A DNA stretch of 64,000 bases from a virus (IMGVR_UViG_3300020020_000026:18287-82286), one strand, 5' to 3'. Shown: positions 1 through 64,000, numbered from the stretch's first letter. Numbers and translations are program-made. Notes: generated by a model from the sequence alone, not told the origin.

Positions 1-2
1 AG

Positions 3-317
3 CGCGCGGCAGAAACGGCAGCGGCAGCTCCGGTGCCGGTGGTCGAGGGCCGGATGAAGGTCGAGGGCGAAGTCCTCACGGTCAAGGAGGTCCAGGGCTT
101 CTACGGCAAGCAGACCAAGATGCTGGTGAGACACGCCAGCGGCTGGAAGGTCTGGTCAACGGTCCCCGCCAACATCGTGGACGCTGGCATCGCCAGGGGC
201 GACAGGGTCGAGTTCGTCGCAGCGATCAAAGTCTCAGACGACGATCCCAAGTTTGGGTTCGCCTCTCGGCCCGCTCAAGGCAAGGTGTTCAAAAAGGAAG
301 AGGAGCAAGCAGCATGA
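3..317 (+). CDS. Hypothetical protein, OB-fold-like C-terminus (5' partial)
   Basis: Frame open from window start; beta-rich C-terminus (GDRVEFVAAIKVSDDDPKFGFASRP). Confidence 0.6.
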   Translation, partial: RAAETAAAAPVPVVEGRMKVEGEVLTVKEVQGFYGKQTKMLVRHASGWKVWSTVPANIVDAGIARGDRVEFVAAIKVSDDDPKFGFASRPAQGKVFKKEEEQAA

Positions 318-499
318 TGATCTCAAGCGCAGCGGAGCGAGACGCAATCGGATATGCGCTCCGTCGAGCGCGGCGTGAGCGCTGTCCCGTTCTGGTCTAC
401 GTCCGCAACGGCGTCGTGTACGCGCGGGCGGAGTACGAGCCAGCGCCGGAAGGCGCGGTGGTGATCTTCAACACGGCAGAGGAGAATGCAAATGGCTAA
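314..499 (+). CDS. Hypothetical small protein
   Basis: ATGA overlap with upstream gene, AGGAG RBS. Confidence 0.6.
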   Translation: MMISSAAERDAIGYALRRARRERCPVLVYVRNGVVYARAEYEPAPEGAVVIFNTAEENANG

Positions 500-713
500 G
501 CAGAAATATCGCGAGCTGGAGGCCGACGAGCTGGAGGCGCTCAAGGTATTCGCGGCCGAGAACGGCAAGAAGTGGAAGGACGTGCTGGCGTTCAAGTATT
601 GGTACAACGCCCGCGTCTACCGCGCCAATGACGGCAAGGAGCGCCCGGCCCTGCACCGCCTGCGCAACGACCTGGGTCCGTCCTGGCTCGCTCAGTTCAA
701 GCTGGTGGCGTGA
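486..713 (+). CDS. Hypothetical small protein
   Basis: GAGGAG RBS, tightly packed operon. Confidence 0.7.
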   Translation: MQMAKQKYRELEADELEALKVFAAENGKKWKDVLAFKYWYNARVYRANDGKERPALHRLRNDLGPSWLAQFKLVA

Positions 714-970
714 TGGACGAGCCAACAACCTGGTCCGAAGAGAAGCTCGCCAAGTCCGACGAGCTGAAGCAGAAGCTGATCGAGCTGGCCGGTAAAGACC
801 CGATCTTCATGCAGCAACTGATCGAGGCCATGATGGTCTGGTTCGCCTTCAGCGCAGCGCGCCAGAGCGAGCTGGATGCCTGCTTCATCCTCGACAGCAT
901 GGCGAAGCACGCGAAGCAATTCATGCTCGGCCCCAACCTGGTTGCTGAAGGAAAGCGACAGAACAAATGA
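710..970 (+). CDS. Hypothetical protein
   Basis: Overlapping start/stop with both neighbours. Confidence 0.65.
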   Translation: MMDEPTTWSEEKLAKSDELKQKLIELAGKDPIFMQQLIEAMMVWFAFSAARQSELDACFILDSMAKHAKQFMLGPNLVAEGKRQNK

Positions 971-2046
971 AAGCCGCGCCTACACTCTGCGATGACCTCT
1001 ACCGGGCGAGCTACAGCAAGGATCGCGTGCCCGGCTGGACCGACAACGCGAAGTGGCGCGATGCTCTGCGCCGGGCAAAAAAGTTCGTCCTGGACGACGA
1101 GATGAGTACCTTCCTGGGTGAGCTGGGCACCGCCGCCTTCACGCGGGACAAGCTGTCCCTGGTGGCGCGGACCAAGACCATCGAGCATCTGCGCATGGGC
1201 GCGCGACTGCCCGGCGAGATCGTCTGGGTCGAGTACAATCTCCAGAAGTCGATGACGCGCAGCAACGAGCTGCTCGGCCGCCCGTTCGATCCGTCGCAGA
1301 CGCCAGAGAAAGAGGGCTGGCTCCTGATGCGGCATCCGCACCTGGAGACGGCGTTCATCTCGCACATCGTCACGCGAGACGTGGGCACGGACCACGGCGA
1401 CGGATTCGATACCTGGACGTTCCCGGTCGCGCTCGCCTGGACTGCCGACATGGACACGGTGATCCCGTGGCGGCCGATTCCGCTCACCGGAGCATCCGCC
1501 GCGCCGTCCGAAGTCTGCACCGGCCTGATCGGCTACAAAACGGACCGCGCCGCAATCGTCTTCAGCGACATGATCCGCACGCCGGATGCCCCGGCGGCCC
1601 TGGCCAATCTGCTCCGCGAATGGGTCGGGGTGCAAAGGAGAATGTGGGCGTTCTTCGCCTGCATCAACGACCTCCCCGTCCTGGTGACGGAGGTTAAGGC
1701 GTCGCGCGGCTTCATGGGCGCGCGGAACTACCGCAAGTTTTTAGACCATAAGACCGTCACCCTGACCGTGCCGCAGAAGCTGTACCGCAAGACCATCCGC
1801 GACGCCCTGGCGATAGCGCACCGACGCGGCGGCCCGGTTCGGGGGCACTGGCGGCAAGACTGGCGCAATCCGCTGTCCCCGCTGTGCGATCACGACTTTG
1901 GAGCCGACGAGGCGCATATGTTCTGCAACCACTGCAAGGGCAAGAAAATCTGGATTCGGGACTTCATCCGGGGCGACACGTCGCGCGGGTTTGTCACGAC
2001 GGACTTTCGGGTAACCCACCCTGTGGACAACGATACGACCACTTGA
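967..2046 (+). CDS. Hypothetical phage protein (C-terminal VRGHWR...WI motif, CxH..CxxC)
   Basis: 359-aa ORF; stop codon lies inside the repeated promoter motif. Confidence 0.8.
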   Translation: MKAAPTLCDDLYRASYSKDRVPGWTDNAKWRDALRRAKKFVLDDEMSTFLGELGTAAFTRDKLSLVARTKTIEHLRMGARLPGEIVWVEYNLQKSMTRSNELLGRPFDPSQTPEKEGWLLMRHPHLETAFISHIVTRDVGTDHGDGFDTWTFPVALAWTADMDTVIPWRPIPLTGASAAPSEVCTGLIGYKTDRAAIVFSDMIRTPDAPAALANLLREWVGVQRRMWAFFACINDLPVLVTEVKASRGFMGARNYRKFLDHKTVTLTVPQKLYRKTIRDALAIAHRRGGPVRGHWRQDWRNPLSPLCDHDFGADEAHMFCNHCKGKKIWIRDFIRGDTSRGFVTTDFRVTHPVDNDTTT

Positions 2047-2070
2047 CATATAGGGTCAGGCGTCCTAAAT
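2034..2070 (+). promoter_or_regulatory. Repeated promoter/tandem operator, copy 1
   Basis: TACGAC-CACTT-GACATA plus TAGG-N9-CCTA; CTTGAC-N17-CTAAAT. Confidence 0.8.
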
Positions 2071-2098
2071 ACTGGACATACAGCAAGGAGGAGAAAAG

Positions 2099-2503
2099 AT
2101 GGTGATGAAGTTAGGAAGCGGCACCGGGAGCCTGGTGAACCATGTACTGAGCCGGATGACCAAGGACCAGCCTGAGCCGCAACTGGGCGACGGCGCGACC
2201 TTGCTCCACTGGTCGGACCGCGAACCGGCGACCGTGATCCACGTCCAGGCGACCAAGCTGGGACTGGTGGTGGCGGTACGGGAAGATCACGCCCGGCGCA
2301 CCGACGACCGGGGCTTCTGCGAATCGCAGGACTACGAGTACACCCCCAACCCGAATGGCCGCATCCACTACTTCCGCCTGGAGCCCGGCAAGGGCTGGCG
2401 CGAGATCACCCCAGGCAAGCGCCTCAACACCTACAAGCTGACCGGCAGCGGTCAGGGCCTCCGGATCGGCGAGCGCGAGAAGTACCATGATTTCTCGTTC
2501 TGA
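2099..2503 (+). CDS. Hypothetical phage protein (GDGAT...SDR motif)
   Basis: AAGGAGGAG RBS directly behind the promoter. Confidence 0.8.
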   Translation: MVMKLGSGTGSLVNHVLSRMTKDQPEPQLGDGATLLHWSDREPATVIHVQATKLGLVVAVREDHARRTDDRGFCESQDYEYTPNPNGRIHYFRLEPGKGWREITPGKRLNTYKLTGSGQGLRIGEREKYHDFSF

Positions 2504-2693
2504 CCGCAGGACTGAGGTCCAGAAGCTCCGAGAGCGCGCCAAGTTCGGCGGGTGCCGGTGGTTTCTCAAGTGCGACAACCCGGCGACAACGACCCGGCCG
2601 CACCCGGTACTAGGCGACGTGCCGATCTGCCAGCGGTGTGCCGACAAGATGACTGCAATCGAAAACGCAACCAAGGAAAGGAATGAGAAATGA
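2487..2693 (+). CDS. Small Cys/Zn-finger-like protein
   Basis: CxxxxxC...CxxC; overlaps neighbours. Confidence 0.55.
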   Translation: MISRSDRRTEVQKLRERAKFGGCRWFLKCDNPATTTRPHPVLGDVPICQRCADKMTAIENATKERNEK

Positions 2694-2989
2694 CTGACAT
2701 CACCTCGCTAGACTTACAGGCCGCATTTCTTGATCAAGAAGTCGCTGGCATGGCCAGGGGCAGAGCCTACTGCTTCGTCGCGGTGGTCGGCTATCCCAAG
2801 GGATGGAAACTGGGCGTCGCCTTCGCCAACGAGCAGGGCTACATCGCCACGACCAAGGATTTCAAGACCGAAGCGGAAGCGCGCGACTACGCCGAGCGGA
2901 TGAACCAGCACATCGGACGTTCCGATGACGAATGCATGCGGATCGTGATCTCGACCATGGGCGGCCAGCGCTACCGCCGGGTGGCGTAA
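2690..2989 (+). CDS. Hypothetical protein
   Basis: ATGA overlap, purine-rich RBS. Confidence 0.7.
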   Translation: MTDITSLDLQAAFLDQEVAGMARGRAYCFVAVVGYPKGWKLGVAFANEQGYIATTKDFKTEAEARDYAERMNQHIGRSDDECMRIVISTMGGQRYRRVA

Positions 2990-3165
2990 TGGCAACCTGG
3001 ACATTCGAGCTGGTCTGCCCGCGCTGCGGCAAGGAGAGCCAAAGCGTAAGCGAGAACAACGATCCGCCGCCGACAGTCAATTGCGGCGACTGCCTGATGG
3101 AGGCGGTCGAGATCGTGGAATTCGAGATCGTCCGCGCAACCGTAGACGCACAAGGAAAACTCTGA
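2989..3165 (+). CDS. Small Zn-ribbon protein (CPRC...CGDC)
   Basis: TAATG-coupled start MATWTFELVCPRCG. Confidence 0.6.
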   Translation: MATWTFELVCPRCGKESQSVSENNDPPPTVNCGDCLMEAVEIVEFEIVRATVDAQGKL

Positions 3166-3524
3166 TGACACCGCGCCAATACCATGAAGCGCTGAAGGAG
3201 CTGGGCCTAACCGTCGCCAGCCAGCGAACCGCGAAGCTTCTAGGCGTCAACATCCGGCAGAGCCAACGCTATGCCAGCGGTGATGCGGAAGTCCCGGAGG
3301 CTGTCGAGCGGCTCCTGCAGATGTATGCCCTGCACGGCACCAACGAGACCAGGAAGGTGGTGAAGTGCGGCGAAGAGGAAATCGAGCTAATCCATATCGA
3401 GGACAACCTGTGGGACGCCAATTTCCCCTGGGGGACAGAGCGCGTCGTCAGCGATAGCAGCGAGCTAACCTCAACTGTTCGCGCCCGATTCAAGAAAAAG
3501 ACGGCGGCGCTCGATGCCGAATAA
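3165..3524 (+). CDS. XRE/Cro-like HTH DNA-binding protein
   Basis: YHEALKELGLT...TAKLLGVNIRQSQRYASGDAEVP; paralogous to 55250-55519. Confidence 0.7.
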   Translation: MTPRQYHEALKELGLTVASQRTAKLLGVNIRQSQRYASGDAEVPEAVERLLQMYALHGTNETRKVVKCGEEEIELIHIEDNLWDANFPWGTERVVSDSSELTSTVRARFKKKTAALDAE

Positions 3525-4002
3525 ACCGGACCTCCAGGCGCTGATCAGGAGCGCGTCGAAGAATGTGGAGATCATCTTCCGCAAGACCGGCGAGCTGCTC
3601 CCGATGTATCACGCGGTCACCAGCTACGGGCAGACGATGATCGTCCCGCAGCCCGATCCCAACAAGGACGTGTCGGTGGCGCTGATCAAGATGCTCTTCG
3701 CGGAGGAAGACGTTGCCTACTATTGCTTCATCGCCGAAGCCTGGATGCTTGCCGCCGTCAAAAATGTGCCTGCGGTGGACATCGAAAAGGTCGCGCGCCA
3801 GGGCCTGGAGTATCACCCTGACCGGCGCGAGATCATCGCCTTCTCGGCCGAGAGCCGCGACGGCCAAGCGCAGACTGCCAGGCGCTTCATCCTGCGCCCG
3901 GAGATGGGCAAGCCAACGCTGTCGCCGCTGATCATGGACAACATGGAAGGGCGCACATCGGAAGGCCGGATGGTCGGACTGCTCACAAAGGAGAAACCGT
4001 GA
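3514..4002 (+). CDS. Hypothetical phage protein
   Basis: 162-aa ORF in operon (FIAEAWM, HPDRRE motifs). Confidence 0.75.
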   Translation: MPNKPDLQALIRSASKNVEIIFRKTGELLPMYHAVTSYGQTMIVPQPDPNKDVSVALIKMLFAEEDVAYYCFIAEAWMLAAVKNVPAVDIEKVARQGLEYHPDRREIIAFSAESRDGQAQTARRFILRPEMGKPTLSPLIMDNMEGRTSEGRMVGLLTKEKP

Positions 4003-4304
4003 TGAAGTGGATTGTTGCAACTGCATTGGTTCTCACTGCCTCCGCCGCATCGGCACAGGAGAATCGCGCCCGCTACTACTACGACGGCGAGCGGCACATT
4101 GGCCCGGCGCTATCCGGCACCATGTACGACGCGGCCGGTCGCAATGTCGGAAAGACCCGCACCCACAGCGACGGCTCGACAACGATCTACGGCAACGATG
4201 GCCGCGTCATGGGGCGCAGCTCGACCGACAGCCAGGGCACGACGATCTTCTACGACGCGGCCGGGCGCAAGACAGGCACCGCTGTCCCGAATGGTGCCCG
4301 GTGA
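3999..4304 (+). CDS. Secreted protein with short beta repeats (YDAAGR)
   Basis: Signal peptide MKWIVATALVLTASAASA; repeated TxYDAxGR. Confidence 0.7.
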   Translation: MMKWIVATALVLTASAASAQENRARYYYDGERHIGPALSGTMYDAAGRNVGKTRTHSDGSTTIYGNDGRVMGRSSTDSQGTTIFYDAAGRKTGTAVPNGAR

Positions 4305-4597
4305 TGCCGCTGGATGAGGAATACATCGAGCGCCTGCAACGCGATCTGATCGCGCGCGGCAAGCTGATCGAGGCCGGGTGGGCTCGCATGCGCGCAATTG
4401 GCATCCCGCTCAGTGCGCCGCAGGCCCAGGTGGAATCAATGCGGACCGCGTTCTTCATGGGCGCGCACTATCTCTATCAAGTGCTTGAAGACCCAACAGA
4501 AGACGACGAGGGCCAGGTTCGGCTCATCGTCCAGGAGCTGGAGGCGTTCATAACGGAATTCTCGCTCCGTTATGTTCCATCAGACGGCACCGCATGA
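4304..4597 (+). CDS. Hypothetical protein
   Basis: TGATG-coupled start MPLDEEYIER. Confidence 0.65.
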   Translation: MPLDEEYIERLQRDLIARGKLIEAGWARMRAIGIPLSAPQAQVESMRTAFFMGAHYLYQVLEDPTEDDEGQVRLIVQELEAFITEFSLRYVPSDGTA

Positions 4598-4716
4598 ACT
4601 ATCGGAAGCGCCAACAGCTTGATGATGCAACCGGATTGGTCATCTTCGACTTTATCTTCACTATCATCTTCGTCCTGCTTATCATCGCCGCTGTTATTTT
4701 CTACGCGACCCTGTAA
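4594..4716 (+). CDS. Small single-TM membrane protein (40 aa)
   Basis: Read manually: MNYRKRQQLDDATGLVIFDFIFTIIFVLLIIAAVIFYATL; ATGA overlap. Confidence 0.6.
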   Translation: MNYRKRQQLDDATGLVIFDFIFTIIFVLLIIAAVIFYATL

Positions 4717-4719
4717 GGT

Positions 4720-4786
4720 CATCGACGGTAGGACAACCTGTCCTACTATCGATGAACTTTCGTTCATCAGCCAGATGCATCTGGCT
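4720..4786 (+). promoter_or_regulatory. Palindromic operator-like site and tandem hairpins upstream of the VPLPA-CTERM gene
   Basis: GTAGGACA-ACC-TGTCCTAC; GATGAAC-TTTC-GTTCATC; perfect 18-bp palindrome AGCCAGATGCATCTGGCT. Confidence 0.55.
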
Positions 4787-4803
4787 CAACAGGAGTACTT
4801 CCA

Positions 4804-5595
4804 ATGTCGCTTAAGCATTTGTTAGGAGGGCTGGCCGTACTGGCCGCCACGACACTTCCCGCCAAGGCCGTCCTTCTTGGGAACGATGCCCAAGATTGGA
4901 ACTTGGCAGGAGCGGCAACCCTGCAACTCACCAACGCAGTGCCGACAGGGCAGCAGACGAGCAACATCCCCTGCATCATCTGCGGTGCCCATCAGCCCCA
5001 ACAGCCGAATTTGCTGGGATATAACTGGTTCGGCAACACCGGCAACGCTAACACGGTCAGCTTTTTCTCGACCGCTGCAGTACCAACTGGTCCGGGTGGA
5101 CTTGCTCAGGATACACTCGGGACCGGCTACTCACTTCTGCCCGGCAGTCCGTTGTTGACGGCGTTGCAGGGCAACCTGTCGTTCACCATCGGCGTCGATG
5201 TGAACGATACCAACACGCCGCAGACGTTGGAGTCATTCTGGATTTTGAACCTGACTGACCACACCGTTTTGGCCGTGTTCTCGCCAAATCCTCTCGACGG
5301 TCAGCTACTGATCGCCGCGAACAACGGAACGGGTTTCCCCGATATGACTCTTAGCTTGTTGGGTGGCTCGCTGATCAATCTGTCGAACGTCGATCCGAAT
5401 GATACGATCCTGTTCTTCGCAAGGATCACGGGCGCGAACGACGGGCCGGACTCCTTTTTTATAGTCCCGCAAGTGCAGGCCGTTCCGCTTGGACCGGCCG
5501 CCTGGTACTTCGGTGCCGGGTTGTTCGGACTTCTCGCACTCCAAAGGCGGCGTAAGCGCAAGCTGCTTGAACAGCAAGGCGCAGTCGCAGCGTAG
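4804..5595 (+). CDS. Exported protein with VPLPA/PEP-CTERM-like sorting signal
   Basis: N-terminal signal peptide; C-terminal AVPLGPAAWYFGAGLFGLLALQRRRKRK. Confidence 0.8.
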   Translation: MSLKHLLGGLAVLAATTLPAKAVLLGNDAQDWNLAGAATLQLTNAVPTGQQTSNIPCIICGAHQPQQPNLLGYNWFGNTGNANTVSFFSTAAVPTGPGGLAQDTLGTGYSLLPGSPLLTALQGNLSFTIGVDVNDTNTPQTLESFWILNLTDHTVLAVFSPNPLDGQLLIAANNGTGFPDMTLSLLGGSLINLSNVDPNDTILFFARITGANDGPDSFFIVPQVQAVPLGPAAWYFGAGLFGLLALQRRRKRKLLEQQGAVAA

Positions 5596-5604
5596 TAAGG
5601 AAGC

Positions 5605-5646
5605 TGGGCGGCGGACCATCCCCCTGGCACCCGCCGCCCGGTTTTA
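5605..5646 (+). terminator. Intrinsic terminator
   Basis: GGGCGGCGG...CCGCCGCCC stem followed by GGTTTT. Confidence 0.55.
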
Positions 5647-5657
5647 TCAGGTGATAG

Positions 5658-5822
5658 ATGGACTTGGACAAAGTTGAGCGAGAACTACAGGCAATCGTGC
5701 GCAAAGATCAGTGGGACAAATGGTACGACAGCCTCCCTGCTGACTTGCGCGCGAAATTGTCACTCCACGACTTCAAGCGTCTCGGGGACTGTTTCAAGAC
5801 TGCGTTTCGCGTTGATGGCTAA
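5658..5822 (+). CDS. Hypothetical small protein (54 aa)
   Basis: Read manually: MDLDKVERELQAIVRKDQWDKWYDSLP... Confidence 0.5.
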   Translation: MDLDKVERELQAIVRKDQWDKWYDSLPADLRAKLSLHDFKRLGDCFKTAFRVDG

Positions 5823-5836
5823 ACAAGGAGACTGAC

Positions 5837-6127
5837 GTGACATCTATCGCCGCAATCGTGCTGGCTACGTTGCTCATCATCCCCGCATCGGCACAACAGT
5901 TGGGGGATCAGTGGAAGCACTCAAACAACAAGACCATTTACTTCAAAGATAAAATCACTGGCGATCATATCGGCTCCGGGTTCGTCGCCGGAAATCGCAT
6001 CTACATGCGCGACCGTCACAACAAGCACTATGCGACGGTCATCAAGGAATCAGACGGCACAACGAAGTGGTTCGATCCCAGCGGCCAACCGCTCGACCCG
6101 AAGACGACGATGTTTCCGGTCCAATGA
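5837..6127 (+). CDS. Secreted hypothetical protein
   Basis: AAGGAG RBS; signal peptide ending PASA. Confidence 0.7.
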   Translation: MTSIAAIVLATLLIIPASAQQLGDQWKHSNNKTIYFKDKITGDHIGSGFVAGNRIYMRDRHNKHYATVIKESDGTTKWFDPSGQPLDPKTTMFPVQ

Positions 6128-6333
6128 GCGACATGACTCTGCGCGCGTTTCACAACGGGTTGCGCCTCCTGACCAGCCTCGACCGGCACGAACTGATCGA
6201 TGGCGGCGTGATCCAGGAGGACGACGAGAAAGAGTGGGCGATCTTCCGTGAGAACCCGCACAAGTGGATGATCCTGGCGGACGACGATGAAGTCGCCGCA
6301 TTGTGGGGCGTGATGAAGAAGAGAGGCGCGTGA
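6124..6333 (+). CDS. Hypothetical protein
   Basis: ATGA overlap; MSDMTLRAFHNGLR. Confidence 0.6.
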   Translation: MSDMTLRAFHNGLRLLTSLDRHELIDGGVIQEDDEKEWAIFRENPHKWMILADDDEVAALWGVMKKRGA

Positions 6334-6446
6334 TGCGTCTCGTCCTGGTGATCGCGCTGCTCCTGTCCGGTTGCTCCAGGCACTACGAGCGGACCGATCC
6401 AATCCCGCAGTTATGCAAGGATTTGGGCAAGGGCGACTGCCGATAG
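6333..6446 (+). CDS. Small lipoprotein (37 aa)
   Basis: Read manually: MRLVLVIALLLSGC lipobox, two further Cys. Confidence 0.6.
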   Translation: MRLVLVIALLLSGCSRHYERTDPIPQLCKDLGKGDCR

Positions 6447-6480
6447 CGGCGCGGCTCGCCCTATGTTTTCCGTGTCAAGC

Positions 6481-6580
6481 ATTTTTTAAAATTCAAAATA
6501 ATCATTATGCGTCAATGGGCCATGTACGTCGTTTGGACGTATAGTCCAACTTCAGCAAAAGCCATTTGCTATAATGCCTT
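6481..6580 (+). promoter_or_regulatory. AT-rich promoter region with operator copy 2
   Basis: TACGTC-GTTTG-GACGTA at 6525-6541; TATAAT at about 6570; AT-rich tract upstream. Confidence 0.65.
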
Positions 6581-6644
6581 TGTCAGTTGGGATGAGCCCA
6601 CCTGGCAGGCTGTTTGAAATTGTAAACCAGAAAGGAAGTAACCA

Positions 6645-6791
6645 ATGGCTCACAAGCCAGTGGACGGCCCGGTCTATCTCGACTTCAAGGGATGGTTCTG
6701 GGTCGAGTGGATCGGCCAACGGTCGATCTATCACGGACCTTACCGCACGGAGGCTGACGCGAGAGCCAAGCACCAGGCGGTGAAGTCATGA
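6645..6791 (+). CDS. Hypothetical small protein (48 aa)
   Basis: AAAGGAAG RBS; MAHKPVDGPVYLDFKGWFWVEW...GPYRTEADAR. Confidence 0.6.
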   Translation: MAHKPVDGPVYLDFKGWFWVEWIGQRSIYHGPYRTEADARAKHQAVKS

Positions 6792-7267
6792 AGCACGTTG
6801 CGGACGACGGCGGTCGAAAGGCCGCCGGGTTCAAGGGCACGACCGGCGACTGCGTGGCTCGCTCCATCGCAATCGCCGCGCAGCGATCCTACAGCGAAGT
6901 CTATGACGAGCTGGCAGCGATCAACGCGCGCATGCCCAAGAGCAAGCGCCGCCGGAAGAAAGGTGCCGTAGGCAAGAAGACTGCCGCCCACGGCATCTAC
7001 ACCAGGAGCAAGCTGTTCAAGGACTACATGATCGGCTTGGGGTTCGCCTGGACGGCGACGATGCAGATCGGCAGCGGATGCAAGGTGCATCTGAAGGCCG
7101 ACGAGCTGCCGCCTGGACGGATCATCGTCGCGCTCAGCAAGCACTACGCTGCCGTGATCGACGGTGAGCTGCACGACACCTACGACTGTTCACGCGGCGA
7201 GACCCGCTGCGTGTACGGCTACTGGAAACAAAAAAAGGCCCCGGACGCGAATCCGGAGCCGATGTAA
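6788..7267 (+). CDS. Conserved phage hypothetical protein (GDCVARSIAIA; H...DGELHDT)
   Basis: 159-aa ORF; Cys/His/Asp arrangement suggests a papain-like fold (inference). Confidence 0.75.
   Translation: MKHVADDGGRKAAGFKGTTGDCVARSIAIAAQRSYSEVYDELAAINARMPKSKRRRKKGAVGKKTAAHGIYTRSKLFKDYMIGLGFAWTATMQIGSGCKVHLKADELPPGRIIVALSKHYAAVIDGELHDTYDCSRGETRCVYGYWKQKKAPDANPEPM
7230..7260 (-). terminator. Intrinsic terminator (minus strand)
   Basis: GGCTCCGGA-TTCGCG-TCCGGGGCC followed by T7 on the minus strand. Confidence 0.65.
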
Positions 7268-7295
7268 GGGGTCGTCAAGCCTCAAGCCTAACTCA

Positions 7296-7330
7296 GCCCC
7301 GCACCCAGTTGCAAGGTGCGGGGCCTTCTC
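7296..7330 (+). terminator. Hairpin, possible terminator
   Basis: GCCCCGCACC-N9-GGTGCGGGGC then CTTCTC. Confidence 0.45.
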
Positions 7331-7374
7331 ATGACCGCCGCCTGATTGGGGTCAGCACGGCCTAGCCATGATGC

Positions 7375-7479
7375 CTATCGCGGCGGGTTGGTCGGGTTGG
7401 GGTTCGGGTTCGGATTGGGGTTCGGGCTTGGATTCGGGTTCGGGTTGCCCGGATCGCCAGGCCTTTGCGCATTGCCCAT
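7375..7479 (-). CDS. 34-aa Asn-Pro repeat peptide
   Basis: MGNAQRPGDPGNPNPNPSPNPNPNPNPNPTNPPR; repeat varies mainly at third codon positions in this frame; AGGA upstream. Confidence 0.55.
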   Translation of the reverse strand: MGNAQRPGDPGNPNPNPSPNPNPNPNPNPTNPPR

Positions 7480-7662
7480 GGGCTTCGTCCTGTTCTGGTT
7501 GTGGGGTGACCAGGACAAACTCCCCAGCCAGACACCCGTTCCCAGGCCAGCGCCGCCCCATGGTGCGCTGCAGCGGACCCCTGGCTAGGGTCATACCGGC
7601 CTACCCAGAAAAACGCGCCAGCGGCCCTCTCCCAGGCCCCAACTATTTTCAATAAATCGGCA

Positions 7663-7699
7663 TACGTCCTATTGACGTATAGGCTGTTATGCCCTATCT
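7663..7699 (+). promoter_or_regulatory. Repeated promoter/tandem operator, copy 3
   Basis: TACGTC-CTATT-GACGTA plus TAGG-N9-CCTA; ATTGAC-N17-CTATCT. Confidence 0.85.
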
Positions 7700-7728
7700 C
7701 TCTGGTGTCAGGAGAGAGGAGAAGGGAA

Positions 7729-7863
7729 ATGGCCCGCTACGAAGAAATCCGCGCTGAGCTGGGACGGCTCTACGTTCTCGCGCTCGCCGCCGCCGGGTAT
7801 GAGGCCCGGATCGCCAGACTGGAGGCGGAGGCCGCAGTCATTCTTCACCTGGAGGGAATTTGA
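7729..7863 (+). CDS. Hypothetical small protein
   Basis: GAGGAG RBS behind promoter; MARYEEIRAELG. Confidence 0.6.
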   Translation: MARYEEIRAELGRLYVLALAAAGYEARIARLEAEAAVILHLEGI

Positions 7864-7864
7864 G

Positions 7865-8056
7865 ATGCACAAGAAGATCATGGCCGCCCACAGCGCCGGT
7901 TGGTTTGACGGTGCGGGTGGCAAGCCGATGGCCGCCAGCAAAGTCCCAGGATTCGCTGCCTGCGTCGCCGCCTACACGGCGGGCTGGGCCAAGGGCTGGC
8001 TCGATATGGCCAAGTACAAGGCCTTCACCGCGACGCTCGCCCCGAAGGGAGCCTGA
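7865..8056 (+). CDS. Hypothetical small protein
   Basis: GGAGG RBS; MHKKIMAAHSAGWFDG. Confidence 0.6.
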   Translation: MHKKIMAAHSAGWFDGAGGKPMAASKVPGFAACVAAYTAGWAKGWLDMAKYKAFTATLAPKGA

Positions 8057-8057
8057 C

Positions 8058-8252
8058 GTGAGAGCCCTCGAAAAAATCCTCGCCAGCGATCTGCCGGTCG
8101 CGCGCAAGATTTCAAAGCTGCAAATCCTGGCGCTCCGCGCCTTTCCAAGCAGCCCGTTCCAGAAGGCAGTGATCGCCGCCTACCAGGAGCTGGAAAGGTC
8201 AAACGTGCCGGGTCGGTCGGAGGGAGGCTCAGTTTACCGCCCGGCACGCTGA
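8058..8252 (+). CDS. Hypothetical small protein
   Basis: GGGAG RBS, GTG start. Confidence 0.5.
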   Translation: MRALEKILASDLPVARKISKLQILALRAFPSSPFQKAVIAAYQELERSNVPGRSEGGSVYRPAR

Positions 8253-8300
8253 CGGCAGAGGAAGAGGAGACTACCCCTGCAATGAAATATTTCGTGATCG

Positions 8301-8338
8301 TAGGCCCCATTGCCCTATACGTCCCCAGGACGTATATC
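8301..8338 (+). promoter_or_regulatory. Repeated promoter/tandem operator, copy 4 (site order swapped)
   Basis: TAGG-N9-CCTA (8301-8317) directly followed by TACGTC-CCCAG-GACGTA (8318-8334). Confidence 0.8.
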
Positions 8339-8365
8339 TCTGGTGTCAGGAAAGAGGAGAGAGAA

Positions 8366-8626
8366 ATGGCGAAGAAGGAAAAAGGCTGGACCGTCTATCA
8401 CGCCGGTTCGACTATGTGGGTCAAGGACTACGCGGTGAAGTCTGCCGCCGAGAAGTACGCGGCCAAGATGGGCGCGGGGTACGCGGTCACGGACGCGGTC
8501 ACCTACGCCTTCAAGGTCGTCCACATGGTCGAGAAGACCAACATGATGTCCGGAGGCAAGTACATGGAGGCCTCCAACACCCCTGGCTACATGAGCCCCG
8601 CCTCCGAAGCCTACTGGAGCATGTGA
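8366..8626 (+). CDS. Hypothetical phage protein (C-terminal TP..SP.SE.YWSM)
   Basis: GAGGAG RBS; starts MAKKEK. Confidence 0.75.
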   Translation: MAKKEKGWTVYHAGSTMWVKDYAVKSAAEKYAAKMGAGYAVTDAVTYAFKVVHMVEKTNMMSGGKYMEASNTPGYMSPASEAYWSM

Positions 8627-8811
8627 TGGCAAAGAAGGAAAAAATCGACGCGGTCGCGCTGGAGAGCGCGGCCATCGCGGCCGGTGTCTCGGAGGAGTGG
8701 CTGGGCATGTGGCGTCGCGGCGGACTGAGCAACGAGGCTCTCGCCACTCTGACATACGGCAGCAAGGCAATCCAAGCTGCCATCGATCTCAGCCACGTCA
8801 GGAGCAAGTGA
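8626..8811 (+). CDS. Hypothetical small protein
   Basis: TGATG coupling; also starts MAKKEK. Confidence 0.6.
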   Translation: MAKKEKIDAVALESAAIAAGVSEEWLGMWRRGGLSNEALATLTYGSKAIQAAIDLSHVRSK

Positions 8812-9062
8812 TGGATACCTACCAGGAGAAAGTGAACCGCTGGCGGATCATCCGCCACGAAGAGCTGCCCGAAGAACACAAGGCCGCGTACCGGCTGGAA
8901 GGGATCGATCCGGACGACAACTGGTCGCTGATCTGGTCGTTCGAAACCGAAGAGGCCGCGATCAAGTGCCTCGCCGACTGCAACGAGACAAAGGCGAAGT
9001 GGCAGACCTACCGCCTGGTCGATGGTGGCAAGGCGGAATTCATCGAAAGGGGAATCTGGTGA
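8811..9062 (+). CDS. Hypothetical protein
   Basis: AGGAG RBS, TGATG coupling. Confidence 0.65.
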   Translation: MDTYQEKVNRWRIIRHEELPEEHKAAYRLEGIDPDDNWSLIWSFETEEAAIKCLADCNETKAKWQTYRLVDGGKAEFIERGIW

Positions 9063-9280
9063 GATCGAAGCTCTACGCCACCTACGGCTTCTACAAAGTC
9101 TGGCAGCGCCCGCTCAACAAGGGCAAGGGCTTCCGCTTCGAGGTCCGCAAAGGCAACAGCGTCCTCGGAAGTTTCATGAGCCTGCTCACCGCGATGGAGG
9201 ACGCAAAGGCCCGCATGAACGCCTTCTGGGACGAGCAGGCCCGCGTCTACAACGAGCTGAAAGCGAAGGGAGAACTCTAG
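9059..9280 (+). CDS. Hypothetical protein
   Basis: GTGA overlap; last gene before the convergent late region. Confidence 0.6.
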   Translation: MRSKLYATYGFYKVWQRPLNKGKGFRFEVRKGNSVLGSFMSLLTAMEDAKARMNAFWDEQARVYNELKAKGEL

Positions 9281-9624
9281 CCCACTGGCGGCTTTTTCAC
9301 GGGGGTGCCAGGAGCGGGGACGGGAGCGTCGGGGAAGGCTAGAGCGAGGGGAGCGGCGGGAATAGCGGTGGGGATGCCGCGCTTGGCGGATTCATCGGTA
9401 CTGCTCTCTTTCACGGTCGTGCAATTCCAGCCGTGTATCCTGCACCATGCGCCCATCGGCGGAGCCGTGAGGTCGTTGCCAGCGTAGTCGGGATGGGGCC
9501 GCGCTTCATATTCGCACGGCGGCAGATTCAGCGTATGACCCACGTCCCGCTTGTCTTCGTCCTCTTCGGTCCTGGGCTTGGCCACCTTCCTGGTGGACGG
9601 CCGGGCGAATTGTCTAGGGTCCAT
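9277..9624 (-). CDS. Hypothetical Pro-rich protein
   Basis: AAGGAGAGGG RBS before MDPRQFARPS. Confidence 0.5.
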   Translation of the reverse strand: MDPRQFARPSTRKVAKPRTEEDEDKRDVGHTLNLPPCEYEARPHPDYAGNDLTAPPMGAWCRIHGWNCTTVKESSTDESAKRGIPTAIPAAPLALAFPDAPVPAPGTPVKKPPVG

Positions 9625-9835
9625 GTCCCTCTCCTTTTGATGCAGCGGCAATCTTTGCCAGCCCGTCCTCGACAGCTTGCTCGATTTTACCGATAGGACA
9701 AAGTTGCGGCCCAAACGTCGGCGGCACGTCGAACCAGTGGTGCGTATTGCACTGGAAGCACTTCCGCGCCGAGCCACTCGCAGACATCGGATTGTTCGAC
9801 ACGAAGAACTCAACGATCTCGCACTTCATGGTCAC
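9614..9835 (-). CDS. Small Cys-rich protein
   Basis: CxxC..H...CPIG; overlaps next gene. Confidence 0.5.
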   Translation of the reverse strand: MTMKCEIVEFFVSNNPMSASGSARKCFQCNTHHWFDVPPTFGPQLCPIGKIEQAVEDGLAKIAAASKGEGHGP

Positions 9836-9892
9836 CTACGTTCCGGCCGCATGATATCCGGCGTCGGCCTCAGTCTCAAATTGTAGTCTTCG

Positions 9893-10138
9893 TCACGTAC
9901 TGATGACTCCGCTGGCCGCGACGACCCGAAAGGGAAGCGGCATGCCGAGAAGCAGCGCGACGATCATGTATAGCGCGATCAGCGCCACGATGACCATGAA
10001 CACCTTCTGGATTTGATCCGGGATCGGAAAGCCGAGCCAGTTCATCAGCCAGAGGACGATCAGGCCGATCAGGACCAGGATCGCGACCGCGATTGCGATG
10101 TTGATGATGCCTAGAAGGACTGCGCCAAGCGAACCCAT
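9893..10138 (-). CDS. Two-TM membrane protein (holin candidate)
   Basis: Two hydrophobic helices; directly after the endolysins. Confidence 0.65.
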   Translation of the reverse strand: MGSLGAVLLGIINIAIAVAILVLIGLIVLWLMNWLGFPIPDQIQKVFMVIVALIALYMIVALLLGMPLPFRVVAASGVIST

Positions 10139-10150
10139 GGGCCTCTCCTA

Positions 10151-10783
10151 TTATGTGACCTGAACACCGTTGACGGTGATGATAACGTCCCCCTCGACCT
10201 CTATGTCGATGCGCGGGACGACTGCGGTTACCGGCGGCGGCTCGACCTCTTCGCCGTCAAGCGTGCCGCCCAGCTCGTTCGCCAGCGCCTCGCAGATGTC
10301 ATCGAAATTGTCCAGGTACAGCTCCGCATCGGTTTCGGAGTCCACGAAGCAGACCTCCAGCAATACACAGGGCATCTCTGTGTTATTCAGCACGTAGAGG
10401 TCGGTCCGTTTTTTGGGGCCGCGATCCAGGAGCGAACCGGCCTCGGCGATTGCCGCCGACAGCCGCGCCGCCAGCGAGGACTGCGTGACGTAGAGAACCT
10501 CGCAGCCCCTGGGCGCGTCGGTCTGTTCGAAGGCATTGAAGTGGACCGAAATATCCAATTCCCGCGTCGCGTCGTTATGGGCGTCGGTTATGCGTTCCAA
10601 ATTCTCCGACTGGCTGACGGAGACGTTGTCATGAAACACAAAAACCTCAACGCCGCGCTTCTTCAGCTCGTCCGCCAGGCGGTCGGTGACCTTGCGGGCC
10701 TCGTCCACCTCGTCAAGGATGCCGTGCGCGCCGCGAACCTTGAGGCCGTGGCCTGACGAGATAAAAATCGATTTATAGGTCAT
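10151..10783 (-). CDS. N-acetylmuramoyl-L-alanine amidase (Amidase_3)
   Basis: SSGHG, E, SVHFNA and LLEVCFVD motifs. Confidence 0.92.
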   Translation of the reverse strand: MTYKSIFISSGHGLKVRGAHGILDEVDEARKVTDRLADELKKRGVEVFVFHDNVSVSQSENLERITDAHNDATRELDISVHFNAFEQTDAPRGCEVLYVTQSSLAARLSAAIAEAGSLLDRGPKKRTDLYVLNNTEMPCVLLEVCFVDSETDAELYLDNFDDICEALANELGGTLDGEEVEPPPVTAVVPRIDIEVEGDVIITVNGVQVT

Positions 10784-11339
10784 CGTTAACCTCCACCTTC
10801 TGCGGCATCGGGTCGGGCAGCGGCACGATCACCTTGTCCGGTTTACCGTCGTAGTCCTCGTCCGCGATGTTCTGGAAGAGCAGCGCCTCGCTCGCGCGCC
10901 TGCGCACAAGCCCGGCGAGAACTTTGCCGCCGCCCTTATTCCATTTGTGGAATTCCAGCGCCGCGCCATCGAAGTTCTTCGCGTTGACCTTCTTGAGCAG
11001 GGTCGAGCCAGCCAAGGCACCGGACCCGCAATTGTATGCGAAGCTCACCAGGGCATCGAACTGCCATTGCGCCAGCTTCACCTTGACCAGGCGCTTCACG
11101 TCGGCCTCGAAGACGCGCATGTCCAGGCGAAAGGCTGCGTCGCATTGCGCCATCGACCACACCGTGCCGCTGGCGATCCGGTGACCGTTCTCACTCGTCG
11201 TGCCCCATCCGATGGTCATGACGCCAGCGGGACATTTGTACGCCGCGTAGCGATCCGGCCCGCACTTCTTCATGCAGTTTTCGAAATGCTTCACCAGATT
11301 CGCGCCAGCGCGCGACAGCGACAGACTTTCGTTTGGCAT
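10773..11339 (-). CDS. Phage lysozyme (GH24) endolysin
   Basis: FENC..AYKCPAGVMTIGWGTT, FDALVSFAYNCG, GLVRRRASE. Confidence 0.93.
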   Translation of the reverse strand: MPNESLSLSRAGANLVKHFENCMKKCGPDRYAAYKCPAGVMTIGWGTTSENGHRIASGTVWSMAQCDAAFRLDMRVFEADVKRLVKVKLAQWQFDALVSFAYNCGSGALAGSTLLKKVNAKNFDGAALEFHKWNKGGGKVLAGLVRRRASEALLFQNIADEDYDGKPDKVIVPLPDPMPQKVEVNDDL

Positions 11340-11343
11340 CTGG

Positions 11344-11577
11344 TTATCTCTGCGCCGGGGCCGGGACGATGCACTGGCTCAACAGCTTCTGCACCTCGGC
11401 CTGCATCTGCACGAACAGCTTCACATTGTCCTGGCGCTGCGAATTGAACATGGACGACTGGTAGTACAGCAACCCGATCAGCGAGAAGCTGACGACGATC
11501 AACGCCAGCACCAACGGCATGCCCTTCATCGCGTCGAGAAAACTCAACGCGGCCTGGCCTCCTGGGATGTTGCTCAT
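11344..11577 (-). CDS. Single-TM protein, lysis module (holin-like)
   Basis: TM PLVLALIVVSFSLIGLLYY, upstream of lysozyme. Confidence 0.6.
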   Translation of the reverse strand: MSNIPGGQAALSFLDAMKGMPLVLALIVVSFSLIGLLYYQSSMFNSQRQDNVKLFVQMQAEVQKLLSQCIVPAPAQR

Positions 11578-11861
11578 GGCGGTGGCTTCCCTAGGTCGCG
11601 GGTTAAGAGGGTAACGATGCGTTCGATTGAGGTTTCATTCTTTTTGATGCTCTGCTCCAGCACCGTGATTCGGTTTTGCATTTCCTGCATTCTGGCCACC
11701 GTATATTCGGCACCGCGATGTTCCATGATGTAGACTCGCGTTTCTAAACGCACCGAATATGCGAGGATCGCTGCGGCGGCTGTACCCAGCGCGACCGCCT
11801 GCGCAATGAGGAAAATAGCCAAGGCCTGGTTCTGGTGAAACCAGCTCTTGAACTCTGTCAT
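11574..11861 (-). CDS. TM plus coiled-coil protein, lysis module
   Basis: N-terminal TM followed by heptad-rich tail. Confidence 0.6.
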   Translation of the reverse strand: MTEFKSWFHQNQALAIFLIAQAVALGTAAAAILAYSVRLETRVYIMEHRGAEYTVARMQEMQNRITVLEQSIKKNETSIERIVTLLTRDLGKPPP

Positions 11862-12082
11862 GCGGGCGGAGGAGCTAGCCCGTCCTCACTGTCACCCTTT
11901 TCGGGGAACGGTGGGGGTGGCACGACCGGCGGCTTTGGTGGCGCGGGGATCGGCGGCGTTGGCTCTTGTGGCTCGTTCTGCATGGTACGGCCCTCTCTGC
12001 TGATTAAACGGGGTGCGGGGTATCCAGGCACGCAACGCTGCGGCAATTTTCGCCCGCCGTTCCTCGCAGGAGCGGCAAGCCA

Positions 12083-12529
12083 TCACGGACCGGCGACCGT
12101 CCCAATCAGGACCGCAACGTCTCCGTCTTCTATTGCAATAAGCCTGTTGCCGCCCGGCGGCAGCGTGCCGGGTTCTGGAATCAACTCGTCCAGCGCGGTC
12201 ATGAACTCCGCGTCGCCGCAGCCCAGCACCAGGTTGCCGTGCAGCTCCTGCGCGTTGACTGTACTCTTGCCCTGCCGCAGCAACGATGAGGCCTGCAAGA
12301 TCATGGCCGCCTCGTTAATCTCCAGTCCAAGCTGAATATTGTCGCCGGGGTATGCCGCGATTGTTGGGACGACAGCGCCGTTCTGCTCAAACGTCGTGAT
12401 GCCTTGGGCAATGCCCACATAAGACGAGCCAATCAAATCATACAGCGTCTCCAGGTCGGGAGAGGTGCCGTTATATTCGGTTACGACCATGTTGCCGTGC
12501 GGCGGAACCTGGCTCAGCGTCCCGATCAT
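12083..12529 (-). CDS. Hypothetical protein
   Basis: 148-aa ORF, ATGA overlaps. Confidence 0.6.
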   Translation of the reverse strand: MIGTLSQVPPHGNMVVTEYNGTSPDLETLYDLIGSSYVGIAQGITTFEQNGAVVPTIAAYPGDNIQLGLEINEAAMILQASSLLRQGKSTVNAQELHGNLVLGCGDAEFMTALDELIPEPGTLPPGGNRLIAIEDGDVAVLIGTVAGP

Positions 12530-12915
12530 GCCTTGTCCTTCAGCCGGGCCATCACCTCCGCGATGATCTCTTCTTTGAACCGCTGCTTTTCCTCTTTCTC
12601 TCTTTGTTGGTTAGCAACCACCGCCTCTTCACTCCTTTTTTTGTTCACTACCGCCTCCGCCTCAAGCCTCTCCTTCTCGACAAGCCAGGCGTCGTAATAG
12701 CTTTGGTACTCCGAGAAATCGTGGATGACCTCGTTCGGCTTGCGGGATATCGCGCCGGTTTCAGCATTGACGTTAGTCAGGAACTCGACTGAGCCGATGG
12801 TGTTGGACCACTGCACAGCGTGCTTGCCCTCGGCAACCAGGGCTGAGCAATCGATCCGACAGGCGAACCCATCGACCAGCATCGTATTGTCCCTAGCGAC
12901 TATTGTGGCGCGCAT
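12526..12915 (-). CDS. Tail fibre-associated hypothetical protein
   Basis: MRATIVARDN...HAVQW; position after fibre genes. Confidence 0.65.
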   Translation of the reverse strand: MRATIVARDNTMLVDGFACRIDCSALVAEGKHAVQWSNTIGSVEFLTNVNAETGAISRKPNEVIHDFSEYQSYYDAWLVEKERLEAEAVVNKKRSEEAVVANQQREKEEKQRFKEEIIAEVMARLKDKA

Positions 12916-13207
12916 CGATAAGCCTCCCCTGCTCGCTGGCCAAGTTAACAGCATCCTTCACGCCAGCGACGACACCGTTGCGGAATGTTTCTATGGCCGC
13001 GCCAGCCTGGCGGGTTTGCTGGGCGTTCTCGATCAACAGCATCGGCAACAGCGCGACCGCGCAGCGCCAGTCGTCAATCATTTCTTCGGTCTGTGGGTTC
13101 TTGCCGATGACGCGCGTCCACCATGGGCACTTATGGCAGACCGTCGAGGTATCCACCTTGTGCAACGGGCAGATCGTGCCTTCGTCAGCGTGTGGAATTC
13201 TTACCAT
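12893..13207 (-). CDS. Cys-rich phage protein (CPL..C..CPWW..G.NPQT...W.CA)
   Basis: Four-Cys motif of a type often found beside fibre genes. Confidence 0.75.
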   Translation of the reverse strand: MVRIPHADEGTICPLHKVDTSTVCHKCPWWTRVIGKNPQTEEMIDDWRCAVALLPMLLIENAQQTRQAGAAIETFRNGVVAGVKDAVNLASEQGRLIDARHNSR

Positions 13208-14233
13208 TTAGTTTTTGCTCCGCACATTAAGGGCCTCTAGCTCTTCGACCCTTGCCTTGAGTTCTTTGACCGCGTTGACCAGCGCAAACAAGATAGGGCC
13301 GGTATCAAGCGAACGCAGATCGGTCACCTCAACGCCATTGATGAATGCCGTCGATAGTTTCACCGTCTCAGGCATTGACACTTCAGCCTCCTGCGCAATG
13401 AGGCCGATGTATTCCTTCTGATCGACGGCCGCGCCGTAGTGCATCGACGTGTCGTATGGCGCTACACCAATATCCTTCCGCATTGGCAACGGCTTGCCAT
13501 CGTCACCCAGCTTCATCGGATTACTGGGATGCAGATCAGTCTCGTTGCCCTTGAATGTGAAGCGGACAGGCCGCAGCGCCGCAACAGCATCGAGGCTGTT
13601 GGTGTAGTCACCAATGACGTTCTTGATGCGTGCATCGGAGTAGGCAATGAATGGACCGCCAACTGTGGTGTAACAATAGTCCCCACGGAAATCCATGAAG
13701 TAGGAACCACCATAATTAAGACGAATGCCTGCCCATACACCGGGGATGTGTTCGCCCGAAATAGCGCACGCTACACCAGGGCTAAAGCTCGCAACTGTCA
13801 CCCCATAGCCGCTGCCGTACCAACCGTCACCCTGCACACCCAGACCCTGAGTGCCGCAATAAACTACCCCTGCTGATTGGAGATAAGAGGTTCCGTAAAC
13901 GGAAGGGGCCGTCAAGCTGCCCGACATCGTGTCGCCAGTCTTCGCCACCCTAGAGCTAGCGTGTGACGCACCCCACGCACTGGCGCGAGTTTCTACATAG
14001 GAAGTGTTCGCGATGTTATCGTTGCCGACTGTTGGTGGAGTCGGCACCGTCGAGTCTGATGCAAGAGCCAGCGGACCCGTCATCGTGTCGCCAGCCTTCG
14101 AAACCTTTGTATTGATATCGATTCCGATGATGACCCACTTCTCTCCGTCCCACTTATAAGAGGGAATGCCAGCAATAGGCGTCGCTGGATAGGTCTGATC
14201 GATAGTTGGCGATGCTGGAAAATCGAACGCCAT
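13208..14233 (-). CDS. Tail fibre with C-terminal Peptidase_S74 intramolecular chaperone
   Basis: SDARIKN, GLIAQE, LVNAVKEL motifs; N-terminal FDFPASP...WDGEKW adaptor. Confidence 0.85.
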   Translation of the reverse strand: MAFDFPASPTIDQTYPATPIAGIPSYKWDGEKWVIIGIDINTKVSKAGDTMTGPLALASDSTVPTPPTVGNDNIANTSYVETRASAWGASHASSRVAKTGDTMSGSLTAPSVYGTSYLQSAGVVYCGTQGLGVQGDGWYGSGYGVTVASFSPGVACAISGEHIPGVWAGIRLNYGGSYFMDFRGDYCYTTVGGPFIAYSDARIKNVIGDYTNSLDAVAALRPVRFTFKGNETDLHPSNPMKLGDDGKPLPMRKDIGVAPYDTSMHYGAAVDQKEYIGLIAQEAEVSMPETVKLSTAFINGVEVTDLRSLDTGPILFALVNAVKELKARVEELEALNVRSKN

Positions 14234-14239
14234 CAGATA

Positions 14240-14857
14240 TCAGTCCTTGCTCGCCAGTATGACATCAATATACGCCATGTTCATCGTAATCGCGTGGGTA
14301 TGCCCCCAGTTTGCACCGGCAAATCCGGTATACGTCCCGTAAACACCAGCGCCGCCACTGTCGCCATACAGCGTGTAGCTGGCACCGGAAGCATTCGGGA
14401 GTTCGTAATAGTGCTGATGGTAAGTGAGTTCGTTGCCGTCGATGGAGTGATAGCCAACAGTGCTTTGCGCCATCACTGTCGAGAACCCATTGACGCCGCC
14501 CGCCACGCCGCCCGATCCGCTGACGACTCGCAACGCCCTGTCGTTCTGGGTGACTATCTTCGTCCAGCCGGTCGGCGCTGCCGCCATGTAGAACGGCAAG
14601 ACGGTGCCCGCAGCAAAGCCGCCGGGCTTGTTGTCAACGTATTGCTTTGTCGATGCCTGCAACGCGCTCGCGGGGTCGGCGGGCAGCACCAGCGGACCCG
14701 TCATCGTGTCGCCAGCCTTTTGCACGTAGCCGGTGGAAAGGTTCACTCCTGTTGTAGCCCACTTTTCGCCGTCCCAAGTGTATTGCGGCTGACCCGCAGC
14801 CGGGGACGCCGGGTGCTTCGTGCCGATACTTGGAGAGGAAGGAAAGTCGAGCGCCAT
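14240..14857 (-). CDS. Short tail fibre with collar domain
   Basis: Same N-terminal adaptor; GTVLPFYMAAAPTGW collar; HxH motifs. Confidence 0.8.
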   Translation of the reverse strand: MALDFPSSPSIGTKHPASPAAGQPQYTWDGEKWATTGVNLSTGYVQKAGDTMTGPLVLPADPASALQASTKQYVDNKPGGFAAGTVLPFYMAAAPTGWTKIVTQNDRALRVVSGSGGVAGGVNGFSTVMAQSTVGYHSIDGNELTYHQHYYELPNASGASYTLYGDSGGAGVYGTYTGFAGANWGHTHAITMNMAYIDVILASKD

Positions 14858-14863
14858 GCTACC

Positions 14864-16249
14864 TCAATAGGGTGCAGTCGGAGGTGTGAAGTTGGCAGTC
14901 CACCGCGCTATGCCTTTGCTGATGCGAAGCTCGTCCACCAGGCCGTGCGACCACTGCTGTCCGCCGCCAGTGAGATTCCATGCACCGAGTAGCGGTGCAT
15001 GGTCGATATAAGTCGGAAGAACGCCATTTATTGCCGTGTTAATTGTTTGCTGAAGCACGCCGTCCTTAAACCCATAAAAGACGCCGTCCTTGCGGACAAC
15101 GGCGCGATGCGCCCATACACTGAGCGAGTATGTACCCAGCGAAAGGTCATTCACGATATTCCATGACGCCTGGTCGCTGGAGCTATAAAAGCGAATGTAT
15201 CCGGCGGCCTGACGATAGAACAGGAATGGTTGATAAGTTATTCCTGCACCGGACCGCACTATTATCGGACGGTTTTCTGCATCTGATGGCCAGTCCCACC
15301 AATCAATCGTGAAGTCGCCACCACCGAAATTCCAATCGTCGTCAGCCGGTATAGAAACGTAAAGGTTTGCAGTATTGAAATACGTCGAGGCGCTCCCGAA
15401 TTTTGCGGTAGGTCCATAACCGTATGAGTTGCCGCCTGTATTCGGTTTTGCATATGGCGAACTGTCCACAAACACTGTGCCCACGGCATTGGTCGGGTTG
15501 TCGAAGTGATACAGACCAACTGTATGATAAGCGGAACGATCTGGTGGGGCCGGTCCGTAGGCGCGCGACGGGGGCGTAAAGTTGGTTGTCCAACGCGCGA
15601 TGCCCTTGCTGATGCGAATCTCGTCCATGTAGCCGTGAAACCCGACTCCGGACCAATGGCCGAGTGTCAGAAGTTGGTTCGCGGGGGCCGCCAGCAATGC
15701 GGCCGATGAACTCCACGTTGCCGTCTGCACGCCGTTCTTGAAGTGATAGAACGTGCTGCCGTTGCGCACGACCGCGTAGTGAACCCATACGTTCAGATCA
15801 ATCGACCCGCAGATTGGTCCGCCAGCGATATCCCACGACGATCCGTTGCTAGACATATAAGTCTGATAGCGACCATCGTTCGTGGCGTGATTTAGGAGAA
15901 ACCCCTGAACGGCATTGTCGGCCTGCCTCCTGAAGGAAGCAGACGAGAGGGTCGAGCTAAGCCGGTATTCCCACCAATCGACCGTGAAGTCGCCACTGCC
16001 GAAGTCGAAGTCTGGGGTGTTCTTGACGAACATATAACTAGCGTTGCCGCCAGGGAAATATAGAGACGAGGTGCCGAATTTCTTTATCGAGGTATTGATC
16101 GACGCGCCGCACGGGGTCGCGACGCGCGGTGTCCCGCCAATCGAAGCGTCCATGAAGCGCGTGTCGTCAAAGTGCAGCAACAACTTTGTGTAGGCGTCGT
16201 TGCCAAACTCTTTTTGCCCCGCCAGCGTAACCGTAGTGCCGGGCATCAT
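14864..16249 (-). CDS. Tandem LamG/ConA-domain virion protein
   Basis: Two LLLHFD...GDFT(V/I)DWW...DE(I/L)RISKGIARWT.NFTPP repeats. Confidence 0.85.
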   Translation of the reverse strand: MMPGTTVTLAGQKEFGNDAYTKLLLHFDDTRFMDASIGGTPRVATPCGASINTSIKKFGTSSLYFPGGNASYMFVKNTPDFDFGSGDFTVDWWEYRLSSTLSSASFRRQADNAVQGFLLNHATNDGRYQTYMSSNGSSWDIAGGPICGSIDLNVWVHYAVVRNGSTFYHFKNGVQTATWSSSAALLAAPANQLLTLGHWSGVGFHGYMDEIRISKGIARWTTNFTPPSRAYGPAPPDRSAYHTVGLYHFDNPTNAVGTVFVDSSPYAKPNTGGNSYGYGPTAKFGSASTYFNTANLYVSIPADDDWNFGGGDFTIDWWDWPSDAENRPIIVRSGAGITYQPFLFYRQAAGYIRFYSSSDQASWNIVNDLSLGTYSLSVWAHRAVVRKDGVFYGFKDGVLQQTINTAINGVLPTYIDHAPLLGAWNLTGGGQQWSHGLVDELRISKGIARWTANFTPPTAPY

Positions 16250-18342
16250 TATTTAAAGTCCGGAGAATGCGTGCAGTAAACAGTACTCGCGTTTGACGCG
16301 AGATAGGAAATTACGTCGATCCCGCTAAGCGTCAACGTCGGCTTCACGCCACCGGAAAACTTGTAGGAGCTTCCCCAGGTCGTAATCGTCCCGGCCGCGC
16401 CCGGCGAAATGATGAAGAGGCCTTTTTGTCCAGCCTTGACGTTGGTTGGATTGGCAATGGTCCGCCCGGCACCACCCATCGTCCAGGTGAAATCAAAACC
16501 CAACGAAAAATTCGGCGTGACGGTCGAGGCGCTTTCCGTCAGCGCGACAGGGGCTGCCGCGCCCCACACCGTGTCGATAGACAGATATTTACCCGGCGCG
16601 TTGTTCGCTTGATATTCCGCGACGGTCGCTATCGGCAGATTCGGATACGGCGCGGCCATCACCCACTGCGATGATGTGCCGTCGTTGTAGTAGATATAGA
16701 GCAACCCCGTGTCGCTCTCCCACCACAGCGCACCGGCTACCGGCGACACTGGTGGCGTGTCGCTGATAACGATTGATGCACCGCCGCTGGACGCTGCCCA
16801 AGAGAGCGAGCCAGCGGTTGCGCCAGCGGTTAGAACCTTGCCGTTGTTTGTCGTGCCGGTTGCAGGGACGTGCAAATTGCCGTCGCCGGTCGGGTGAACG
16901 TAATTGTTCGCGCCGGTCGCAACGCCATCGAGCTTGGTCTTGTCCGCGCCGGTCATGAACCCGGCAGCGCCCGCCGCGACCACGTTGGCGTGGGCCGTCC
17001 CGCCGGTCCCGGCATGGGACGCAGCGAGTTTCTCGCTGTCGAGTTCCTGGATCGCCGCCTGCACGTCGGTCGCGGCGATGTTGCCAACCGGCGTAGACGG
17101 CACAAGGCTTGCTGACGAAACAACGCCCGCCGGTCCCTGCGCGCCGACATCGCCCCTTGGAATCGTCAGGTTCAGGGTCTGGGCGGGCGAGGTGCCGGTG
17201 ATGGTCGAGGCGGCGGCGCTGCCTGGTGCGCCGGTTGTTACTGTGCCGATGGCCAGCACGTTCGGCGGACCCGTTGCACCTGTGCTGCCGGTCGAGCCGG
17301 TGTTGCCGGTGTCGCCCTTGACGCCCTGAGTGCCCTGCAAGCCGCTTGGGATGCCAAGGTTCAGCGTCTGGTTTGGACTTGTGCCGGTAATGGTCGAGGT
17401 CGCAGCACCGCCTGGCGCGACCGTAGTGACCGTCCCGATGGCCAGCGTATTGGACGGTCCTGCCGGTCCCTGCCCGCCGGTACTGCCGGTCGGCCCTTGA
17501 ATGCCTTGACTGCCGGTGTCGCCCTTGACGCCCTGAATGCCCTGCAAGCCACTGGGAATACCAAGGTTGAGGGTCTGGTTCGGGCTGGTGCCGGTGATTG
17601 TCGAGGTCGCGGCTCCACCGGGAGCAACGGTGGTGACGGTGCCGACAGCCAGCGTATTTGATGGTCCTGTCGGTCCCTGCCCGCCGGTACTGCCGGTCGG
17701 TCCCGGCTCTCCTTGCTCTCCCTGCGGCCCGGTATCGCCAGGAATGCCTTGCGGCCCCGTTGGCCCCGGCGGCCCCGGAGAGGCGGCCACCCATTGCGAA
17801 CTGTTGTCGTCGCTGTAGAAGATGTACAACTGACCGCTATCGCTCTCCCACCACAGCGAACCGGAAATTGGCGAATCCGGTAGTTCGTCTGAAACCGTGA
17901 TGGTCGAGCCGCCGCCGCCGCCAGCGACCCACCCGGCATCCTTCCTGCCATAGATCAGGCCATCGATTGGTGCGTCTTCAACGATGCCCTGCGGGCCTGT
18001 CGGCCCTGGCTCTCCCTGCGGCCCCCTCGGCCCCATATCGCCGGGGATGCCTTGCGGACCCGTCTCGCCTACTGCGCCTTCCGCGCCCGTCTCGCCCATC
18101 GGTCCGCGCGGACCTTGGATCGAGCCACCCAGCACGATTGTATTGGTGTGCAGCGTCGGCACGACCAGAGGCTCGACCGAGACACCTACGGTGGTTTTGA
18201 AGCGCGGCGTCGGCGGCTCAGCCGGGGTCTTAGTTGGGGCACCTACGGTGGTTTTGGAGTGCCGCGTCGGCTCGTCCGGTGGCTTGGTCGAGCCCCCAAC
18301 GGTGGTCTTGCCCCTACCCCTTAACCCCTTGCGTTTTGCCAT
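16249..18342 (-). CDS. Collagen-like tail fibre with internal repeats
   Basis: Gxy repeats; 3x TLAxGTVTT...QTLNLxIP; 2x LWWESDxGxLYIxY. Confidence 0.8.
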   Translation of the reverse strand: MAKRKGLRGRGKTTVGGSTKPPDEPTRHSKTTVGAPTKTPAEPPTPRFKTTVGVSVEPLVVPTLHTNTIVLGGSIQGPRGPMGETGAEGAVGETGPQGIPGDMGPRGPQGEPGPTGPQGIVEDAPIDGLIYGRKDAGWVAGGGGGSTITVSDELPDSPISGSLWWESDSGQLYIFYSDDNSSQWVAASPGPPGPTGPQGIPGDTGPQGEQGEPGPTGSTGGQGPTGPSNTLAVGTVTTVAPGGAATSTITGTSPNQTLNLGIPSGLQGIQGVKGDTGSQGIQGPTGSTGGQGPAGPSNTLAIGTVTTVAPGGAATSTITGTSPNQTLNLGIPSGLQGTQGVKGDTGNTGSTGSTGATGPPNVLAIGTVTTGAPGSAAASTITGTSPAQTLNLTIPRGDVGAQGPAGVVSSASLVPSTPVGNIAATDVQAAIQELDSEKLAASHAGTGGTAHANVVAAGAAGFMTGADKTKLDGVATGANNYVHPTGDGNLHVPATGTTNNGKVLTAGATAGSLSWAASSGGASIVISDTPPVSPVAGALWWESDTGLLYIYYNDGTSSQWVMAAPYPNLPIATVAEYQANNAPGKYLSIDTVWGAAAPVALTESASTVTPNFSLGFDFTWTMGGAGRTIANPTNVKAGQKGLFIISPGAAGTITTWGSSYKFSGGVKPTLTLSGIDVISYLASNASTVYCTHSPDFK

Positions 18343-18353
18343 TCGCGCAAAAC

Positions 18354-19256
18354 TTAGTTCTTACTCGCGAGAATGACATCGATGTATTGAATGCTCATCG
18401 TGATCGGGTGGGTATGACCGTAATTGTTGCCTTGGTAATCCGTGACCATTCCATAAAAGGCGGCAGCGCCACTTACGGCGGACACCGTTAAGTCGGCCCC
18501 GAAACCATTTGGGATCACATAGTTGTGGGCGTGTCTGGTCATTTCGTTGTAGTCAACGGAGTGATAGCCAACCACGCTCTGCGCCATCACCGATGAGAAC
18601 GGATAGATGCCCGCAGCACTGCCACCGGCTCCGCTGACGACGCGCAGCGCCTTGTCGTTCTGCGTCGTGAGCTTGGTCCAAGCAGTCGGGGCCGATGCCT
18701 GGTAGAACAGCATGACCGTGCCAGCCGGGACCAGCGCCACTCCCGGCGTGCCTTGAATACCCTGCGGACCTTGCGGCCCGGTCGGACCAGTCGGTCCAAC
18801 GGGGCCAACCGGACCCTCTACAGTCGAAGCTGCGCCAACCGGCCCAACGTCGCCAGCGACACCCAAAGTCCAATTGTCGAACTCCCCCGATCCAACCGCA
18901 CGATCAAGAGAAACTTGTAGTTCCTTGACAGCGAATGTCGTGACGAGGCCTTCCATGTAATTGGCAGGCGCGTTTTTCGACACCGCGCGCACGCGGACGC
19001 CAGGCGAATAGGCGAGGTTCTCTTCGTTGAGGACCAGGGTAACGATTCCGGCCGCAGCAATCGTCGCGGTGGTACTGCTGGTCGCCAGAAAGCCCGCACC
19101 GTCCGCACCAGCGGCACCCGGTGTACCAGGCGGCCCCATCGGACCCACCAAGCCCTGAGCGCCGTCGTCACCGGCCTCGCCCTTCGGGCCGCGCGGCCCC
19201 TGGAGCGAGCTTCCAAGGGCGATGGTGTCGGTGAGCGGATTGATTTCTGTGGTCAT
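18354..19256 (-). CDS. Collagen-like tail fibre with collar domain
   Basis: Gxy repeats; C-terminus paralogous to 14240-14857. Confidence 0.8.
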   Translation of the reverse strand: MTTEINPLTDTIALGSSLQGPRGPKGEAGDDGAQGLVGPMGPPGTPGAAGADGAGFLATSSTTATIAAAGIVTLVLNEENLAYSPGVRVRAVSKNAPANYMEGLVTTFAVKELQVSLDRAVGSGEFDNWTLGVAGDVGPVGAASTVEGPVGPVGPTGPTGPQGPQGIQGTPGVALVPAGTVMLFYQASAPTAWTKLTTQNDKALRVVSGAGGSAAGIYPFSSVMAQSVVGYHSVDYNEMTRHAHNYVIPNGFGADLTVSAVSGAAAFYGMVTDYQGNNYGHTHPITMSIQYIDVILASKN

Positions 19257-19651
19257 CGCGTCGGCCCAATCGTATTGATGAAGTTGCCGCGCCAGAGGTC
19301 TTGATAAAGACCGTCAGGGGTTTTGATGATCAGGCTATGCTCGTAGGTGCCCTGGGGAATTCGTTGCAGCTCCGCGCGCAGGATGATCACCGCAAATTCC
19401 CAGAGCCCCGCCGTCTCCTGATCTTCCGGGTCGTAAATATCGATGCCGCTTTCGGTGACCAACAGCCCTGCGCTGCTGTTCAGGTCCAGAAACACCTGGT
19501 TGTCTGGCGCATTCTTGCGAATCATCATCCGCAGCGAGCATCCGGTGAAGTCGTAATAGACCGGCGGAATTGCGGTGCCTAGTTGATAGCGAAACGCCTG
19601 CGCGTAATCGGCATCGGTCCACGTTTCGATGGTCACCGTGAATGCTGTCAT
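19253..19651 (-). CDS. Fibre adaptor-like structural protein
   Basis: DFTGCSLRMMIR...GTYEHSL...LWRG. Confidence 0.6.
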   Translation of the reverse strand: MTAFTVTIETWTDADYAQAFRYQLGTAIPPVYYDFTGCSLRMMIRKNAPDNQVFLDLNSSAGLLVTESGIDIYDPEDQETAGLWEFAVIILRAELQRIPQGTYEHSLIIKTPDGLYQDLWRGNFINTIGPTR

Positions 19652-20079
19652 TTGCGTTGTGCCGCCGTGATGAAAAAGTCATCGACATCCTCGACGCCAG
19701 CATCAAGAAGGGTTTTGCTGACGCGATCATCGTTGCGGCGCAGCGATGCAGAAAACCGCCACACCGCCTCAGACTTGCGGTCCACAAACGCAAACACATC
19801 GACGCCGCGCTCAGCCAGCTCCAGGTGAGCCTGGAGCAGGCTCACCGTCTCTGGCACCCGCCTGCGCGCAACGGTTCGATCCGCCTTCTCGACCAGATCG
19901 CGGACCTCGACGCCGTAATGCAGCATCTCCTCCTTGGGATCGTAATACAGCATATGCGACATCGCGACATCGAGCGGCAACTGCCTTGAGATGTTGCTCA
20001 TCTCCGTAGGCGTGACCGGCATCTGAAGCATTTGCCTCGGACGCCTGGCCAGTTGGTCTTTGACGCTTGTTATGGCCAT
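19648..20079 (-). CDS. Hypothetical tail-associated protein
   Basis: 143-aa ORF ending FFITAAQ, a fibre-chaperone-like ending. Confidence 0.55.
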   Translation of the reverse strand: MAITSVKDQLARRPRQMLQMPVTPTEMSNISRQLPLDVAMSHMLYYDPKEEMLHYGVEVRDLVEKADRTVARRRVPETVSLLQAHLELAERGVDVFAFVDRKSEAVWRFSASLRRNDDRVSKTLLDAGVEDVDDFFITAAQRK

Positions 20080-20082
20080 GGC

Positions 20083-21294
20083 TTACAGCCCATGCCTCAC
20101 GCCGTCGATAACCACTGACGCCGCGCCGCTGCCAACGAGGTGGTGAACGTCAAAGATGGCCTGATCGCCCTCATTGTAGTATCCGATACAGGATACGCAG
20201 GCAGAGTTGCCCTGGTTGCCTGAGTGCTGCGCGTTGTTTTGCGAAAAGTAACCAGCGGGGCCGGTGATACGAACACTGTAGGCGCTCTCCGATGTCACAC
20301 CGCCATAACCCGGCATGTATCCGCTATCCATGCACATGGTCCACCAGCCGGTTTCGCCAGCACCGCATGTGAACACGCCGTCCTGGAAGTACGACGTTCG
20401 CATCGTGTTTCTGAGGTTCATGTAGCTTGGCGCGGCGCGGACCCAGGTGCTTTCCGGGACCGAGAAGAAGCCGCTCCAGCAAGCGAAGCCAGCCGCGTAC
20501 TGCGGATAGCGCACGCTCAGCATCTGCATCTTGGAGCCGTCGAAGATCACCCAAAGGATCGCGCCGGGCCTGATATCACCGTTCTGCAAATGCGCGCCGT
20601 CTGGCCAGGTAAGGTAGTAATTGCCAACGGAGTCGATTTGCAGGGTGGTTGTGGTGGTGTTGGCATGCACCGCCATGATCAGGAACGGGTCGCCAGCAAC
20701 GAGTGACGTGATCGTCGGATTGAAGGTGGCATACAAGTTGTTCGGTCCGCCGCCCGCGACCGCATAAGGAATTTTCGTCGTGTAGTTGTTGATGGTCGAG
20801 CTTACGCCGGGAGGGCCATTCCAGTTCTCGATCTGCCAGCCCGCGCCGTCGAAATTCAGGTTGAGGATTTCGCCGGTCAGGAAGTCGCCGCTCTGGCACG
20901 CCGCGCCGTTGGCGCGAATGATCGGCCACGCGCCCAGGTCATTGAGAGCTAGCGTGCTGGCACCAACGCAGTCGTATGCGACCTTGATCCGCACCACCAT
21001 TCCAAAGAACAGGGCTATTGGAGAAGGGTTGAGCGTTGCCACCAGCGCGCTCGCCGTGCCGGTGTCGAGCGCCGCATGGGTGAGCCACGGGTTGCGCTGC
21101 GTCGCCTGCCAAAGTTGCTGGAGGTTGTCGTTTGTCGGCACCATCCCGGCAAACTTGACGCTGTTGACGATCTCGCGCTGGGTAAACTCGATGCTCTCTG
21201 CCGGGATGATCGAGCCCTGGATGCCAGCGGATGGATTGCCGTTGATATAAGGTCCATCCACGCTGTTGATGCCATACGGCGGATTGTACTTAAT
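20083..21294 (-). CDS. Baseplate-attached tail fibre, probable ATT start
   Basis: AGGAGG-N5-ATT gives MKYNPPYG...YINGNP; follows the gp48-like gene. Confidence 0.8.
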   Translation of the reverse strand: MKYNPPYGINSVDGPYINGNPSAGIQGSIIPAESIEFTQREIVNSVKFAGMVPTNDNLQQLWQATQRNPWLTHAALDTGTASALVATLNPSPIALFFGMVVRIKVAYDCVGASTLALNDLGAWPIIRANGAACQSGDFLTGEILNLNFDGAGWQIENWNGPPGVSSTINNYTTKIPYAVAGGGPNNLYATFNPTITSLVAGDPFLIMAVHANTTTTTLQIDSVGNYYLTWPDGAHLQNGDIRPGAILWVIFDGSKMQMLSVRYPQYAAGFACWSGFFSVPESTWVRAAPSYMNLRNTMRTSYFQDGVFTCGAGETGWWTMCMDSGYMPGYGGVTSESAYSVRITGPAGYFSQNNAQHSGNQGNSACVSCIGYYNEGDQAIFDVHHLVGSGAASVVIDGVRHGL

Positions 21295-21312
21295 TGTTGC
21301 CTCCTATTTGAT

Positions 21313-22026
21313 TCATGGCGTGCCCTGCATCGGCCCGCCCAGTGACAGTGCAGTGAAGTCTGGGACGATGTCGGTGTGCGCCGGTTTCCAGCGTTCAAGC
21401 AAGCAAACGATCTCGGTCGGAATGCCAAACTCAAGGTGATGATCGACGCCAACCTCGCCGCCGCCAGGTCCAGCGCGAAACCACCGCAAGCTGATCTGCC
21501 CGATGTTGACGGTCCAGACGAAGCGCATCTCTGGCGGTCCGAGATACCAGCGAAAATTGTCTTCAGGAAACGGACGGGTGTCGCCAACCCTGCTGACGCC
21601 GCTCATATACGGCGCGTACTCTCGAATGACGACATCCGGGTATCCAACCCAGTCCAACAGGTCGATAAAGAACTGCCGCGATTGGCCCCCGATCATCGTC
21701 ATGATCAGGACCAACAGCTTCTGGCGCTCCGCAATCGACGTGGCCGATGGGAAGCAATCGTCGGGAAGCCCCCAGTTGCGTTCCCAGTCGGGGAGCAATT
21801 CCGTCGTCAGACGCGGATCGCTTTCCCGGTCCAGGAGATCGCAAGCCCTGCTGTCGAAAAAGCCCCAGTATTGCGCCAGCCCGTTGCAGGCCCGCTCCAG
21901 CGTCGAGCCGGGGTTCTTCGGCCACGCCTGCCCTTGCGGCAACAATGTCAGGAAAGCCTCGGCGTAGTCGTCCCCTGTTCGGCAAACGTGCCGGTCGCGC
22001 GGGAGAGGCTTGTCTGGGACTGTCAT
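21313..22026 (-). CDS. Mu gp48-like baseplate protein (DUF2313/YmfQ)
   Basis: LLPQGQAWP, ELLPDWERNWGLPD, KPAHT. Confidence 0.88.
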   Translation of the reverse strand: MTVPDKPLPRDRHVCRTGDDYAEAFLTLLPQGQAWPKNPGSTLERACNGLAQYWGFFDSRACDLLDRESDPRLTTELLPDWERNWGLPDDCFPSATSIAERQKLLVLIMTMIGGQSRQFFIDLLDWVGYPDVVIREYAPYMSGVSRVGDTRPFPEDNFRWYLGPPEMRFVWTVNIGQISLRWFRAGPGGGEVGVDHHLEFGIPTEIVCLLERWKPAHTDIVPDFTALSLGGPMQGTP

Positions 22027-23102
22027 AGAAACATGAGGTTACCGAGAACTGCCATGTAGCCCGGCGCTGGCATGATGTCGTCCTCGGCGTTGACGAGATG
22101 GAAGGAGGTCACGTTCGGCGTGTTCATGATCGCTGACGACTTCCAGGCCGCGAAGATCGTCTGGCCAGGCGTCGCCAGCCGAAGCAGCATATCCTCCAGG
22201 CTCTTCTCGATTTCGGCTTGAACCGACAAGCCGCCAGGCAACAGGTTATCGACCGTGACATGGACCGGGTGCGGAATCGGTGACATGACGAAGATATCTT
22301 TCACCGCGACCGGCCGCATGATGTCGAGGTAAGCCGCAACGTCATCGATGTCCTGTTGCAGCGGGAAGCCGCTGTTGTAGGAACGCAGCTCGTCCATCAT
22401 GAAGCGCACGGTGACGGTGCCGATCCCCATCTCCAGTGGATAGCACCAGGCCCGCGTGACGCCAGGCACGGCGAGCGCCCAGTTGATGTAGTCGTGCGCC
22501 GCCCCGCCCATCGGCGGCTGTCGAATGCGGTGCAAGACGCGGGCGCGGAGGTCGTCGTCGTTCTCGACATCGACGCCGCCGGTCATCTCTACGACGGTCA
22601 CCGTATTATCGACGCCGGGGATGGTCTCGTTCAAATCCAGGATGTCGCCCGTGGCGCGATTGCCGAGAGCCCCGGCCGACAGCGCCCGCGCCGTTGTTTC
22701 GGTCGCCGCCAGGCTGACGGTGGTTTCCGCCGTGACCTCGTAATTCATTTCGTCGGTGCCGGTCAGCCGCGCTCCCACCGGAATAACGGTGCCCTCGGTC
22801 CCGGTGAACGCGACGACACCCTCCGCGAAGGTTGCCTGCTTGCGGCCGATGGTGCCGTCAGAATTGACCAGCCAGATCGCGCCGTGCCGATCCAGCCACT
22901 CCGTCTCTGCGGTGTCGGGCAGAAGCTGCAGCGCCAGCCAGTCGATGTATTGCAGATTGAGGTGGGCAAGCGCGCCCTGGGCGTCAGACAGGACGCGAAG
23001 CACTGAGTTTGGAACGCTGGCGTCGGCACCAGGAAGCGACGCCCGGATGTTGTCCCGGACGAGCGATCTGATTTCACGAAGGCTCGGGGTACTCCAAGGC
23101 AT
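22023..23102 (-). CDS. Baseplate J / Mu gp47-like
   Basis: PDTAETEWLDRHG, GGxDVExDDDLRAR, GGAAHDY..WALAVPGV. Confidence 0.92.
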   Translation of the reverse strand: MPWSTPSLREIRSLVRDNIRASLPGADASVPNSVLRVLSDAQGALAHLNLQYIDWLALQLLPDTAETEWLDRHGAIWLVNSDGTIGRKQATFAEGVVAFTGTEGTVIPVGARLTGTDEMNYEVTAETTVSLAATETTARALSAGALGNRATGDILDLNETIPGVDNTVTVVEMTGGVDVENDDDLRARVLHRIRQPPMGGAAHDYINWALAVPGVTRAWCYPLEMGIGTVTVRFMMDELRSYNSGFPLQQDIDDVAAYLDIMRPVAVKDIFVMSPIPHPVHVTVDNLLPGGLSVQAEIEKSLEDMLLRLATPGQTIFAAWKSSAIMNTPNVTSFHLVNAEDDIMPAPGYMAVLGNLMFL

Positions 23103-23103
23103 G

Positions 23104-23610
23104 TCAGGCTCTTTCGATATCGTTCCAGAGGATTTGGAATCGCATTTCTACCGGCCTGTTCGGGCCGCGATAGATCACGACAGCCGCCTCGATACGCTCG
23201 ACGCTGCCGCGCCAGACCTCGACATCGAAGCTGGTCGCAATCCGGTTGTCTACAAAGGGCTGGATTGCCTCCCTGATGTACTGCTCGACACGGACGACGG
23301 TCGCGCCTTCCGGGTCTTCCGGCCCCACGATCTTGGAGCGCCTCAACAGCCACAGCTTGGTGCCTATCGGCCAGCCGTTGAACAAATCCTCCGCCTCCAG
23401 GTCGCCCCACCATCCGGCGCGGTCGGTGCTGTCCGGATCGGGCAGGATGTCGTCAGGAGACGCGAGCCGGTTCGTTCCAAGCGCGACGATGACAGCCGTC
23501 GCCAGCGCCTGGGTGTCGTCCAGCGTTCCGTCATCGAGCAGAAGCCAGTCGATGGGAATCGAGTATCTTGGAAAGGCGTCCGGGCTTTGAAGCAGACGGA
23601 TATCTGGCAT
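23104..23610 (-). CDS. Mu gp46-like baseplate wedge protein
   Basis: LATAVIVALGT, RAGWWGD, GTKLWLLRRSK. Confidence 0.88.
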   Translation of the reverse strand: MPDIRLLQSPDAFPRYSIPIDWLLLDDGTLDDTQALATAVIVALGTNRLASPDDILPDPDSTDRAGWWGDLEAEDLFNGWPIGTKLWLLRRSKIVGPEDPEGATVVRVEQYIREAIQPFVDNRIATSFDVEVWRGSVERIEAAVVIYRGPNRPVEMRFQILWNDIERA

Positions 23611-24632
23611 TATGTCGTCACCCTGATGAAGTCTTTGGCGCGGATGACTCCGCTGACATTGAGGTTGCCGGTTATGTTGAGGTCGCCAGTGATGAAGATG
23701 CCGTCCTCGGTGATCCTGATCTTGTCCTCAAGCGCCCGCTTGCGCGTGAGGAAAGCTTCCTGCTCTGCGCTGAGCGGCGGCGGCGATCTCTTGACGTACT
23801 CGGCAACATCAGCGTCGTCGCCCGGCGGCGGCATGGCCGTGCCAGCAAGCCACGTTCCATCGGTCGGCTTGTAAGCCTCCTTGGTGATGCGGAGGTTGCC
23901 GATGATATGCACGTCGCCGTCGAAGTAGTGCGCCCCGGCCTTGCGCTTGATTGCGGTGCCCTCCATCGCCAGCGTCTTGCCCGCCTTGGCTGAGATGTCC
24001 GCGTCGTGCGCCATGTCCATCTTCTTCTCGCCGAGATCGAGAAACCGCTTGCTCTCCTTCTCGGCCTTTTCATAGCGCTGCTTCTGGCCGGTCTTCTTCT
24101 GGTTTCCGCCGCTGGACGATGACGACGAACTGCCAGTGCCACCGCTGTCGCCCTCGGCATACTGGGTGGGTCCAGCCCCTTGCTGCTGTTGCTGTTGCTG
24201 CTCGACCTTGTGCAGCGCGATCCTGATCTTCTTGTTGTCCAGCCCGGTCAGGAAAGCGCCGTCCTTGTTGAAGTGGAATTGCTGTTGCTGGTGGTCGAAG
24301 AACGCCACGTCTCCAGGCTTCAGCTCCTTCAACCGAAAGCGCCGGTCGTCCATCACGGTCGCGACCGGAAACGATCTGTTGCCGCCCAGGAACGACAGGT
24401 AGGCCTCGGCGCATTGTTCTATCACGCCGCCTTTGCCCTTGGTCGCTGGCATGACGACGGAGGTGAAGCCGTAATTCTGCGGGCTTTCGATCTTCGAGCG
24501 GTTCTCGCCGCCCATGAACATTCCCTTCATCTCTTGCATCAAGGGATTGTCGCTGACCGAATCGACCAGAGCGCGAGCCCCGCCGCTGGTGTAAGCGGTG
24601 AACGCCTGTTGCAGTGGGTTTTGACGATGCAT
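23610..24632 (-). CDS. Mu gp45-like baseplate spike/assembly protein
   Basis: QNYGFTS, GGNRS, DDRRFR..LKPGDV; polyQ/S linker. Confidence 0.85.
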   Translation of the reverse strand: MHRQNPLQQAFTAYTSGGARALVDSVSDNPLMQEMKGMFMGGENRSKIESPQNYGFTSVVMPATKGKGGVIEQCAEAYLSFLGGNRSFPVATVMDDRRFRLKELKPGDVAFFDHQQQQFHFNKDGAFLTGLDNKKIRIALHKVEQQQQQQQGAGPTQYAEGDSGGTGSSSSSSSGGNQKKTGQKQRYEKAEKESKRFLDLGEKKMDMAHDADISAKAGKTLAMEGTAIKRKAGAHYFDGDVHIIGNLRITKEAYKPTDGTWLAGTAMPPPGDDADVAEYVKRSPPPLSAEQEAFLTRKRALEDKIRITEDGIFITGDLNITGNLNVSGVIRAKDFIRVTT

Positions 24633-24644
24633 TAAGCCCCCTCT

Positions 24645-25751
24645 TTATGTGCTGACTGTCGGGTCGGGCGGTGGCGATCCTGGCCCTTGCTGCGGGTTTC
24701 CAAGCTGGTAGAGCTTGTCGCCCAGCATCCACGGCAGGACGCACTCAAGCACTGTAATCGTGCCGCCCCTGGTGTCCTGGGTGAAGGTCGCGGTCTGTAT
24801 CTTCATGCCCATGTTCAATGGGCACATTGGCGAATAGATCATGACGTTATCGCCGGTCTGCCAAAGCGCGCCACCATCGCGCAGCCAGCCTTGCACCGTG
24901 ACGTTGCAGCGGATTTGCGTGCCGTCAGCCTGCAGCGCCTCGTAGTTGGCGCGCATCTGCGCCTCGGCGGCGTTCTTTGCCGGTTGCTCCAGGACGATCT
25001 CCTTGAAGCGATACCATCCCTTGAGGGCACCCTTTGTCCTGGCCATGATCGCGTTAACCGCAGCGCCAAACCTGTTGTCGCTAACGGCATATTGCCCGTG
25101 CAGCTTGTAGAGGCTGTACATCAGTTCGTTGGAGAAGATGCACGTCATCTTCAGGATGTTCTGGCCTTCGGTCAGTTGCTGCACGACAGGCATCGAATGT
25201 TCGCCAATCAGCAGCAAGTTGCCGAGATGGTCCGATCCCAGCGTCGCGTTACGCATGCGCGCGACTTTGTCGAGGAAGTCGAACACCAGCTCGCCAGGCT
25301 GCGATTGCAGCCGCTCAAATTTGGTCAGGTCCACCTTGCCGATGACCTTGAGCATTCCGCCTGCATCGGTCACGGCCTTCATGGCCGACTGGATAACGGT
25401 CATGTTGTCGAAATTATTCTTGTTGTCCTCGCTGGGAATGCTGGACGTAGACGCCGCCCATTGCTTACCGACACCTGACAACTGCACCCCGTGTTCGGTG
25501 CCAGCGTAGCCAACTTGCCGCTGGGTGATGATTCCGGTCACCGCGAGCTGGCCGCCAAGTCTGATTTCGCACGGGTCGCCAGGTTTGAATTTCAATTCGC
25601 GATATAGAAAATTCGAATGGGTGCCTTCAGCCGCAGTGAACCGGAATGTTGGCCACCCCTCCTGCCACCGATGCTGGACGTAAACCGATTCCCAGTCCTG
25701 AAACGATACGCCGCTAACAGTAAGCTGCGCGACCTCATGCGGGTTCGGCAT
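24645..25751 (-). CDS. Mu gpP/gp44-like baseplate hub
   Basis: QPGELVFDFL, LTEGQNI, TVQGW...LW. Confidence 0.85.
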   Translation of the reverse strand: MPNPHEVAQLTVSGVSFQDWESVYVQHRWQEGWPTFRFTAAEGTHSNFLYRELKFKPGDPCEIRLGGQLAVTGIITQRQVGYAGTEHGVQLSGVGKQWAASTSSIPSEDNKNNFDNMTVIQSAMKAVTDAGGMLKVIGKVDLTKFERLQSQPGELVFDFLDKVARMRNATLGSDHLGNLLLIGEHSMPVVQQLTEGQNILKMTCIFSNELMYSLYKLHGQYAVSDNRFGAAVNAIMARTKGALKGWYRFKEIVLEQPAKNAAEAQMRANYEALQADGTQIRCNVTVQGWLRDGGALWQTGDNVMIYSPMCPLNMGMKIQTATFTQDTRGGTITVLECVLPWMLGDKLYQLGNPQQGPGSPPPDPTVST

Positions 25752-25752
25752 T

Positions 25753-26424
25753 TCAGAACGCCAGGGCTCGTCCCTCGCGTGGCGCGAAGGCGGGATGCAC
25801 GACTTTATTCTCTGCTCTTAACTGGTCGGCCCGCCCTGCGGTGTCGTACAGCCGGTGCGACAGAACCAGGGTCGGACGCGGCTTGGCGAATCGATAGGAC
25901 AGCATTTGCGGAAGCGGATGAGCCGTCTGGTACAGGTGGAATGTCACGGCAGCGTGCAGCGTGACCAGCGCTCGATACGCCACCAGCACCATCTCGTCGG
26001 CGGCAGTCTCTTCGGCCGGGTTGAATGCTGCGTTGACCTCGTCCCGCACCTTATCGACATCCTGTCGGCTGACGAACGTCATATCGACAATGTTCATCGA
26101 CATATGCTGCAAAGCGAAACAGACGCAGCCGTTCTTGAGCAGTGTCGCGACCAGGGAGTACGGATTTTCCAGAAGAATGCGCTCCCGGATATGATTGAAC
26201 TCGCTCAGCGTCGCCCCGGTCGCCCGCGCCAGCTCGAAGCATTCGGACAGCTTTTCACCGATAGTATTGTTGGCGATGTAGCTTTCCGCCCCCGCCTTGA
26301 TGTCCCCGCAAGCACGCCGCAGAGCTGAGCCAGACATTCCCTTCTGGTCGTTCGATGTCGCGAGCAGCAAATCGGCAACAAGAGTTACAATAGCTGCGCC
26401 CTCGCTGATGTCCTGATGGATCAT
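25753..26424 (-). CDS. Mu gpN-like C-terminal half (DNA circulation/tail protein)
   Basis: PTLVLSHRLY...RADQL..EN...HPAF. Confidence 0.75.
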   Translation of the reverse strand: MIHQDISEGAAIVTLVADLLLATSNDQKGMSGSALRRACGDIKAGAESYIANNTIGEKLSECFELARATGATLSEFNHIRERILLENPYSLVATLLKNGCVCFALQHMSMNIVDMTFVSRQDVDKVRDEVNAAFNPAEETAADEMVLVAYRALVTLHAAVTFHLYQTAHPLPQMLSYRFAKPRPTLVLSHRLYDTAGRADQLRAENKVVHPAFAPREGRALAF

Positions 26425-27068
26425 GCTCCGACTTGCCCCTGGCTGGCTTCGTGGGCCTTCTTCAGCTCAGACGCGATCCAGCCTTTGTTCGCCTCGTTGA
26501 GCTGACTGACCGCATAATAGACCCCAGCCTTGCTGTTGCGTTCGCCGGTCGCGGGGGCTTTGCCGTATTCGGTAAAGCTCATATCGAATGAGCAATAGCC
26601 ACCCTGCCGGTTTTCCTCCGTGACACGATAGCGCGTGCAGACCGCCTCGATCAGCCCAAGCAGCGGCAACTGAAGAATGGCCGGGCCTTCTGTTTCCAGC
26701 GCCAGGATCAGCGCATCGCGCGCCGTGATGTAGTTCTTCTTCTGCAAAACACTTTCGCCCTCTCTCGGATAGACGACGATGTAGCCGCGCACGGTGAACT
26801 CGCGCTGGCGGCGGCCCATATCCTCGGCATACGGCAAGTCGCGCTTCGGGAATTCATGCGACACGATGCGACGTGCAGATTCGCGCACTGCTGTATCGAC
26901 ATGAAACCGCGCGTTGCGAAACTTGGCTGGCATCCACCGGCCGCGCCAGGCCTTGCCGGACTCCAGCTCCAGAATCTTGGTGGCTCTGGCGGGCCTCAAC
27001 CCTTTGCCGGATGCGACGGGTTGAGAAAGCTGTTGCGGCTGCATTGCTGGAGGAAGGACTGGAGGCAT
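26421..27068 (-). CDS. DNA circulation N-terminal domain protein (Mu gpN-like)
   Basis: FRNARFHV, HEFPKRD.PYAEDMGR. Confidence 0.88.
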   Translation of the reverse strand: MPPVLPPAMQPQQLSQPVASGKGLRPARATKILELESGKAWRGRWMPAKFRNARFHVDTAVRESARRIVSHEFPKRDLPYAEDMGRRQREFTVRGYIVVYPREGESVLQKKNYITARDALILALETEGPAILQLPLLGLIEAVCTRYRVTEENRQGGYCSFDMSFTEYGKAPATGERNSKAGVYYAVSQLNEANKGWIASELKKAHEASQGQVGA

Positions 27069-27078
27069 GAGGGGTTAC

Positions 27079-29496
27079 CTAGATGTTCTGATACAAATAA
27101 TTGTCGGCGGTGTCGTAGGCGTTCGGCCCGCTCTGGGTGTTCTGACCGGCCTCTGATCTTTGCAGCGGCGTGTTCTGGAACAGCTTCGCGCGAGCCGATC
27201 CCTTTGGCTTGGCAGGCGCTCCAACATCCACCTTAACAGTACCGTCAGCCCTAACTGACGTTGTGTCCGAGAGAGCCTTGCGGTCGAGCGCCTCACGGTC
27301 CAGGTCGCCCGGCGTGAATGGCGCGGCTTCCGGCGGTCCCGTGGGAGCATCGCCCGGCGTAAAGACCGGAGCCTCCGGTATCCCGGCGACCTTGGATTCC
27401 TGCGCGGCCTTGCTTTGCGCGTAGCGCTTCGCGCCCTGCGGCGTGAGCTGGGTGTGAAGATGCTTGCCGGTCGCGTAGCCGACTGGATTGCGCACCTCAT
27501 CTCTGAATTTGTAGTCCCGGCCCTCGACCATGCCGTGCCTCGCGAATATTTCGCGCTGCTTGGCCATCGCGGCATCGACCTGAGCCGTCGTCCTGGCCCG
27601 CGTGTCGAATGCCAGGGCCTTGGCATGGGCTGAATTCGGGTTTCTCTTTGTCAGCCTGTGATCTGGGCCGCGATAGCCGGATGTCGTCGTCATCCCGGCT
27701 TCCTGTACCTCGCCCATGATCGACTTCAGACCGGCAATCCGGTCCTTCATGCTGCCGGTGAATGGAGCCGAATCAGTTGGAGCTGAAGCTGCGCCACTAG
27801 GAGCTGGAGCCGCGCTCGGAGCCGTGCCGCCACTGCTGGGAGCTGGAGCCGCGCTCGGCGTGCCGCCGCCGCCGCTGGGAGCCGCAGTGTCGCCGCCGGT
27901 CGCCGGGGCCGCCGGTCCGCTCGGAGCTGCCGTTGTGCTGCCGCTGGAGGGTGGCTCGGACGACGGCGAAGAAGGAGCCGCAGTGCCGCCGCTGGTCGGA
28001 GCGCCGGTCGGAGCGCCGCCGGTCGGACTGCCTGCGCCGCTGCCGGTGCCTCCGCCACCAGGTGGCGAATAGCTGGCCTTCTGGACGCCGCCGCCCTGGC
28101 TTCCAGTCGAGCGATCCTCCATCCGCTCGAAGTAGTTGTTCAGCCTGTCGAGCTGGCCGGTCAGCTTCTCGGTCTGCTCGGTGTTTTGTCCGGTCTCGTC
28201 AATCAGCTCGTCGGTCGTAAAGCTGGCGGGCTGAAGCAGAGGATTCGTCTCGCCGGGCGGCGTGTAGCTTTGCGGGGTCGCGCCCGGCATGTCTGGCTGG
28301 GTCGCATCACTGCTCTTCAAGGCTCCTAGCTTGTTGAGCCCTTGAATAACCGTGATGACCTGGCCAAGCAGCGGGATACCCTTCAGCAATTCAACGAGGT
28401 TGACCCCAAGCCCAGGGAGCTGTTCATCGATGTAGGTGATGCCCCTGCCGATAGCGCCGAAGAGATCATCCGCAAGCCTCAACGCCCCAAGCAACACCGG
28501 CAATCCAGCGGAGAGGGCCGAGAACGTGATGCCCTTCAACTTGAGACTTATTTCGCCCCAGATTTCCGAAACACGTTTACCAGACGCCGCGACCTCCGCC
28601 ATCTCCCTGGCCTTCTCAGGGCTAACCGGCTTCAGCTCCAGCTCCATGCCTTCGCGCGTCTGGCCGAAATCTCCCCAGAATTGATTTGCGAGAGCCGCCG
28701 CTACGCTCTTGCCCCAACCGGCTTCCAGGGCTTGCTTCTCTAGCGCTTTGCCGTACTGCGCGATCATCTGCCGCGCCTTGGCGGGCTCGACGGCGGCTAG
28801 CTGGTTTACCCAGTTGGCATCGACGCCCTGGCTGATCAGCTTCTGACGGAGCTGCGAATTATTCTTGTACAAATCGAACTGCGCGGCCTGGATGCCCTGG
28901 AAACTTCGAGTGATCAACTCGGCCGAATGCCCAAACGCCTTCGCCTGATCCTGTGCATACTTCAGCTCGGCAAAGCTCATGCCCAGCGTGCGCGCCGTCC
29001 TGCCAAGCTGGTCCATCTCCTTGGCGAACTTGAACACCGATATGCCGTAGGCGACGGCGACCAGGCCGATAGCCGCAACGCCAATGGCAAGCCTGCCAAG
29101 GCCGACAACCGCAGCCTGCGAGACGCCGGGGATATTCTTCATCGACTCGCCAAGGCGGTTAACGCCTTCGGCTGCGTCCCACAGCCCCACCGCCAGCCTG
29201 GGCAAACCAGAGAGGCCTTGCTGGGCCGCGTTCCCCATCTGGGCCAGCGAACGGCCGGTGTCAGCAGCGTTGCGCGACAGGGCGCTCAGCTCTGTGCTGA
29301 TCGTTCGCAGCCTGGGTCCAGCGGTCAGTGCTGCGTTACCCAGAGCGGTCGCGCTGGCGGTAGCCTGCGTAAAGCTGGTCGTCATCTGACCGGCGGTCTG
29401 GGTCAGGTTCACCAGCTCGGTGCGAATTTTCGCGAGCCCAGTGGACGCATTGTCCACCAGGTTTACTGTCAATCTTAGTTCTTCAAACTCAGCCAT
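27079..29496 (-). CDS. Tape-measure-like protein 2 with M15/LAS-type peptidase cargo
   Basis: Paralog of upstream gene; TSGYR...SAH....AFD...HLH. Confidence 0.75.
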   Translation of the reverse strand: MAEFEELRLTVNLVDNASTGLAKIRTELVNLTQTAGQMTTSFTQATASATALGNAALTAGPRLRTISTELSALSRNAADTGRSLAQMGNAAQQGLSGLPRLAVGLWDAAEGVNRLGESMKNIPGVSQAAVVGLGRLAIGVAAIGLVAVAYGISVFKFAKEMDQLGRTARTLGMSFAELKYAQDQAKAFGHSAELITRSFQGIQAAQFDLYKNNSQLRQKLISQGVDANWVNQLAAVEPAKARQMIAQYGKALEKQALEAGWGKSVAAALANQFWGDFGQTREGMELELKPVSPEKAREMAEVAASGKRVSEIWGEISLKLKGITFSALSAGLPVLLGALRLADDLFGAIGRGITYIDEQLPGLGVNLVELLKGIPLLGQVITVIQGLNKLGALKSSDATQPDMPGATPQSYTPPGETNPLLQPASFTTDELIDETGQNTEQTEKLTGQLDRLNNYFERMEDRSTGSQGGGVQKASYSPPGGGGTGSGAGSPTGGAPTGAPTSGGTAAPSSPSSEPPSSGSTTAAPSGPAAPATGGDTAAPSGGGGTPSAAPAPSSGGTAPSAAPAPSGAASAPTDSAPFTGSMKDRIAGLKSIMGEVQEAGMTTTSGYRGPDHRLTKRNPNSAHAKALAFDTRARTTAQVDAAMAKQREIFARHGMVEGRDYKFRDEVRNPVGYATGKHLHTQLTPQGAKRYAQSKAAQESKVAGIPEAPVFTPGDAPTGPPEAAPFTPGDLDREALDRKALSDTTSVRADGTVKVDVGAPAKPKGSARAKLFQNTPLQRSEAGQNTQSGPNAYDTADNYLYQNI

Positions 29497-32342
29497 CAGA
29501 TTGACATCGCTTCCGGTTCAGCCACCTTCGTTGTTCTCGAAGTCTCGGTGTCCTTGAACGCACCACTGCCCTCGACCTCGACCTTAGTGCCAGTCGGCCC
29601 GGTAACCTCGGCCTTCAGCTTTCCTTTGACATCCGGCTTCTGCGAATCGGTGAGCGCGCTGCGGTCGAGTGTTGCGCGATCTGGCTCTTTCTTATTTGCA
29701 GCGACAGCGGCAGCGGCGGCGGCTGCGTCGGCGGCGGCGATCTCCTGCTCTCGCTTCTGTCTCCATGCAGCGGAGCCAGCGTAATCCAGATCGTTAAAAC
29801 GCTCTTTGTTGATATTGACGCCAACCCCACCTCGCTCGTAATTCGGGTCTCCCCTGCTGCCCTGGTCGGTGTGGCTTTTAATGACGTTGCTGCCGCCAAC
29901 CGCTTGATCGACCAGCTTGTTCATAGCTGCAGCGTAGGCCGGGTCTTTCATCAGCTCTAGATGCTTAGCCAGGTGCCCGTGTTTAACCGGCCCATAGAAG
30001 CTCTCGGACGGGCTTCTTCCCAGTATCATCTCCCTAAGCGTTTTCGGCGGCAGACCTCTCTTCGCACGAGACTCGTTAACCATCTCAGTCCGGTTCATCA
30101 GGCTTTCAACAACGGCTGGACCAGCTCCGGGATTTTCGGCGCTGAGAATCGCACCCACCAATTTTCTGGTTTCCGGGTCTTCCAATTGCTTCTTAAATCC
30201 AGCGCGCTTCGCAGCCAGAAACGCCGCCCCACCACCGCCGCTGGGAGTAGTCGCAACGCCCTCGACCCTAGCGGGACCGGCCTTGTCACCCGTCGCGACG
30301 TTGCCTTCCGCCGCTCGCTTCGCGCGCACCTCCGCGACCGTCGCGTCGCTCGCGTAGCGCAAGTCCATTCCTTTGACGCTGCGCGGCTTGACGCCGTACT
30401 GGTCGGCAAACCATGCGGTGTTCGTCTTCGGATCGTATGACCCCGGCACGATGGTCATGACGTGACCGCCGGTCTGGCCCTTGGGAGCGCGCCCGCTGTA
30501 GCTTGCGATCATGCTGCCGAAGGGACGGTTCGGATTGTTGATGTCCGCCGCCTTCTGCGCTTCACCCCAATCATTCCAGTTGGTGGCAACCTTGCTGTTC
30601 GCAGTCGGCGGCTTGAAGCCTGCCGACATCACGTACTTGGTGGCGACGATCCCGCAGGCCGGGCCACTCATCTTGTAGCCCTTGGTGTCGAACAGCTTCT
30701 TCAGCCCGGCGGTGTCACCCGCGCGACCCAGCCGCTCGACCTCCTTCATCGTCTCGGGATCGATGCCCTTGCCAGCCTGATCGACCATCCCCGCAGGACC
30801 ACCAGGACCAGCGGGACCAGAGGAACCAACCCCATAGCCGCCCGTACTTGCGCCGCCGTAACCTCCTCCGCCGCCGTAGCCGCCGCCTGCGCTGGCACCA
30901 ATGCCGCCTCCACCAGCGCCACCACCCGTGCCCTCCATGCGCTCAAAGAAAAGATTGAGCCTTTCGAGCTGACCGGTGTTCCTCTCGGTCTCGGTCGAAT
31001 TGCGGTCGGTCTCCTCGCCCAGGGTGAAGCTGGCGCGCTGGAATAGCGGACGCCCTCCACCCTCATCGCCGCCGTCGTAGCTCTGTTTGCGCCAGAACGG
31101 TTGCTGGTTCGGGCGCGTGCGGTTCGGACGAGGCGCGGGTGCGGGCTCCGCGTCGCTCTTTTGACTACCGTACCGAGAGAGCCCGTCAAGCAAAGTGATT
31201 GCTGGGCCAAGGCCCGGCACCAGCTTCAGGATGTCAACGAAGTTGACCCCGATCTTTTTCAGGTGCGCATTGACCCAGCCGATGGCCTTTCCGATGCCGG
31301 TAATGATCGGATCGATAAGTCTCAGCAACCCCAGCAAAGCCGGAAGACCGGCAGAGAGAGCCGAGAATGTCATCTTCTCCAGCTTGAGACTGATCTCGCC
31401 CCAGATAATGGAAACCTCTTTGCTCTGGTCCTCGACCCTCTTGTACTCAGCCGCCTTCGCCGGATCGTCAGCCAGCTTGATCGCCAGCTCCATATCCTCG
31501 GCGTTCTGCCCGTACTCCTGATAAAACTGGTTCATCAGGGCGGCGGCATTGCTTGCGCTCGCGCCCCTTGCCAGTGCCTGCTTCTCAAGCGCCTTGCCAT
31601 AGCGCGCGATCATCTCGCGAGCCCTGGTCGGATCGGCCAGCATGAGCTGATTGATCCAGCCCGCATCAACGCCCTGCGCCAGCAACTTCGCCCGGAGCTG
31701 AGAATTGTTTTTGTAGAGGTCGAACTGCGCAGCCTGGATGCCTGCGTAGCTGCGGATAACGCCCTCGGCCGTGTAGCCGAATGAGGTCGCCTGATCTTGC
31801 GCGCTCTTCAATTGGGCAAAGCTGATGCCCAGGGAGCGCGCCGTTCGGCCAAGCTCGACCATCTCTCTTGAGAACCGGAAGACCGACACGCCGTAAGCCG
31901 CAATCGCAACGCCAACAGCGGCGACGCCAAGAACAACACCGCCGATGGCGAGTACCGCAATCCGCGACGCTGGCACCAGCTCTCCCAGCGCAGAGCCCAT
32001 GACTTGGACGCCCTGCGCCGCGTCATACAGGCCGACAGCCATCCGTGGCAGTCCGCCGATTCCGCGATTGACCGAAAGGGCCATCTGAGCCAGCGCCTGG
32101 CCGGTCTGGGCGGCGTGACGCTGCAGATCACGCATCGCCTGATTGGCGGTGCGAACGTGAGGTGCCGCGTTTAGCGCAGCGGTGCCAAAGTTGGTGACAC
32201 CGCCAGACGCACTTCGCAGCCCTGTCGCCGCATTCGCCGCCGCTACACCCAGCCCGCCGATCTCACCGCGCAGTCTTGCAAGCCCCGCAGACGCGCTGTC
32301 TGCGAGGGTGACGGTAAGACGTAGTTCTTCAAACTCCGCCAT
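29496..32342 (-). CDS. Tape-measure-like protein 1 with CHAP-like and second hydrolase-like cargo
   Basis: Follows tail chaperone; helical N-half; ACG...GHV; AEN...VVESLMNR. Confidence 0.78.
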   Translation of the reverse strand: MAEFEELRLTVTLADSASAGLARLRGEIGGLGVAAANAATGLRSASGGVTNFGTAALNAAPHVRTANQAMRDLQRHAAQTGQALAQMALSVNRGIGGLPRMAVGLYDAAQGVQVMGSALGELVPASRIAVLAIGGVVLGVAAVGVAIAAYGVSVFRFSREMVELGRTARSLGISFAQLKSAQDQATSFGYTAEGVIRSYAGIQAAQFDLYKNNSQLRAKLLAQGVDAGWINQLMLADPTRAREMIARYGKALEKQALARGASASNAAALMNQFYQEYGQNAEDMELAIKLADDPAKAAEYKRVEDQSKEVSIIWGEISLKLEKMTFSALSAGLPALLGLLRLIDPIITGIGKAIGWVNAHLKKIGVNFVDILKLVPGLGPAITLLDGLSRYGSQKSDAEPAPAPRPNRTRPNQQPFWRKQSYDGGDEGGGRPLFQRASFTLGEETDRNSTETERNTGQLERLNLFFERMEGTGGGAGGGGIGASAGGGYGGGGGYGGASTGGYGVGSSGPAGPGGPAGMVDQAGKGIDPETMKEVERLGRAGDTAGLKKLFDTKGYKMSGPACGIVATKYVMSAGFKPPTANSKVATNWNDWGEAQKAADINNPNRPFGSMIASYSGRAPKGQTGGHVMTIVPGSYDPKTNTAWFADQYGVKPRSVKGMDLRYASDATVAEVRAKRAAEGNVATGDKAGPARVEGVATTPSGGGGAAFLAAKRAGFKKQLEDPETRKLVGAILSAENPGAGPAVVESLMNRTEMVNESRAKRGLPPKTLREMILGRSPSESFYGPVKHGHLAKHLELMKDPAYAAAMNKLVDQAVGGSNVIKSHTDQGSRGDPNYERGGVGVNINKERFNDLDYAGSAAWRQKREQEIAAADAAAAAAAVAANKKEPDRATLDRSALTDSQKPDVKGKLKAEVTGPTGTKVEVEGSGAFKDTETSRTTKVAEPEAMSI

Positions 32343-32526
32343 CGTCCATCGTCGCGCGCTCGCGTTTCTTCTGATGCGCTAGTTCGATGGTGCGCTCCAG
32401 GTGGACGCGAACCTCCGATGCAGGCATCTCAAGAAAAACGACGGGCGAGATTTTGTAGAAGTCAGCGAGCCGATAGCAGTCGAGGACCGTAGTCCCTACC
32501 ACGCTGTCGGGTCCGGGATAAAAAAA
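32329..32526 (-). CDS. Tail chaperone -1 frameshift extension (gpGT/E'-like)
   Basis: T TTT TTT at 32526-32520; -1 frame reads YPGPDSVVGTTVLDCYRLADFYKISP... to 32329. Confidence 0.75.
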   Translation of the reverse strand, partial: FFYPGPDSVVGTTVLDCYRLADFYKISPVVFLEMPASEVRVHLERTIELAHQKKRERATMDDGGV

Positions 32527-32921
32527 CCGCGTAACCGATAGGCGCAGCTATTCCAGTCCCGTGGGTCCATCGCCTCGATGAACGGAGGTAGAATGCCGGA
32601 TAGCGCCGACATCATCGTCGTCATCTTGCGCTCCAGGATGACAACGTCGCCGTCCTGGTTGACGTGACACGGATTGCCATAGCGGTTGATGTCGCCGCCG
32701 GTCGGCTCGCGGAACGACAGCTCATGCACCGTCTCCGCACCCTGGCGGACGCCGCGATGCAACAGCTTCACCTTGACCGGCCAAAGGTCTTTCGGCTGCT
32801 CAAGAACTTCCGGCTCTTCCGGCATCGGAGGCAGTTGATGCACGGGCTCGGGCGCGGGCGTCTCGGGGAGAGGCTCGGCGCGTTGCTTGACGAACCCCTC
32901 CCGGTTGCTTGGCTTGTTCAT
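32496..32921 (-). CDS. Tail assembly chaperone
   Basis: ELSFREPTGGD, MDPRDW...GFF; lies between tube and TMP. Confidence 0.85.
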   Translation of the reverse strand: MNKPSNREGFVKQRAEPLPETPAPEPVHQLPPMPEEPEVLEQPKDLWPVKVKLLHRGVRQGAETVHELSFREPTGGDINRYGNPCHVNQDGDVVILERKMTTMMSALSGILPPFIEAMDPRDWNSCAYRLRGFFIPDPTAW

Positions 32922-32945
32922 ACCCTCTCCTCTTGTCGAACGAAC

Positions 32946-33347
32946 TTATCGAGCGAATTGCTGGACCGGCGACACCGGGTTGTCGATGGCCATCTCCTCG
33001 CACCACAGGCCCTCCCAGCGCACGCGCACCTGGCCGTCGCGGGCGTTGGCTTCAAGCGCCGCCTTGCACGTTGCGCCAATCAGGCTGTACTGCCAACCGT
33101 TGGCGAGCTGCGCGACGACGTTGACATCCGTGGCCCCGTCGAGGTCTTCGAGGGCGAGCCCCCGCGTTGTCGAGATGTCACCCTCGATGAAAGGCACCCT
33201 CGGCAACTCTTGATAACCATGAACGCCATCCTGGCCAGCGAGCATCGTCCGCTCGACAGGCGAAGGGCTGACAGTGAAGTTGCCGCGCAGCGCCATCATC
33301 TGCGAGCCAACGTACAGGTATGCAATACCCGCGAATCTCTGTGCGAT
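32946..33347 (-). CDS. Tail tube protein (Mu gpM-like), probable ATC start
   Basis: AGGAGG-N5-ATC gives MAQRFAGIAYLYV...; GQDGVHGY.E.P. Confidence 0.88.
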   Translation of the reverse strand: MAQRFAGIAYLYVGSQMMALRGNFTVSPSPVERTMLAGQDGVHGYQELPRVPFIEGDISTTRGLALEDLDGATDVNVVAQLANGWQYSLIGATCKAALEANARDGQVRVRWEGLWCEEMAIDNPVSPVQQFAR

Positions 33348-33398
33348 TGTAGCCTCCTATTGTTTCGGAAGTGTCAGCGTAAGAAAGCGACGCGGGGA

Positions 33399-34967
33399 TT
33401 AACCCGCGCCACCGGCAGCAAGACGAACACCAGCTTCGCCGATGTCTCGGTCTACCCCACGGTCGTACTGGAGGCGGAACTGACTTAACACGGCAAACAC
33501 ACGTAATTGGTTAATCAGGTCCGGTGGATAGAGGACGTTGACGCGATTTGGGTTGTTCGGATCGCGCTCGACAATCAGGTTGTTCTTGAACGCGCGGGTG
33601 TCCTCGACCAGCCCGTTGTACTCATCCATCCGGTATTCCGCGACCAGTTCGGCCTTGAGAATGCCCGGCGTGACGATGGCCTGGCCGGGGCCGAAGCGGG
33701 TGCCGTCGTTGGCCAGCTTGTGCCTCGGGAATTTCGAGGTGATCGCCTGACGCTGATTGCGCATCAAGCGGGCGAGCGTCGCCAGCGTTGTCACCAGCTC
33801 GTAGGCGTCGTCGCCCTGGCCGTACAGGTTGAGCTGGTAGGTCGTCGTTTCCCGAAGGATCATCGGGGCACCTTCGCTGCCCATCTCCTGGGTCGCGATG
33901 CCGTAGCCTGCGAGAGTGTTCAGCTCCTGCCGGTTAAAGCGTTCGTGCAGCGGCGGGGCCAGGATGCCGGTGAGCGCCAGCGTCTGCAGCGGGCGCGCGG
34001 GATCGTTGGTCAGGCCGCGAGCGGCCTTGGCTGTGTAGGCCGCCGTCCACTCGTAGACCGGCGACGGGGCATCCAGCTCGACGCCCATGATGGAGGTCAC
34101 GCCGGAATTCCTGGTTTCGCCAAACGCGATCATGCTGGCGTAGTCGCCGCGCTTGGCCGAGAAGATGTGACCATAGAGCTGGCGCATCCAGCCCCAGCGG
34201 CCACTGTCACCGAAACCGTACTCGGTTTCCCAGGCGTTCAGGCTGGTGCTGTCGGTGAACGGCAGAGCAACGTATTCGAAATTGCGTTCGCCAAGATTGG
34301 AGATCGCAGTATCGAAAACCGGCACGCTCGCGCCGCCTGACATCATGCCAAGGGTGGAATAGGCGACGGTGATACCCTTCGGAAGCTCTTCGCTGCCGAT
34401 GCGGCCGTAGTGGCTGTCGCGCATATCGATGTCGTTGCCGGAAGTGCCCTTCCAATTGCACGTCAACGTGCAAACGGTCGGGCCACCCACCGATGTCACC
34501 GGCAGATCGAAGTCCTCGTTGATCGCGGCGGAGATCGCGACATGGATTTGGTTGACGGTGTCGGCCGCGCCGATGTTGACCGGCACATGGTGGCCGCCGA
34601 TGTAGAGGTGGATGGTTCCCGCCTCATGGCCACCCGCGTCCGCCGTCACGGTAATCGTGCCCGTGGCTGGGGTGCCAGCGACAGGCTCCGCGACCGGAAG
34701 GCCCCAGACTTCGTGCGCGAAATTGTTGGCGAAGAACGCCTGGAACATCAGCGCCAGGTGCGAGCCCTGGCCAAACTGCTTGTTGGCCTGGGCCTGCGTG
34801 CCAATCGGAATCGGCACATTTGGCACGCCCACGCCATCGGCGGTCATGATGCCGACAAGCAGGGCGGGCTGGCGGATCGTCCAGATGCCAGCCTTGGATG
34901 GATCGACCTCCACCCAGTAGAGCGGCAATTTCCAGTTAGCGGGAATACCGGCGAAAGAGACGGGCAT
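33399..34967 (-). CDS. Tail sheath protein (Mu gpL-like)
   Basis: FGQGSHL..M, DPARPLQTL, PRHKLANDG, DLINQLRVFA. Confidence 0.95.
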   Translation of the reverse strand: MPVSFAGIPANWKLPLYWVEVDPSKAGIWTIRQPALLVGIMTADGVGVPNVPIPIGTQAQANKQFGQGSHLALMFQAFFANNFAHEVWGLPVAEPVAGTPATGTITVTADAGGHEAGTIHLYIGGHHVPVNIGAADTVNQIHVAISAAINEDFDLPVTSVGGPTVCTLTCNWKGTSGNDIDMRDSHYGRIGSEELPKGITVAYSTLGMMSGGASVPVFDTAISNLGERNFEYVALPFTDSTSLNAWETEYGFGDSGRWGWMRQLYGHIFSAKRGDYASMIAFGETRNSGVTSIMGVELDAPSPVYEWTAAYTAKAARGLTNDPARPLQTLALTGILAPPLHERFNRQELNTLAGYGIATQEMGSEGAPMILRETTTYQLNLYGQGDDAYELVTTLATLARLMRNQRQAITSKFPRHKLANDGTRFGPGQAIVTPGILKAELVAEYRMDEYNGLVEDTRAFKNNLIVERDPNNPNRVNVLYPPDLINQLRVFAVLSQFRLQYDRGVDRDIGEAGVRLAAGGAG

Positions 34968-35015
34968 ATTGCTCTCCTTGTGTCAGTTGAAGCTGTCCAC
35001 GGATTTAATGCGGGC

Positions 35016-35480
35016 CTAGGCAGCGCCCGGCGGCGGGGTCTGCGGCGACTGTGCAGGCTTGTTGCCGTTCTTCTGCCCAACCTCCCGCTGCTGTTCGGCC
35101 TTCTTCGGCTTGTTCGCTTCCGCCTGCTCGCGCGGGTTCAGGCTTTCATCGACGGGCTTCGACTGGGCTGTGCCCGGCCCTTCAGTGCGGACAGAGCCAT
35201 CCCTGATGCGGCGGAACGTAAAGCTGTCGTTCGGCCACTCGACGGATTGATTCAGCTCGGCCTTGAAGCGGGTGCCGCTGGAGTGCCGCATCGTTGCGCG
35301 GACGGACTCGTTCGCAGCGAAGACCTTGAGCGTCTTCGGCGGCCCTTCGATCACACGCAGGCGTTTTTCGCGTGCCTCGCGGATCGCCTTGCGCGGGTTC
35401 TCAGCGGCCTTCTCTTGAGCCTGGTCCGGGGCGTTCTCGGCCACGGATGCGGGAGCTGGATTGTTTTTGGGGTCGGCCAT
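35016..35480 (-). CDS. Sheath-upstream protein (Mu gp38-like core)
   Basis: WPNDSFTFRRIRDGSV motif within low-complexity flanks. Confidence 0.65.
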   Translation of the reverse strand: MADPKNNPAPASVAENAPDQAQEKAAENPRKAIREAREKRLRVIEGPPKTLKVFAANESVRATMRHSSGTRFKAELNQSVEWPNDSFTFRRIRDGSVRTEGPGTAQSKPVDESLNPREQAEANKPKKAEQQREVGQKNGNKPAQSPQTPPPGAA

Positions 35481-36132
35481 GGCCTTCATCCTTCTGTGCT
35501 GATGGGTCAAATTCGTAGACAGTGGTGACGCGCTGCACTTCATCCGCTGGCGGCATGGTGCCGTCCGTCGCAAGCGGCACGACCTCCTCATGTATCAAGA
35601 GGAAGTCGTCCACGATGATTGGCGTGTAGTCGGCTCGATATCGAAGCGTCTGCTCATACCGCAGCTCGCTCATCGGCGTTTCGTTGTTGAGCGGCGGATG
35701 ATCCACGAACCGCCAGGAGCCGTTCCCCAATCCCTCGATCCGCACGTTGTCGGGGTTGCCGATGCCGCCCGGATAGGCGCGGGTGTCGATCATGTTCATC
35801 AGGTACTGGTCGCGCCAGAGCCGGTTCATGATCACCCAGTAGGCTTGATTGAGTTTCTCCTGGGTCGCCTCCGGGTCGTTGTTGACGATGACCACTGAGA
35901 ACCCCAGCGTCAGGCTGTGAACGAACTCGATATCGCCATGGTTCGGGTCGCCGTCCGGTGCCATGTCCTCCTTGACGAGATAGAGAGCCAGAAGAGGAAG
36001 ATGGTTCGTCATGGTCTGAAGCTGGCGGCTCTTGCGCACGGTGAAGCCGGAAAAGAACGGCGCGGTCACCAGCTTGTCCAACAGCATGTCGCGAATCACG
36101 TAGCCGTAGCTCTGCACCTCGGTGATGGTCAT
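35401..36132 (-). CDS. Tail completion/terminator-like protein
   Basis: Position and size; 243 aa. Confidence 0.65.
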   Translation of the reverse strand: MTITEVQSYGYVIRDMLLDKLVTAPFFSGFTVRKSRQLQTMTNHLPLLALYLVKEDMAPDGDPNHGDIEFVHSLTLGFSVVIVNNDPEATQEKLNQAYWVIMNRLWRDQYLMNMIDTRAYPGGIGNPDNVRIEGLGNGSWRFVDHPPLNNETPMSELRYEQTLRYRADYTPIIVDDFLLIHEEVVPLATDGTMPPADEVQRVTTVYEFDPSAQKDEGHGRPQKQSSSRIRGRERPGPGSREGR

Positions 36133-36494
36133 GACGGCTTCGCAGTCAGAACCTTGCGAAGAACCAGCGTCGTCTCGCCGCCGCCGTTGCTCTCGGTGTC
36201 GGTGATTTCGAACGTGCCAAGCGCCGCACCCGCATCGGTGTCGGCGGGAATGGTCACCTGGTCAAGTTGCTCGGGCATCACCGGGAATTCAGCGTCGCGG
36301 ATATCGACAATGGTTTGCTGATCGGAAGTGATCGCGCCATCCATCGCCGCCACGTCAACCGGCCGCGTGTCGTAAATCCCGCGCGCGGTATACGCAGGCA
36401 CGCCCGGCTGCGAGGCGCGCGGCGTGATGATGATCGCCCGCGCGAAGGTGTCGTAGTTCGGCAGGTAGACCAGCGTTGAGAAATTTATTGCCAC
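36129..36494 (-). CDS. Head-tail joining (FII-like) protein
   Basis: ARGIYD, P.Q.DQV.I, GGGETTLVL. Confidence 0.7.
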   Translation of the reverse strand: MAINFSTLVYLPNYDTFARAIIITPRASQPGVPAYTARGIYDTRPVDVAAMDGAITSDQQTIVDIRDAEFPVMPEQLDQVTIPADTDAGAALGTFEITDTESNGGGETTLVLRKVLTAKPS

Positions 36495-36841
36495 TCGATT
36501 GCCTCCATGCACATCGTCTTCATGCGGGAGAACAGTTGCTCGACCAGGACCGGCCGCAGGATCGGCCGCTTGACGCCAGCTATGCGACGCGGGGCGTTGC
36601 GCCGGGTCGCCGTGCCCTTGCTCACGCGCGGTCCGCGCGACCGGCGCGAACGCGGATAGACCAGCGTCGTCACCGACATCCAGCCGCTCTCATCGACCTT
36701 CGGGAATTTCCGCTTCATGTCCTCGCGCTGCCAGTCGAGGAAAACGGCAGGCAACTTGTCGTCCAGCTTGTTGATGCGTTCCTGCATGTCGGCAAATTGC
36801 TTCAACAGCCCGGCGGACTCGACCTTGACCTCGAATGCCAT
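36485..36841 (-). CDS. Neck/tail completion protein (basic)
   Basis: MAFEVKVES...; RPILRP motif. Confidence 0.6.
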   Translation of the reverse strand: MAFEVKVESAGLLKQFADMQERINKLDDKLPAVFLDWQREDMKRKFPKVDESGWMSVTTLVYPRSRRSRGPRVSKGTATRRNAPRRIAGVKRPILRPVLVEQLFSRMKTMCMEAIEWQ

Positions 36842-36843
36842 GG

Positions 36844-37467
36844 CTAGACCCAGAGCCTGGTGTAGTGCCCAAGCAAATTTGCGACGGTCTCCTTGGCCTG
36901 CGAGCTGACGCTTCCGCCGCTGTTGCCACTGGAGCCGCCGCTGCTCGGGTTGTGAAACATCACGCGGCTTTCCTTGTGCGAGATCATGCGCACGCCCGTG
37001 AGCGCCGCTGACGCCTGCTCGCTCTTCGACGCGCCAACCAACAGGCTGCAGCAATGCTTCAGCGCGTAGGGAGCCTCTTGCGGCAGATCAAAGCCGCCAG
37101 TGTAGGTGACAACGACCGGCTCGTTGTGACTGGAGAAGATCGAGAGTTTCCCCGATCCTTCTTCTAACTCCCAGTCGATATTGGCGAGGCCTGCAGTAGT
37201 AACGCTTTCGATGTCGTCCTCCTTCACAGGCCAGTGCGTCAGGAAGCAGCGCCGGGTGCCTTGCTCTCGCCATGTCTCCCGCACTTTCTGGCGCGCGAAC
37301 ACGCGGTTCGCCATCTCAGAAACAACTGCGGAGTTAACTTCGATCAGCCACGTCAGTTGCTCGTCGCTGGCGGCGTCGTTGATGCCAAGCGCTGTCTTCG
37401 CCTCTGCCAAGGTCATCAGCTTGAAGTCGTCCGCTGGGGTTAGGACTTTGACGGTGACATCCGCCAT
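36844..37467 (-). CDS. Head-tail connector (gp6/phiE125 gp8-like)
   Basis: LMTLAEAK..LGI, VTYTGGF.LP..AP..LK. Confidence 0.8.
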   Translation of the reverse strand: MADVTVKVLTPADDFKLMTLAEAKTALGINDAASDEQLTWLIEVNSAVVSEMANRVFARQKVRETWREQGTRRCFLTHWPVKEDDIESVTTAGLANIDWELEEGSGKLSIFSSHNEPVVVTYTGGFDLPQEAPYALKHCCSLLVGASKSEQASAALTGVRMISHKESRVMFHNPSSGGSSGNSGGSVSSQAKETVANLLGHYTRLWV

Positions 37468-37469
37468 CG

Positions 37470-38882
37470 CTACCTCGCCTCAATTTGGAACTGTTCAAAG
37501 AAGTCGCGCATCTGCAGCGGCGGCCCTTCCCGGCCATCCGCCAGGATCGGGATCGCGGTGAAATTGGCGCGGTCGATCTGCCACTTCTGGATCATGCCGG
37601 AAGCACCGGCCGGTCCCCGCTCGCCCTTCTCGCCAGCGAAGCCGCGCTCGCCCTTCGGACCCATCTTCCCCTGGCTTACCAGGAGCTGCCAGCCTGGGCC
37701 GGGGCACGGCCCTGGGGACGCCGTCTTGGCAATGAACGAAGAGCCATTGACAGCCACGATGTCCAACTCTTTGTAAGTTTCCGAATCGGAGAACAGCCCG
37801 CGAACGCGAGGGGAACATCCGTCCACGCCCCCGCGCGCGAGGCATACCCAATCCTTGCCGCTTTCCGGCGGTTCGGCGGTGTCCTTGGTCGCCTGGTAGG
37901 TCGCCCCGGACTTGGTGACGACGTTCCCCGCATAATGAACGCCCGGCTCCCAGACTTTGACGGACGGCAGCATGCCGACAGGGCCACGCTCGCCGCGCTC
38001 ACCGGGTTGGCCGGGCTCCCCGCGCGCACCGGGCAACCCCGGCTCGCCACGCAAGCCCATTTTCCCGATTACGCCGGGCAGGCCCTGATCGCCTTTCTCG
38101 CCTTTCTCGCCACGTTCGCCCTTGATGCTTAAGCCGGGCAGGCCCTGCTCGCCGCGATCCCCCTTCTCGCCGCGCTCGCCGGGTCCGCCCTGAAGGCCCT
38201 GGTCGCCCTTGACGCTGAGCCCCGGAATGCCGGGCTCACCCCGGTCACCCTTTTCGCCCCTCTCGCCCCTCTCACCGGCCGGTCCCTTGATGCTGAGCCC
38301 CGTATCGCCTTTGATGGTCAGCCCCGGCTCGCCCCTCGGGCCGCGCTCTCCCTGCTTGCCCATGAGCCCCGGAGGCCCCGCTTCGCCCCGGTCGCCACGC
38401 TCGCCCTTGATCGACAGGCCTGGTGAACCCTGATCGCCCTGCGGTCCCCGCTCGCCCTTCTCGCCGATCAAACCCTGGAGGCCCTGCGGCCCCGCCTGCC
38501 CGTCTATTCCGGCTGGCCCTTCCGGACCTACCGGCCCTGGCTCGCCGCGCTCTCCCTGGGCACCCGGCAGCCCCTGGGGGCCGATCTCGCCAGGATTTCC
38601 AGGCGCACCGTCTGCACCGGACTTGATGGTCGCAAGCTTCTCGCCCAGCGCCCGGTCAACCTTGGCCTGCAGATCGACAACGATGGCCTTCAGCTCGGCC
38701 ACGGTCGCCCGCGCCTGCGCCTCGATCAGCTCGCGCTCCTTGTCCCACTGCTTGCGGTGCTGGTGGATGACGTGAGCGAGCGCGTCGCGCAGCGCGTCAA
38801 TGGTCGCTTCTGGTATGTGCATCGGCGCGGGAAAGGGCCTCGGTGAGGGAGGTGATGATTCTGAGTTCTGTGGCAACGGCAT
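37470..38882 (-). CDS. Collagen-repeat protein adjacent to portal
   Basis: Long GxR/GEK Gxy tract; short carbohydrate-binding-like C-terminal motifs. Confidence 0.8.
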   Translation of the reverse strand: MPLPQNSESSPPSPRPFPAPMHIPEATIDALRDALAHVIHQHRKQWDKERELIEAQARATVAELKAIVVDLQAKVDRALGEKLATIKSGADGAPGNPGEIGPQGLPGAQGERGEPGPVGPEGPAGIDGQAGPQGLQGLIGEKGERGPQGDQGSPGLSIKGERGDRGEAGPPGLMGKQGERGPRGEPGLTIKGDTGLSIKGPAGERGERGEKGDRGEPGIPGLSVKGDQGLQGGPGERGEKGDRGEQGLPGLSIKGERGEKGEKGDQGLPGVIGKMGLRGEPGLPGARGEPGQPGERGERGPVGMLPSVKVWEPGVHYAGNVVTKSGATYQATKDTAEPPESGKDWVCLARGGVDGCSPRVRGLFSDSETYKELDIVAVNGSSFIAKTASPGPCPGPGWQLLVSQGKMGPKGERGFAGEKGERGPAGASGMIQKWQIDRANFTAIPILADGREGPPLQMRDFFEQFQIEAR

Positions 38883-40284
38883 CGCTATGGTCCTTTGCCG
38901 TGATGAATTTTTTCACAGGCGGCTCGTCCTTTTCCGGCTCTTCTTTCTCGCCAGGCTTCGGCTGGTCGAGCTTTGGAGCCAGGGCCGGTGGCGCACCAGC
39001 CGCGCCTGGAGCTGCAGGCATGGCCGGGATCGCTGCAGCCGCGCTGAGCGGGACAACCTGTTGCTGCACGCGCGGCTCGTCGCCATGCTCGACAGCGTCC
39101 AGGCTCTCGGAGGCCCGCGCCTCGTTCGGGGAAAAGATGCCGCCCTGCACCGCCTGGGCGAGCGCCCCGATCCGCTCCTTGAACGCGGACCTGAGCAGCG
39201 CCTTGGTGTCGAATTCCAGGTACTCATCGGGCTGACCCTTCAGCCCAAACAGCAACCCATAGGCGTCCTCGATATGGTTGAGCGCAAAGCCCAGGCCTGA
39301 CGATATCCATTGCATCATCAGTGCTTCGGTCGAGCCGACACCCGTGCCGCTGATACCAAGCACCGCCATCGGAATCCGGAAGGCCAGGGCGATGCGCTCT
39401 TCCGGCACCTTCATCATGTTGGCCAGCTCGGCGTCCCGCGAAGGCGCGGACAGCATCGCGGGCTTCAGGCCGCCGGTCAGGATCGGCGTGCCGCCAGCCT
39501 TCAGTCCCTTCGACTGCTCTTCCCAGCGGTCGCGAATGAACTGCACCTGGTCCTTGTCCAGGATCAGGTCGGTGGTCAGCACCGCGCTCGGCCTGGCCTG
39601 GTTCATGTAGAACTGAATTTGCTGATCGTTGATCGCCTTCGACAGCATGATGTCCTGCATCGCTGAGCCAAGCGGCGTGTCCCCGACAATCGGATAGGGA
39701 TAGCGGCGGCGCGATGAGTGCAGACGGACGTGCAGCACGTCGCGCTGCGGGACGACCAGTTGCTCCTTCACCTGGCGGTCGATGATGCTGTTGCCCGCGA
39801 GCGTGTAGAAAACGTCGCCGGTCGGAGCAACCTGGGGATACGACATGGCCGAATCCATCAGGTGCAGCTCGTCAATCTCGTAACGCTCGTTGCGCAGCGC
39901 CAGCGCATAAGCATTGCCGTCATAGTACAGGTTGCGCGTCAGGTTCATCATGAAGTCTGACGGCGTCTGATAGCCGTTCGGAAAACGCAGGATGCGGGAA
40001 AGCGCGCTGGTGGTAACGCGGTCGCGCCCGTCTTTGTCGTTTGCACGCCAATGATCGCCGGGGCACATCGCAACCGTCTGGGCGTATGCCGACAGGCACG
40101 CCTCGACTATTGCGGATGTGTCGTATCCGGCGGGATTGATGCCGCTCTGCCACCAATTCCACGGCGAGTCGGCAGGCAACCAGCCGCCGGTCACCGGGAG
40201 ATGGTAGGGGCCTCGGTGAACTTCGCCCTCGCCAGCGGCCTTAAGCTGGCGAGGAGCAAAGATTCGCGAGAGAAAGTTGGCCAC
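38797..40284 (-). CDS. HK97-family portal protein
   Basis: GNAYA, DVLHVR, ARPSAVL, IALAFRIP, SPNEAR. Confidence 0.93.
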   Translation of the reverse strand: MANFLSRIFAPRQLKAAGEGEVHRGPYHLPVTGGWLPADSPWNWWQSGINPAGYDTSAIVEACLSAYAQTVAMCPGDHWRANDKDGRDRVTTSALSRILRFPNGYQTPSDFMMNLTRNLYYDGNAYALALRNERYEIDELHLMDSAMSYPQVAPTGDVFYTLAGNSIIDRQVKEQLVVPQRDVLHVRLHSSRRRYPYPIVGDTPLGSAMQDIMLSKAINDQQIQFYMNQARPSAVLTTDLILDKDQVQFIRDRWEEQSKGLKAGGTPILTGGLKPAMLSAPSRDAELANMMKVPEERIALAFRIPMAVLGISGTGVGSTEALMMQWISSGLGFALNHIEDAYGLLFGLKGQPDEYLEFDTKALLRSAFKERIGALAQAVQGGIFSPNEARASESLDAVEHGDEPRVQQQVVPLSAAAAIPAMPAAPGAAGAPPALAPKLDQPKPGEKEEPEKDEPPVKKFITAKDHSDAVATELRIITSLTEALSRADAHTRSDH

Positions 40285-40287
40285 CGA

Positions 40288-40623
40288 TCAGGACTGCGGC
40301 GTCGTGGCTCGGGTCTGATAGCCAGGCGTGCCAGGAGCAGGCTTGGCCTCCATCTGCTTCCGCCGCTCCTCGTCCTGCTGCTTCTTCTTGGCGGCGGCCT
40401 GCTGCGGATCGCCTGACCCCGGCGGCTGGAAGATCGCGTCAAGCTTGGCCTGATCGTTCTCCTCCTGCGTTGGGGTCGGCGTTTCGTGATCGTAGGCCTG
40501 CTTCACGATCTCTTCCTTGGGGCGCGGCTCGTTGAACTGGTACGGCTGCGTCCGCGCAGGATCGTTGGGACCGCTCACATCGCGGCCGTGACGCTGGTTC
40601 TGGTCTTGCTTCTGGTCGGCCAT
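40288..40623 (-). CDS. Hypothetical head-region protein (PTPTQEEND motif)
   Basis: AGGAG RBS; between capsid and portal. Confidence 0.7.
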   Translation of the reverse strand: MADQKQDQNQRHGRDVSGPNDPARTQPYQFNEPRPKEEIVKQAYDHETPTPTQEENDQAKLDAIFQPPGSGDPQQAAAKKKQQDEERRKQMEAKPAPGTPGYQTRATTPQS

Positions 40624-40674
40624 TTCAATCTCCTGGGTTGATCTTGATCGAGTAGGACACTATGTCCTGCCGTT

Positions 40675-40729
40675 GGCGAGGCGAGGCCCGGTACGGCCCG
40701 GTACGGTCAGGCGAGGCGAGGCAGGGCAG
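40675..40729. repeat. 11 tandem GGNNN pentamers
   Basis: GGCGA GGCGA GGCCC GGTAC GGCCC GGTAC GGTCA GGCGA GGCGA GGCAG GGCAG. Confidence 0.85.
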
Positions 40730-40737
40730 GCATGTTT

Positions 40738-40768
40738 GGAAGGAGGGGTTCGCCCCTCCTTCCTTTTT
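40738..40768 (+). terminator. Intrinsic terminator oriented on the plus strand
   Basis: GGAAGGAGGGG-TTCG-CCCCTCCTTCC-TTTTT. Confidence 0.75.
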
Positions 40769-40772
40769 CAGT

Positions 40773-42869
40773 CTACCAGGTCACGCCCGCCACGAATGAA
40801 ACGACACCAGCGCGGCGCATCGTCCAGTTCATCGGCAGGATGAGTCGAAGCGCCAGTGAATCCGTCTGGAACATCGAGACGGCGGGAGCCGCGACAACGC
40901 CAGGGGTTCCGGCGGTGCCGATATGCGCAGGCGAGGTGTCCTCCATGTGTAGCGTAGCTTGGTCGCTGATCTCAAACCTCGGATTGTCGCCAGAGATCGA
41001 GACGTAGTCGGCCGCGTCGAGGCACAGCACCGTACCGAGAGGCACGGTCCCGCTCTTGATCACCGGATAGCCCATCAACCGATTGTTGTTGATGTCCGTT
41101 GCGAACGGGAAGAGCCCGCCCGGCACCGGAGGCTGCACGAACCCAATCGACAGCGCCTGTTGCGGGTTCATGATGAAGACCATCGAGCGGACGTTGCCGT
41201 TGGTCGCCGTCAGGATCGAACCGGACAGCCCCTTGAGATCGCCAACGAGGGCGTTGAAGCCGCCGCCTGCGGTCGGGGTCAGGCCGACAACGCCGTTGCG
41301 CAGACCGGCGGGACGAATGGTCGTCGCCGGGTTGGCGTCGAGCAGGATGGTGTCGATGGCGATCTGCGTGTCTTCCTGGATGGCATTGCGCAGAAGGCCT
41401 TCGATGGCGGGCACGGAATGCTCGTCCATCTCCCTCGTCCAAGTCGTAATCACGGCCATCTTTTTCGGAACCATCGAAGTGGTCGTGAACGCGGCCTGAC
41501 GCACCGGGATCGGAGCGCCTTCACCGACGAACGAACCGGCCACGGTCGGCGTCGCCGCTCGGGTCGGCACGTTGATCTTGCCGTTGCGGCCGAAGCTGAG
41601 CTTGAGGCCCATCGCTGACAGCGACGGGTAGACCGAAGACGGCAGAAGGCTCGGCATCAGATCGGCATTGATCTGTTGCACCAGCTCGGCCGCCCAGCCA
41701 GCGACGGTCGTCATCGCCGGGGCGGTCGCCGCCTTCAGCGTGAGATCGCAGATGACCTTGGTGGCTTCATCTTCGCCGTAAATCTTCTGGCGAATCTGAT
41801 CGATGGTAAAGCCAGCGAAGTCCGGAGCCTTGGACAGCGCCTTGATCGTACCGGCGCGGACCAGGAACTCGATGGGGTCGATCTTCTTGGCCGGGAGGTT
41901 GAACGGCCGGGCGCTAGCGGTCGCGCGCAGGGCCACCTTGGTCTTGCCGTTGCCGTTGCCGTTGTCCTCGCTGGACTGTGCGGCCATCTGGGCCTCCGAA
42001 TCTTCCAGGGCCTTGAGCGCCAGCACCTGATCGCTGATGCGCTTGTTCAGCTCCTGGGTGGTCGCGAGATCGGCCTCGGTGACGTTCTCGTCGTCAACCT
42101 TTTCCAGATGCTCGTTCAGTTGGTCCCGCAGCGCGACAATGCGCTGTTGGGTAGCTTCGATGCGTTTCGTAAGGGGTGACATTGTCACTGTCCTTGTGTT
42201 CGGTTTCGACTTGGCTTGCCCGCCGTTGAGACCGCGACGTTCGGCGCTCTGGTCTTTCTCGTTGCCATGCCCGGCAAAGACCATTGCGACGGTGTCGCGG
42301 GAAATCTTGAGCGATTTTGCAATCGCCAGTGCGTTCGGGTTGGCCGGGATCGCGACCAGGGAGGTCTCGACCAGCTCGGCCTGTTTGAATCGGTAGCCGC
42401 CGCTGCCGTCCTTGGTGATCGGCTCCGCCACTCGCGGCAGGAAGCCGACGCTGACCGCCTTCAGAATGTCGGCCTCGATCAGCCGGTGGATTTCATCGAT
42501 CCGTTCGGAGGTGCCCAGCGGCGCTAGGCGCAGCTCGCCGCGCAGCTCGCCGTCCGCGACTTTCAGATTGTGCCACTTGCCGATTGGAAAGTTCGGATTG
42601 TGGTTGAACAGCGCGACCGGATTGCGCTTGAAGTTGACCAAGTCCCAGCCCTCGGCCTCGATGATGTCGCCCATGCGGTCCGGGCTAGCGTCCGACAGGA
42701 TGAAGGTCAGCCCGCCGACATCGGAAACGTGCGTCTTGCGGACGACCTTCTTGGCGGCGCGCTCGTCCCATTGCAGGGCGCACGCCTCCTCGTCCCCGCC
42801 ATCGCTGACGCAATGCTCCATGAATTCTTCGCGGGTATCGAAATCGTCCGGAGAGGCTTTGGTCTTCAT
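40773..42869 (-). CDS. Prohead protease (HK97/S78) fused to major capsid protein
   Basis: DRMGD, LFNH, SVGF, ETSLVAIPANPNA, then HK97 capsid (FVGEGAPIP, SMFQTDSLALR). Confidence 0.93.
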   Translation of the reverse strand: MKTKASPDDFDTREEFMEHCVSDGGDEEACALQWDERAAKKVVRKTHVSDVGGLTFILSDASPDRMGDIIEAEGWDLVNFKRNPVALFNHNPNFPIGKWHNLKVADGELRGELRLAPLGTSERIDEIHRLIEADILKAVSVGFLPRVAEPITKDGSGGYRFKQAELVETSLVAIPANPNALAIAKSLKISRDTVAMVFAGHGNEKDQSAERRGLNGGQAKSKPNTRTVTMSPLTKRIEATQQRIVALRDQLNEHLEKVDDENVTEADLATTQELNKRISDQVLALKALEDSEAQMAAQSSEDNGNGNGKTKVALRATASARPFNLPAKKIDPIEFLVRAGTIKALSKAPDFAGFTIDQIRQKIYGEDEATKVICDLTLKAATAPAMTTVAGWAAELVQQINADLMPSLLPSSVYPSLSAMGLKLSFGRNGKINVPTRAATPTVAGSFVGEGAPIPVRQAAFTTTSMVPKKMAVITTWTREMDEHSVPAIEGLLRNAIQEDTQIAIDTILLDANPATTIRPAGLRNGVVGLTPTAGGGFNALVGDLKGLSGSILTATNGNVRSMVFIMNPQQALSIGFVQPPVPGGLFPFATDINNNRLMGYPVIKSGTVPLGTVLCLDAADYVSISGDNPRFEISDQATLHMEDTSPAHIGTAGTPGVVAAPAVSMFQTDSLALRLILPMNWTMRRAGVVSFVAGVTW

Positions 42870-42886
42870 GACTCAATCTCCTGGTT

Positions 42887-43162
42887 CTATTTCGTGCGGC
42901 ACTTCAGCGTGCAAGTTTGTTCGCGCGTGCGCCCGGCCGCAGTCGTGATCCGGTTGATCAGTGCGTAATTTTCGCCAGCCGATCCGCCTGACAGCCAGAT
43001 CGTCGTTGTGCTGTCGTCAAACATATCGACGCCTTTGCTGACTCCGGTTGGCACGGTCCACGTCGAGGTGCTGATGACATCGCCAGCCAGCGGCTTGGTC
43101 CAATCAACGACGTAGTCCAGTACTTCGTCCGGGTCTTTCGGGTCGTCCCAGCTCTTCGCCAT
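42887..43162 (-). CDS. Phage adaptor-like structural protein (KDP.E.LDY..DW)
   Basis: KDPDEVLDYVVDW...WLSGG..G..Y...NRITT..GR. Confidence 0.75.
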   Translation of the reverse strand: MAKSWDDPKDPDEVLDYVVDWTKPLAGDVISTSTWTVPTGVSKGVDMFDDSTTTIWLSGGSAGENYALINRITTAAGRTREQTCTLKCRTK

Positions 43163-43173
43163 TCGCTATTCTC

Positions 43174-44763
43174 CTAAGCTGCGACCGGCAGACCGCCGCC
43201 TCCGACATCGATGTCGCGGTCGTCTGCCGCGACGGTGATCACCCGGCTTGCTGCCGTGACGACGAGAGTCCGGTTGCTCGCCGCGACGGCGATGATCCGG
43301 CCGCTTGCCGTGATTTCCATCGTGCGGTCGCTGGCGGCGACAGTGATAATCTGGCCGACAGTAGTCGGCGTGACGAACACCTCGCCCAGACCGGACACCG
43401 TGGCTGGCTGCGCCTGCAGGACACCGAAGCCTTCCTGCCGTTGCGTGCCGTAGACCGTGGCCGGTCGCGCGGCTGGTGCGCCAACGCCAACCGATCCGGA
43501 TATGCCCTGGCCTGCGACGGCGGCCACGCCCGCGTGTGCTGCGCCCGCGCCTGTCCACGCGCCCGCGCCCGTGCCGCTGACCAGGGCCACTGAGGCGACG
43601 AGCGTGCCGCTGGCGATCCATCGTATTGAGCCGGTGCCGGTGACCGTGTGGGGCGCGGCGACCAGGGTGCCGGTGCCGTGCCACCTGGCTGAGCCAAACC
43701 CACCCAGCAATGCCTTCGCCGATACCAGGGTGCCGGTGCCAAACGACACCGACAGGCCGGTGGCTGCAATGATCGAGTGCTGCGTCGCGAGCGCGACTGT
43801 GCCGGTCGATGACGACTTGCCGCTGCCGGTGACGACCGAAGGCTGCGCAATGACTGTGCCGATTCCGGCACCGACAATACCGCCACCACCGGAGACGACA
43901 GAGGCTTGCGCAACCAGGGTGCCGGTGCCGGTCGATGACGACTTGCCGACAAACGCAGCGGTGTCCGCCGCTTCAATCGCCGCCAGGGTGGCGCGAAATT
44001 CGACCTTGCCTATGAAGCTCGCGGCATCGGCCGTCTCGACGGCCACCAGCGGACCGCTGAAGACCGTATTGACAACGCTACCGGAGAAACTTGCGACATC
44101 CGCCGCTTCGATCCTTGCCAGCGTGCCGGTGACGATGACCTTGCCAGCGAACGCGGCGGTGTCTGCCGCCTCCGTTGCCGCCAGCGGCCCCCGGACCTCG
44201 ACCTTGCCCGCGAATGTCGCGGCGTCTGACGCCTCAACAGCAACAAGCGGGCCGGTAGCGACGGCAGCCGCCCCGCTGCCGAGAAAGAGCGCTGTATCGG
44301 CCCCTTCGGTAACCGCCAGCGAACCGACGACGGAACTTATGCCGGTGAGGCTTGCGGTGTCCGCTGCCTCGATAACGGCAAGCGTGCCGCGCGTCTCTAT
44401 CTTGCCTGCGAAGCTTGCCGTATCCCCGGCTTCGAGAACGACCAGGGGGCCGCGTACCTCGACCTTGCCTGCGAGGCTCGCGATGTCAGCCGCCTCGACA
44501 ACCGCCAGCGTCCCGCGTGTCTCGACCGTGCCGGTGAATACCGCGCTGTCGGCCGCTTCGGTGACGGCCAGGGTGCCGCTTGTCCGGACCTCGCCCGCGA
44601 GGCTCGCAGTATCCGCCGCCTCCGCTGCCACCAGGGTGCCGGTGACTGCGGCAGCGACTTCTCCAACGACGCCGGAAAGCTCGACCCAGGAGACAACGAC
44701 GCGAGTGTCCCCGGCCACCGCCGGGGCACCGGCTCGCCCAAAGAACAGTTTGAATTGAGCCAT
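43174..44763 (-). CDS. Repetitive Ala/Gly/Thr-rich virion fibre-like protein
   Basis: About 11 copies of a ~21-aa G(T/P)LxxxEAADTAxFxG repeat. Confidence 0.75.
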   Translation of the reverse strand: MAQFKLFFGRAGAPAVAGDTRVVVSWVELSGVVGEVAAAVTGTLVAAEAADTASLAGEVRTSGTLAVTEAADSAVFTGTVETRGTLAVVEAADIASLAGKVEVRGPLVVLEAGDTASFAGKIETRGTLAVIEAADTASLTGISSVVGSLAVTEGADTALFLGSGAAAVATGPLVAVEASDAATFAGKVEVRGPLAATEAADTAAFAGKVIVTGTLARIEAADVASFSGSVVNTVFSGPLVAVETADAASFIGKVEFRATLAAIEAADTAAFVGKSSSTGTGTLVAQASVVSGGGGIVGAGIGTVIAQPSVVTGSGKSSSTGTVALATQHSIIAATGLSVSFGTGTLVSAKALLGGFGSARWHGTGTLVAAPHTVTGTGSIRWIASGTLVASVALVSGTGAGAWTGAGAAHAGVAAVAGQGISGSVGVGAPAARPATVYGTQRQEGFGVLQAQPATVSGLGEVFVTPTTVGQIITVAASDRTMEITASGRIIAVAASNRTLVVTAASRVITVAADDRDIDVGGGGLPVAA

Positions 44764-44766
44764 CGG

Positions 44767-45081
44767 CTAGGCCGTAGTCGGAATGGACAGAACGAAGTCC
44801 GCCCACTCCTTCGGCACCGTCTGATCTATGCCAACGATGCTCACGACATCCGCATTCATCTCGGTTGCCGACAGCGTGATCTTGACCAGCACCGATCCCG
44901 CTGGCGTGACCACCGGCAACGTCGCCAGGTCCGTCAACGCGCCGCCGTCCTTGCTCACCTTCCAATCGCCGCTGGCAATCGCTGGATCGACTTTGAAGCT
45001 CGCACCGTCAGACGTGCTGGCAAGCGCAACGTATAGAACAAAGTCCTCATTCTTGACCGGCGGGTTATACGGCGCTGCCAT
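44767..45081 (-). CDS. Hypothetical structural protein
   Basis: GDWKVSKDGG....L..LP, LSATEMNAD. Confidence 0.7.
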   Translation of the reverse strand: MAAPYNPPVKNEDFVLYVALASTSDGASFKVDPAIASGDWKVSKDGGALTDLATLPVVTPAGSVLVKITLSATEMNADVVSIVGIDQTVPKEWADFVLSIPTTA

Positions 45082-45084
45082 TGG

Positions 45085-46035
45085 CTACATCCCTATCCCA
45101 AACATCGCCTGCGATTGCGTGCCTTCGCCGTAACTGATCACCCAGATTTCGCCGCGCCCGCCGTTGCCGCCGTTGCCCGCAAAACCGCCATTGGTGCCTG
45201 CGCCGCCCCCACCGCCACCACCGCCGGGAGCGCCGCCGTCGCCACCGACGCCCGTCACAGGACTGCCTGAGCCGCCGCCACCGCCGCCCGATCCGGGATA
45301 ACCATAGCCGGGATAACCCGGAGCGCCGTTGCCGCCTGTCGTGCCACCCGCCGCCGCCAAGCCCAGACGATTTCGCCCGCCAGCACCGCCTGCCCAGTCG
45401 CCCGGCGTGCCCTTGCCACCACCACCGCCACCGCCAGCGCCGCCAGCCACCGCGTCGCCACCAATAAATCCCACTGAACCAGCCCCCGGCGATGCCCCGC
45501 CGCCCGCGCCGCCGAAGGGTCCGACGTTATTGGTGCCGTTTGTCGAGCCGCTGACGACGCCACCGTTGAAGCCCGCAGCACCCTGCGTACCTGTGCCTAG
45601 TCCGCCATTGCTGGCCAGCCCCGCGCCGCCACCACCGCATATCGTTGCGGTCAGCGATCCGCCCGCACCACCGCCGCCGTTGTACGCTGTGAGGTCAACG
45701 CCATTGATGGAGAACCTCGTTGGCGTGCCGCCGCCGGTCCCCGGCGACCCGGCGGTGGTGTCTGTCGCGGCTCCGTTGCCCCCGGTGCCGCCCGGCGAAA
45801 CCGTATAGGTTTCGGTCGCCGCGAACATTGCCGCCGGATAAGTCCTATCGATGAACGCTCCACCGCCCCCACCAGCGCCGCCCGATGCCGCCGACGCTGC
45901 CGCGTCTTTTGCCCCGCCGCCGCCCGGTCCGCCGCCGCCTATCAAGATCAGGCGAATGGTTTGTGCCCACGGCTCCTTCGTCCATGTCGCCGCGCTCCCG
46001 GTCGTGAACTTTTCGACTTTGATCATTACGGTCAC
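45085..46035 (-). CDS. Glycine-rich virion protein
   Basis: FT.....WTK, IGGGGxGGGG, GGxGxxGxI.V. Confidence 0.75.
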   Translation of the reverse strand: MTVMIKVEKFTTGSAATWTKEPWAQTIRLILIGGGGPGGGGAKDAAASAASGGAGGGGGAFIDRTYPAAMFAATETYTVSPGGTGGNGAATDTTAGSPGTGGGTPTRFSINGVDLTAYNGGGGAGGSLTATICGGGGAGLASNGGLGTGTQGAAGFNGGVVSGSTNGTNNVGPFGGAGGGASPGAGSVGFIGGDAVAGGAGGGGGGGKGTPGDWAGGAGGRNRLGLAAAGGTTGGNGAPGYPGYGYPGSGGGGGGSGSPVTGVGGDGGAPGGGGGGGGAGTNGGFAGNGGNGGRGEIWVISYGEGTQSQAMFGIGM

Positions 46036-46958
46036 CCGTCAGTGATGGCGATAACAATGCCACCACCGCCGTCGCCGCCAATGCCCGGCGTGAATGCGCT
46101 GATCGTTGCGCCTCCACCTCCTCCGCCGCCGCCGGGGAAGCCGCCATTTCCGCCGTTGCCGCCCTCGCTATTGCGTGCCGTTCCGCCGCTGCCGCCGCTG
46201 CCCGCATAGCCAAACAGGCCGGGTAGTCCACGATTGCCGCCGACACTCGGTGTAGGGCTGATGTCCGCACCGCTGATTGTTACGCCGCCGAGAATTGAAA
46301 ACATTCCAGCCAAGCCACCGGCAGCGCCCGCGCTGTATGCAGGAGCAGATGTCTTGCCGCCACCGGCACCACCACCTCCGCCACCCGTGGCGCTGCGCTG
46401 ACCAGCGCCGCCAGCCGCACCGGCAGCGGCGGCGAGCCCGCCAGAGGCCCCGCCTAGACCAGTGTTCGCTTGTCCAGACGCGCCGCCAACTGTGCCTGCG
46501 GTCCCTCCCGTTGCGCTGGTTGCGTCACCGCCAGCCGATAGCAAGCCCGCGCCGCCACCACCGCCCGCTGCGAGCGCGGTCGCGCTGCCACCCGCACCGC
46601 CACCGCCGCCATACGCGCGATGCTCGTAAACCACATTGCCACCGAATGCGGAGTAACCACCACCGCCGCCGTGACCACCGCCGGACCCCGTACCGGGTGT
46701 GCCGCCCGCGCCAGCGGCACCGGCAACGTAGGGTTCCGTCGCCCCAAGCTCGCTGGTGAGAAAGATTGCCTCCAACCTGAATGCGCCACCACCACCGCCA
46801 CCGGCACCGGCAGCAACGCCAGACGCTTGAACATCGCCGCCACCACCGCCGCCCCCGGCCCCGATCAGGATCACGCGCGTGATGCCGTTGGGATCGGCGT
46901 TCGCTGGTTTGACCCAGTTGCCCGATCCTGACGTGAAGGCTTGGATGCTAAAGGCCAT
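46032..46958 (-). CDS. Glycine-rich virion protein (paralog)
   Basis: Same architecture as 45085-46035. Confidence 0.75.
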   Translation of the reverse strand: MAFSIQAFTSGSGNWVKPANADPNGITRVILIGAGGGGGGGDVQASGVAAGAGGGGGGAFRLEAIFLTSELGATEPYVAGAAGAGGTPGTGSGGGHGGGGGYSAFGGNVVYEHRAYGGGGGAGGSATALAAGGGGGAGLLSAGGDATSATGGTAGTVGGASGQANTGLGGASGGLAAAAGAAGGAGQRSATGGGGGGAGGGKTSAPAYSAGAAGGLAGMFSILGGVTISGADISPTPSVGGNRGLPGLFGYAGSGGSGGTARNSEGGNGGNGGFPGGGGGGGGATISAFTPGIGGDGGGGIVIAITDG

Positions 46959-48202
46959 TACTCGACGGCCTTCTTGTAGCGATAGCTCAATTTCACTGGC
47001 TCCTCGATACCGGCCGAAGGGTTGCTGAGCGGGGCTCGATAGACGTGGCCACTGTTGTCGTCCAACTCGATGAACAGGTTTCCGAAATTACTGATCGCTG
47101 CGAACTGCGGCGCGGTCAGCGTCTGCTCTGCGGTTACGAACGTGTCGCCAATATCGGTGTGCGTCCACTCGGCAATCTCGGTCGAGCCTTCGAGCAGGCG
47201 CACCGAAAGATCGGCGCTCACGATCAGAGGCGACTGGATGAAGTCGGCGTCGTTGGCGCTCGCCTCGTCTATCGCCTGGTAGATGTTGCTGGTGCCACCG
47301 GAATGATCGGTCCAGCCATTCAACGCCGTGTCGCCGTCAGGGCGCAGATAATCCAGGGCGAGGCTGTCCGATACATCGCCAACAAATGACGCAGTGTCTT
47401 CGGCCTCGACCGCAACAAGCGGTCCGCTGAAAACCTGGTTGGCAACGGTGCCGTTGAACAGCGCAACGTCCGCCGCCTCGGTCGCCGCCAGCGGCCCCGC
47501 GCTCGTAACCGTCCCAACAAACGCCGCGATGTCCGCCGTCTCGACAACGGCCAGCGGCCCGGTAGCTGGCGCATAAACGTAGTCTGTTGTTACGAACGAG
47601 GCCTGATAGAACTGCGCGGTGCAGGAGTTGCTGGTGCCAACCGTCGTCGTCAGCCACTCGACCTGAAGAAACAGATACTCGTTTGTCAGCACGACTTGCG
47701 GCGCGGCCCACGTCACCGTGGAATTGTAGGTTGTCGTCGTCGTTGACAGCGTGATGATCGTGCCAACCAGCGTCGCTGAAGTCAGCTTGCGAGCGCTGGA
47801 CCCGTCAGCATTAACCGAAGCCCACATGATGCAGCGGACGCGACCGGCATTCGATGCCGCGCCGGTCCGCATGCCGAAGGTGAAATTCCAATTGCCCGCC
47901 GCGAACGTGCCGTTGAGCGGAGCATCGGATCGGAATGAATCGCCAGCCGTCGTCGCGGCGTTGCCGGTGCCCGGAACGGGGCGGGTCTGGGCGTCGATCC
48001 AGCTCGCCGCCTGCGCCACGGTCGAGCGCGCGGTAGCGCCGATGCGCCCGCGCCAGTACGGCGTCGTGATCGCGGTCTTGGCAACTGTCCAGCCGAAGGC
48101 GCTGAGCGCACCGGCAGGCGCGGTGCCGTTATCCTGGACCTTGCCAAACCAGTCTGGCGCGGTGGCTGCGGTGTTCAGCAGATAGATGGTCTGGATCGCC
48201 AT
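46958..48202 (-). CDS. Structural protein with EAADxAxFxG repeats
   Basis: Shares repeat with 43174-44763; LRPDGD motif. Confidence 0.7.
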   Translation of the reverse strand: MAIQTIYLLNTAATAPDWFGKVQDNGTAPAGALSAFGWTVAKTAITTPYWRGRIGATARSTVAQAASWIDAQTRPVPGTGNAATTAGDSFRSDAPLNGTFAAGNWNFTFGMRTGAASNAGRVRCIMWASVNADGSSARKLTSATLVGTIITLSTTTTTYNSTVTWAAPQVVLTNEYLFLQVEWLTTTVGTSNSCTAQFYQASFVTTDYVYAPATGPLAVVETADIAAFVGTVTSAGPLAATEAADVALFNGTVANQVFSGPLVAVEAEDTASFVGDVSDSLALDYLRPDGDTALNGWTDHSGGTSNIYQAIDEASANDADFIQSPLIVSADLSVRLLEGSTEIAEWTHTDIGDTFVTAEQTLTAPQFAAISNFGNLFIELDDNSGHVYRAPLSNPSAGIEEPVKLSYRYKKAVE

Positions 48203-48451
48203 CTAGTCCACCCAGGCGAAGCTGAAGGTGCAGCGGTCGTAATCCTTGATATGAACCGGGTCGCTCGGCCACACTGAACACCCGCGCGCCCAGTAGGTAT
48301 CGACCGTGCCGTGGATCGAGCAGAGCCGCTCGCCGCCAGCTTCGGGTTTCAAATACGGACAGGCACCGTCATGCTGTTCGGGCAAGCCGTCAATGCCGCC
48401 TCGGCAGCATTGGCCGCAGCGGCAACATTCGCCAGACCGCACCCATGCCAT
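48203..48451 (-). CDS. CxxCxxCC (YkgJ-like) Cys-cluster protein
   Basis: CCRCGQCC...CPYL...CSIH...CSVWP. Confidence 0.7.
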   Translation of the reverse strand: MAWVRSGECCRCGQCCRGGIDGLPEQHDGACPYLKPEAGGERLCSIHGTVDTYWARGCSVWPSDPVHIKDYDRCTFSFAWVD

Positions 48452-48455
48452 GCTC

Positions 48456-48839
48456 TCATGCCGCGTGCTGGATCGTGCCGCTCGTCAGCGTGACAGTCTG
48501 ACCGGCCGAGATGGTGGTGCTGTTGAGCTGGATGTCGCCCGTGCCGACGCCAACCGTGAGGCCCTGGACAACAACCGTGCCGGTGCTGTCCTTGATGCGC
48601 GCGATGGCCGCCGTGCCGGAATTGTCCGCCGCCGTGTCGGTCATGCCCGGCGTGTTGTCGAAGGTGAGCATGTCACCCGACACTGTTGCGCTCGGGTCTT
48701 GCAACGTGATGGTTGCCAGCACCAGCGCATAAGCCGCCGTGCAAATCTCGATGTAGCCCGCCGCAGGACCGCCATCGATAGCGGTGACGACCGCGTTCAT
48801 GCGAGTGGTTTTGAGTGCAGCACTGTAGTTAACCGCCAA
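48456..48839 (-). CDS. Small structural protein (paralog A)
   Basis: AGGAGG-TTG start; ARIKDSTG, GDIQLNS. Confidence 0.75.
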   Translation of the reverse strand: MAVNYSAALKTTRMNAVVTAIDGGPAAGYIEICTAAYALVLATITLQDPSATVSGDMLTFDNTPGMTDTAADNSGTAAIARIKDSTGTVVVQGLTVGVGTGDIQLNSTTISAGQTVTLTSGTIQHAA

Positions 48840-48854
48840 GGTCGCCTCCTTTGA

Positions 48855-49232
48855 TTAAGCCGGTGCCGCGTATGTCATCGATGTCAACGACACTTGCTGC
48901 CCGGCCGAGATGTTGACGCTGTTCAACTGGATATCGCCGCCGCCGCCGGTCGCCGTAACTGAGCAAGCGAACACCTCGACGCCGGTACTGTCTTTCGCGC
49001 GTGCCTTGGCGATGGTGCCGCCGGTCGCGCTGGCATCGGCCACGATGGGGTTGGCAGTTGCCACGCCACTGACCGCAGCGGCGAACGCCGGATCGGCGAA
49101 CGTCAGCGTCGCGACCTCCACGTCGCCTGCGGTCTGAAATTCGAGCGTGCCTGGCCCGGACCCGGCGTCGATGCGCAGCACGACGAGATTTGCGATAGCG
49201 GTTCGAACGACAGCGGGATGAGTTACCGCCAT
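48855..49232 (-). CDS. Small structural protein (paralog B)
   Basis: ARAKDSTG, GDIQLNS. Confidence 0.75.
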   Translation of the reverse strand: MAVTHPAVVRTAIANLVVLRIDAGSGPGTLEFQTAGDVEVATLTFADPAFAAAVSGVATANPIVADASATGGTIAKARAKDSTGVEVFACSVTATGGGGDIQLNSVNISAGQQVSLTSMTYAAPA

Positions 49233-49235
49233 GAG

Positions 49236-49445
49236 TTACTCCCTTCCGATGACGGCGGAATCAGCCCCGCCCAATACGATCAGCCCGGCCTCGATCCAGT
49301 CCGGTATCAGCGAGCGCAGCAAGCGATCCTCGGCGCTGGCCAGGTAGGTGAGCCCGGCGACGTACTCGCTGTGCGTCGCCTCGCTATAGAAGCTTTCGAC
49401 CACGGTGAAGCTGGCCGGGCCGTTGAACAGGGCGATTTCAGCCAC
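49236..49445 (-). CDS. Hypothetical protein
   Basis: AGGAG RBS; first gene of the minus-strand unit left of the inserted block. Confidence 0.6.
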   Translation of the reverse strand: MAEIALFNGPASFTVVESFYSEATHSEYVAGLTYLASAEDRLLRSLIPDWIEAGLIVLGGADSAVIGRE

Positions 49446-49507
49446 GGCTAATTTCTCCTGTGCTTTCAGCGGGTTGCGCCCACAGAAAAAAGATCGAAAA
49501 TAGTTGC

Positions 49508-49544
49508 TATGTCCCCTTGACGTATAGGCTCACTTGCCCTATGT
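49508..49544 (+). promoter_or_regulatory. Repeated promoter/tandem operator, copy 5
   Basis: TATGTC-CCCTT-GACGTA plus TAGG-N9-CCTA; CTTGAC-N17-CTATGT. Confidence 0.88.
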
Positions 49545-49654
49545 AGGGGATGGAAGGAACGGAGCGCCTCCCCCGCCCTCGGGAGCCACGCGAGACTAGG
49601 GGCAGAAACGCCCGGCCAGAGCGGTAAATCTGGCCTCCAATTCGGAGGCACAAA

Positions 49655-50128
49655 ATGACCCGGAAACTTCTCTTCGAGAGCAAGACATGCTCCCGCTGCG
49701 GCGGAAGCGGCAAGTTCTCCTGGTGCCAGATGCACGGCGATATGTGCTTCAAGTGCCACGGCGACGGTGTGGTCCTCACCAAGAAAGGTCGCGCCGCCCA
49801 GGTCTGGCTCAACGCCAAAAAGCGGAAGCGCCTGGGCGAGGTCGCGGTCGGCGACTGGGTCTTGAGCGAAGGCATCGCAGGCTTTTCCGCTTCCTTCTGG
49901 GTCAAGATCGACGCCATCGAAGGCGCGGGCGCAGAGCTGAAAGCCACCGGCCTGAACAAGCGCGGCGAGCGGCACGGCTGGCAGGGCGACATGGAAGTCC
50001 AGATTTTCAAGGGCAAGGCCTGGGCCGCCGAGCTGGCCAAGGAAGCCCTCGCCTTCCAGGAGACGCTGACAAAAACCGGAACGGTTCGGAAGGTGAAAGC
50101 GAAAAAGAAGGAAGCGGAGGCAGCATGA
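49655..50128 (+). CDS. DnaJ-type Zn-finger (CxxCxGxG) protein
   Basis: CSRCGGSG...CFKCHGDG. Confidence 0.75.
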   Translation: MTRKLLFESKTCSRCGGSGKFSWCQMHGDMCFKCHGDGVVLTKKGRAAQVWLNAKKRKRLGEVAVGDWVLSEGIAGFSASFWVKIDAIEGAGAELKATGLNKRGERHGWQGDMEVQIFKGKAWAAELAKEALAFQETLTKTGTVRKVKAKKKEAEAA

Positions 50129-50487
50129 TCAAGGTTCGATACATCACCCTCGACGGCGTCAACAAGCTGCGCAAGTTCAAGACCCTCGCGGGCGCGCGGA
50201 AGTTCGCACTGGAATGGGTTGGCCCGCAGGATGTCGAAGGCGGCTACTACGCGGTCAGCGACGACGGGGTCGGCAAGGTCACCTGGCAGGGCTGCACCCG
50301 CCGGGAGCTATTCGGGGACAACGAACCGGACCAGATCGACGCCGCCTACAAGGCCGACAAGGCCGCGCTCGACGCCGCTTATGCCAAGGCTGTCGCCAGC
50401 GGCTCACAGGCCGACAACGAATTTTACCTCGCCCTCAAGGCTGAGTTCGACTGGACCTACGAGCCATCCAAAGGAATGAACCAATGA
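50125..50487 (+). CDS. Hypothetical protein
   Basis: GGAGG RBS; MIKVRYITLDG. Confidence 0.7.
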   Translation: MIKVRYITLDGVNKLRKFKTLAGARKFALEWVGPQDVEGGYYAVSDDGVGKVTWQGCTRRELFGDNEPDQIDAAYKADKAALDAAYAKAVASGSQADNEFYLALKAEFDWTYEPSKGMNQ

Positions 50488-50675
50488 GCCGAAACGAACC
50501 GCGACCCTGCCCATGCGGCAGCGGACTCGACAGCTACTGGCAGTTTGACGCCAGAGGAATCGAGTTGTGCCGTGCCTGCCCGAAGTGCCGGAAGGCGAAG
50601 CTGGCCCGCTACCGGAAAGAGGTGCTGACCGACAGCGCCTACCAGGCGGACGAGCCGATAGAGCCGCAGGACTGA
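50484..50675 (+). CDS. CPCGSG (SEC-C-like) Zn protein
   Basis: CPCGSG...DARGI..CRACPKC. Confidence 0.7.
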   Translation: MSRNEPRPCPCGSGLDSYWQFDARGIELCRACPKCRKAKLARYRKEVLTDSAYQADEPIEPQD

Positions 50676-50697
50676 AGTCCTGTAACATATCGTGATC

Positions 50698-50734
50698 TAC
50701 GTCCCCTGGACATATAGGTCCGATTGCCCTATAT
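50698..50734 (+). promoter_or_regulatory. Repeated promoter/tandem operator, copy 6
   Basis: TACGTC-CCCTG-GACATA plus TAGG-N9-CCTA; CTGGAC-N17-CTATAT. Confidence 0.88.
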
Positions 50735-50787
50735 GAAGGGTGAAGGGAAGGGCCGCCCCGGCCTCCCCAGTGAGAAGGAACCCCGCC

Positions 50788-51066
50788 ATGGCATTCGCCC
50801 CCTACGCAGCCTGCGTGAAGAAGATGGTTTGCGGTGGCTTCAGAACTGCCCCCGGCCATTGGTTCGAATATGCCAAGCCGGAAGCGGGCGAGTTCCTCCC
50901 CTTCCCCGGCTACGAGATGAAGGTGTTCGTCGGCCCGGTCGAGGGCGAGTTCCGGTGGGCCAAGGTCGTCGCCACCCGCGCCTACGTAGTGGTGGAAGAG
51001 GCGGCCGGTGGTGAGCCGGTGGTCGAGAAGTGGGCGATCAAGGGCCACAAAAAATACGCGGTATGA
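50788..51066 (+). CDS. Hypothetical protein
   Basis: AAGGA RBS; stop codon inside the next operator. Confidence 0.7.
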   Translation: MAFAPYAACVKKMVCGGFRTAPGHWFEYAKPEAGEFLPFPGYEMKVFVGPVEGEFRWAKVVATRAYVVVEEAAGGEPVVEKWAIKGHKKYAV

Positions 51067-51098
51067 CCCATTGACATATAGGCCTAGTTGCCCTATGT
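51062..51098 (+). promoter_or_regulatory. Repeated promoter/tandem operator, copy 7
   Basis: TATGAC-CCATT-GACATA plus TAGG-N9-CCTA; ATTGAC-N17-CTATGT. Confidence 0.85.
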
Positions 51099-51123
51099 AG
51101 GGTGTGAAGGAAGGAGACAAGTC

Positions 51124-51288
51124 ATGAAGAGCTACTGGACCTACCGCGCCGCGTCACCCACGCCGGAATATCACGAAGTGCCGGAAGGCGCTTTCAAAGG
51201 GAGCGAAAAGGAGTGGCACGCTTTCTCCCCCGGAATGCGCCGCGAGATTGTCCGCTCGTTCAAGAAAAAGATGTCTACGTCCACTTGA
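51124..51288 (+). CDS. Hypothetical small protein
   Basis: AAGGAG RBS; stop codon is the TGA of the next -35. Confidence 0.7.
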   Translation: MKSYWTYRAASPTPEYHEVPEGAFKGSEKEWHAFSPGMRREIVRSFKKKMSTST

Positions 51289-51312
51289 CATATAGGCTGA
51301 TCTGACCTATCT
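51276..51312 (+). promoter_or_regulatory. Repeated promoter/tandem operator, copy 8
   Basis: TACGTC-CACTT-GACATA plus TAGG-N9-CCTA; CTTGAC-N17-CTATCT. Confidence 0.88.
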
Positions 51313-51363
51313 ACAGTGTGAAGGGAAGCGGTGGTCGCCTCCCGAAAGAAAGGAGCCTCTCTC

Positions 51364-51777
51364 ATGTATCTCGCGGAATTCAAACCGGCCGGTGCCAAGG
51401 GCGCAGCCGCCAAATTCGAAGCGGCGCTCGTCAAGGCAATCGAGGCCGGTATGGCGGCCGGTGCCGGTAACAAACCCCGCGCCATGGTCGTCCAGGAGAT
51501 GGTCGGCATGACCAGCGAGGTCAAACAGTCCTGGTACGAGAGCGAGGGAGCCTGCGGGTTCGCTTGGGTCAACGTCGCCCCCGGCAATTCGCCCTTTGCG
51601 AACTGGTTGAAGAAAGCCGGTCTCGCCAGAAAGTCCTACTACGGCGGGGTCGATATCTGGATCAGCGACTTCGGGCAGAGCGTGGACCGCAAGGAAGCCT
51701 GCGCGAGCGCGATGGCCAAGTGCCTCCAGATGGAGCTGGGAATGTCCAGCATCTCCTCGATGAGCCGGTTGGACTAA
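51364..51777 (+). CDS. Conserved phage hypothetical protein (G.CGFAWV)
   Basis: AAGGAG RBS; CGFAWVNV...QSVDRKEA...SRLD. Confidence 0.8.
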   Translation: MYLAEFKPAGAKGAAAKFEAALVKAIEAGMAAGAGNKPRAMVVQEMVGMTSEVKQSWYESEGACGFAWVNVAPGNSPFANWLKKAGLARKSYYGGVDIWISDFGQSVDRKEACASAMAKCLQMELGMSSISSMSRLD

Positions 51778-51826
51778 CGGATCAACCAACGGGGGCCGCC
51801 CTCGCGGTCCCCAGAAAGGAACGGAA

Positions 51827-52021
51827 GTGAAGAAGCGCAAGACCAAGGCCGAGAAAATGGCCGAGATGGATGTCCAAGCCGCGATCTACGGCCTCGTCAT
51901 CCCGATGATGAGCATCCCGCCGATGTACAAAGCGATGAAGGCGGCGGCGATGGAAGGCAAGTCCAAAGCAGAGCTGCGCGCAATCGCCGCCAGCTACCCC
52001 GGAGTAAAGGAGAGCGCGTGA
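51827..52021 (+). CDS. Hypothetical small protein
   Basis: AAGGA RBS, GTG start. Confidence 0.6.
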   Translation: MKKRKTKAEKMAEMDVQAAIYGLVIPMMSIPPMYKAMKAAAMEGKSKAELRAIAASYPGVKESA

Positions 52022-52257
52022 TGCACAAGGTTGTCCCCTACGCCTACTGGCGCGACCCGGCCACCGGCCAGGCTTTCTCGATCTACACCGCCTGGAAGCC
52101 GGATGGCTGCGTCCTCGAAACCAAGGGCTACACCATCGCCTGGAGCGATGGCACCAGCGGCACCGGACGCCCGGCATTCGAAACCGAAGCCGAAGCGGAG
52201 GCCTACCTCGCCAAGGTGCCCAAGGGATTTCGCGGAATGAGCATGGTGGCGTCATGA
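52018..52257 (+). CDS. Hypothetical small protein
   Basis: AAGGAG RBS; overlaps neighbours. Confidence 0.65.
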   Translation: MMHKVVPYAYWRDPATGQAFSIYTAWKPDGCVLETKGYTIAWSDGTSGTGRPAFETEAEAEAYLAKVPKGFRGMSMVAS

Positions 52258-52442
52258 CCTACAAAGTCAGCGACATCGCCCACGAAACGCCGCGCCACGT
52301 TGTGTTGCGTGTCGCCAAGGGCTTCGAGGTTTACCAGCGCGGTACGTGCGCCATGACCCGCTGCGCCACCATCGGATTCAAGGGCGAGGAGGGACTCAAG
52401 CGCGCCGTCGCGGAAGTCGAGCGCAGGGAGAGAGCGAAGTGA
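52254..52442 (+). CDS. Hypothetical small protein
   Basis: ATGA overlap. Confidence 0.6.
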   Translation: MTYKVSDIAHETPRHVVLRVAKGFEVYQRGTCAMTRCATIGFKGEEGLKRAVAEVERRERAK

Positions 52443-52684
52443 GCCAATACGACGAAGACTTCGACGCGGGCAAGCGCGCAGCCGCGCGCGAGCTGCAGCC
52501 CCTGGTCGATGCGATCAGCGACGCGATCTTCATGTTCAACGACATCGGCAAGGCGCGACAGCTCCCCGCCACGTCCCAGGCCGTCAACCAGTACGTCCAG
52601 ATGGGCAAGCAACTGGAGCGGTGCCTGCGCCTGTCCCCGCTTCGGCATTTGATCCCAGAACGGAAAGAGGATACGTCCACTTGA
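52439..52684 (+). CDS. Hypothetical small protein
   Basis: GTGA overlap; stop codon is the TGA of the next -35. Confidence 0.6.
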   Translation: MSQYDEDFDAGKRAAARELQPLVDAISDAIFMFNDIGKARQLPATSQAVNQYVQMGKQLERCLRLSPLRHLIPERKEDTST

Positions 52685-52708
52685 CGTACAGGGCCAGGTG
52701 CCCTATAT
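52672..52708 (+). promoter_or_regulatory. Repeated promoter/tandem operator, copy 9
   Basis: TACGTC-CACTT-GACGTA plus CAGG-N9-CCTA; CTTGAC-N17-CTATAT. Confidence 0.88.
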
Positions 52709-52723
52709 CTAGTTCGAAAGGAG

Positions 52724-53233
52724 GTGGTTCCCGTGTTGGTCGAGAAGGCCCACGCCTTCGCCAAAGTGGCGCACGCGGGGGTTACGAGAATGGGCTCCGG
52801 TGAGCCCTATGTGGAACACGTCGAAAGGGTCGCCATGACGCTGACGTGGCTTGGGTTCCCTGAGCATGTCATCGCCGCCGCATACCTCCACGACGTAGTC
52901 GAGGACGCGGGCGTCAGCTCTGAGGAGCTGGCCGAGAAGTTCAGCCCGGAGGTCGCCGCCCTGGTGGCGGAGGTCACCAACCCGGTGCTGCCCAAGGCCC
53001 CAGGAAACCGCGCCTGGAGAAAGAGCGAGGAGGTCAAGCACCTCGCCAAGGCGAGCTACTACGGGGCCTCCCTGAAGCTCGCGGACATGCTGGACAACTC
53101 CAGCAACGTCAGAACCAACGCCCCGGAATTCGCAAAAACCTACCTCCCGGTGCTGGCCGCCAAGCTGGAGGTACTCGGCCACGGGCACCCGGAACTCTAC
53201 GCCAGGGTCAAGGCCAACATCACGAAAGCGTGA
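52724..53233 (+). CDS. HD-domain small alarmone hydrolase-like protein (Mesh1/SpoT HD)
   Basis: AHAG..R..SGEPY..H...VA, AAYLHDVVED, V.EVT, KLAD.LDN. Confidence 0.88.
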   Translation: MVPVLVEKAHAFAKVAHAGVTRMGSGEPYVEHVERVAMTLTWLGFPEHVIAAAYLHDVVEDAGVSSEELAEKFSPEVAALVAEVTNPVLPKAPGNRAWRKSEEVKHLAKASYYGASLKLADMLDNSSNVRTNAPEFAKTYLPVLAAKLEVLGHGHPELYARVKANITKA

Positions 53234-53235
53234 TA

Positions 53236-53272
53236 TACGTCCCCTGGACATATAGGCTTCTATGTCCTATAT
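53236..53272 (+). promoter_or_regulatory. Repeated promoter/tandem operator, copy 10
   Basis: TACGTC-CCCTG-GACATA plus TAGG-N9-CCTA; CTGGAC-N17-CTATAT. Confidence 0.88.
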
Positions 53273-53297
53273 CTCTCTTGTTGGAGAGGAGAGAGAA

Positions 53298-53387
53298 ATG
53301 ACCGCCGTGTTGAAGACCAAGACTTTCTGGGTGGAGCAAACCTTCGGATGGTTCGTCACCGCCACCTGGTTCTACTGGTTCTATTGA
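53298..53387 (+). CDS. 29-aa aromatic-rich peptide
   Basis: GAGGAG RBS; MTAVLKTKTFWVEQTFGWFVTATWFYWFY. Confidence 0.55.
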   Translation: MTAVLKTKTFWVEQTFGWFVTATWFYWFY

Positions 53388-53397
53388 GGAGGTTCGA

Positions 53398-53691
53398 ATG
53401 AACTGGAATCGCGAAGACGATCACCTGGCCACCCCGGCCGAAGCGGTCGCTGAGTTCGCCCGCAACATCGGCGGCGAGTACCCGGATCGCGCCTGGTTGC
53501 TGCACGACTGGGACGTTTGGGTCGCCAACCCCCACTACAAGGGACCACCGGTCCCGCACCCGGAAGACTACGACCCGGAGGAGGGCTCGGAAGCCCCAGG
53601 CTTCGATGATCCCTCCCGCGCGGACGAGTTCAAGTCGGACGGCCCCGCCGAGATGGACGACAACCCAGGTGACGACGAAATCCCATTTTAA
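53398..53691 (+). CDS. Acidic protein ending DDEIPF
   Basis: GAGGAGG RBS; NPHYKGPPVPHPED core; SSB-Ct-like tail. Confidence 0.75.
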   Translation: MNWNREDDHLATPAEAVAEFARNIGGEYPDRAWLLHDWDVWVANPHYKGPPVPHPEDYDPEEGSEAPGFDDPSRADEFKSDGPAEMDDNPGDDEIPF

Positions 53692-53696
53692 TTCGC

Positions 53697-53733
53697 TACG
53701 TCCCCTTGACATATAGGCTACAAAGCCCTATGT
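53697..53733 (+). promoter_or_regulatory. Repeated promoter/tandem operator, copy 11
   Basis: TACGTC-CCCTT-GACATA plus TAGG-N9-CCTA; CTTGAC-N17-CTATGT. Confidence 0.88.
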
Positions 53734-53761
53734 ATGGTGTGAGGAAAGAGGAGAAAGTCAA

Positions 53762-54331
53762 ATGCGCCGGATGATGATGCCACGCGAATCCTACTACCCC
53801 AGAGACGGCAGCGCCCGCCCGGTCGATTGCGGCGGCACCGATGCCAGCGTCTTCGTCTACGAGAAGGCCGACAAGGTCTACGCCATCGCCTTCCACGGCA
53901 AGGCCACCAAGCCAGACTGGCACCACAGCTTCCGCAAGGAAGCGGACCGCGAGGAGTACATCGCCAAGTTCATCGCCGGTCGCAAGGCCCACGCGGAGTA
54001 CATGACCAAACGCAAGGCCGAGAAAGAGAAACCGCACACGCTCAAGGTGGGCGACATCCTCTCCAGCTCCTGGGGCTACGACCAGACCAACATCGACTAC
54101 TACCAGGTGACGCGGGTGCCCGGCCCGATGTCGGTCGAGATCACGCGGATCGCCGCAGACTCCGGACCGGAGGTCGGCTTCATGACCGCCTACTGCAAGG
54201 CCGCCCCCGGCAAGTTCATCGGCAAGCCGATGATCAAGCGCGCCAACTCCACCAACTGCGTGCGGATCGCCAGCTACGCCAGCGCCTCGCCCTGGGATGG
54301 CAAAGAGGATCGCTACTCCTGGTACGCCTGA
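53762..54331 (+). CDS. Conserved phage hypothetical protein (VGDIL.SSWGYDQTN.D.YQV)
   Basis: GAGGAG RBS; 189 aa. Confidence 0.8.
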   Translation: MRRMMMPRESYYPRDGSARPVDCGGTDASVFVYEKADKVYAIAFHGKATKPDWHHSFRKEADREEYIAKFIAGRKAHAEYMTKRKAEKEKPHTLKVGDILSSSWGYDQTNIDYYQVTRVPGPMSVEITRIAADSGPEVGFMTAYCKAAPGKFIGKPMIKRANSTNCVRIASYASASPWDGKEDRYSWYA

Positions 54332-54382
54332 GCGGTTTACCAATCGTTGGTAAACCCAACCCCCGAAAGGAGAACCACTGAA

Positions 54383-54598
54383 ATGAAAACCTACCGCCTC
54401 GGCTCATCGGACTTCGTCTACGCGCCCGGCATGATCCGCTGGGCCATCAACGGGGCTCACTTCCCCAAGGACCGCCCGAAGATGGTCGAGGTCGTCGCGA
54501 GCTGGGGTGTCCCCAAGAAAGCGGCGCGGGCTCTCGTCACCGGCAAGGTGCCCTACAAGGTCGAGGGCGAAACCGTCGTCTTCAGCGTGAAGGAGTAA
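54383..54598 (+). CDS. Hypothetical small protein
   Basis: AAGGAG RBS; MKTYRLGSS. Confidence 0.65.
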   Translation: MKTYRLGSSDFVYAPGMIRWAINGAHFPKDRPKMVEVVASWGVPKKAARALVTGKVPYKVEGETVVFSVKE

Positions 54599-54602
54599 AC
54601 CA

Positions 54603-54827
54603 ATGGGCTACGCCCTCGCAACGTCTACCTGTTTCGGATGCCGCCGGTTGTTCTCGTACAATCCGGTGCGCGTCCCCAGCATCCGCGATCCGAATACCGG
54701 CACCAAGGAGCCGGTCTGCTTTAGCTGCATCACGCGCGCGAACGTGAAACGCAAGGCGAAGGGGCTCGACCCGCTGGTCCCGCACCCGATGGCCTACGAG
54801 CCGTGCGACGAATCGGAGCTGTCATGA
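54603..54827 (+). CDS. Small Zn-finger protein (CxxC..F..NP..VPS...CxxC)
   Basis: AAGGAG RBS. Confidence 0.7.
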   Translation: MGYALATSTCFGCRRLFSYNPVRVPSIRDPNTGTKEPVCFSCITRANVKRKAKGLDPLVPHPMAYEPCDESELS

Positions 54828-55009
54828 AACGTGACCCGCTTACCTCCCGCTACTCGGTCTGCCTGGTCGGCAACGGCTACTCGGTCGAGGACCGCAGGAC
54901 CGGCAAGCGCCTGGCCTACTTCGCCTCGCGCGGGGCCGCAGAGCGCGAGGCGCAGCGCCTGAGCGAGGTCGTCGTGGAAATGAAACGCAAAGAGGAGAAA
55001 AACGAATGA
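54824..55009 (+). CDS. Hypothetical small protein
   Basis: ATGA overlap. Confidence 0.6.
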   Translation: MKRDPLTSRYSVCLVGNGYSVEDRRTGKRLAYFASRGAAEREAQRLSEVVVEMKRKEEKNE

Positions 55010-55218
55010 CGCGCGTAAGGATACCCGCATACACAGACAGATTCATGATGGGCGACGCCTACGGCGAGATCGTCAAAGTGACCAAGCGCAAGGAGCGCTA
55101 CGTCGGCGTACCGTCGTCACGTTCACGAACGGACGCATACGAGATTGCCCACGTCAAACTGGACAAATCCGGCAAGACGATGAAGTTCATCCTGGACGAC
55201 TGCACGGAGGTTGATTAG
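55006..55218 (+). CDS. Hypothetical small protein
   Basis: GAGGAG RBS. Confidence 0.65.
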   Translation: MTRVRIPAYTDRFMMGDAYGEIVKVTKRKERYVGVPSSRSRTDAYEIAHVKLDKSGKTMKFILDDCTEVD

Positions 55219-55238
55219 ACGGGCATAAAGCCCTATAT
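55210..55238 (+). promoter_or_regulatory. Promoter of the HTH gene (near-leaderless)
   Basis: GTTGAT-N17-CTATAT; ATG 12 nt after the -10, no Shine-Dalgarno. Confidence 0.65.
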
Positions 55239-55249
55239 CAATCAATACC

Positions 55250-55519
55250 ATGGACCATAAAAAGTATCGTAAGGCGCTCGCCCAGCTCGACCTCACTCAG
55301 GCCGCCGCTGGCGAGATGTTCGGCGTAGGTGCCCGCACCTCCAGGCGCTGGGCTTCAGGTGATGCCAAGGTGCCGCCAACGGTGGCGATGCTCCTGGAGC
55401 TGATGATCTCCAAGCGCGTCAAACTGGAATTGAATATTCCGGTGAGCGCGGAGCGTCCGCAGGCAGAGCGACGGGTCTGGACCTTCCAGGCGAAACAGGC
55501 GGTCCATGCGATGGAATGA
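55250..55519 (+). CDS. XRE-family HTH regulator (repressor candidate)
   Basis: LDLTQAAAGEMFGVGARTSRRWASG. Confidence 0.8.
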   Translation: MDHKKYRKALAQLDLTQAAAGEMFGVGARTSRRWASGDAKVPPTVAMLLELMISKRVKLELNIPVSAERPQAERRVWTFQAKQAVHAME

Positions 55520-55746
55520 CCATGGCCGAAAAACCCGAAGTCCGTTACGGAAATTACGACGACCTGGCGTCACGTTTCGCGCCGAATGAGGCTTGGGTTC
55601 TGAACGCCAAGCGTACCAAGTGGGCGGAGACGAACGCCATCAGGCACGCGCACGTTGTCCACGAACTTTCTAAGGAAGCCTTCGAGGCCGAATTCCCTGA
55701 CGCCCCGCCGCTGCCACCGGAAGCCTTCAAAGAATCGCGCGGTTAG
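55516..55746 (+). CDS. Hypothetical small protein
   Basis: ATGA overlap; converges on the RelA/SpoT-like gene. Confidence 0.6.
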   Translation: MTMAEKPEVRYGNYDDLASRFAPNEAWVLNAKRTKWAETNAIRHAHVVHELSKEAFEAEFPDAPPLPPEAFKESRG

Positions 55747-56750
55747 CTGCGCTTCCACCGGCCGTCGATCACCTTCCAGTCGTCATCCAGGTTGTCGAGA
55801 ATCTCACCGTACAGCGCCTGCATCTTGGCATTATAGCTTGGAATATCCGGGTGTCCCTTCGGCAAGCTGCGCGAGTCTTCGTACAGCTTGTGGCCGCCGC
55901 GATTGTCCTTGGCGTCCAGCAAATCCGGGTGCGTAAGTTGCAGCTCGCCAATCAGCCCCGTCTCGCGGTCGCGGAATAACAGTGGCCGGTCGGTGTAGTG
56001 CGAATCCGGGATGGTGCGCCAGCCCTCGTCAATGATCTCATGGGTCTTGGCCAGCTCGTTCATCACCTTCTCGGCGTCGTCCGGATGGTTCAGCACGAAC
56101 GTCCCGCGCGCGGTGTCGGTGATGCGGGCTATCGATACCGGCCCGCCCGCCTCCTTCTCTTTCTCCGCCAGCTTCTCCAGGATGCGCGCGACGCCCTTCG
56201 GGTTCTCCACGACCTCGCCGGTCTTCTCGTCTATTTTTTGCGTCTTGGCTGTCGGGTTCTTGAACGTGACGCCCAGGTTTCCGGCGATCTTGTTTCCGGC
56301 TTCGGCAAAATTTGCCTGCGCTATTGGTGCGGTCCGCTGCACGTCCTCGATGGTCTTGATGGGCGATTCATTGACCCACTTGGCGCGGACCTTGCTGAAG
56401 CCATCGCTGCGCGCCTTGATGCCTGCCTTGTAGCCTGGGACCGCTGACGGCTTCTTGTCTCCGCTATCTTTGTCGTCGTCGGTTGGGCCATCGGACCAAT
56501 TGCCGTGCGTGCTTTGGTCGTGATCCCCGTGCTTCCCCAGCAACGCCATCGCGCGGCGCTTCTCGCTGGCGAACTGGCTCTTCAGCCGATCCTGCGGAGC
56601 CTTGACGCCAAACCTGATCTCGCCGTCATCGAAGATAATCTTGATCATTGTCGCTTCGTCGCGATCAACCGGCTCCAGCTCGTCGTTAATGTAGGCGATG
56701 GTCGCCTTGCGGCCGTCGATTGTCTCGTAGGTGATCATCGAACCTCCCAC
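55743..56750 (-). CDS. RelA/SpoT-like nucleotidyltransferase effector
   Basis: K...RILEK, ITDTARGTFV, HY.D, ELQL, GHKLYE; tag KHGDHDQSTHGNW. Confidence 0.72.
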   Translation of the reverse strand: MGGSMITYETIDGRKATIAYINDELEPVDRDEATMIKIIFDDGEIRFGVKAPQDRLKSQFASEKRRAMALLGKHGDHDQSTHGNWSDGPTDDDKDSGDKKPSAVPGYKAGIKARSDGFSKVRAKWVNESPIKTIEDVQRTAPIAQANFAEAGNKIAGNLGVTFKNPTAKTQKIDEKTGEVVENPKGVARILEKLAEKEKEAGGPVSIARITDTARGTFVLNHPDDAEKVMNELAKTHEIIDEGWRTIPDSHYTDRPLLFRDRETGLIGELQLTHPDLLDAKDNRGGHKLYEDSRSLPKGHPDIPSYNAKMQALYGEILDNLDDDWKVIDGRWKRS

Positions 56751-58744
56751 CGCACGCCGTCGAGAATGAAGATCGACTTGACCGGCGCGGCCAGGTTGGT
56801 GTCGCGCAGCACCTTGTCAGTTTCGGCCCAGACCTTTTCCTGGAGAGCAAACAGCCTGCGCCATCCTGCTCCGGTGTTCGCAGAGTTCTTGCCCATCTTT
56901 GCGTTCATGTAGGCGATCTCGGCCATGGTCTCATGATAGGCCAGGTTGGTATCGACGTTGCCCTTTTTCCATTCGGACCAGTAGGCCTTGCTGTAGTTGG
57001 TGATGCCGTCGTCATCTTCGAGCGACGGCATCATGTTTTGGATTTGCTGCCACTCTTCGTAGAGCGGGTACTTCGTATCGTAGGGCGGACGCAAGGTGCC
57101 GTCAGGTTTCATGACCGCAGCACTGCCGCCCCGCTTGCCCCAGTAGTACGGATGATTCGGGTCGGGCGGCGGACCGGGGTCGGCCATCACTTGCTCGGTC
57201 TCGGCCCGGTAGGTCTCCTGCAGCAACTGGAATTTACGGTGGCCGATTTCGTGAGCGGTGATGCCGCGCACGTTATCGACGTTGATCTGCTTCGTGTAGA
57301 GCGTGACGCCAGGCGAACCGAATGTGTAGCTGCCCGCGTATTTGTACGTCGCACCCGCCAACTTGAATTCCTTGTCCTCGTCGCTGTACTCGATCAGCTC
57401 CGGGTTGAAGTCGAGCTTGGTCGCGGTGGCTGATGCCAACGGCCTAACCAGCGCGCTCTCCATCGCATCGGCGGTTTGCTCGTCGGTGTAGCCGGTCGTT
57501 GACGGTACGTTACCGTCAACGTCGTCACTGCCGCCGCCATCGGTCCAACGCCCGTGTTCGTCGCGCGGGTGTTCGGCTTCGTTGTAGGCCCGGCCGCGTC
57601 GCGGCAGATCGCTGCCCTCTTCGTCCGTAGGCCGGTCGGGGCCAGGATCGTCAGCGCCCTCGGGGTGCGCCTCCTCCCATTCGGCCCTCCACATATTCAG
57701 GCAGGCGGCGACGGCGACGATCTGGTCCTTGCCCATGTCCATCAGGCGCGGAACGCATTCGTCCATGAACTCGCTGTGCGCTGAGCTGCGCTCCGACAAA
57801 AGCAAATCGCCCCGCCTTCGATAGGCGTCCAACCCCGCAAGCCTGACCTGGGGCCGCTTGATCTCTCCGCCCTCCAGGGTGGAGCCGACAGCGCCAACGC
57901 CCAGCGCCCGCTTCTTGCGGTCCTCCTCGACCCCCAGCTTGCCCTTACCCTCGGTGAAGCTTTCGGCTTCTTCAAGCAGCTTGGTAATCGGGATATCGAT
58001 TCGATAGATCGACATCTTCTTGCTGTCGGCAAGCACGTTGTTGGCGGCATCGACGCCGATTTCGGCGGCCCAGCGATGGTGGCCGTCGAGAATGTAATCG
58101 TCTTTCGAGACGAAGATCGGATTGCTGTTGTAACCGGCCGGGCTCTGTAACTTTCTGGCGATGGCAGCGACCTTGGCTCCGTTCAGCTCGTTCTGCGTTG
58201 CGCGCAAGTGCGAAGCGTACTGCTCCTCCTGCACGGCACCGTAGCCCTTCGCCTTGAGATATTCGAAAAACTGAGCGTCCTGCTCCTTGGCCAACTGCGG
58301 CATCTGCACGCGCGGGATGCCCTTGGTGTCGGCGCAAAACAGGGAGGTGGCCTTGATGGTCACCAGGCATAAATTATAGTTCGGGGCCTTCTCGCCCTTT
58401 GCGATCATGCCCTTCGAGATTTCGCCCAGCTTGTTGATCAGGACCGAAACGCCGCGTGGCTGGTCCAGCTCAACCTTGCGCCCTTCGTGCAGCGCCCGGA
58501 CTGCGTCGTAAACGTCACTGGTGTGAATCACGCCATCCTTGACGTAAGCCTGGTCCGAATAGCCGCCACCTGGGTGAGAAGCCCCATCACCGCCGTCGCT
58601 CCCGCCGCCACCGTCCGTCCATTGACCATGCTCGTCGCGCGGCTGGCTCGGGTCGAAGCGCTTGTCTTTCAGGAGCCCATCGAGAATGACGATGTCGCCG
58701 TCTTCCCAATCGTAGCGTCCTTTGTCGGGTGCCTTGTCGGTCAC
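56735..58744 (-). CDS. Polyvalent protein: ParB/Srx-like domain plus HExxH metallopeptidase-like domain
   Basis: LRATQ...PIFVS.D.YILDGHHRWAA; AHEIGH...HETMAE; two PRDEHG.WT tags. Confidence 0.75.
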   Translation of the reverse strand: MTDKAPDKGRYDWEDGDIVILDGLLKDKRFDPSQPRDEHGQWTDGGGGSDGGDGASHPGGGYSDQAYVKDGVIHTSDVYDAVRALHEGRKVELDQPRGVSVLINKLGEISKGMIAKGEKAPNYNLCLVTIKATSLFCADTKGIPRVQMPQLAKEQDAQFFEYLKAKGYGAVQEEQYASHLRATQNELNGAKVAAIARKLQSPAGYNSNPIFVSKDDYILDGHHRWAAEIGVDAANNVLADSKKMSIYRIDIPITKLLEEAESFTEGKGKLGVEEDRKKRALGVGAVGSTLEGGEIKRPQVRLAGLDAYRRRGDLLLSERSSAHSEFMDECVPRLMDMGKDQIVAVAACLNMWRAEWEEAHPEGADDPGPDRPTDEEGSDLPRRGRAYNEAEHPRDEHGRWTDGGGSDDVDGNVPSTTGYTDEQTADAMESALVRPLASATATKLDFNPELIEYSDEDKEFKLAGATYKYAGSYTFGSPGVTLYTKQINVDNVRGITAHEIGHRKFQLLQETYRAETEQVMADPGPPPDPNHPYYWGKRGGSAAVMKPDGTLRPPYDTKYPLYEEWQQIQNMMPSLEDDDGITNYSKAYWSEWKKGNVDTNLAYHETMAEIAYMNAKMGKNSANTGAGWRRLFALQEKVWAETDKVLRDTNLAAPVKSIFILDGVRWEVR

Positions 58745-59427
58745 GGCACGATCTCGACTTCGAACCGCCGGTAGCCAGACGCCGTTTTGCGCATGCTGAG
58801 AACCTTGAACCTGGTCCCCTTGTCGATCAGGATTTCAGCTTCGTGTGCGTGTTCGCGATCCACGATGGGCAGAACATTATGCCCCTTCGGCAGCTTGATC
58901 TTGATGGTGTTCTTGCTGAACGTCTCGGCAATCTTCTGCGACATCGAAGTACTGACAAAGGCCCGGTCCTCGAAAACAATCGGATCGTCGCCCGGCTCCT
59001 TGTCGCGCCACAGGTCGGAGAGCTGCTTCGACAACGTGTTGCCAACACCTCGATAGACCGTCGCGTCTTCCGTCAGGCGATGCTTGGCGATGGCGCTGCT
59101 CAGTCGCTTGGCGTGTTCGCCTGGTGGTTTGCCAGCGCGCAGACTGTTGTTGATTTTGCTGAAACCATCGGGGCCTTGATAGAATATAATCGATTTCTGC
59201 TCGTCCGGAGTCAGTAGCTTGCTGTCCTTGCCGGGATCGACCGGACTGCTTGGGCTGGCATTGCCGGTAGCCTCGTCTCCGCCGCCACCGCCCGCACCGA
59301 ATTGCCCGCCATCAGGCCCGCCTGCGGGTACGCGCGGGTGCTTGCCTTCGTCCCACTCCTTCAGAAACCGCTGCGCGCGTATCTTGGCGATGCGCCATTG
59401 CTCGCGGGCGTCGTCCGTCTCCAGCAT
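58741..59427 (-). CDS. ADP-ribosyltransferase (VIP2/Alt-like, R-S-ExE)
   Basis: INNSLR, VYRG, FVSTS, HEAEILI; tag WDEGKHPR..G...GGQF. Confidence 0.88.
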   Translation of the reverse strand: MLETDDAREQWRIAKIRAQRFLKEWDEGKHPRVPAGGPDGGQFGAGGGGGDEATGNASPSSPVDPGKDSKLLTPDEQKSIIFYQGPDGFSKINNSLRAGKPPGEHAKRLSSAIAKHRLTEDATVYRGVGNTLSKQLSDLWRDKEPGDDPIVFEDRAFVSTSMSQKIAETFSKNTIKIKLPKGHNVLPIVDREHAHEAEILIDKGTRFKVLSMRKTASGYRRFEVEIVP

Positions 59428-59783
59428 CAGGCAAGCGCGAGCTTCGAAGTGCCGATCATGTAGAACCGGCGCTCCGCCTCCTGCGGCACCGGATTCTTGC
59501 GCGTTCCAGAGCGCAGGCGAATGTAGGCCGCCATCAATAAGATGTACGGATCGACCGCTATCGCCACGCCTGGCGTCACGTTGAAGATGAACTCTTCGCC
59601 CTTGCCGTCGAACAGGTCGAGATAGTTGTCGCCCTGCGCCGAAATCAGCACCGACACCACCGCAGGGGTCCAGTCGGCCGGGCAGATCAAACCAACGATG
59701 TAGTCGGTTCCGATGGCCAGCACGTCCGATTCCGATGCGCCTGCATCAAAGGTCGGACCACTGTGAACATTGAGGATGGCCAT
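59427..59783 (-). CDS. Small beta-rich structural protein (paralog B)
   Basis: CPADWTPA.....S..G....DL.D..G.E. Confidence 0.7.
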   Translation of the reverse strand: MAILNVHSGPTFDAGASESDVLAIGTDYIVGLICPADWTPAVVSVLISAQGDNYLDLFDGKGEEFIFNVTPGVAIAVDPYILLMAAYIRLRSGTRKNPVPQEAERRFYMIGTSKLALA

Positions 59784-59785
59784 GG

Positions 59786-60139
59786 CTATGCTTCCAGCTT
59801 TTCGATAGCGACCGCGAACAACCGGCCATCTTTCTGCGGCACCGGATACTTGGCGGACCCCGATCTGAACTTGATGAAATTGATGTGCTTGGCCCACGGA
59901 TCGCGGATCATGATCGCGGAATTATCGCCGCGCACCATAACGGTAACCTCATTGCCCTCGGCATCGTACAGATCGTTGAAGCCGCTCTGGCCGTCCGTAC
60001 TGATCTGAAACGTCAGGTTGGCCGGGGTCCAGCCACCAGGGCAAGTGATCCGCACAATGTCGCCGCCCGAAATGTCGAGCGGCTCGGACAAGGACTTGCC
60101 GGGCTGAAACAGCGGGCCATCGAGGATTTGCAGCGTCAT
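59786..60139 (-). CDS. Small beta-rich structural protein (paralog A)
   Basis: CPGGWTPANLTFQISTDG...NDLYD..G.E, KFRSG. Confidence 0.75.
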   Translation of the reverse strand: MTLQILDGPLFQPGKSLSEPLDISGGDIVRITCPGGWTPANLTFQISTDGQSGFNDLYDAEGNEVTVMVRGDNSAIMIRDPWAKHINFIKFRSGSAKYPVPQKDGRLFAVAIEKLEA

Positions 60140-60215
60140 AGATTTCCCCTGTGATCAGTGTGGACAAGCGGGAAACCCGCTTTCCCCATACTTCGGTATA
60201 GGGCATGTTGTCCGC

Positions 60216-60677
60216 ATGAAACATTTCAGTTCTGAGCTGCGGCAGATGTTTCGCGACGACCTGTTCAAGACGGTCGGGCAAGCCCTGCGCAACGATATGC
60301 CGAAAGCGCTTCAGCACGCCATGATCGAGATGGTGGACGAGCGGGTGTTCGACTCGGTCGACCAAATGCTCGACCGCTTCTTCCACCAGGACGATATGGA
60401 TTGCTGGCTGTCGTTCACCCGCGATGGGCCTACCATCCTGATCGGCATGGGACCGGGCGATTGCGCCGCACAATTCTCACCGGAGCTGAGCATCGAAACC
60501 TACTTCGATGACAAGATCAGCTTCGCCGAAGAGAAGGCTGTCCTCGACCAGATCGCCGGGCTCAAGCCGTTCGTCGCCAAGCTGACCGAATCGCTGCGCT
60601 TGCTGGAGGCGCGGGCCAAGGTGTTCACCGGGCGGGTCCATGAACTGGCGAATTCCAAGGGTGCAGCCGGTCAGTAG
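60216..60677 (+). CDS. Hypothetical protein (lone plus-strand insert)
   Basis: 153-aa ORF filling the gap, opposite strand. Confidence 0.65.
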   Translation: MKHFSSELRQMFRDDLFKTVGQALRNDMPKALQHAMIEMVDERVFDSVDQMLDRFFHQDDMDCWLSFTRDGPTILIGMGPGDCAAQFSPELSIETYFDDKISFAEEKAVLDQIAGLKPFVAKLTESLRLLEARAKVFTGRVHELANSKGAAGQ

Positions 60678-61185
60678 GCCAGCCGCTTTCGTCGCACCCA
60701 GGCAGGATGCGGCCGATCCGGTTGGCCTCCTCGCGAAGAAACCACTGGCTGATCAGCCGCGCATACATCCGGATCAAGGGACGCCGCTCCGGATCGTTCC
60801 TGACCCGGTTGAGCAGCTCCTTCTTCGGGGCCATCAGCAGATAGACCTGGGCGTTGAGCTGTTCGCCCCACCAGTCGCGCAGCTTCTGGCCGGGCAATCC
60901 CATGATGACCCAGGCCGTGTGATCCGCCGGGTATTCCGACAGCCGCGCCAGGCGCTCGTTGCGCTCGGCCAGCAACAGCCCCGTAGCCTCTGGCGGCCGG
61001 TCGCGCCCGTAGCCGCGCCGCCTGGCGATCTCGTCCAGGTCGATCCTGGTGTCGCCCTTGCGCGCATTCAGGCGAACGTGCGTCGTCTTGCCGGATGCCG
61101 GGGGACCGCAGATCAAGTTGACCCGGCAACCCGGCTTCGGGAGCCGATCCGGCCGCAACAGGTCGCCGTAGGGACTGGCAACCAT
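60625..61185 (-). CDS. P-loop NTPase (AAA_33-like) with HNH-type C-terminal tail
   Basis: GPPASGKT, IDLD; C-terminal GCD..G.P.D..HPWN. Confidence 0.75.
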   Translation of the reverse strand: MVASPYGDLLRPDRLPKPGCRVNLICGPPASGKTTHVRLNARKGDTRIDLDEIARRRGYGRDRPPEATGLLLAERNERLARLSEYPADHTAWVIMGLPGQKLRDWWGEQLNAQVYLLMAPKKELLNRVRNDPERRPLIRMYARLISQWFLREEANRIGRILPGCDESGWPTDRLHPWNSPVHGPAR

Positions 61186-61196
61186 GTCACGCCGTG

Positions 61197-61388
61197 TCAC
61201 GCCGTGACTTCCTTGACCGCCCACATGACCGATTCCTCAAGCGAGGTCATCGCCAGCGCCCTATAGCGCCCCTCCTTGAGCCGGTCATAGAGCCCGTCCA
61301 GCTCCTCGGCCTTCAGCTTGATCGCGTCAATCAGCGCCTTCTCCTCGCTGGTCAGCGTGCGATAGACCGGGCGAAAACGGCTAGCCAT
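61197..61388 (-). CDS. Acb2/Tad1-like nucleotide-signal sponge candidate
   Basis: YR.LT.EEK.....IK...EEL...RY.ALA.T.LEE..MWAVK. Confidence 0.65.
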   Translation of the reverse strand: MASRFRPVYRTLTSEEKALIDAIKLKAEELDGLYDRLKEGRYRALAMTSLEESVMWAVKEVTA

Positions 61389-61457
61389 CTAGACCCCCCT
61401 GAACGGCGCGACGAAGCCAGCGGTGTACCCGCCAGCTTCGTCCCCGTTTCGACCTTG

Positions 61458-62042
61458 CTACTTCCTGCCGCGCTGGCCCTTCGACGGTGTCGGCACGTTC
61501 GCCGCATCGCCGGGCACCACGACGGCAAAGCTGACCCAGCCGGTGGTCGGCGTCCACATCGCCTTCCATTCGATCTGAGCCTTCGCGTCCTCCGGGGGCT
61601 CCGGGATCGGCGGCAAGGTGTTGTCGATGCCAGGCTGATCGCCGGGGAGCCCGGTGCCGGGGCGCGGATCGCTCGGACCCCAGATGTACACCGGCAACCA
61701 TCCGCCGCCGCCACCCGGCGGCAGGACGATGGGATGCGAAGGCTTCGGCTGATCGCCTGGTAGACCCTGATCAGGGCGCGGCTGCGATCCCGGCAAGCCT
61801 TGATCGGGGTACGGCTGATCGCCGGGCAGGCCTTGGTCCGGATGCACAGGCGCACCCGGCGGCAACGGGTAGTAGATCGGATGCGACGGGATCGGAAGGT
61901 CGCCGGGCAGCGTGTTGTCTATCTGCCCGCCCTGTCCGCCAGGCAGCGTGTTGTCGATGCCAGGCTGCGCTCCCGGCAAGCTCTGGTCAGGCCGTGCCCC
62001 AGTATCAATGGGGATGATCATCGCAAGAATACCCTTGGTCAT
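61458..62042 (-). CDS. Proline-rich repeat protein (PDQGLPG / IDNTLP)
   Basis: AAGGGGAG RBS before MTKGILA; 3x IDNTLP, 4x PDQxLPG. Confidence 0.75.
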   Translation of the reverse strand: MTKGILAMIIPIDTGARPDQSLPGAQPGIDNTLPGGQGGQIDNTLPGDLPIPSHPIYYPLPPGAPVHPDQGLPGDQPYPDQGLPGSQPRPDQGLPGDQPKPSHPIVLPPGGGGGWLPVYIWGPSDPRPGTGLPGDQPGIDNTLPPIPEPPEDAKAQIEWKAMWTPTTGWVSFAVVVPGDAANVPTPSKGQRGRK

Positions 62043-62071
62043 TTGGTTCTCCCTTTGCGGCTTTTGGCAGC

Positions 62072-63631
62072 TTAGGCGATAAGCGTGGAAACATCGACCG
62101 GGCGCATTTGCTGAGCCACTCCGACAGCCATGGCCAGCGCCACCATACCGTCGATCCGGCCGCTCGACTTGTTCTTGCTGAGCTTCCGGTTTGCATCGTC
62201 CTTGCCCTCGACCACCGCGCAGGCCGCGCACATCGACAGCACCGGATGGTTGCCGTGGACGATCAGCTTGTCGCGGATCAGCTCCTCCAGGGAGCGCAGC
62301 GCAGGCGACATCGAAACCGTGCCCTGGCCGAATTCCACGAACTTGTCCTCGATCACATTGACCGAAAATCCCGCGCGCTCCAGCCAGGGCTTGAGGTGCT
62401 GCATGTTCCAGCGGTCGAACGCCAGCTTGCGGATGTTGTAGCGATTGAACAAGTCGCGCAAATGCTTGGCGACGTACTCGTAGGTCACCGTCGTGCCCGG
62501 CGTCGTCTGCAGATACCCCTTGTCGCGCCACAGATCGTAAGGCACCCGGTCGGCGCGAGATTTCTCTGCAAGCCCTTCGGCGGGAAGCCAGAAAGTCGGT
62601 GCGCAATGCCACGCCTTACCGGCAGGCTGGCCGATAAGGACCAGGGCCGTGAGGTCCGCAACGCTGGACAAGTCCAGACCACCGTAGAGCGGGGTCGTAC
62701 CATTGAACGGCTGCACCGTGCCGCCGCACGACTTCCAGAGACTCGCCGTCACAAAAGGGTTGGAGGCTTCGACCCTCTGATTGAGAACCAGGTTCCGGAA
62801 CTCGGCCTCGCGCGCAGGCAGACGCTTGGCGTCCTGCGCCATCGCCAGAACCTCGGCCTTGTTCATGAACAGGTCGAGCGCCGGGTTCGCCGCCTTGATC
62901 GCCTTCTCGCTGAACGGGTCGTCGTCCATGTCGGCGCTGTTGATTCGCAGCACCACCTTGGGGTCCGCGCCCGATTTCGCGTCATCGATCAGGAGCGACA
63001 GAAGGTCGGCATCCGTAGGTGCCTGCGTCGAGATGATCAGGCTAAGTGGGGCCTCCTGAGCCGCCGTCGCAGTCTCCAGGGCCTCGTACAGCGAGAATCT
63101 CGGTCCTTTTACTTGGCCGAGTTCATCGTGGATGCAGAGGCTGGGGCTCAGACCGAAGGCCGTCGCCGTCTCGGCCGACAGCGCCTTGTAGACCGTCCCG
63201 ACTTCCGCGCAGTGCAACTCCCTGGCCGTCTCCTTGATGCGGATCACCTTCCGCAGGACCGGCGACATCAGCACCATCTTGCGCGCCAGATTGAAGATGA
63301 TCGAGGCCTGGTCCCGGCTCTGCGCCGCGCTGTAGAGCGAGCTGTTCGGGGTGTACTCGGGACCGCACAGGTGCAGGAGCGTGATCGCCGCGCACTCCGT
63401 CGTCTTCGCGTTCTTCCTGCCCCTGGTGATGATCGCCCGCCGGGTGCCGTGCGGGTTGTCGTAGATCGCCCGGAAGTCCTCCTTCATGAACTCCGCCATC
63501 TTCAGCGGCTTGCCTACGTTCTTGCCCTCCGGGAGGAACAGAAAACGCTCGCACCACTCGATGTTAATCTCGGCGCGGGTCTTCTTGCGCTTGGGCGTTT
63601 CACGTGAAACGTCTGTGGAAGTATCAAGCAC
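62072..63631 (-). CDS. terL: Terminase large subunit
   Basis: GRKNAKT, IHDELG, IISTQ, GLDLSS..DLTA, RIDGMVAL. Confidence 0.96.
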   Translation of the reverse strand: MLDTSTDVSRETPKRKKTRAEINIEWCERFLFLPEGKNVGKPLKMAEFMKEDFRAIYDNPHGTRRAIITRGRKNAKTTECAAITLLHLCGPEYTPNSSLYSAAQSRDQASIIFNLARKMVLMSPVLRKVIRIKETARELHCAEVGTVYKALSAETATAFGLSPSLCIHDELGQVKGPRFSLYEALETATAAQEAPLSLIISTQAPTDADLLSLLIDDAKSGADPKVVLRINSADMDDDPFSEKAIKAANPALDLFMNKAEVLAMAQDAKRLPAREAEFRNLVLNQRVEASNPFVTASLWKSCGGTVQPFNGTTPLYGGLDLSSVADLTALVLIGQPAGKAWHCAPTFWLPAEGLAEKSRADRVPYDLWRDKGYLQTTPGTTVTYEYVAKHLRDLFNRYNIRKLAFDRWNMQHLKPWLERAGFSVNVIEDKFVEFGQGTVSMSPALRSLEELIRDKLIVHGNHPVLSMCAACAVVEGKDDANRKLSKNKSSGRIDGMVALAMAVGVAQQMRPVDVSTLIA

Positions 63632-63634
63632 CGC

Positions 63635-64000
63635 TTACTGCTCCGTCAGGTGGTCGTCCCGGTCGCGCCCCTGCGCCATCCAGGGCCTGACCTCCGGGGC
63701 CGCCTCCTCCTGCTTGGCTCCTGCAACCTTGGTGGCAACTCGTTGCTGGGTCGATAGCCGCAGCTTGTCCATCAGGGTTCCCATCGCCCGGCCTTCCCGG
63801 TCGTGCATCACGGCCACCTGGTTCAAATGGGCCAGGTCTTTGGGGTTCTTGGGGTCCAGAAGACCCACCCGGAACTCCTGCAGCGCCTCGCCAAGGAACC
63901 TGGCATGGCAAATGTGGCGGCACAACTGGGCCAGGAGGGGCCACGTTTCCTTGGGGAACCAATTCGGGGGGCTAACCTCCCAGAACCGGTTCCATTCCTT
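63635..64000 (-). CDS. Terminase small subunit-like protein (5' partial)
   Basis: Directly upstream of terL; W...P..WF....PLL..LCRH, KLRLS.Q.R. Confidence 0.7.
   Translation of the reverse strand, partial: KEWNRFWEVSPPNWFPKETWPLLAQLCRHICHARFLGEALQEFRVGLLDPKNPKDLAHLNQVAVMHDREGRAMGTLMDKLRLSTQQRVATKVAGAKQEEAAPEVRPWMAQGRDRDDHLTEQ

Follow-up and report, generated by a model that had tools for sequence, protein, structure and literature searches.

Three consecutive late genes of a virus with a contractile tail, in which prohead protease and capsid protein form one fusion, encode enzymes that we read as a phage-type polyvalent protein split into separate genes. We consider, with about even confidence, that these enzymes are packed in the procapsid and delivered with the DNA, and that a short leader (the tag) serves as the handle of each module. 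The set would comprise an arginine-type ADP-ribosyltransferase (ART), a ParB/sulfiredoxin-like NTP-binding or nuclease module with a zincin peptidase, and a small-alarmone-synthetase-like enzyme. The window analysed here is a stretch of 64,000 nucleotides from an 82,286-bp IMG/VR record.

Gene layout and predicted enzymes

All three cargo genes lie on the minus strand downstream of the terminase large subunit gene (62072..63631, minus strand; PF20441 and PF03354), which heads the gene string that holds them. They are the ART gene (58741-59427; 228 aa, R-S-ExE type), the gene of a two-module protein of 669 aa (56735-58744) and a RelA/SpoT-fold nucleotidyltransferase gene (55743-56750), a 335-aa ORF whose probable start is the ATG at 56738, giving 331 aa rather than 335. 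The reading frames overlap at each junction (TGATG, GTGA and ATGA), from which the three genes are taken to be translationally coupled. GGGAGG lies upstream of the ATGA overlap at the start of the RelA/SpoT-fold gene, and the TGATG overlap couples the ART gene to two paralogous small genes directly upstream of it (59427..60139, minus strand; 156 and 117 aa). These small genes have no match among Pfam or PHROG families; their homologues occur in 13 of 80 loci, mostly adjoining tagged genes. No immunity gene was seen adjoining the cargo genes. The opposite strand has an HD_4 hydrolase gene at a distance of 2.5 kb. In this phage a 6-kb plus-strand block and further genes stand between the cargo genes and the capsid genes, which include the 698-aa prohead protease-major capsid protein fusion (40773..42869, minus strand; PF04586 E 3.9e-9, phrog_617 E 4.2e-87). 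In relatives the terminase gene and the protease-capsid gene flank the tagged genes, and terminase, small gene and tagged genes follow one another as they do here.

The preliminary description had assigned toxin-type catalytic domains of the ART, ParB/Srx plus HExxH and RelA/SpoT-like kinds to these late genes, and this is borne out by PF03496 and by Foldseek and VIA comparisons, with modest support for the zincin fold. The ART matches Pfam PF03496 at E 6.3e-17 (62 bits against a cut-off of 23.4), and a phmmer search of the PDB aligns it with Vip2 (1qs2, E 3.4e-7) across the YR, STS and E-x-E (EAE) motifs, so that the Arg, Ser-Thr-Ser and Glu-x-Glu motifs of an R-S-E ART are found in order.

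The 669-aa protein consists of a tag, a ParB/sulfiredoxin-like domain, a Cys-containing helical mini-domain, a second tag and an HExxH zincin-like domain. No Pfam family matched it even at E<=10, nor did any NCBIfam family, and its AF2 model has a mean pLDDT of 63.9, with blocks of residues 51-270 mostly at 72-96 and dips to 60-64. The ParB/sulfiredoxin-like domain (residues 57-275; 57920..58576, minus strand) carries a DGHHR motif and matches phrog_2859 at E 1.4e-24. The Foldseek matches to ParB-N, Noc and sulfiredoxin have a prob of 0.80-0.98 and weak E-values (0.025-0.3), and VIA gave Z-scores of 7.3-8.1 over residues ~165-272 (Noc, ParB, Srx), where a Z under 8 may reflect a common arrangement. 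Across 28 sequences, residues D220, G221, H222 and H223 do not vary; the domain thus combines the ParB/sulfiredoxin fold with a DGHHR-type nucleotide-binding motif. The mini-domain (residues 316-372; 57629..57799, minus strand) is, in relatives, the N-terminus of the protease-capsid protein: among 45 ORFs found by jackhmmer, 41 are protease-capsid ORFs or fragments of them at contig ends, and the remaining four, one of them in the window itself and one a weak match, lie outside such genes. Being common to both proteins, the mini-domain may tether the 669-aa protein to the shell. The zincin-like metallopeptidase domain (residues 420-669; 56738..57487, minus strand) contains HEIGH at residues 498-502 (57239-57253), and HExxH is kept in relatives. 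Against minigluzincins it gives a modest Z of 4.6-5.7, likewise under 8, over residues 425-523 (selecase Z 5.5, TTHA0227 Z 5.7).

No Pfam family matches the 335-aa protein. Its AF2 model has a pLDDT of 89, and 25 Foldseek matches at E<=0.001 are led by Tas1 (6ox6, prob 1.00, E 9.1e-7), followed by small alarmone synthetases and CapRel. Within the RelA/SpoT-like catalytic domain (residues 110-330; 55761..56423, minus strand; supported by Foldseek), D212, R215 and E269 are invariant and Q271 nearly so in the homologue alignment; E269 and Q271 form what we take to be the E-x-Q strand motif. With the synthetase fold and these conserved acidic and Gln residues, the protein is predicted to be a small-alarmone-synthetase-like enzyme. 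A small N-terminal beta domain (residues 5-49; 56604..56738, minus strand; AF2 strands at 6-49) stands ahead of its tag position. This head piece is portable, as Zeta-toxin proteins (P0145-P0147) and, in locus L047, an ART also begin with it.

A recurrent leader ahead of each module

The tag, a stretch of ~20 residues with the pattern [WFY]-D-E-x-x-[HQ]-P-R...G-x-[FW], leads into a Gly/acidic spacer. In fuller form it reads [KR]-[DE]-[WFY]-[DN]-[EP]-x-x-[HQ]-P-R and continues with either D-x-x-G-[RK]-[WF] or a longer P-A-G-S-P-E-G-G-Q-F loop, and the plan of a module is an optional short head piece or helix, the leader, the spacer and the domain. Such a tag had been proposed ahead of each domain, with two in the 669-aa protein, and a 22-state profile searched against every ORF of >=60 aa from a six-frame translation of the complete 82,286-bp record recovers three canonical copies at 29.8-37.9 bits, the best other ORF scoring only 1.7 bits. 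The ART bears the long form (residues 22-48; 59284..59364, minus strand; 29.8 bits), with KEWDEGKHPRVPAGGPDGGQF and a Gly run. In the 669-aa protein, tag 1 (residues 27-47; 58604..58666, minus strand; 30.8 bits) has the FDPSQPRDEHGQW form and tag 2 (residues 385-405; 57530..57592, minus strand; 37.9 bits) is YNEAEHPRDEHGRW; the two agree at 12 of 14 residues, and within the codons of identical residues they differ at 6 nucleotides. The fourth proposed copy, HGDHDQSTHGNW in the RelA/SpoT-fold protein (residues 74-85; 56496..56531, minus strand), gave no score against the profile and proves to be a conserved variant that occupies the column of canonical tags in homologues, 27 of which divide into 14 with a canonical tag (18-38 bits), six with HGDHDQSTHGNW, the window's own included, and seven with neither. 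As model confidence is low here (pLDDT under 50 for most of residues 1-52 of the 669-aa protein and over residues 76-96 around HGDHDQSTHGNW), we read the tag as disordered.

Arg and Gly of the tag are invariant in 56 of 56 aligned copies, and H/Q, P, D and the aromatic positions are strongly conserved. Moreover, there are three length variants in which the anchor residues do not change. The DNA diverges, a 52-nt repeat having 75% identity with differences within codons of identical residues, and the pattern suggests that the tag is kept by selection at the protein level. The proposal that it follows a basic residue holds for a part of the copies and is not general, as position -8 is K in a fraction of 0.19 and R in 0.11 of 533 tags.

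By regular expression, 122 instances were found in 79 of 120 homologues; the profile found 164 tags in 106 ORFs from 71 of 81 sources (80 IMG/VR loci and the window). All of these ORFs share the strand of the ParB gene, and two or three of them often follow one another directly. The preliminary description had suggested a profile search for the cargo of the tag, and against 1.84 billion representatives this gave 4,304 protein clusters at E<=0.001, of which 746 reach E<=1e-10 and 36 reach E<=1e-30. The cargo is diverse, including Acb1, NUDIX, Zeta toxin, ART, GNAT, 2H and InPase, and is of the anti-defence or takeover kind. Tag positions were taken from the 726 tags of 143 top proteins. From the N-terminus to the first tag the median is 41 aa, and in a quarter of cases no more than 20 residues separate the two; the median distance between tags is 231 aa (under 60 aa in 4/583), and a median of 309 aa remains after the last tag (under 60 aa in 3/143). 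The tag is a leader, nearly always ahead of a domain-sized module. Its portability, also claimed beforehand, is evident from the ART leader and tag, which recur at 55-70% identity on proteins whose remainder is unmatched (P0305, P0306, P0308). Scanned loci of four cultured phages (Pag-Yong1, Jess A, RHph_TM26 and MR15) had no tag, and we found no description of it in the literature.

Association with the phage head and the possible role of the leader

In relatives, tagged modules are fused to the C-terminus of the portal (three Pfam families as long pre-tag segments); 11 post-tag modules consist of ParB, Peptidase_S78 and Phage_capsid, with cargo at the N-terminus of the protease-capsid protein, and others are joined to DUF2213. 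Because these portal and protease-capsid ends face inward, tagged modules are placed inside the head, and the free-standing proteins of the window would be packaged like their fused relatives. That the three proteins are not packaged at all, but are ordinary late enzymes of the infected cell whose gene position is incidental, is very unlikely. None of them is fused to a head protein here, and the intervening plus-strand block and further genes keep them from the capsid genes; against this stand the fusions of homologous modules, the mini-domain retained by the 669-aa protein and the gene order shared with relatives.

At least three head systems go with the tag, and their families of terminase, portal and capsid protein differ. 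Among them are PF04860 with an S78-capsid fusion; Phage_portal_3 with DUF2213, cement and Major_capside; lambda-type GpA with portal_2; and Portal_Mu, adjoining MuF in other records. A single conserved capsid receptor is hard to reconcile with such differences. Moreover, tags also stand ahead of modules covalently joined to portal, MuF or protease-capsid protein, and since anchored cargo keeps its tags, loading alone is insufficient. In this phage a profile search of the record found no tag in the portal or the protease-capsid protein, so the free cargo has no evident anchor. The tag had been described as a portable signal for capsid loading or prohead-protease cleavage. Its portability stands, as does the tie of its cargo class to the head interior, but plain loading and plain cleavage each fall short as an account of it, given unrelated head systems, anchored cargo and tags at extreme N-termini. 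We prefer a leader that would act as a handle for uptake of the module, its separation within the procapsid, or both (cf. the T4 capsid targeting sequence), and that would remain on the released module, being more than a mere cut site.

A tag that is a processing site only, at which a head protease (S78, or the zincin that the cargo itself carries) cuts to free modules with no part in loading, is an unlikely explanation. It would account for tags between polyprotein domains (up to 22 in one protein) and between portal and cargo; HExxH is enriched in tagged ORFs (19/106, where 200 shuffles average 3.65 and never exceed 11), and zincin peptidases are proposed to process polyvalent proteins in the text of PMC5512222. 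However, a quarter of first tags are near the N-terminus, beginning at residue 3-7 in some proteins, so that a cut would release nothing. Most loci have no HExxH in their tagged ORFs (52/71, and 10/14 of those holding terminase, protease-capsid gene and portal), and the window-type peptidase occurs in just 13 of the 143 top-tag proteins. Moreover, no tag-like site is present in the protease-capsid fusion, a protein that has to be cleaved, and no residues are conserved upstream of position -10 in the 533 tags.

It is less likely still that the tag, staying on its module, acts during or after delivery and not in assembly, whether in threading through the tail, through a conserved host factor such as a refolding chaperone, or as a shield from host proteases. 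Its independence of the head system would fit such a role, as would its being kept on anchored and free modules, one per module, and so would its low model confidence, taken as disorder, and the flexible spacer that comes after it. Few of the bacterial genome loci examined contain the tag (2/37), which speaks against this role; no result here tells it apart from loading. A functionless linker cassette, left as a recombination joint in module shuffling, is highly improbable. Modules are indeed shuffled at tags, 38 of 40 members of the ParB cluster being post-tag modules in very different proteins and the same leader and tag heading other cargo, but residues are strongly conserved across the 4,304 clusters while the DNA diverges, and the anchor residues hold in all three length variants.

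Relation to known head-packaged systems

The reading as a split polyvalent protein rests on phage-type polyvalent proteins as set out in the text of Iyer, Burroughs, Anand, de Souza and Aravind (2017, J Bacteriol; PMC5512222), which gives MPTase, ART, DdrB-ParB, RelA/SpoT and MuF as network hubs and describes late virion gene location, MuF/portal fusions and effectors that, by inference, travel in the head and are delivered together with the DNA. The window shares the hub domains (ART, DdrB-like ParB, zincin MPTase and RelA/SpoT) and the late location, its 669-aa protein joins two disparate effector domains, ParB/Srx-like and zincin-like, and the top tag-bearing proteins carry ART-PolyVal, InPase, 2H and MuF. 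Unlike the described proteins, the set is split in three genes, with solo versions of ART and RelA/SpoT-like domains, and none of the three proteins matches Pfam models derived from that work. A term search of its main text found no mention of a linker, spacer or packaging signal; its supplementary files may show the motif. The same text assigns aa 2130-2448 of the N4 virion RNA polymerase gp50 to MPTase and describes this part as needed for encapsidation. Model residues 550-645 of the zincin region match gp50 (PDB 9pnr) at residues 2247-2352, inside that part, with Z 6.2; the match is modest, ~90 residues long, and the window protein has no polymerase.

The MuF polymorphic toxins of temperate phages, as described by Jamet et al. 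(2017, BMC Biol; PMC5576092), are likewise encoded in the head module and end in domains of toxin type, ART and RelA/SpoT-like pyrophosphokinases among them. We rejected membership of this class; the absence of MuF noted for the window extends to the whole 82-kb record, in which the N-terminal MuF domain PF04233 gave 0 matches, whereas control genomes did match.

The T4 capsid targeting sequence (CTS) ends in the cut motif of the gp21 protease and is cut off by the T4 head protease. As described in the text of PMC3012670, it is a single N-terminal peptide, common to diverse defence-related head-packed proteins including Alt and portable to foreign proteins, which sends a protein to the scaffolding core. 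The window tag is likewise a short, portable, conserved peptide on otherwise diverse proteins; it differs from the CTS in being repeated before each module, in occurring with several head systems and in that it may stay on. T4-type CTS cargo was rejected as an assignment, for the head protease here is Peptidase_S78 and the tag has another sequence and repeats internally.

Encapsulin cargo-loading peptides are short, disordered and carried on a Gly-rich linker, and they direct enzymes into an HK97-fold shell; most sit at the C-terminus, and they bind to a defined pocket on the shell protein. The window tag resembles them in being short, predicted to be disordered and followed by a flexible Gly spacer, whereas, unlike them, it leads its module and occurs with several capsid families.

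Three tagged genes and their enzymes

Three overlapping genes on the minus strand encode an ADP-ribosyltransferase (ART; 58741-59427, 228 aa), a 669-aa protein (56735-58744) and a RelA/SpoT-like protein (55743-56750, a 335-aa ORF). The enzyme modules are headed by a tag, or leader, of about 20 residues followed by a Gly/acidic spacer. The 669-aa protein carries two such units, with the order tag, ParB/Srx-like domain, Cys-containing helical mini-domain, tag and HExxH zincin-like domain. The preliminary description had named these four catalytic domains from the sequence, and all held against Pfam, fold matches and motifs, the zincin-like domain with modest fold support. The 228-aa protein matched PF03496 (E 6.3e-17), and alignment with Vip2 placed the Arg, Ser-Thr-Ser and Glu-x-Glu motifs in register; PDB scFv16 rows over ART residues 24-83 were rejected as Gly-linker artefacts. 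Neither Pfam (E<=10) nor NCBIfam gave a useful match to the 669-aa or the 335-aa protein, and phmmer against the PDB returned nothing for them, or chance antibody rows.

The model of the 669-aa protein was confident across most of residues 51-270. Residues ~165-272 matched ParB-N, Noc and sulfiredoxin in Foldseek with probabilities of 0.80-0.98 and weak E-values, and D220, G221, H222 and H223 were invariant in 28 sequences. VIA Z scores, of which the tool itself warns that values below 8 can reflect common arrangements, were 7.3-8.1 for this region against the same three folds, and for the C-terminal part, which contains HEIGH, a modest 4.6-5.7 against minigluzincins and 6.2 against residues 2247-2352 of the N4 virion RNA polymerase. 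That polymerase region has been read as a zincin peptidase required for encapsidation (Iyer et al. 2017, PMC5512222). Searches with the 669-aa protein (tblastn) gave no match in a plasmid collection, and only distant ParB-like pieces in cultured phages, covering 19-29% of the query at 28-39% identity.

The RelA/SpoT-like protein probably starts at ATG 56738, giving a product of 331 aa. Its model (pLDDT 89) matched Tas1, exported and cytoplasmic small alarmone synthetases and CapRel, with a best E of 9.1e-7 and 25 matches at E<=0.001. A plus-strand block converging on this gene encodes an HD_4 protein (52724-53233; PF13328, E 2.8e-15) of the SpoT-type hydrolase family, which may be the phage's own antidote to the enzyme. 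HD_4 as a regular companion of RelA/SpoT-like cargo was rejected, as the single relative locus with that cargo had no HD_4 in its flanks.

The tagged three-gene cluster was itself confirmed. A 22-state profile built from the tags of homologues scored three sites in the window at 29.8, 30.8 and 37.9 bits, the next best score among all other ORFs of >=60 aa, in six frames of the whole record, being 1.7 bits. The two tags of the 669-aa gene are identical at 12 of 14 residues despite 6 nucleotide differences within the codons of identical residues, and the underlying DNA repeat has 75% identity over 52 nt; therefore it is the peptide rather than the DNA that has been kept. The fourth tag, HGDHDQSTHGNW in the RelA/SpoT-like protein, received no score from this profile and yet occupies the alignment column of the homologues' canonical tags. 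At that position, a canonical tag stands in 14 of 27 homologues and the identical variant in 6 (the window's included); the remaining 7, several of them apparently truncated, lack both. In the models of both the 669-aa and the RelA/SpoT-like proteins, the tags and the following Gly/acidic stretch mostly had pLDDT <50.

The RelA/SpoT-like protein also has a beta domain of ~45 residues at its N-terminus (56604-56738, minus strand). The same domain, with the same odd tag variant, stands ahead of Zeta-toxin domains in three listed proteins (P0145-P0147). A related beta piece heads an ART in a fetched IMG/VR locus (L047:10594-11349), and another locus (L027) has a stand-alone 80-aa copy directly before its protease-capsid gene.

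Distribution and placement of the tag

The tag was present in 79 of the 120 homologues listed for the 669-aa protein, with 122 regular-expression matches in three length forms that share the same anchor residues. IMG/VR held 435 relatives of the ParB module, for which 80 loci were fetched. Together with the window these 81 sources yielded 164 tags (>=8 bits) in 106 ORFs from 71 sources; all tagged ORFs lay on the strand of the ParB gene, often as 2-3 consecutive genes. The preliminary description had proposed listing the tag's cargo by a profile search across phage proteomes. A second profile, of 37 positions and made from 56 tags, was run against 1.84 billion representative proteins and gave at least 4,304 clusters at E<=0.001, of which 746 reached E<=1e-10 and 36 reached E<=1e-30. 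The figure of 4,304 is a lower bound because a single tag rarely attains E<=0.001. One protein of 7,334 aa had up to 22 matched tag stretches.

Placement was measured on the 143 new proteins among the best 150, which contain 726 tags. The first tag lay a median of 41 aa from the N-terminus, and consecutive tags were a median of 231 aa apart (<60 aa in 4/583). After the last tag there remained a median of 309 aa, with <60 aa in only 3 of the 143. These distances identify the tag as a leader, and not a trailer, of each module. Across 533 non-redundant tags, information was limited to positions -8 to +13 around a Pro-Arg pair plus a Gly-rich tail, and no conserved cut motif was seen upstream.

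The tag was found in 2 of 37 bacterial-genome loci having ParB relatives and in none of four cultured-phage head loci scanned. Among bacterial genomes, the closest relative came from a Xanthobacteraceae MAG, and a Bradyrhizobium genome contained a homologue of the RelA/SpoT-like protein. A 45-aa tag stretch had no match at E<=1 in cultured phages (tblastn), which is weakly informative as the query is short and of low complexity. Three listed proteins (P0299, P0303 and P0076) have, near the N-terminus and at the position of the other homologues' tag, a Cys-flanked peptide, NPCHDP[ED]TG[EQ]FC, that retains the H...D/E...G-x-F spacing of the tag. Judged from this shared spacing, the tag may form a small closed loop.

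Cargo modules, head proteins and gene order

Tagged ORFs were cut at their tags and the 229 pieces clustered into 108 groups, of which 82 representatives were scanned against Pfam (26 pre-tag pieces of 41-104 aa were left out). The ParB-like module, with 40 members in its cluster, 38 of them post-tag, has no Pfam family. Other post-tag modules were ARTs of two families, Pyr_redox_2, Acb1, Zeta toxin, NUDIX, GNAT, CDO_I, DUF7178, DUF7689 and an ATLF-like peptidase. Eleven post-tag modules consisted of ParB followed by Peptidase_S78 and Phage_capsid, which places cargo on the N-terminus of a protease-capsid protein (prohead protease fused to major capsid protein), and some modules were joined to DUF2213. 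Moreover, the long pre-tag pieces were portals of three Pfam families (Phage_portal_3, Phage_portal_2 and Portal_Mu), with cargo on the portal C-terminus. Both ends presumably point into the procapsid, and it is chiefly because tagged modules are fused to them that the tagged class is regarded as head cargo.

We also scanned 18 proteins with top tag scores (P0151-P0168, the two longest being set aside). Five had a MuF match at E<=1e-4, one above the Pfam cut-off, and one had Portal_Mu; the others included ART-PolyVal, InPase, 2H, Acb1, Zeta toxin, topoisomerase IB and C39 peptidase. No conjugation domain was found in this Pfam scan. As an obligatory partner of the tag, both a zincin peptidase and the ParB module were rejected on co-occurrence: HExxH was present in the tagged ORFs of 19 of 71 loci, and of the 143 top-tag proteins 24 had the ParB module and 13 the window-type peptidase.

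The window's phage is contractile-tailed, and its 82,286-bp IMG/VR record, of which the window spans bases 18287-82286, is rated complete by CheckV. Genes for sheath, tube, baseplate, portal (PF04860) and the 698-aa protease-capsid fusion (40773..42869; PF04586, phrog_617) lie on the minus strand at 18-49 kb. Just upstream of the fusion gene is one for a 91-aa protein of the Gp77 fibre-tail adaptor family (42887-43162, minus strand; PF23148, E 3.4e-25). At the right end, a minus-strand string runs from the terminase large subunit through a Pro/Gly-repeat ORF, an Acb2/Tad1-hairpin protein, a P-loop kinase-like protein and two paralogous small genes to the three tagged genes. The latter and the preceding small gene are connected by TGATG, GTGA and ATGA overlaps. 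The plus-strand block, 6 kb of small genes, converges on their end and, with some 6 kb of further minus-strand genes, separates them from the protease-capsid gene. Promoter and terminator sites in 54500-64000 were no commoner than in shuffles. As the preliminary description had noted for the window, MuF is absent: PF04233 had no match in the whole record.

The minus-strand genes between the terminase and the tagged genes have homologues in some of the 80 loci. The Pro/Gly-rich ORF (61458-62075), directly after the terminase, has PDQGLPG-form repeats and, taken from its first start, overlaps the end of the terminase in a different frame; it has homologues near the terminase in 5/80 loci. Two genes after the terminase, the 63-aa hairpin protein (61197-61388; PF24729, E 3.3e-15) belongs to the Acb2/Tad1 family of sponges for immune signalling nucleotides and has homologues near tagged genes in 2/80 loci. 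The P-loop kinase-like protein (60625-61224) matched AAA_18 and AAA_33 below Pfam cut-offs and phrog_4581 at E 2e-19; its homologues, in 7/80 loci, are mostly near terminase or tagged genes. The small paralogues of 156 and 117 aa (59427-60139, minus strand), the former overlapping the ART start, have no Pfam or PHROG family, with homologues in 13/80 loci, mostly adjoining tagged genes. In the ESM Atlas the 117-aa protein matched unnamed viral clusters only, with weak XepA/DUF6385 leads. Both are candidate cargo helpers or receptors.

In the 80 loci, homologues of the protease-capsid, terminase and portal genes were found in 47, 32 and 31, respectively. Typically the terminase comes first, often with a stand-alone S78-like gene behind it, and then a small gene of the 117/156-aa type, the tagged genes, protease-capsid, a small gene, portal and adaptor; the window retains the first half. 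In many relatives the terminase is immediately followed by a further gene (about 355 aa; e.g. L006:5900-6952 and L025:2293-3336) that stands alone and is homologous to the fusion's protease part; this gene is absent from the window. The tag also accompanies other head systems: Terminase_6 with Phage_portal_3, DUF2213, a cement protein and Major_capside; a lambda-type GpA terminase with portal_2 and Phage_capsid_4; and Portal_Mu. MuF adjoins tagged genes in another locus, and one protein has both MuF and Portal_Mu.

The mini-domain of the 669-aa protein (FMxxC...AxAxCxxxW; residues 316-372, 57629-57799, minus strand) was matched in 45 ORFs. One is the window's own, two and one weak match lie outside protease-capsid genes, and the other 41, where the mini-domain forms the N-terminus, are protease-capsid ORFs or contig-end fragments. 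Because its mini-domain is the N-terminus of the relatives' protease-capsid proteins, the 669-aa gene appears, at the level of sequence, to derive from a ParB-protease-capsid fusion in which a tag and a peptidase have taken the place of the rear half. The window's own protease-capsid protein begins with a shorter version (42761-42830, minus strand), and in one locus (L028) a pre-tag piece that may be the same mini-domain matches Pfam ChaB. A mini-domain common to the 669-aa and protease-capsid proteins suggests a tether.

Possible roles of the leader and comparison with known systems

From the anatomy of these genes, the three proteins are most likely head cargo and the leader a handle on each module. 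They would be packed in the head and delivered with the DNA, and the enzymes would act early on the host. The leader, which would remain on the module, may serve its uptake and/or release in the procapsid. As the window's cargo is all free-standing, any loading would be non-covalent.

The preliminary description had proposed virion-delivered effectors marked by a capsid-loading or prohead-protease cleavage signal. The tie of this cargo class to the head is upheld by the portal and protease-capsid fusions of relatives; as to the signal, both plain alternatives meet contrary facts. Were the tag purely for loading, it would not be expected on modules already joined to portal, MuF or protease, nor would one tag be common to several unrelated head systems. 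A pure cut site would account for the enrichment of HExxH peptidases, present in 19 of 106 tagged ORFs against 3.65 expected. However, such peptidases are missing from the tagged ORFs of 52/71 loci, tags occur at residue 3-20 of free proteins, and the protease-capsid protein has no tag-like site. A role during or after ejection, or an association of tag with tag, fits the same facts as a handle on each module.

A more specific form of the handle is conceivable, if rather unlikely. The leader could be an address independent of head type and kept on every module, a small hairpin 'sticker' on a flexible spacer, whose contacts with other tags or with a receptor would gather free and anchored modules into a procapsid cargo body and which would then guide each module out by way of the tail. 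On this reading some 20 residues would be enough for any protein to be loaded into phage heads of many unrelated kinds.

Enzymes that disarm the host at entry are known as cargo of phage heads. Outside T4, we know of no rule for the choice of head-carried proteins. The tag is a simple sequence mark, present in at least 4,304 protein clusters. Candidate injected effectors could, if the tag denotes head cargo, be listed from sequence alone, among them Acb1, NUDIX, ART, alarmone synthetases and numerous domains without known function; the tag would then also offer a means of loading proteins of choice into laboratory phages.

A description of the tag was not found in the openly accessible literature by motif spellings or literal tag strings, and there was no sign of one in the main text of Iyer et al. 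2017 (PMC5512222) or, by term search, in the text of Jamet 2017. The cargo class is already known, and its leader appears undescribed in print and is very widespread. The nearest functional analogue may be the T4 capsid targeting sequence (PMC3012670), which differs from the tag in sequence, copy number and head protease type. The phage-type polyvalent proteins, as set out in the main text of Iyer et al., have the same domain set, gene position and inferred role, whereas in the window the set is split into separate genes and lacks MuF. The window adds a case in which all cargo is free-standing, a conserved odd tag variant and a mini-domain that cargo has in common with the protease-capsid protein.
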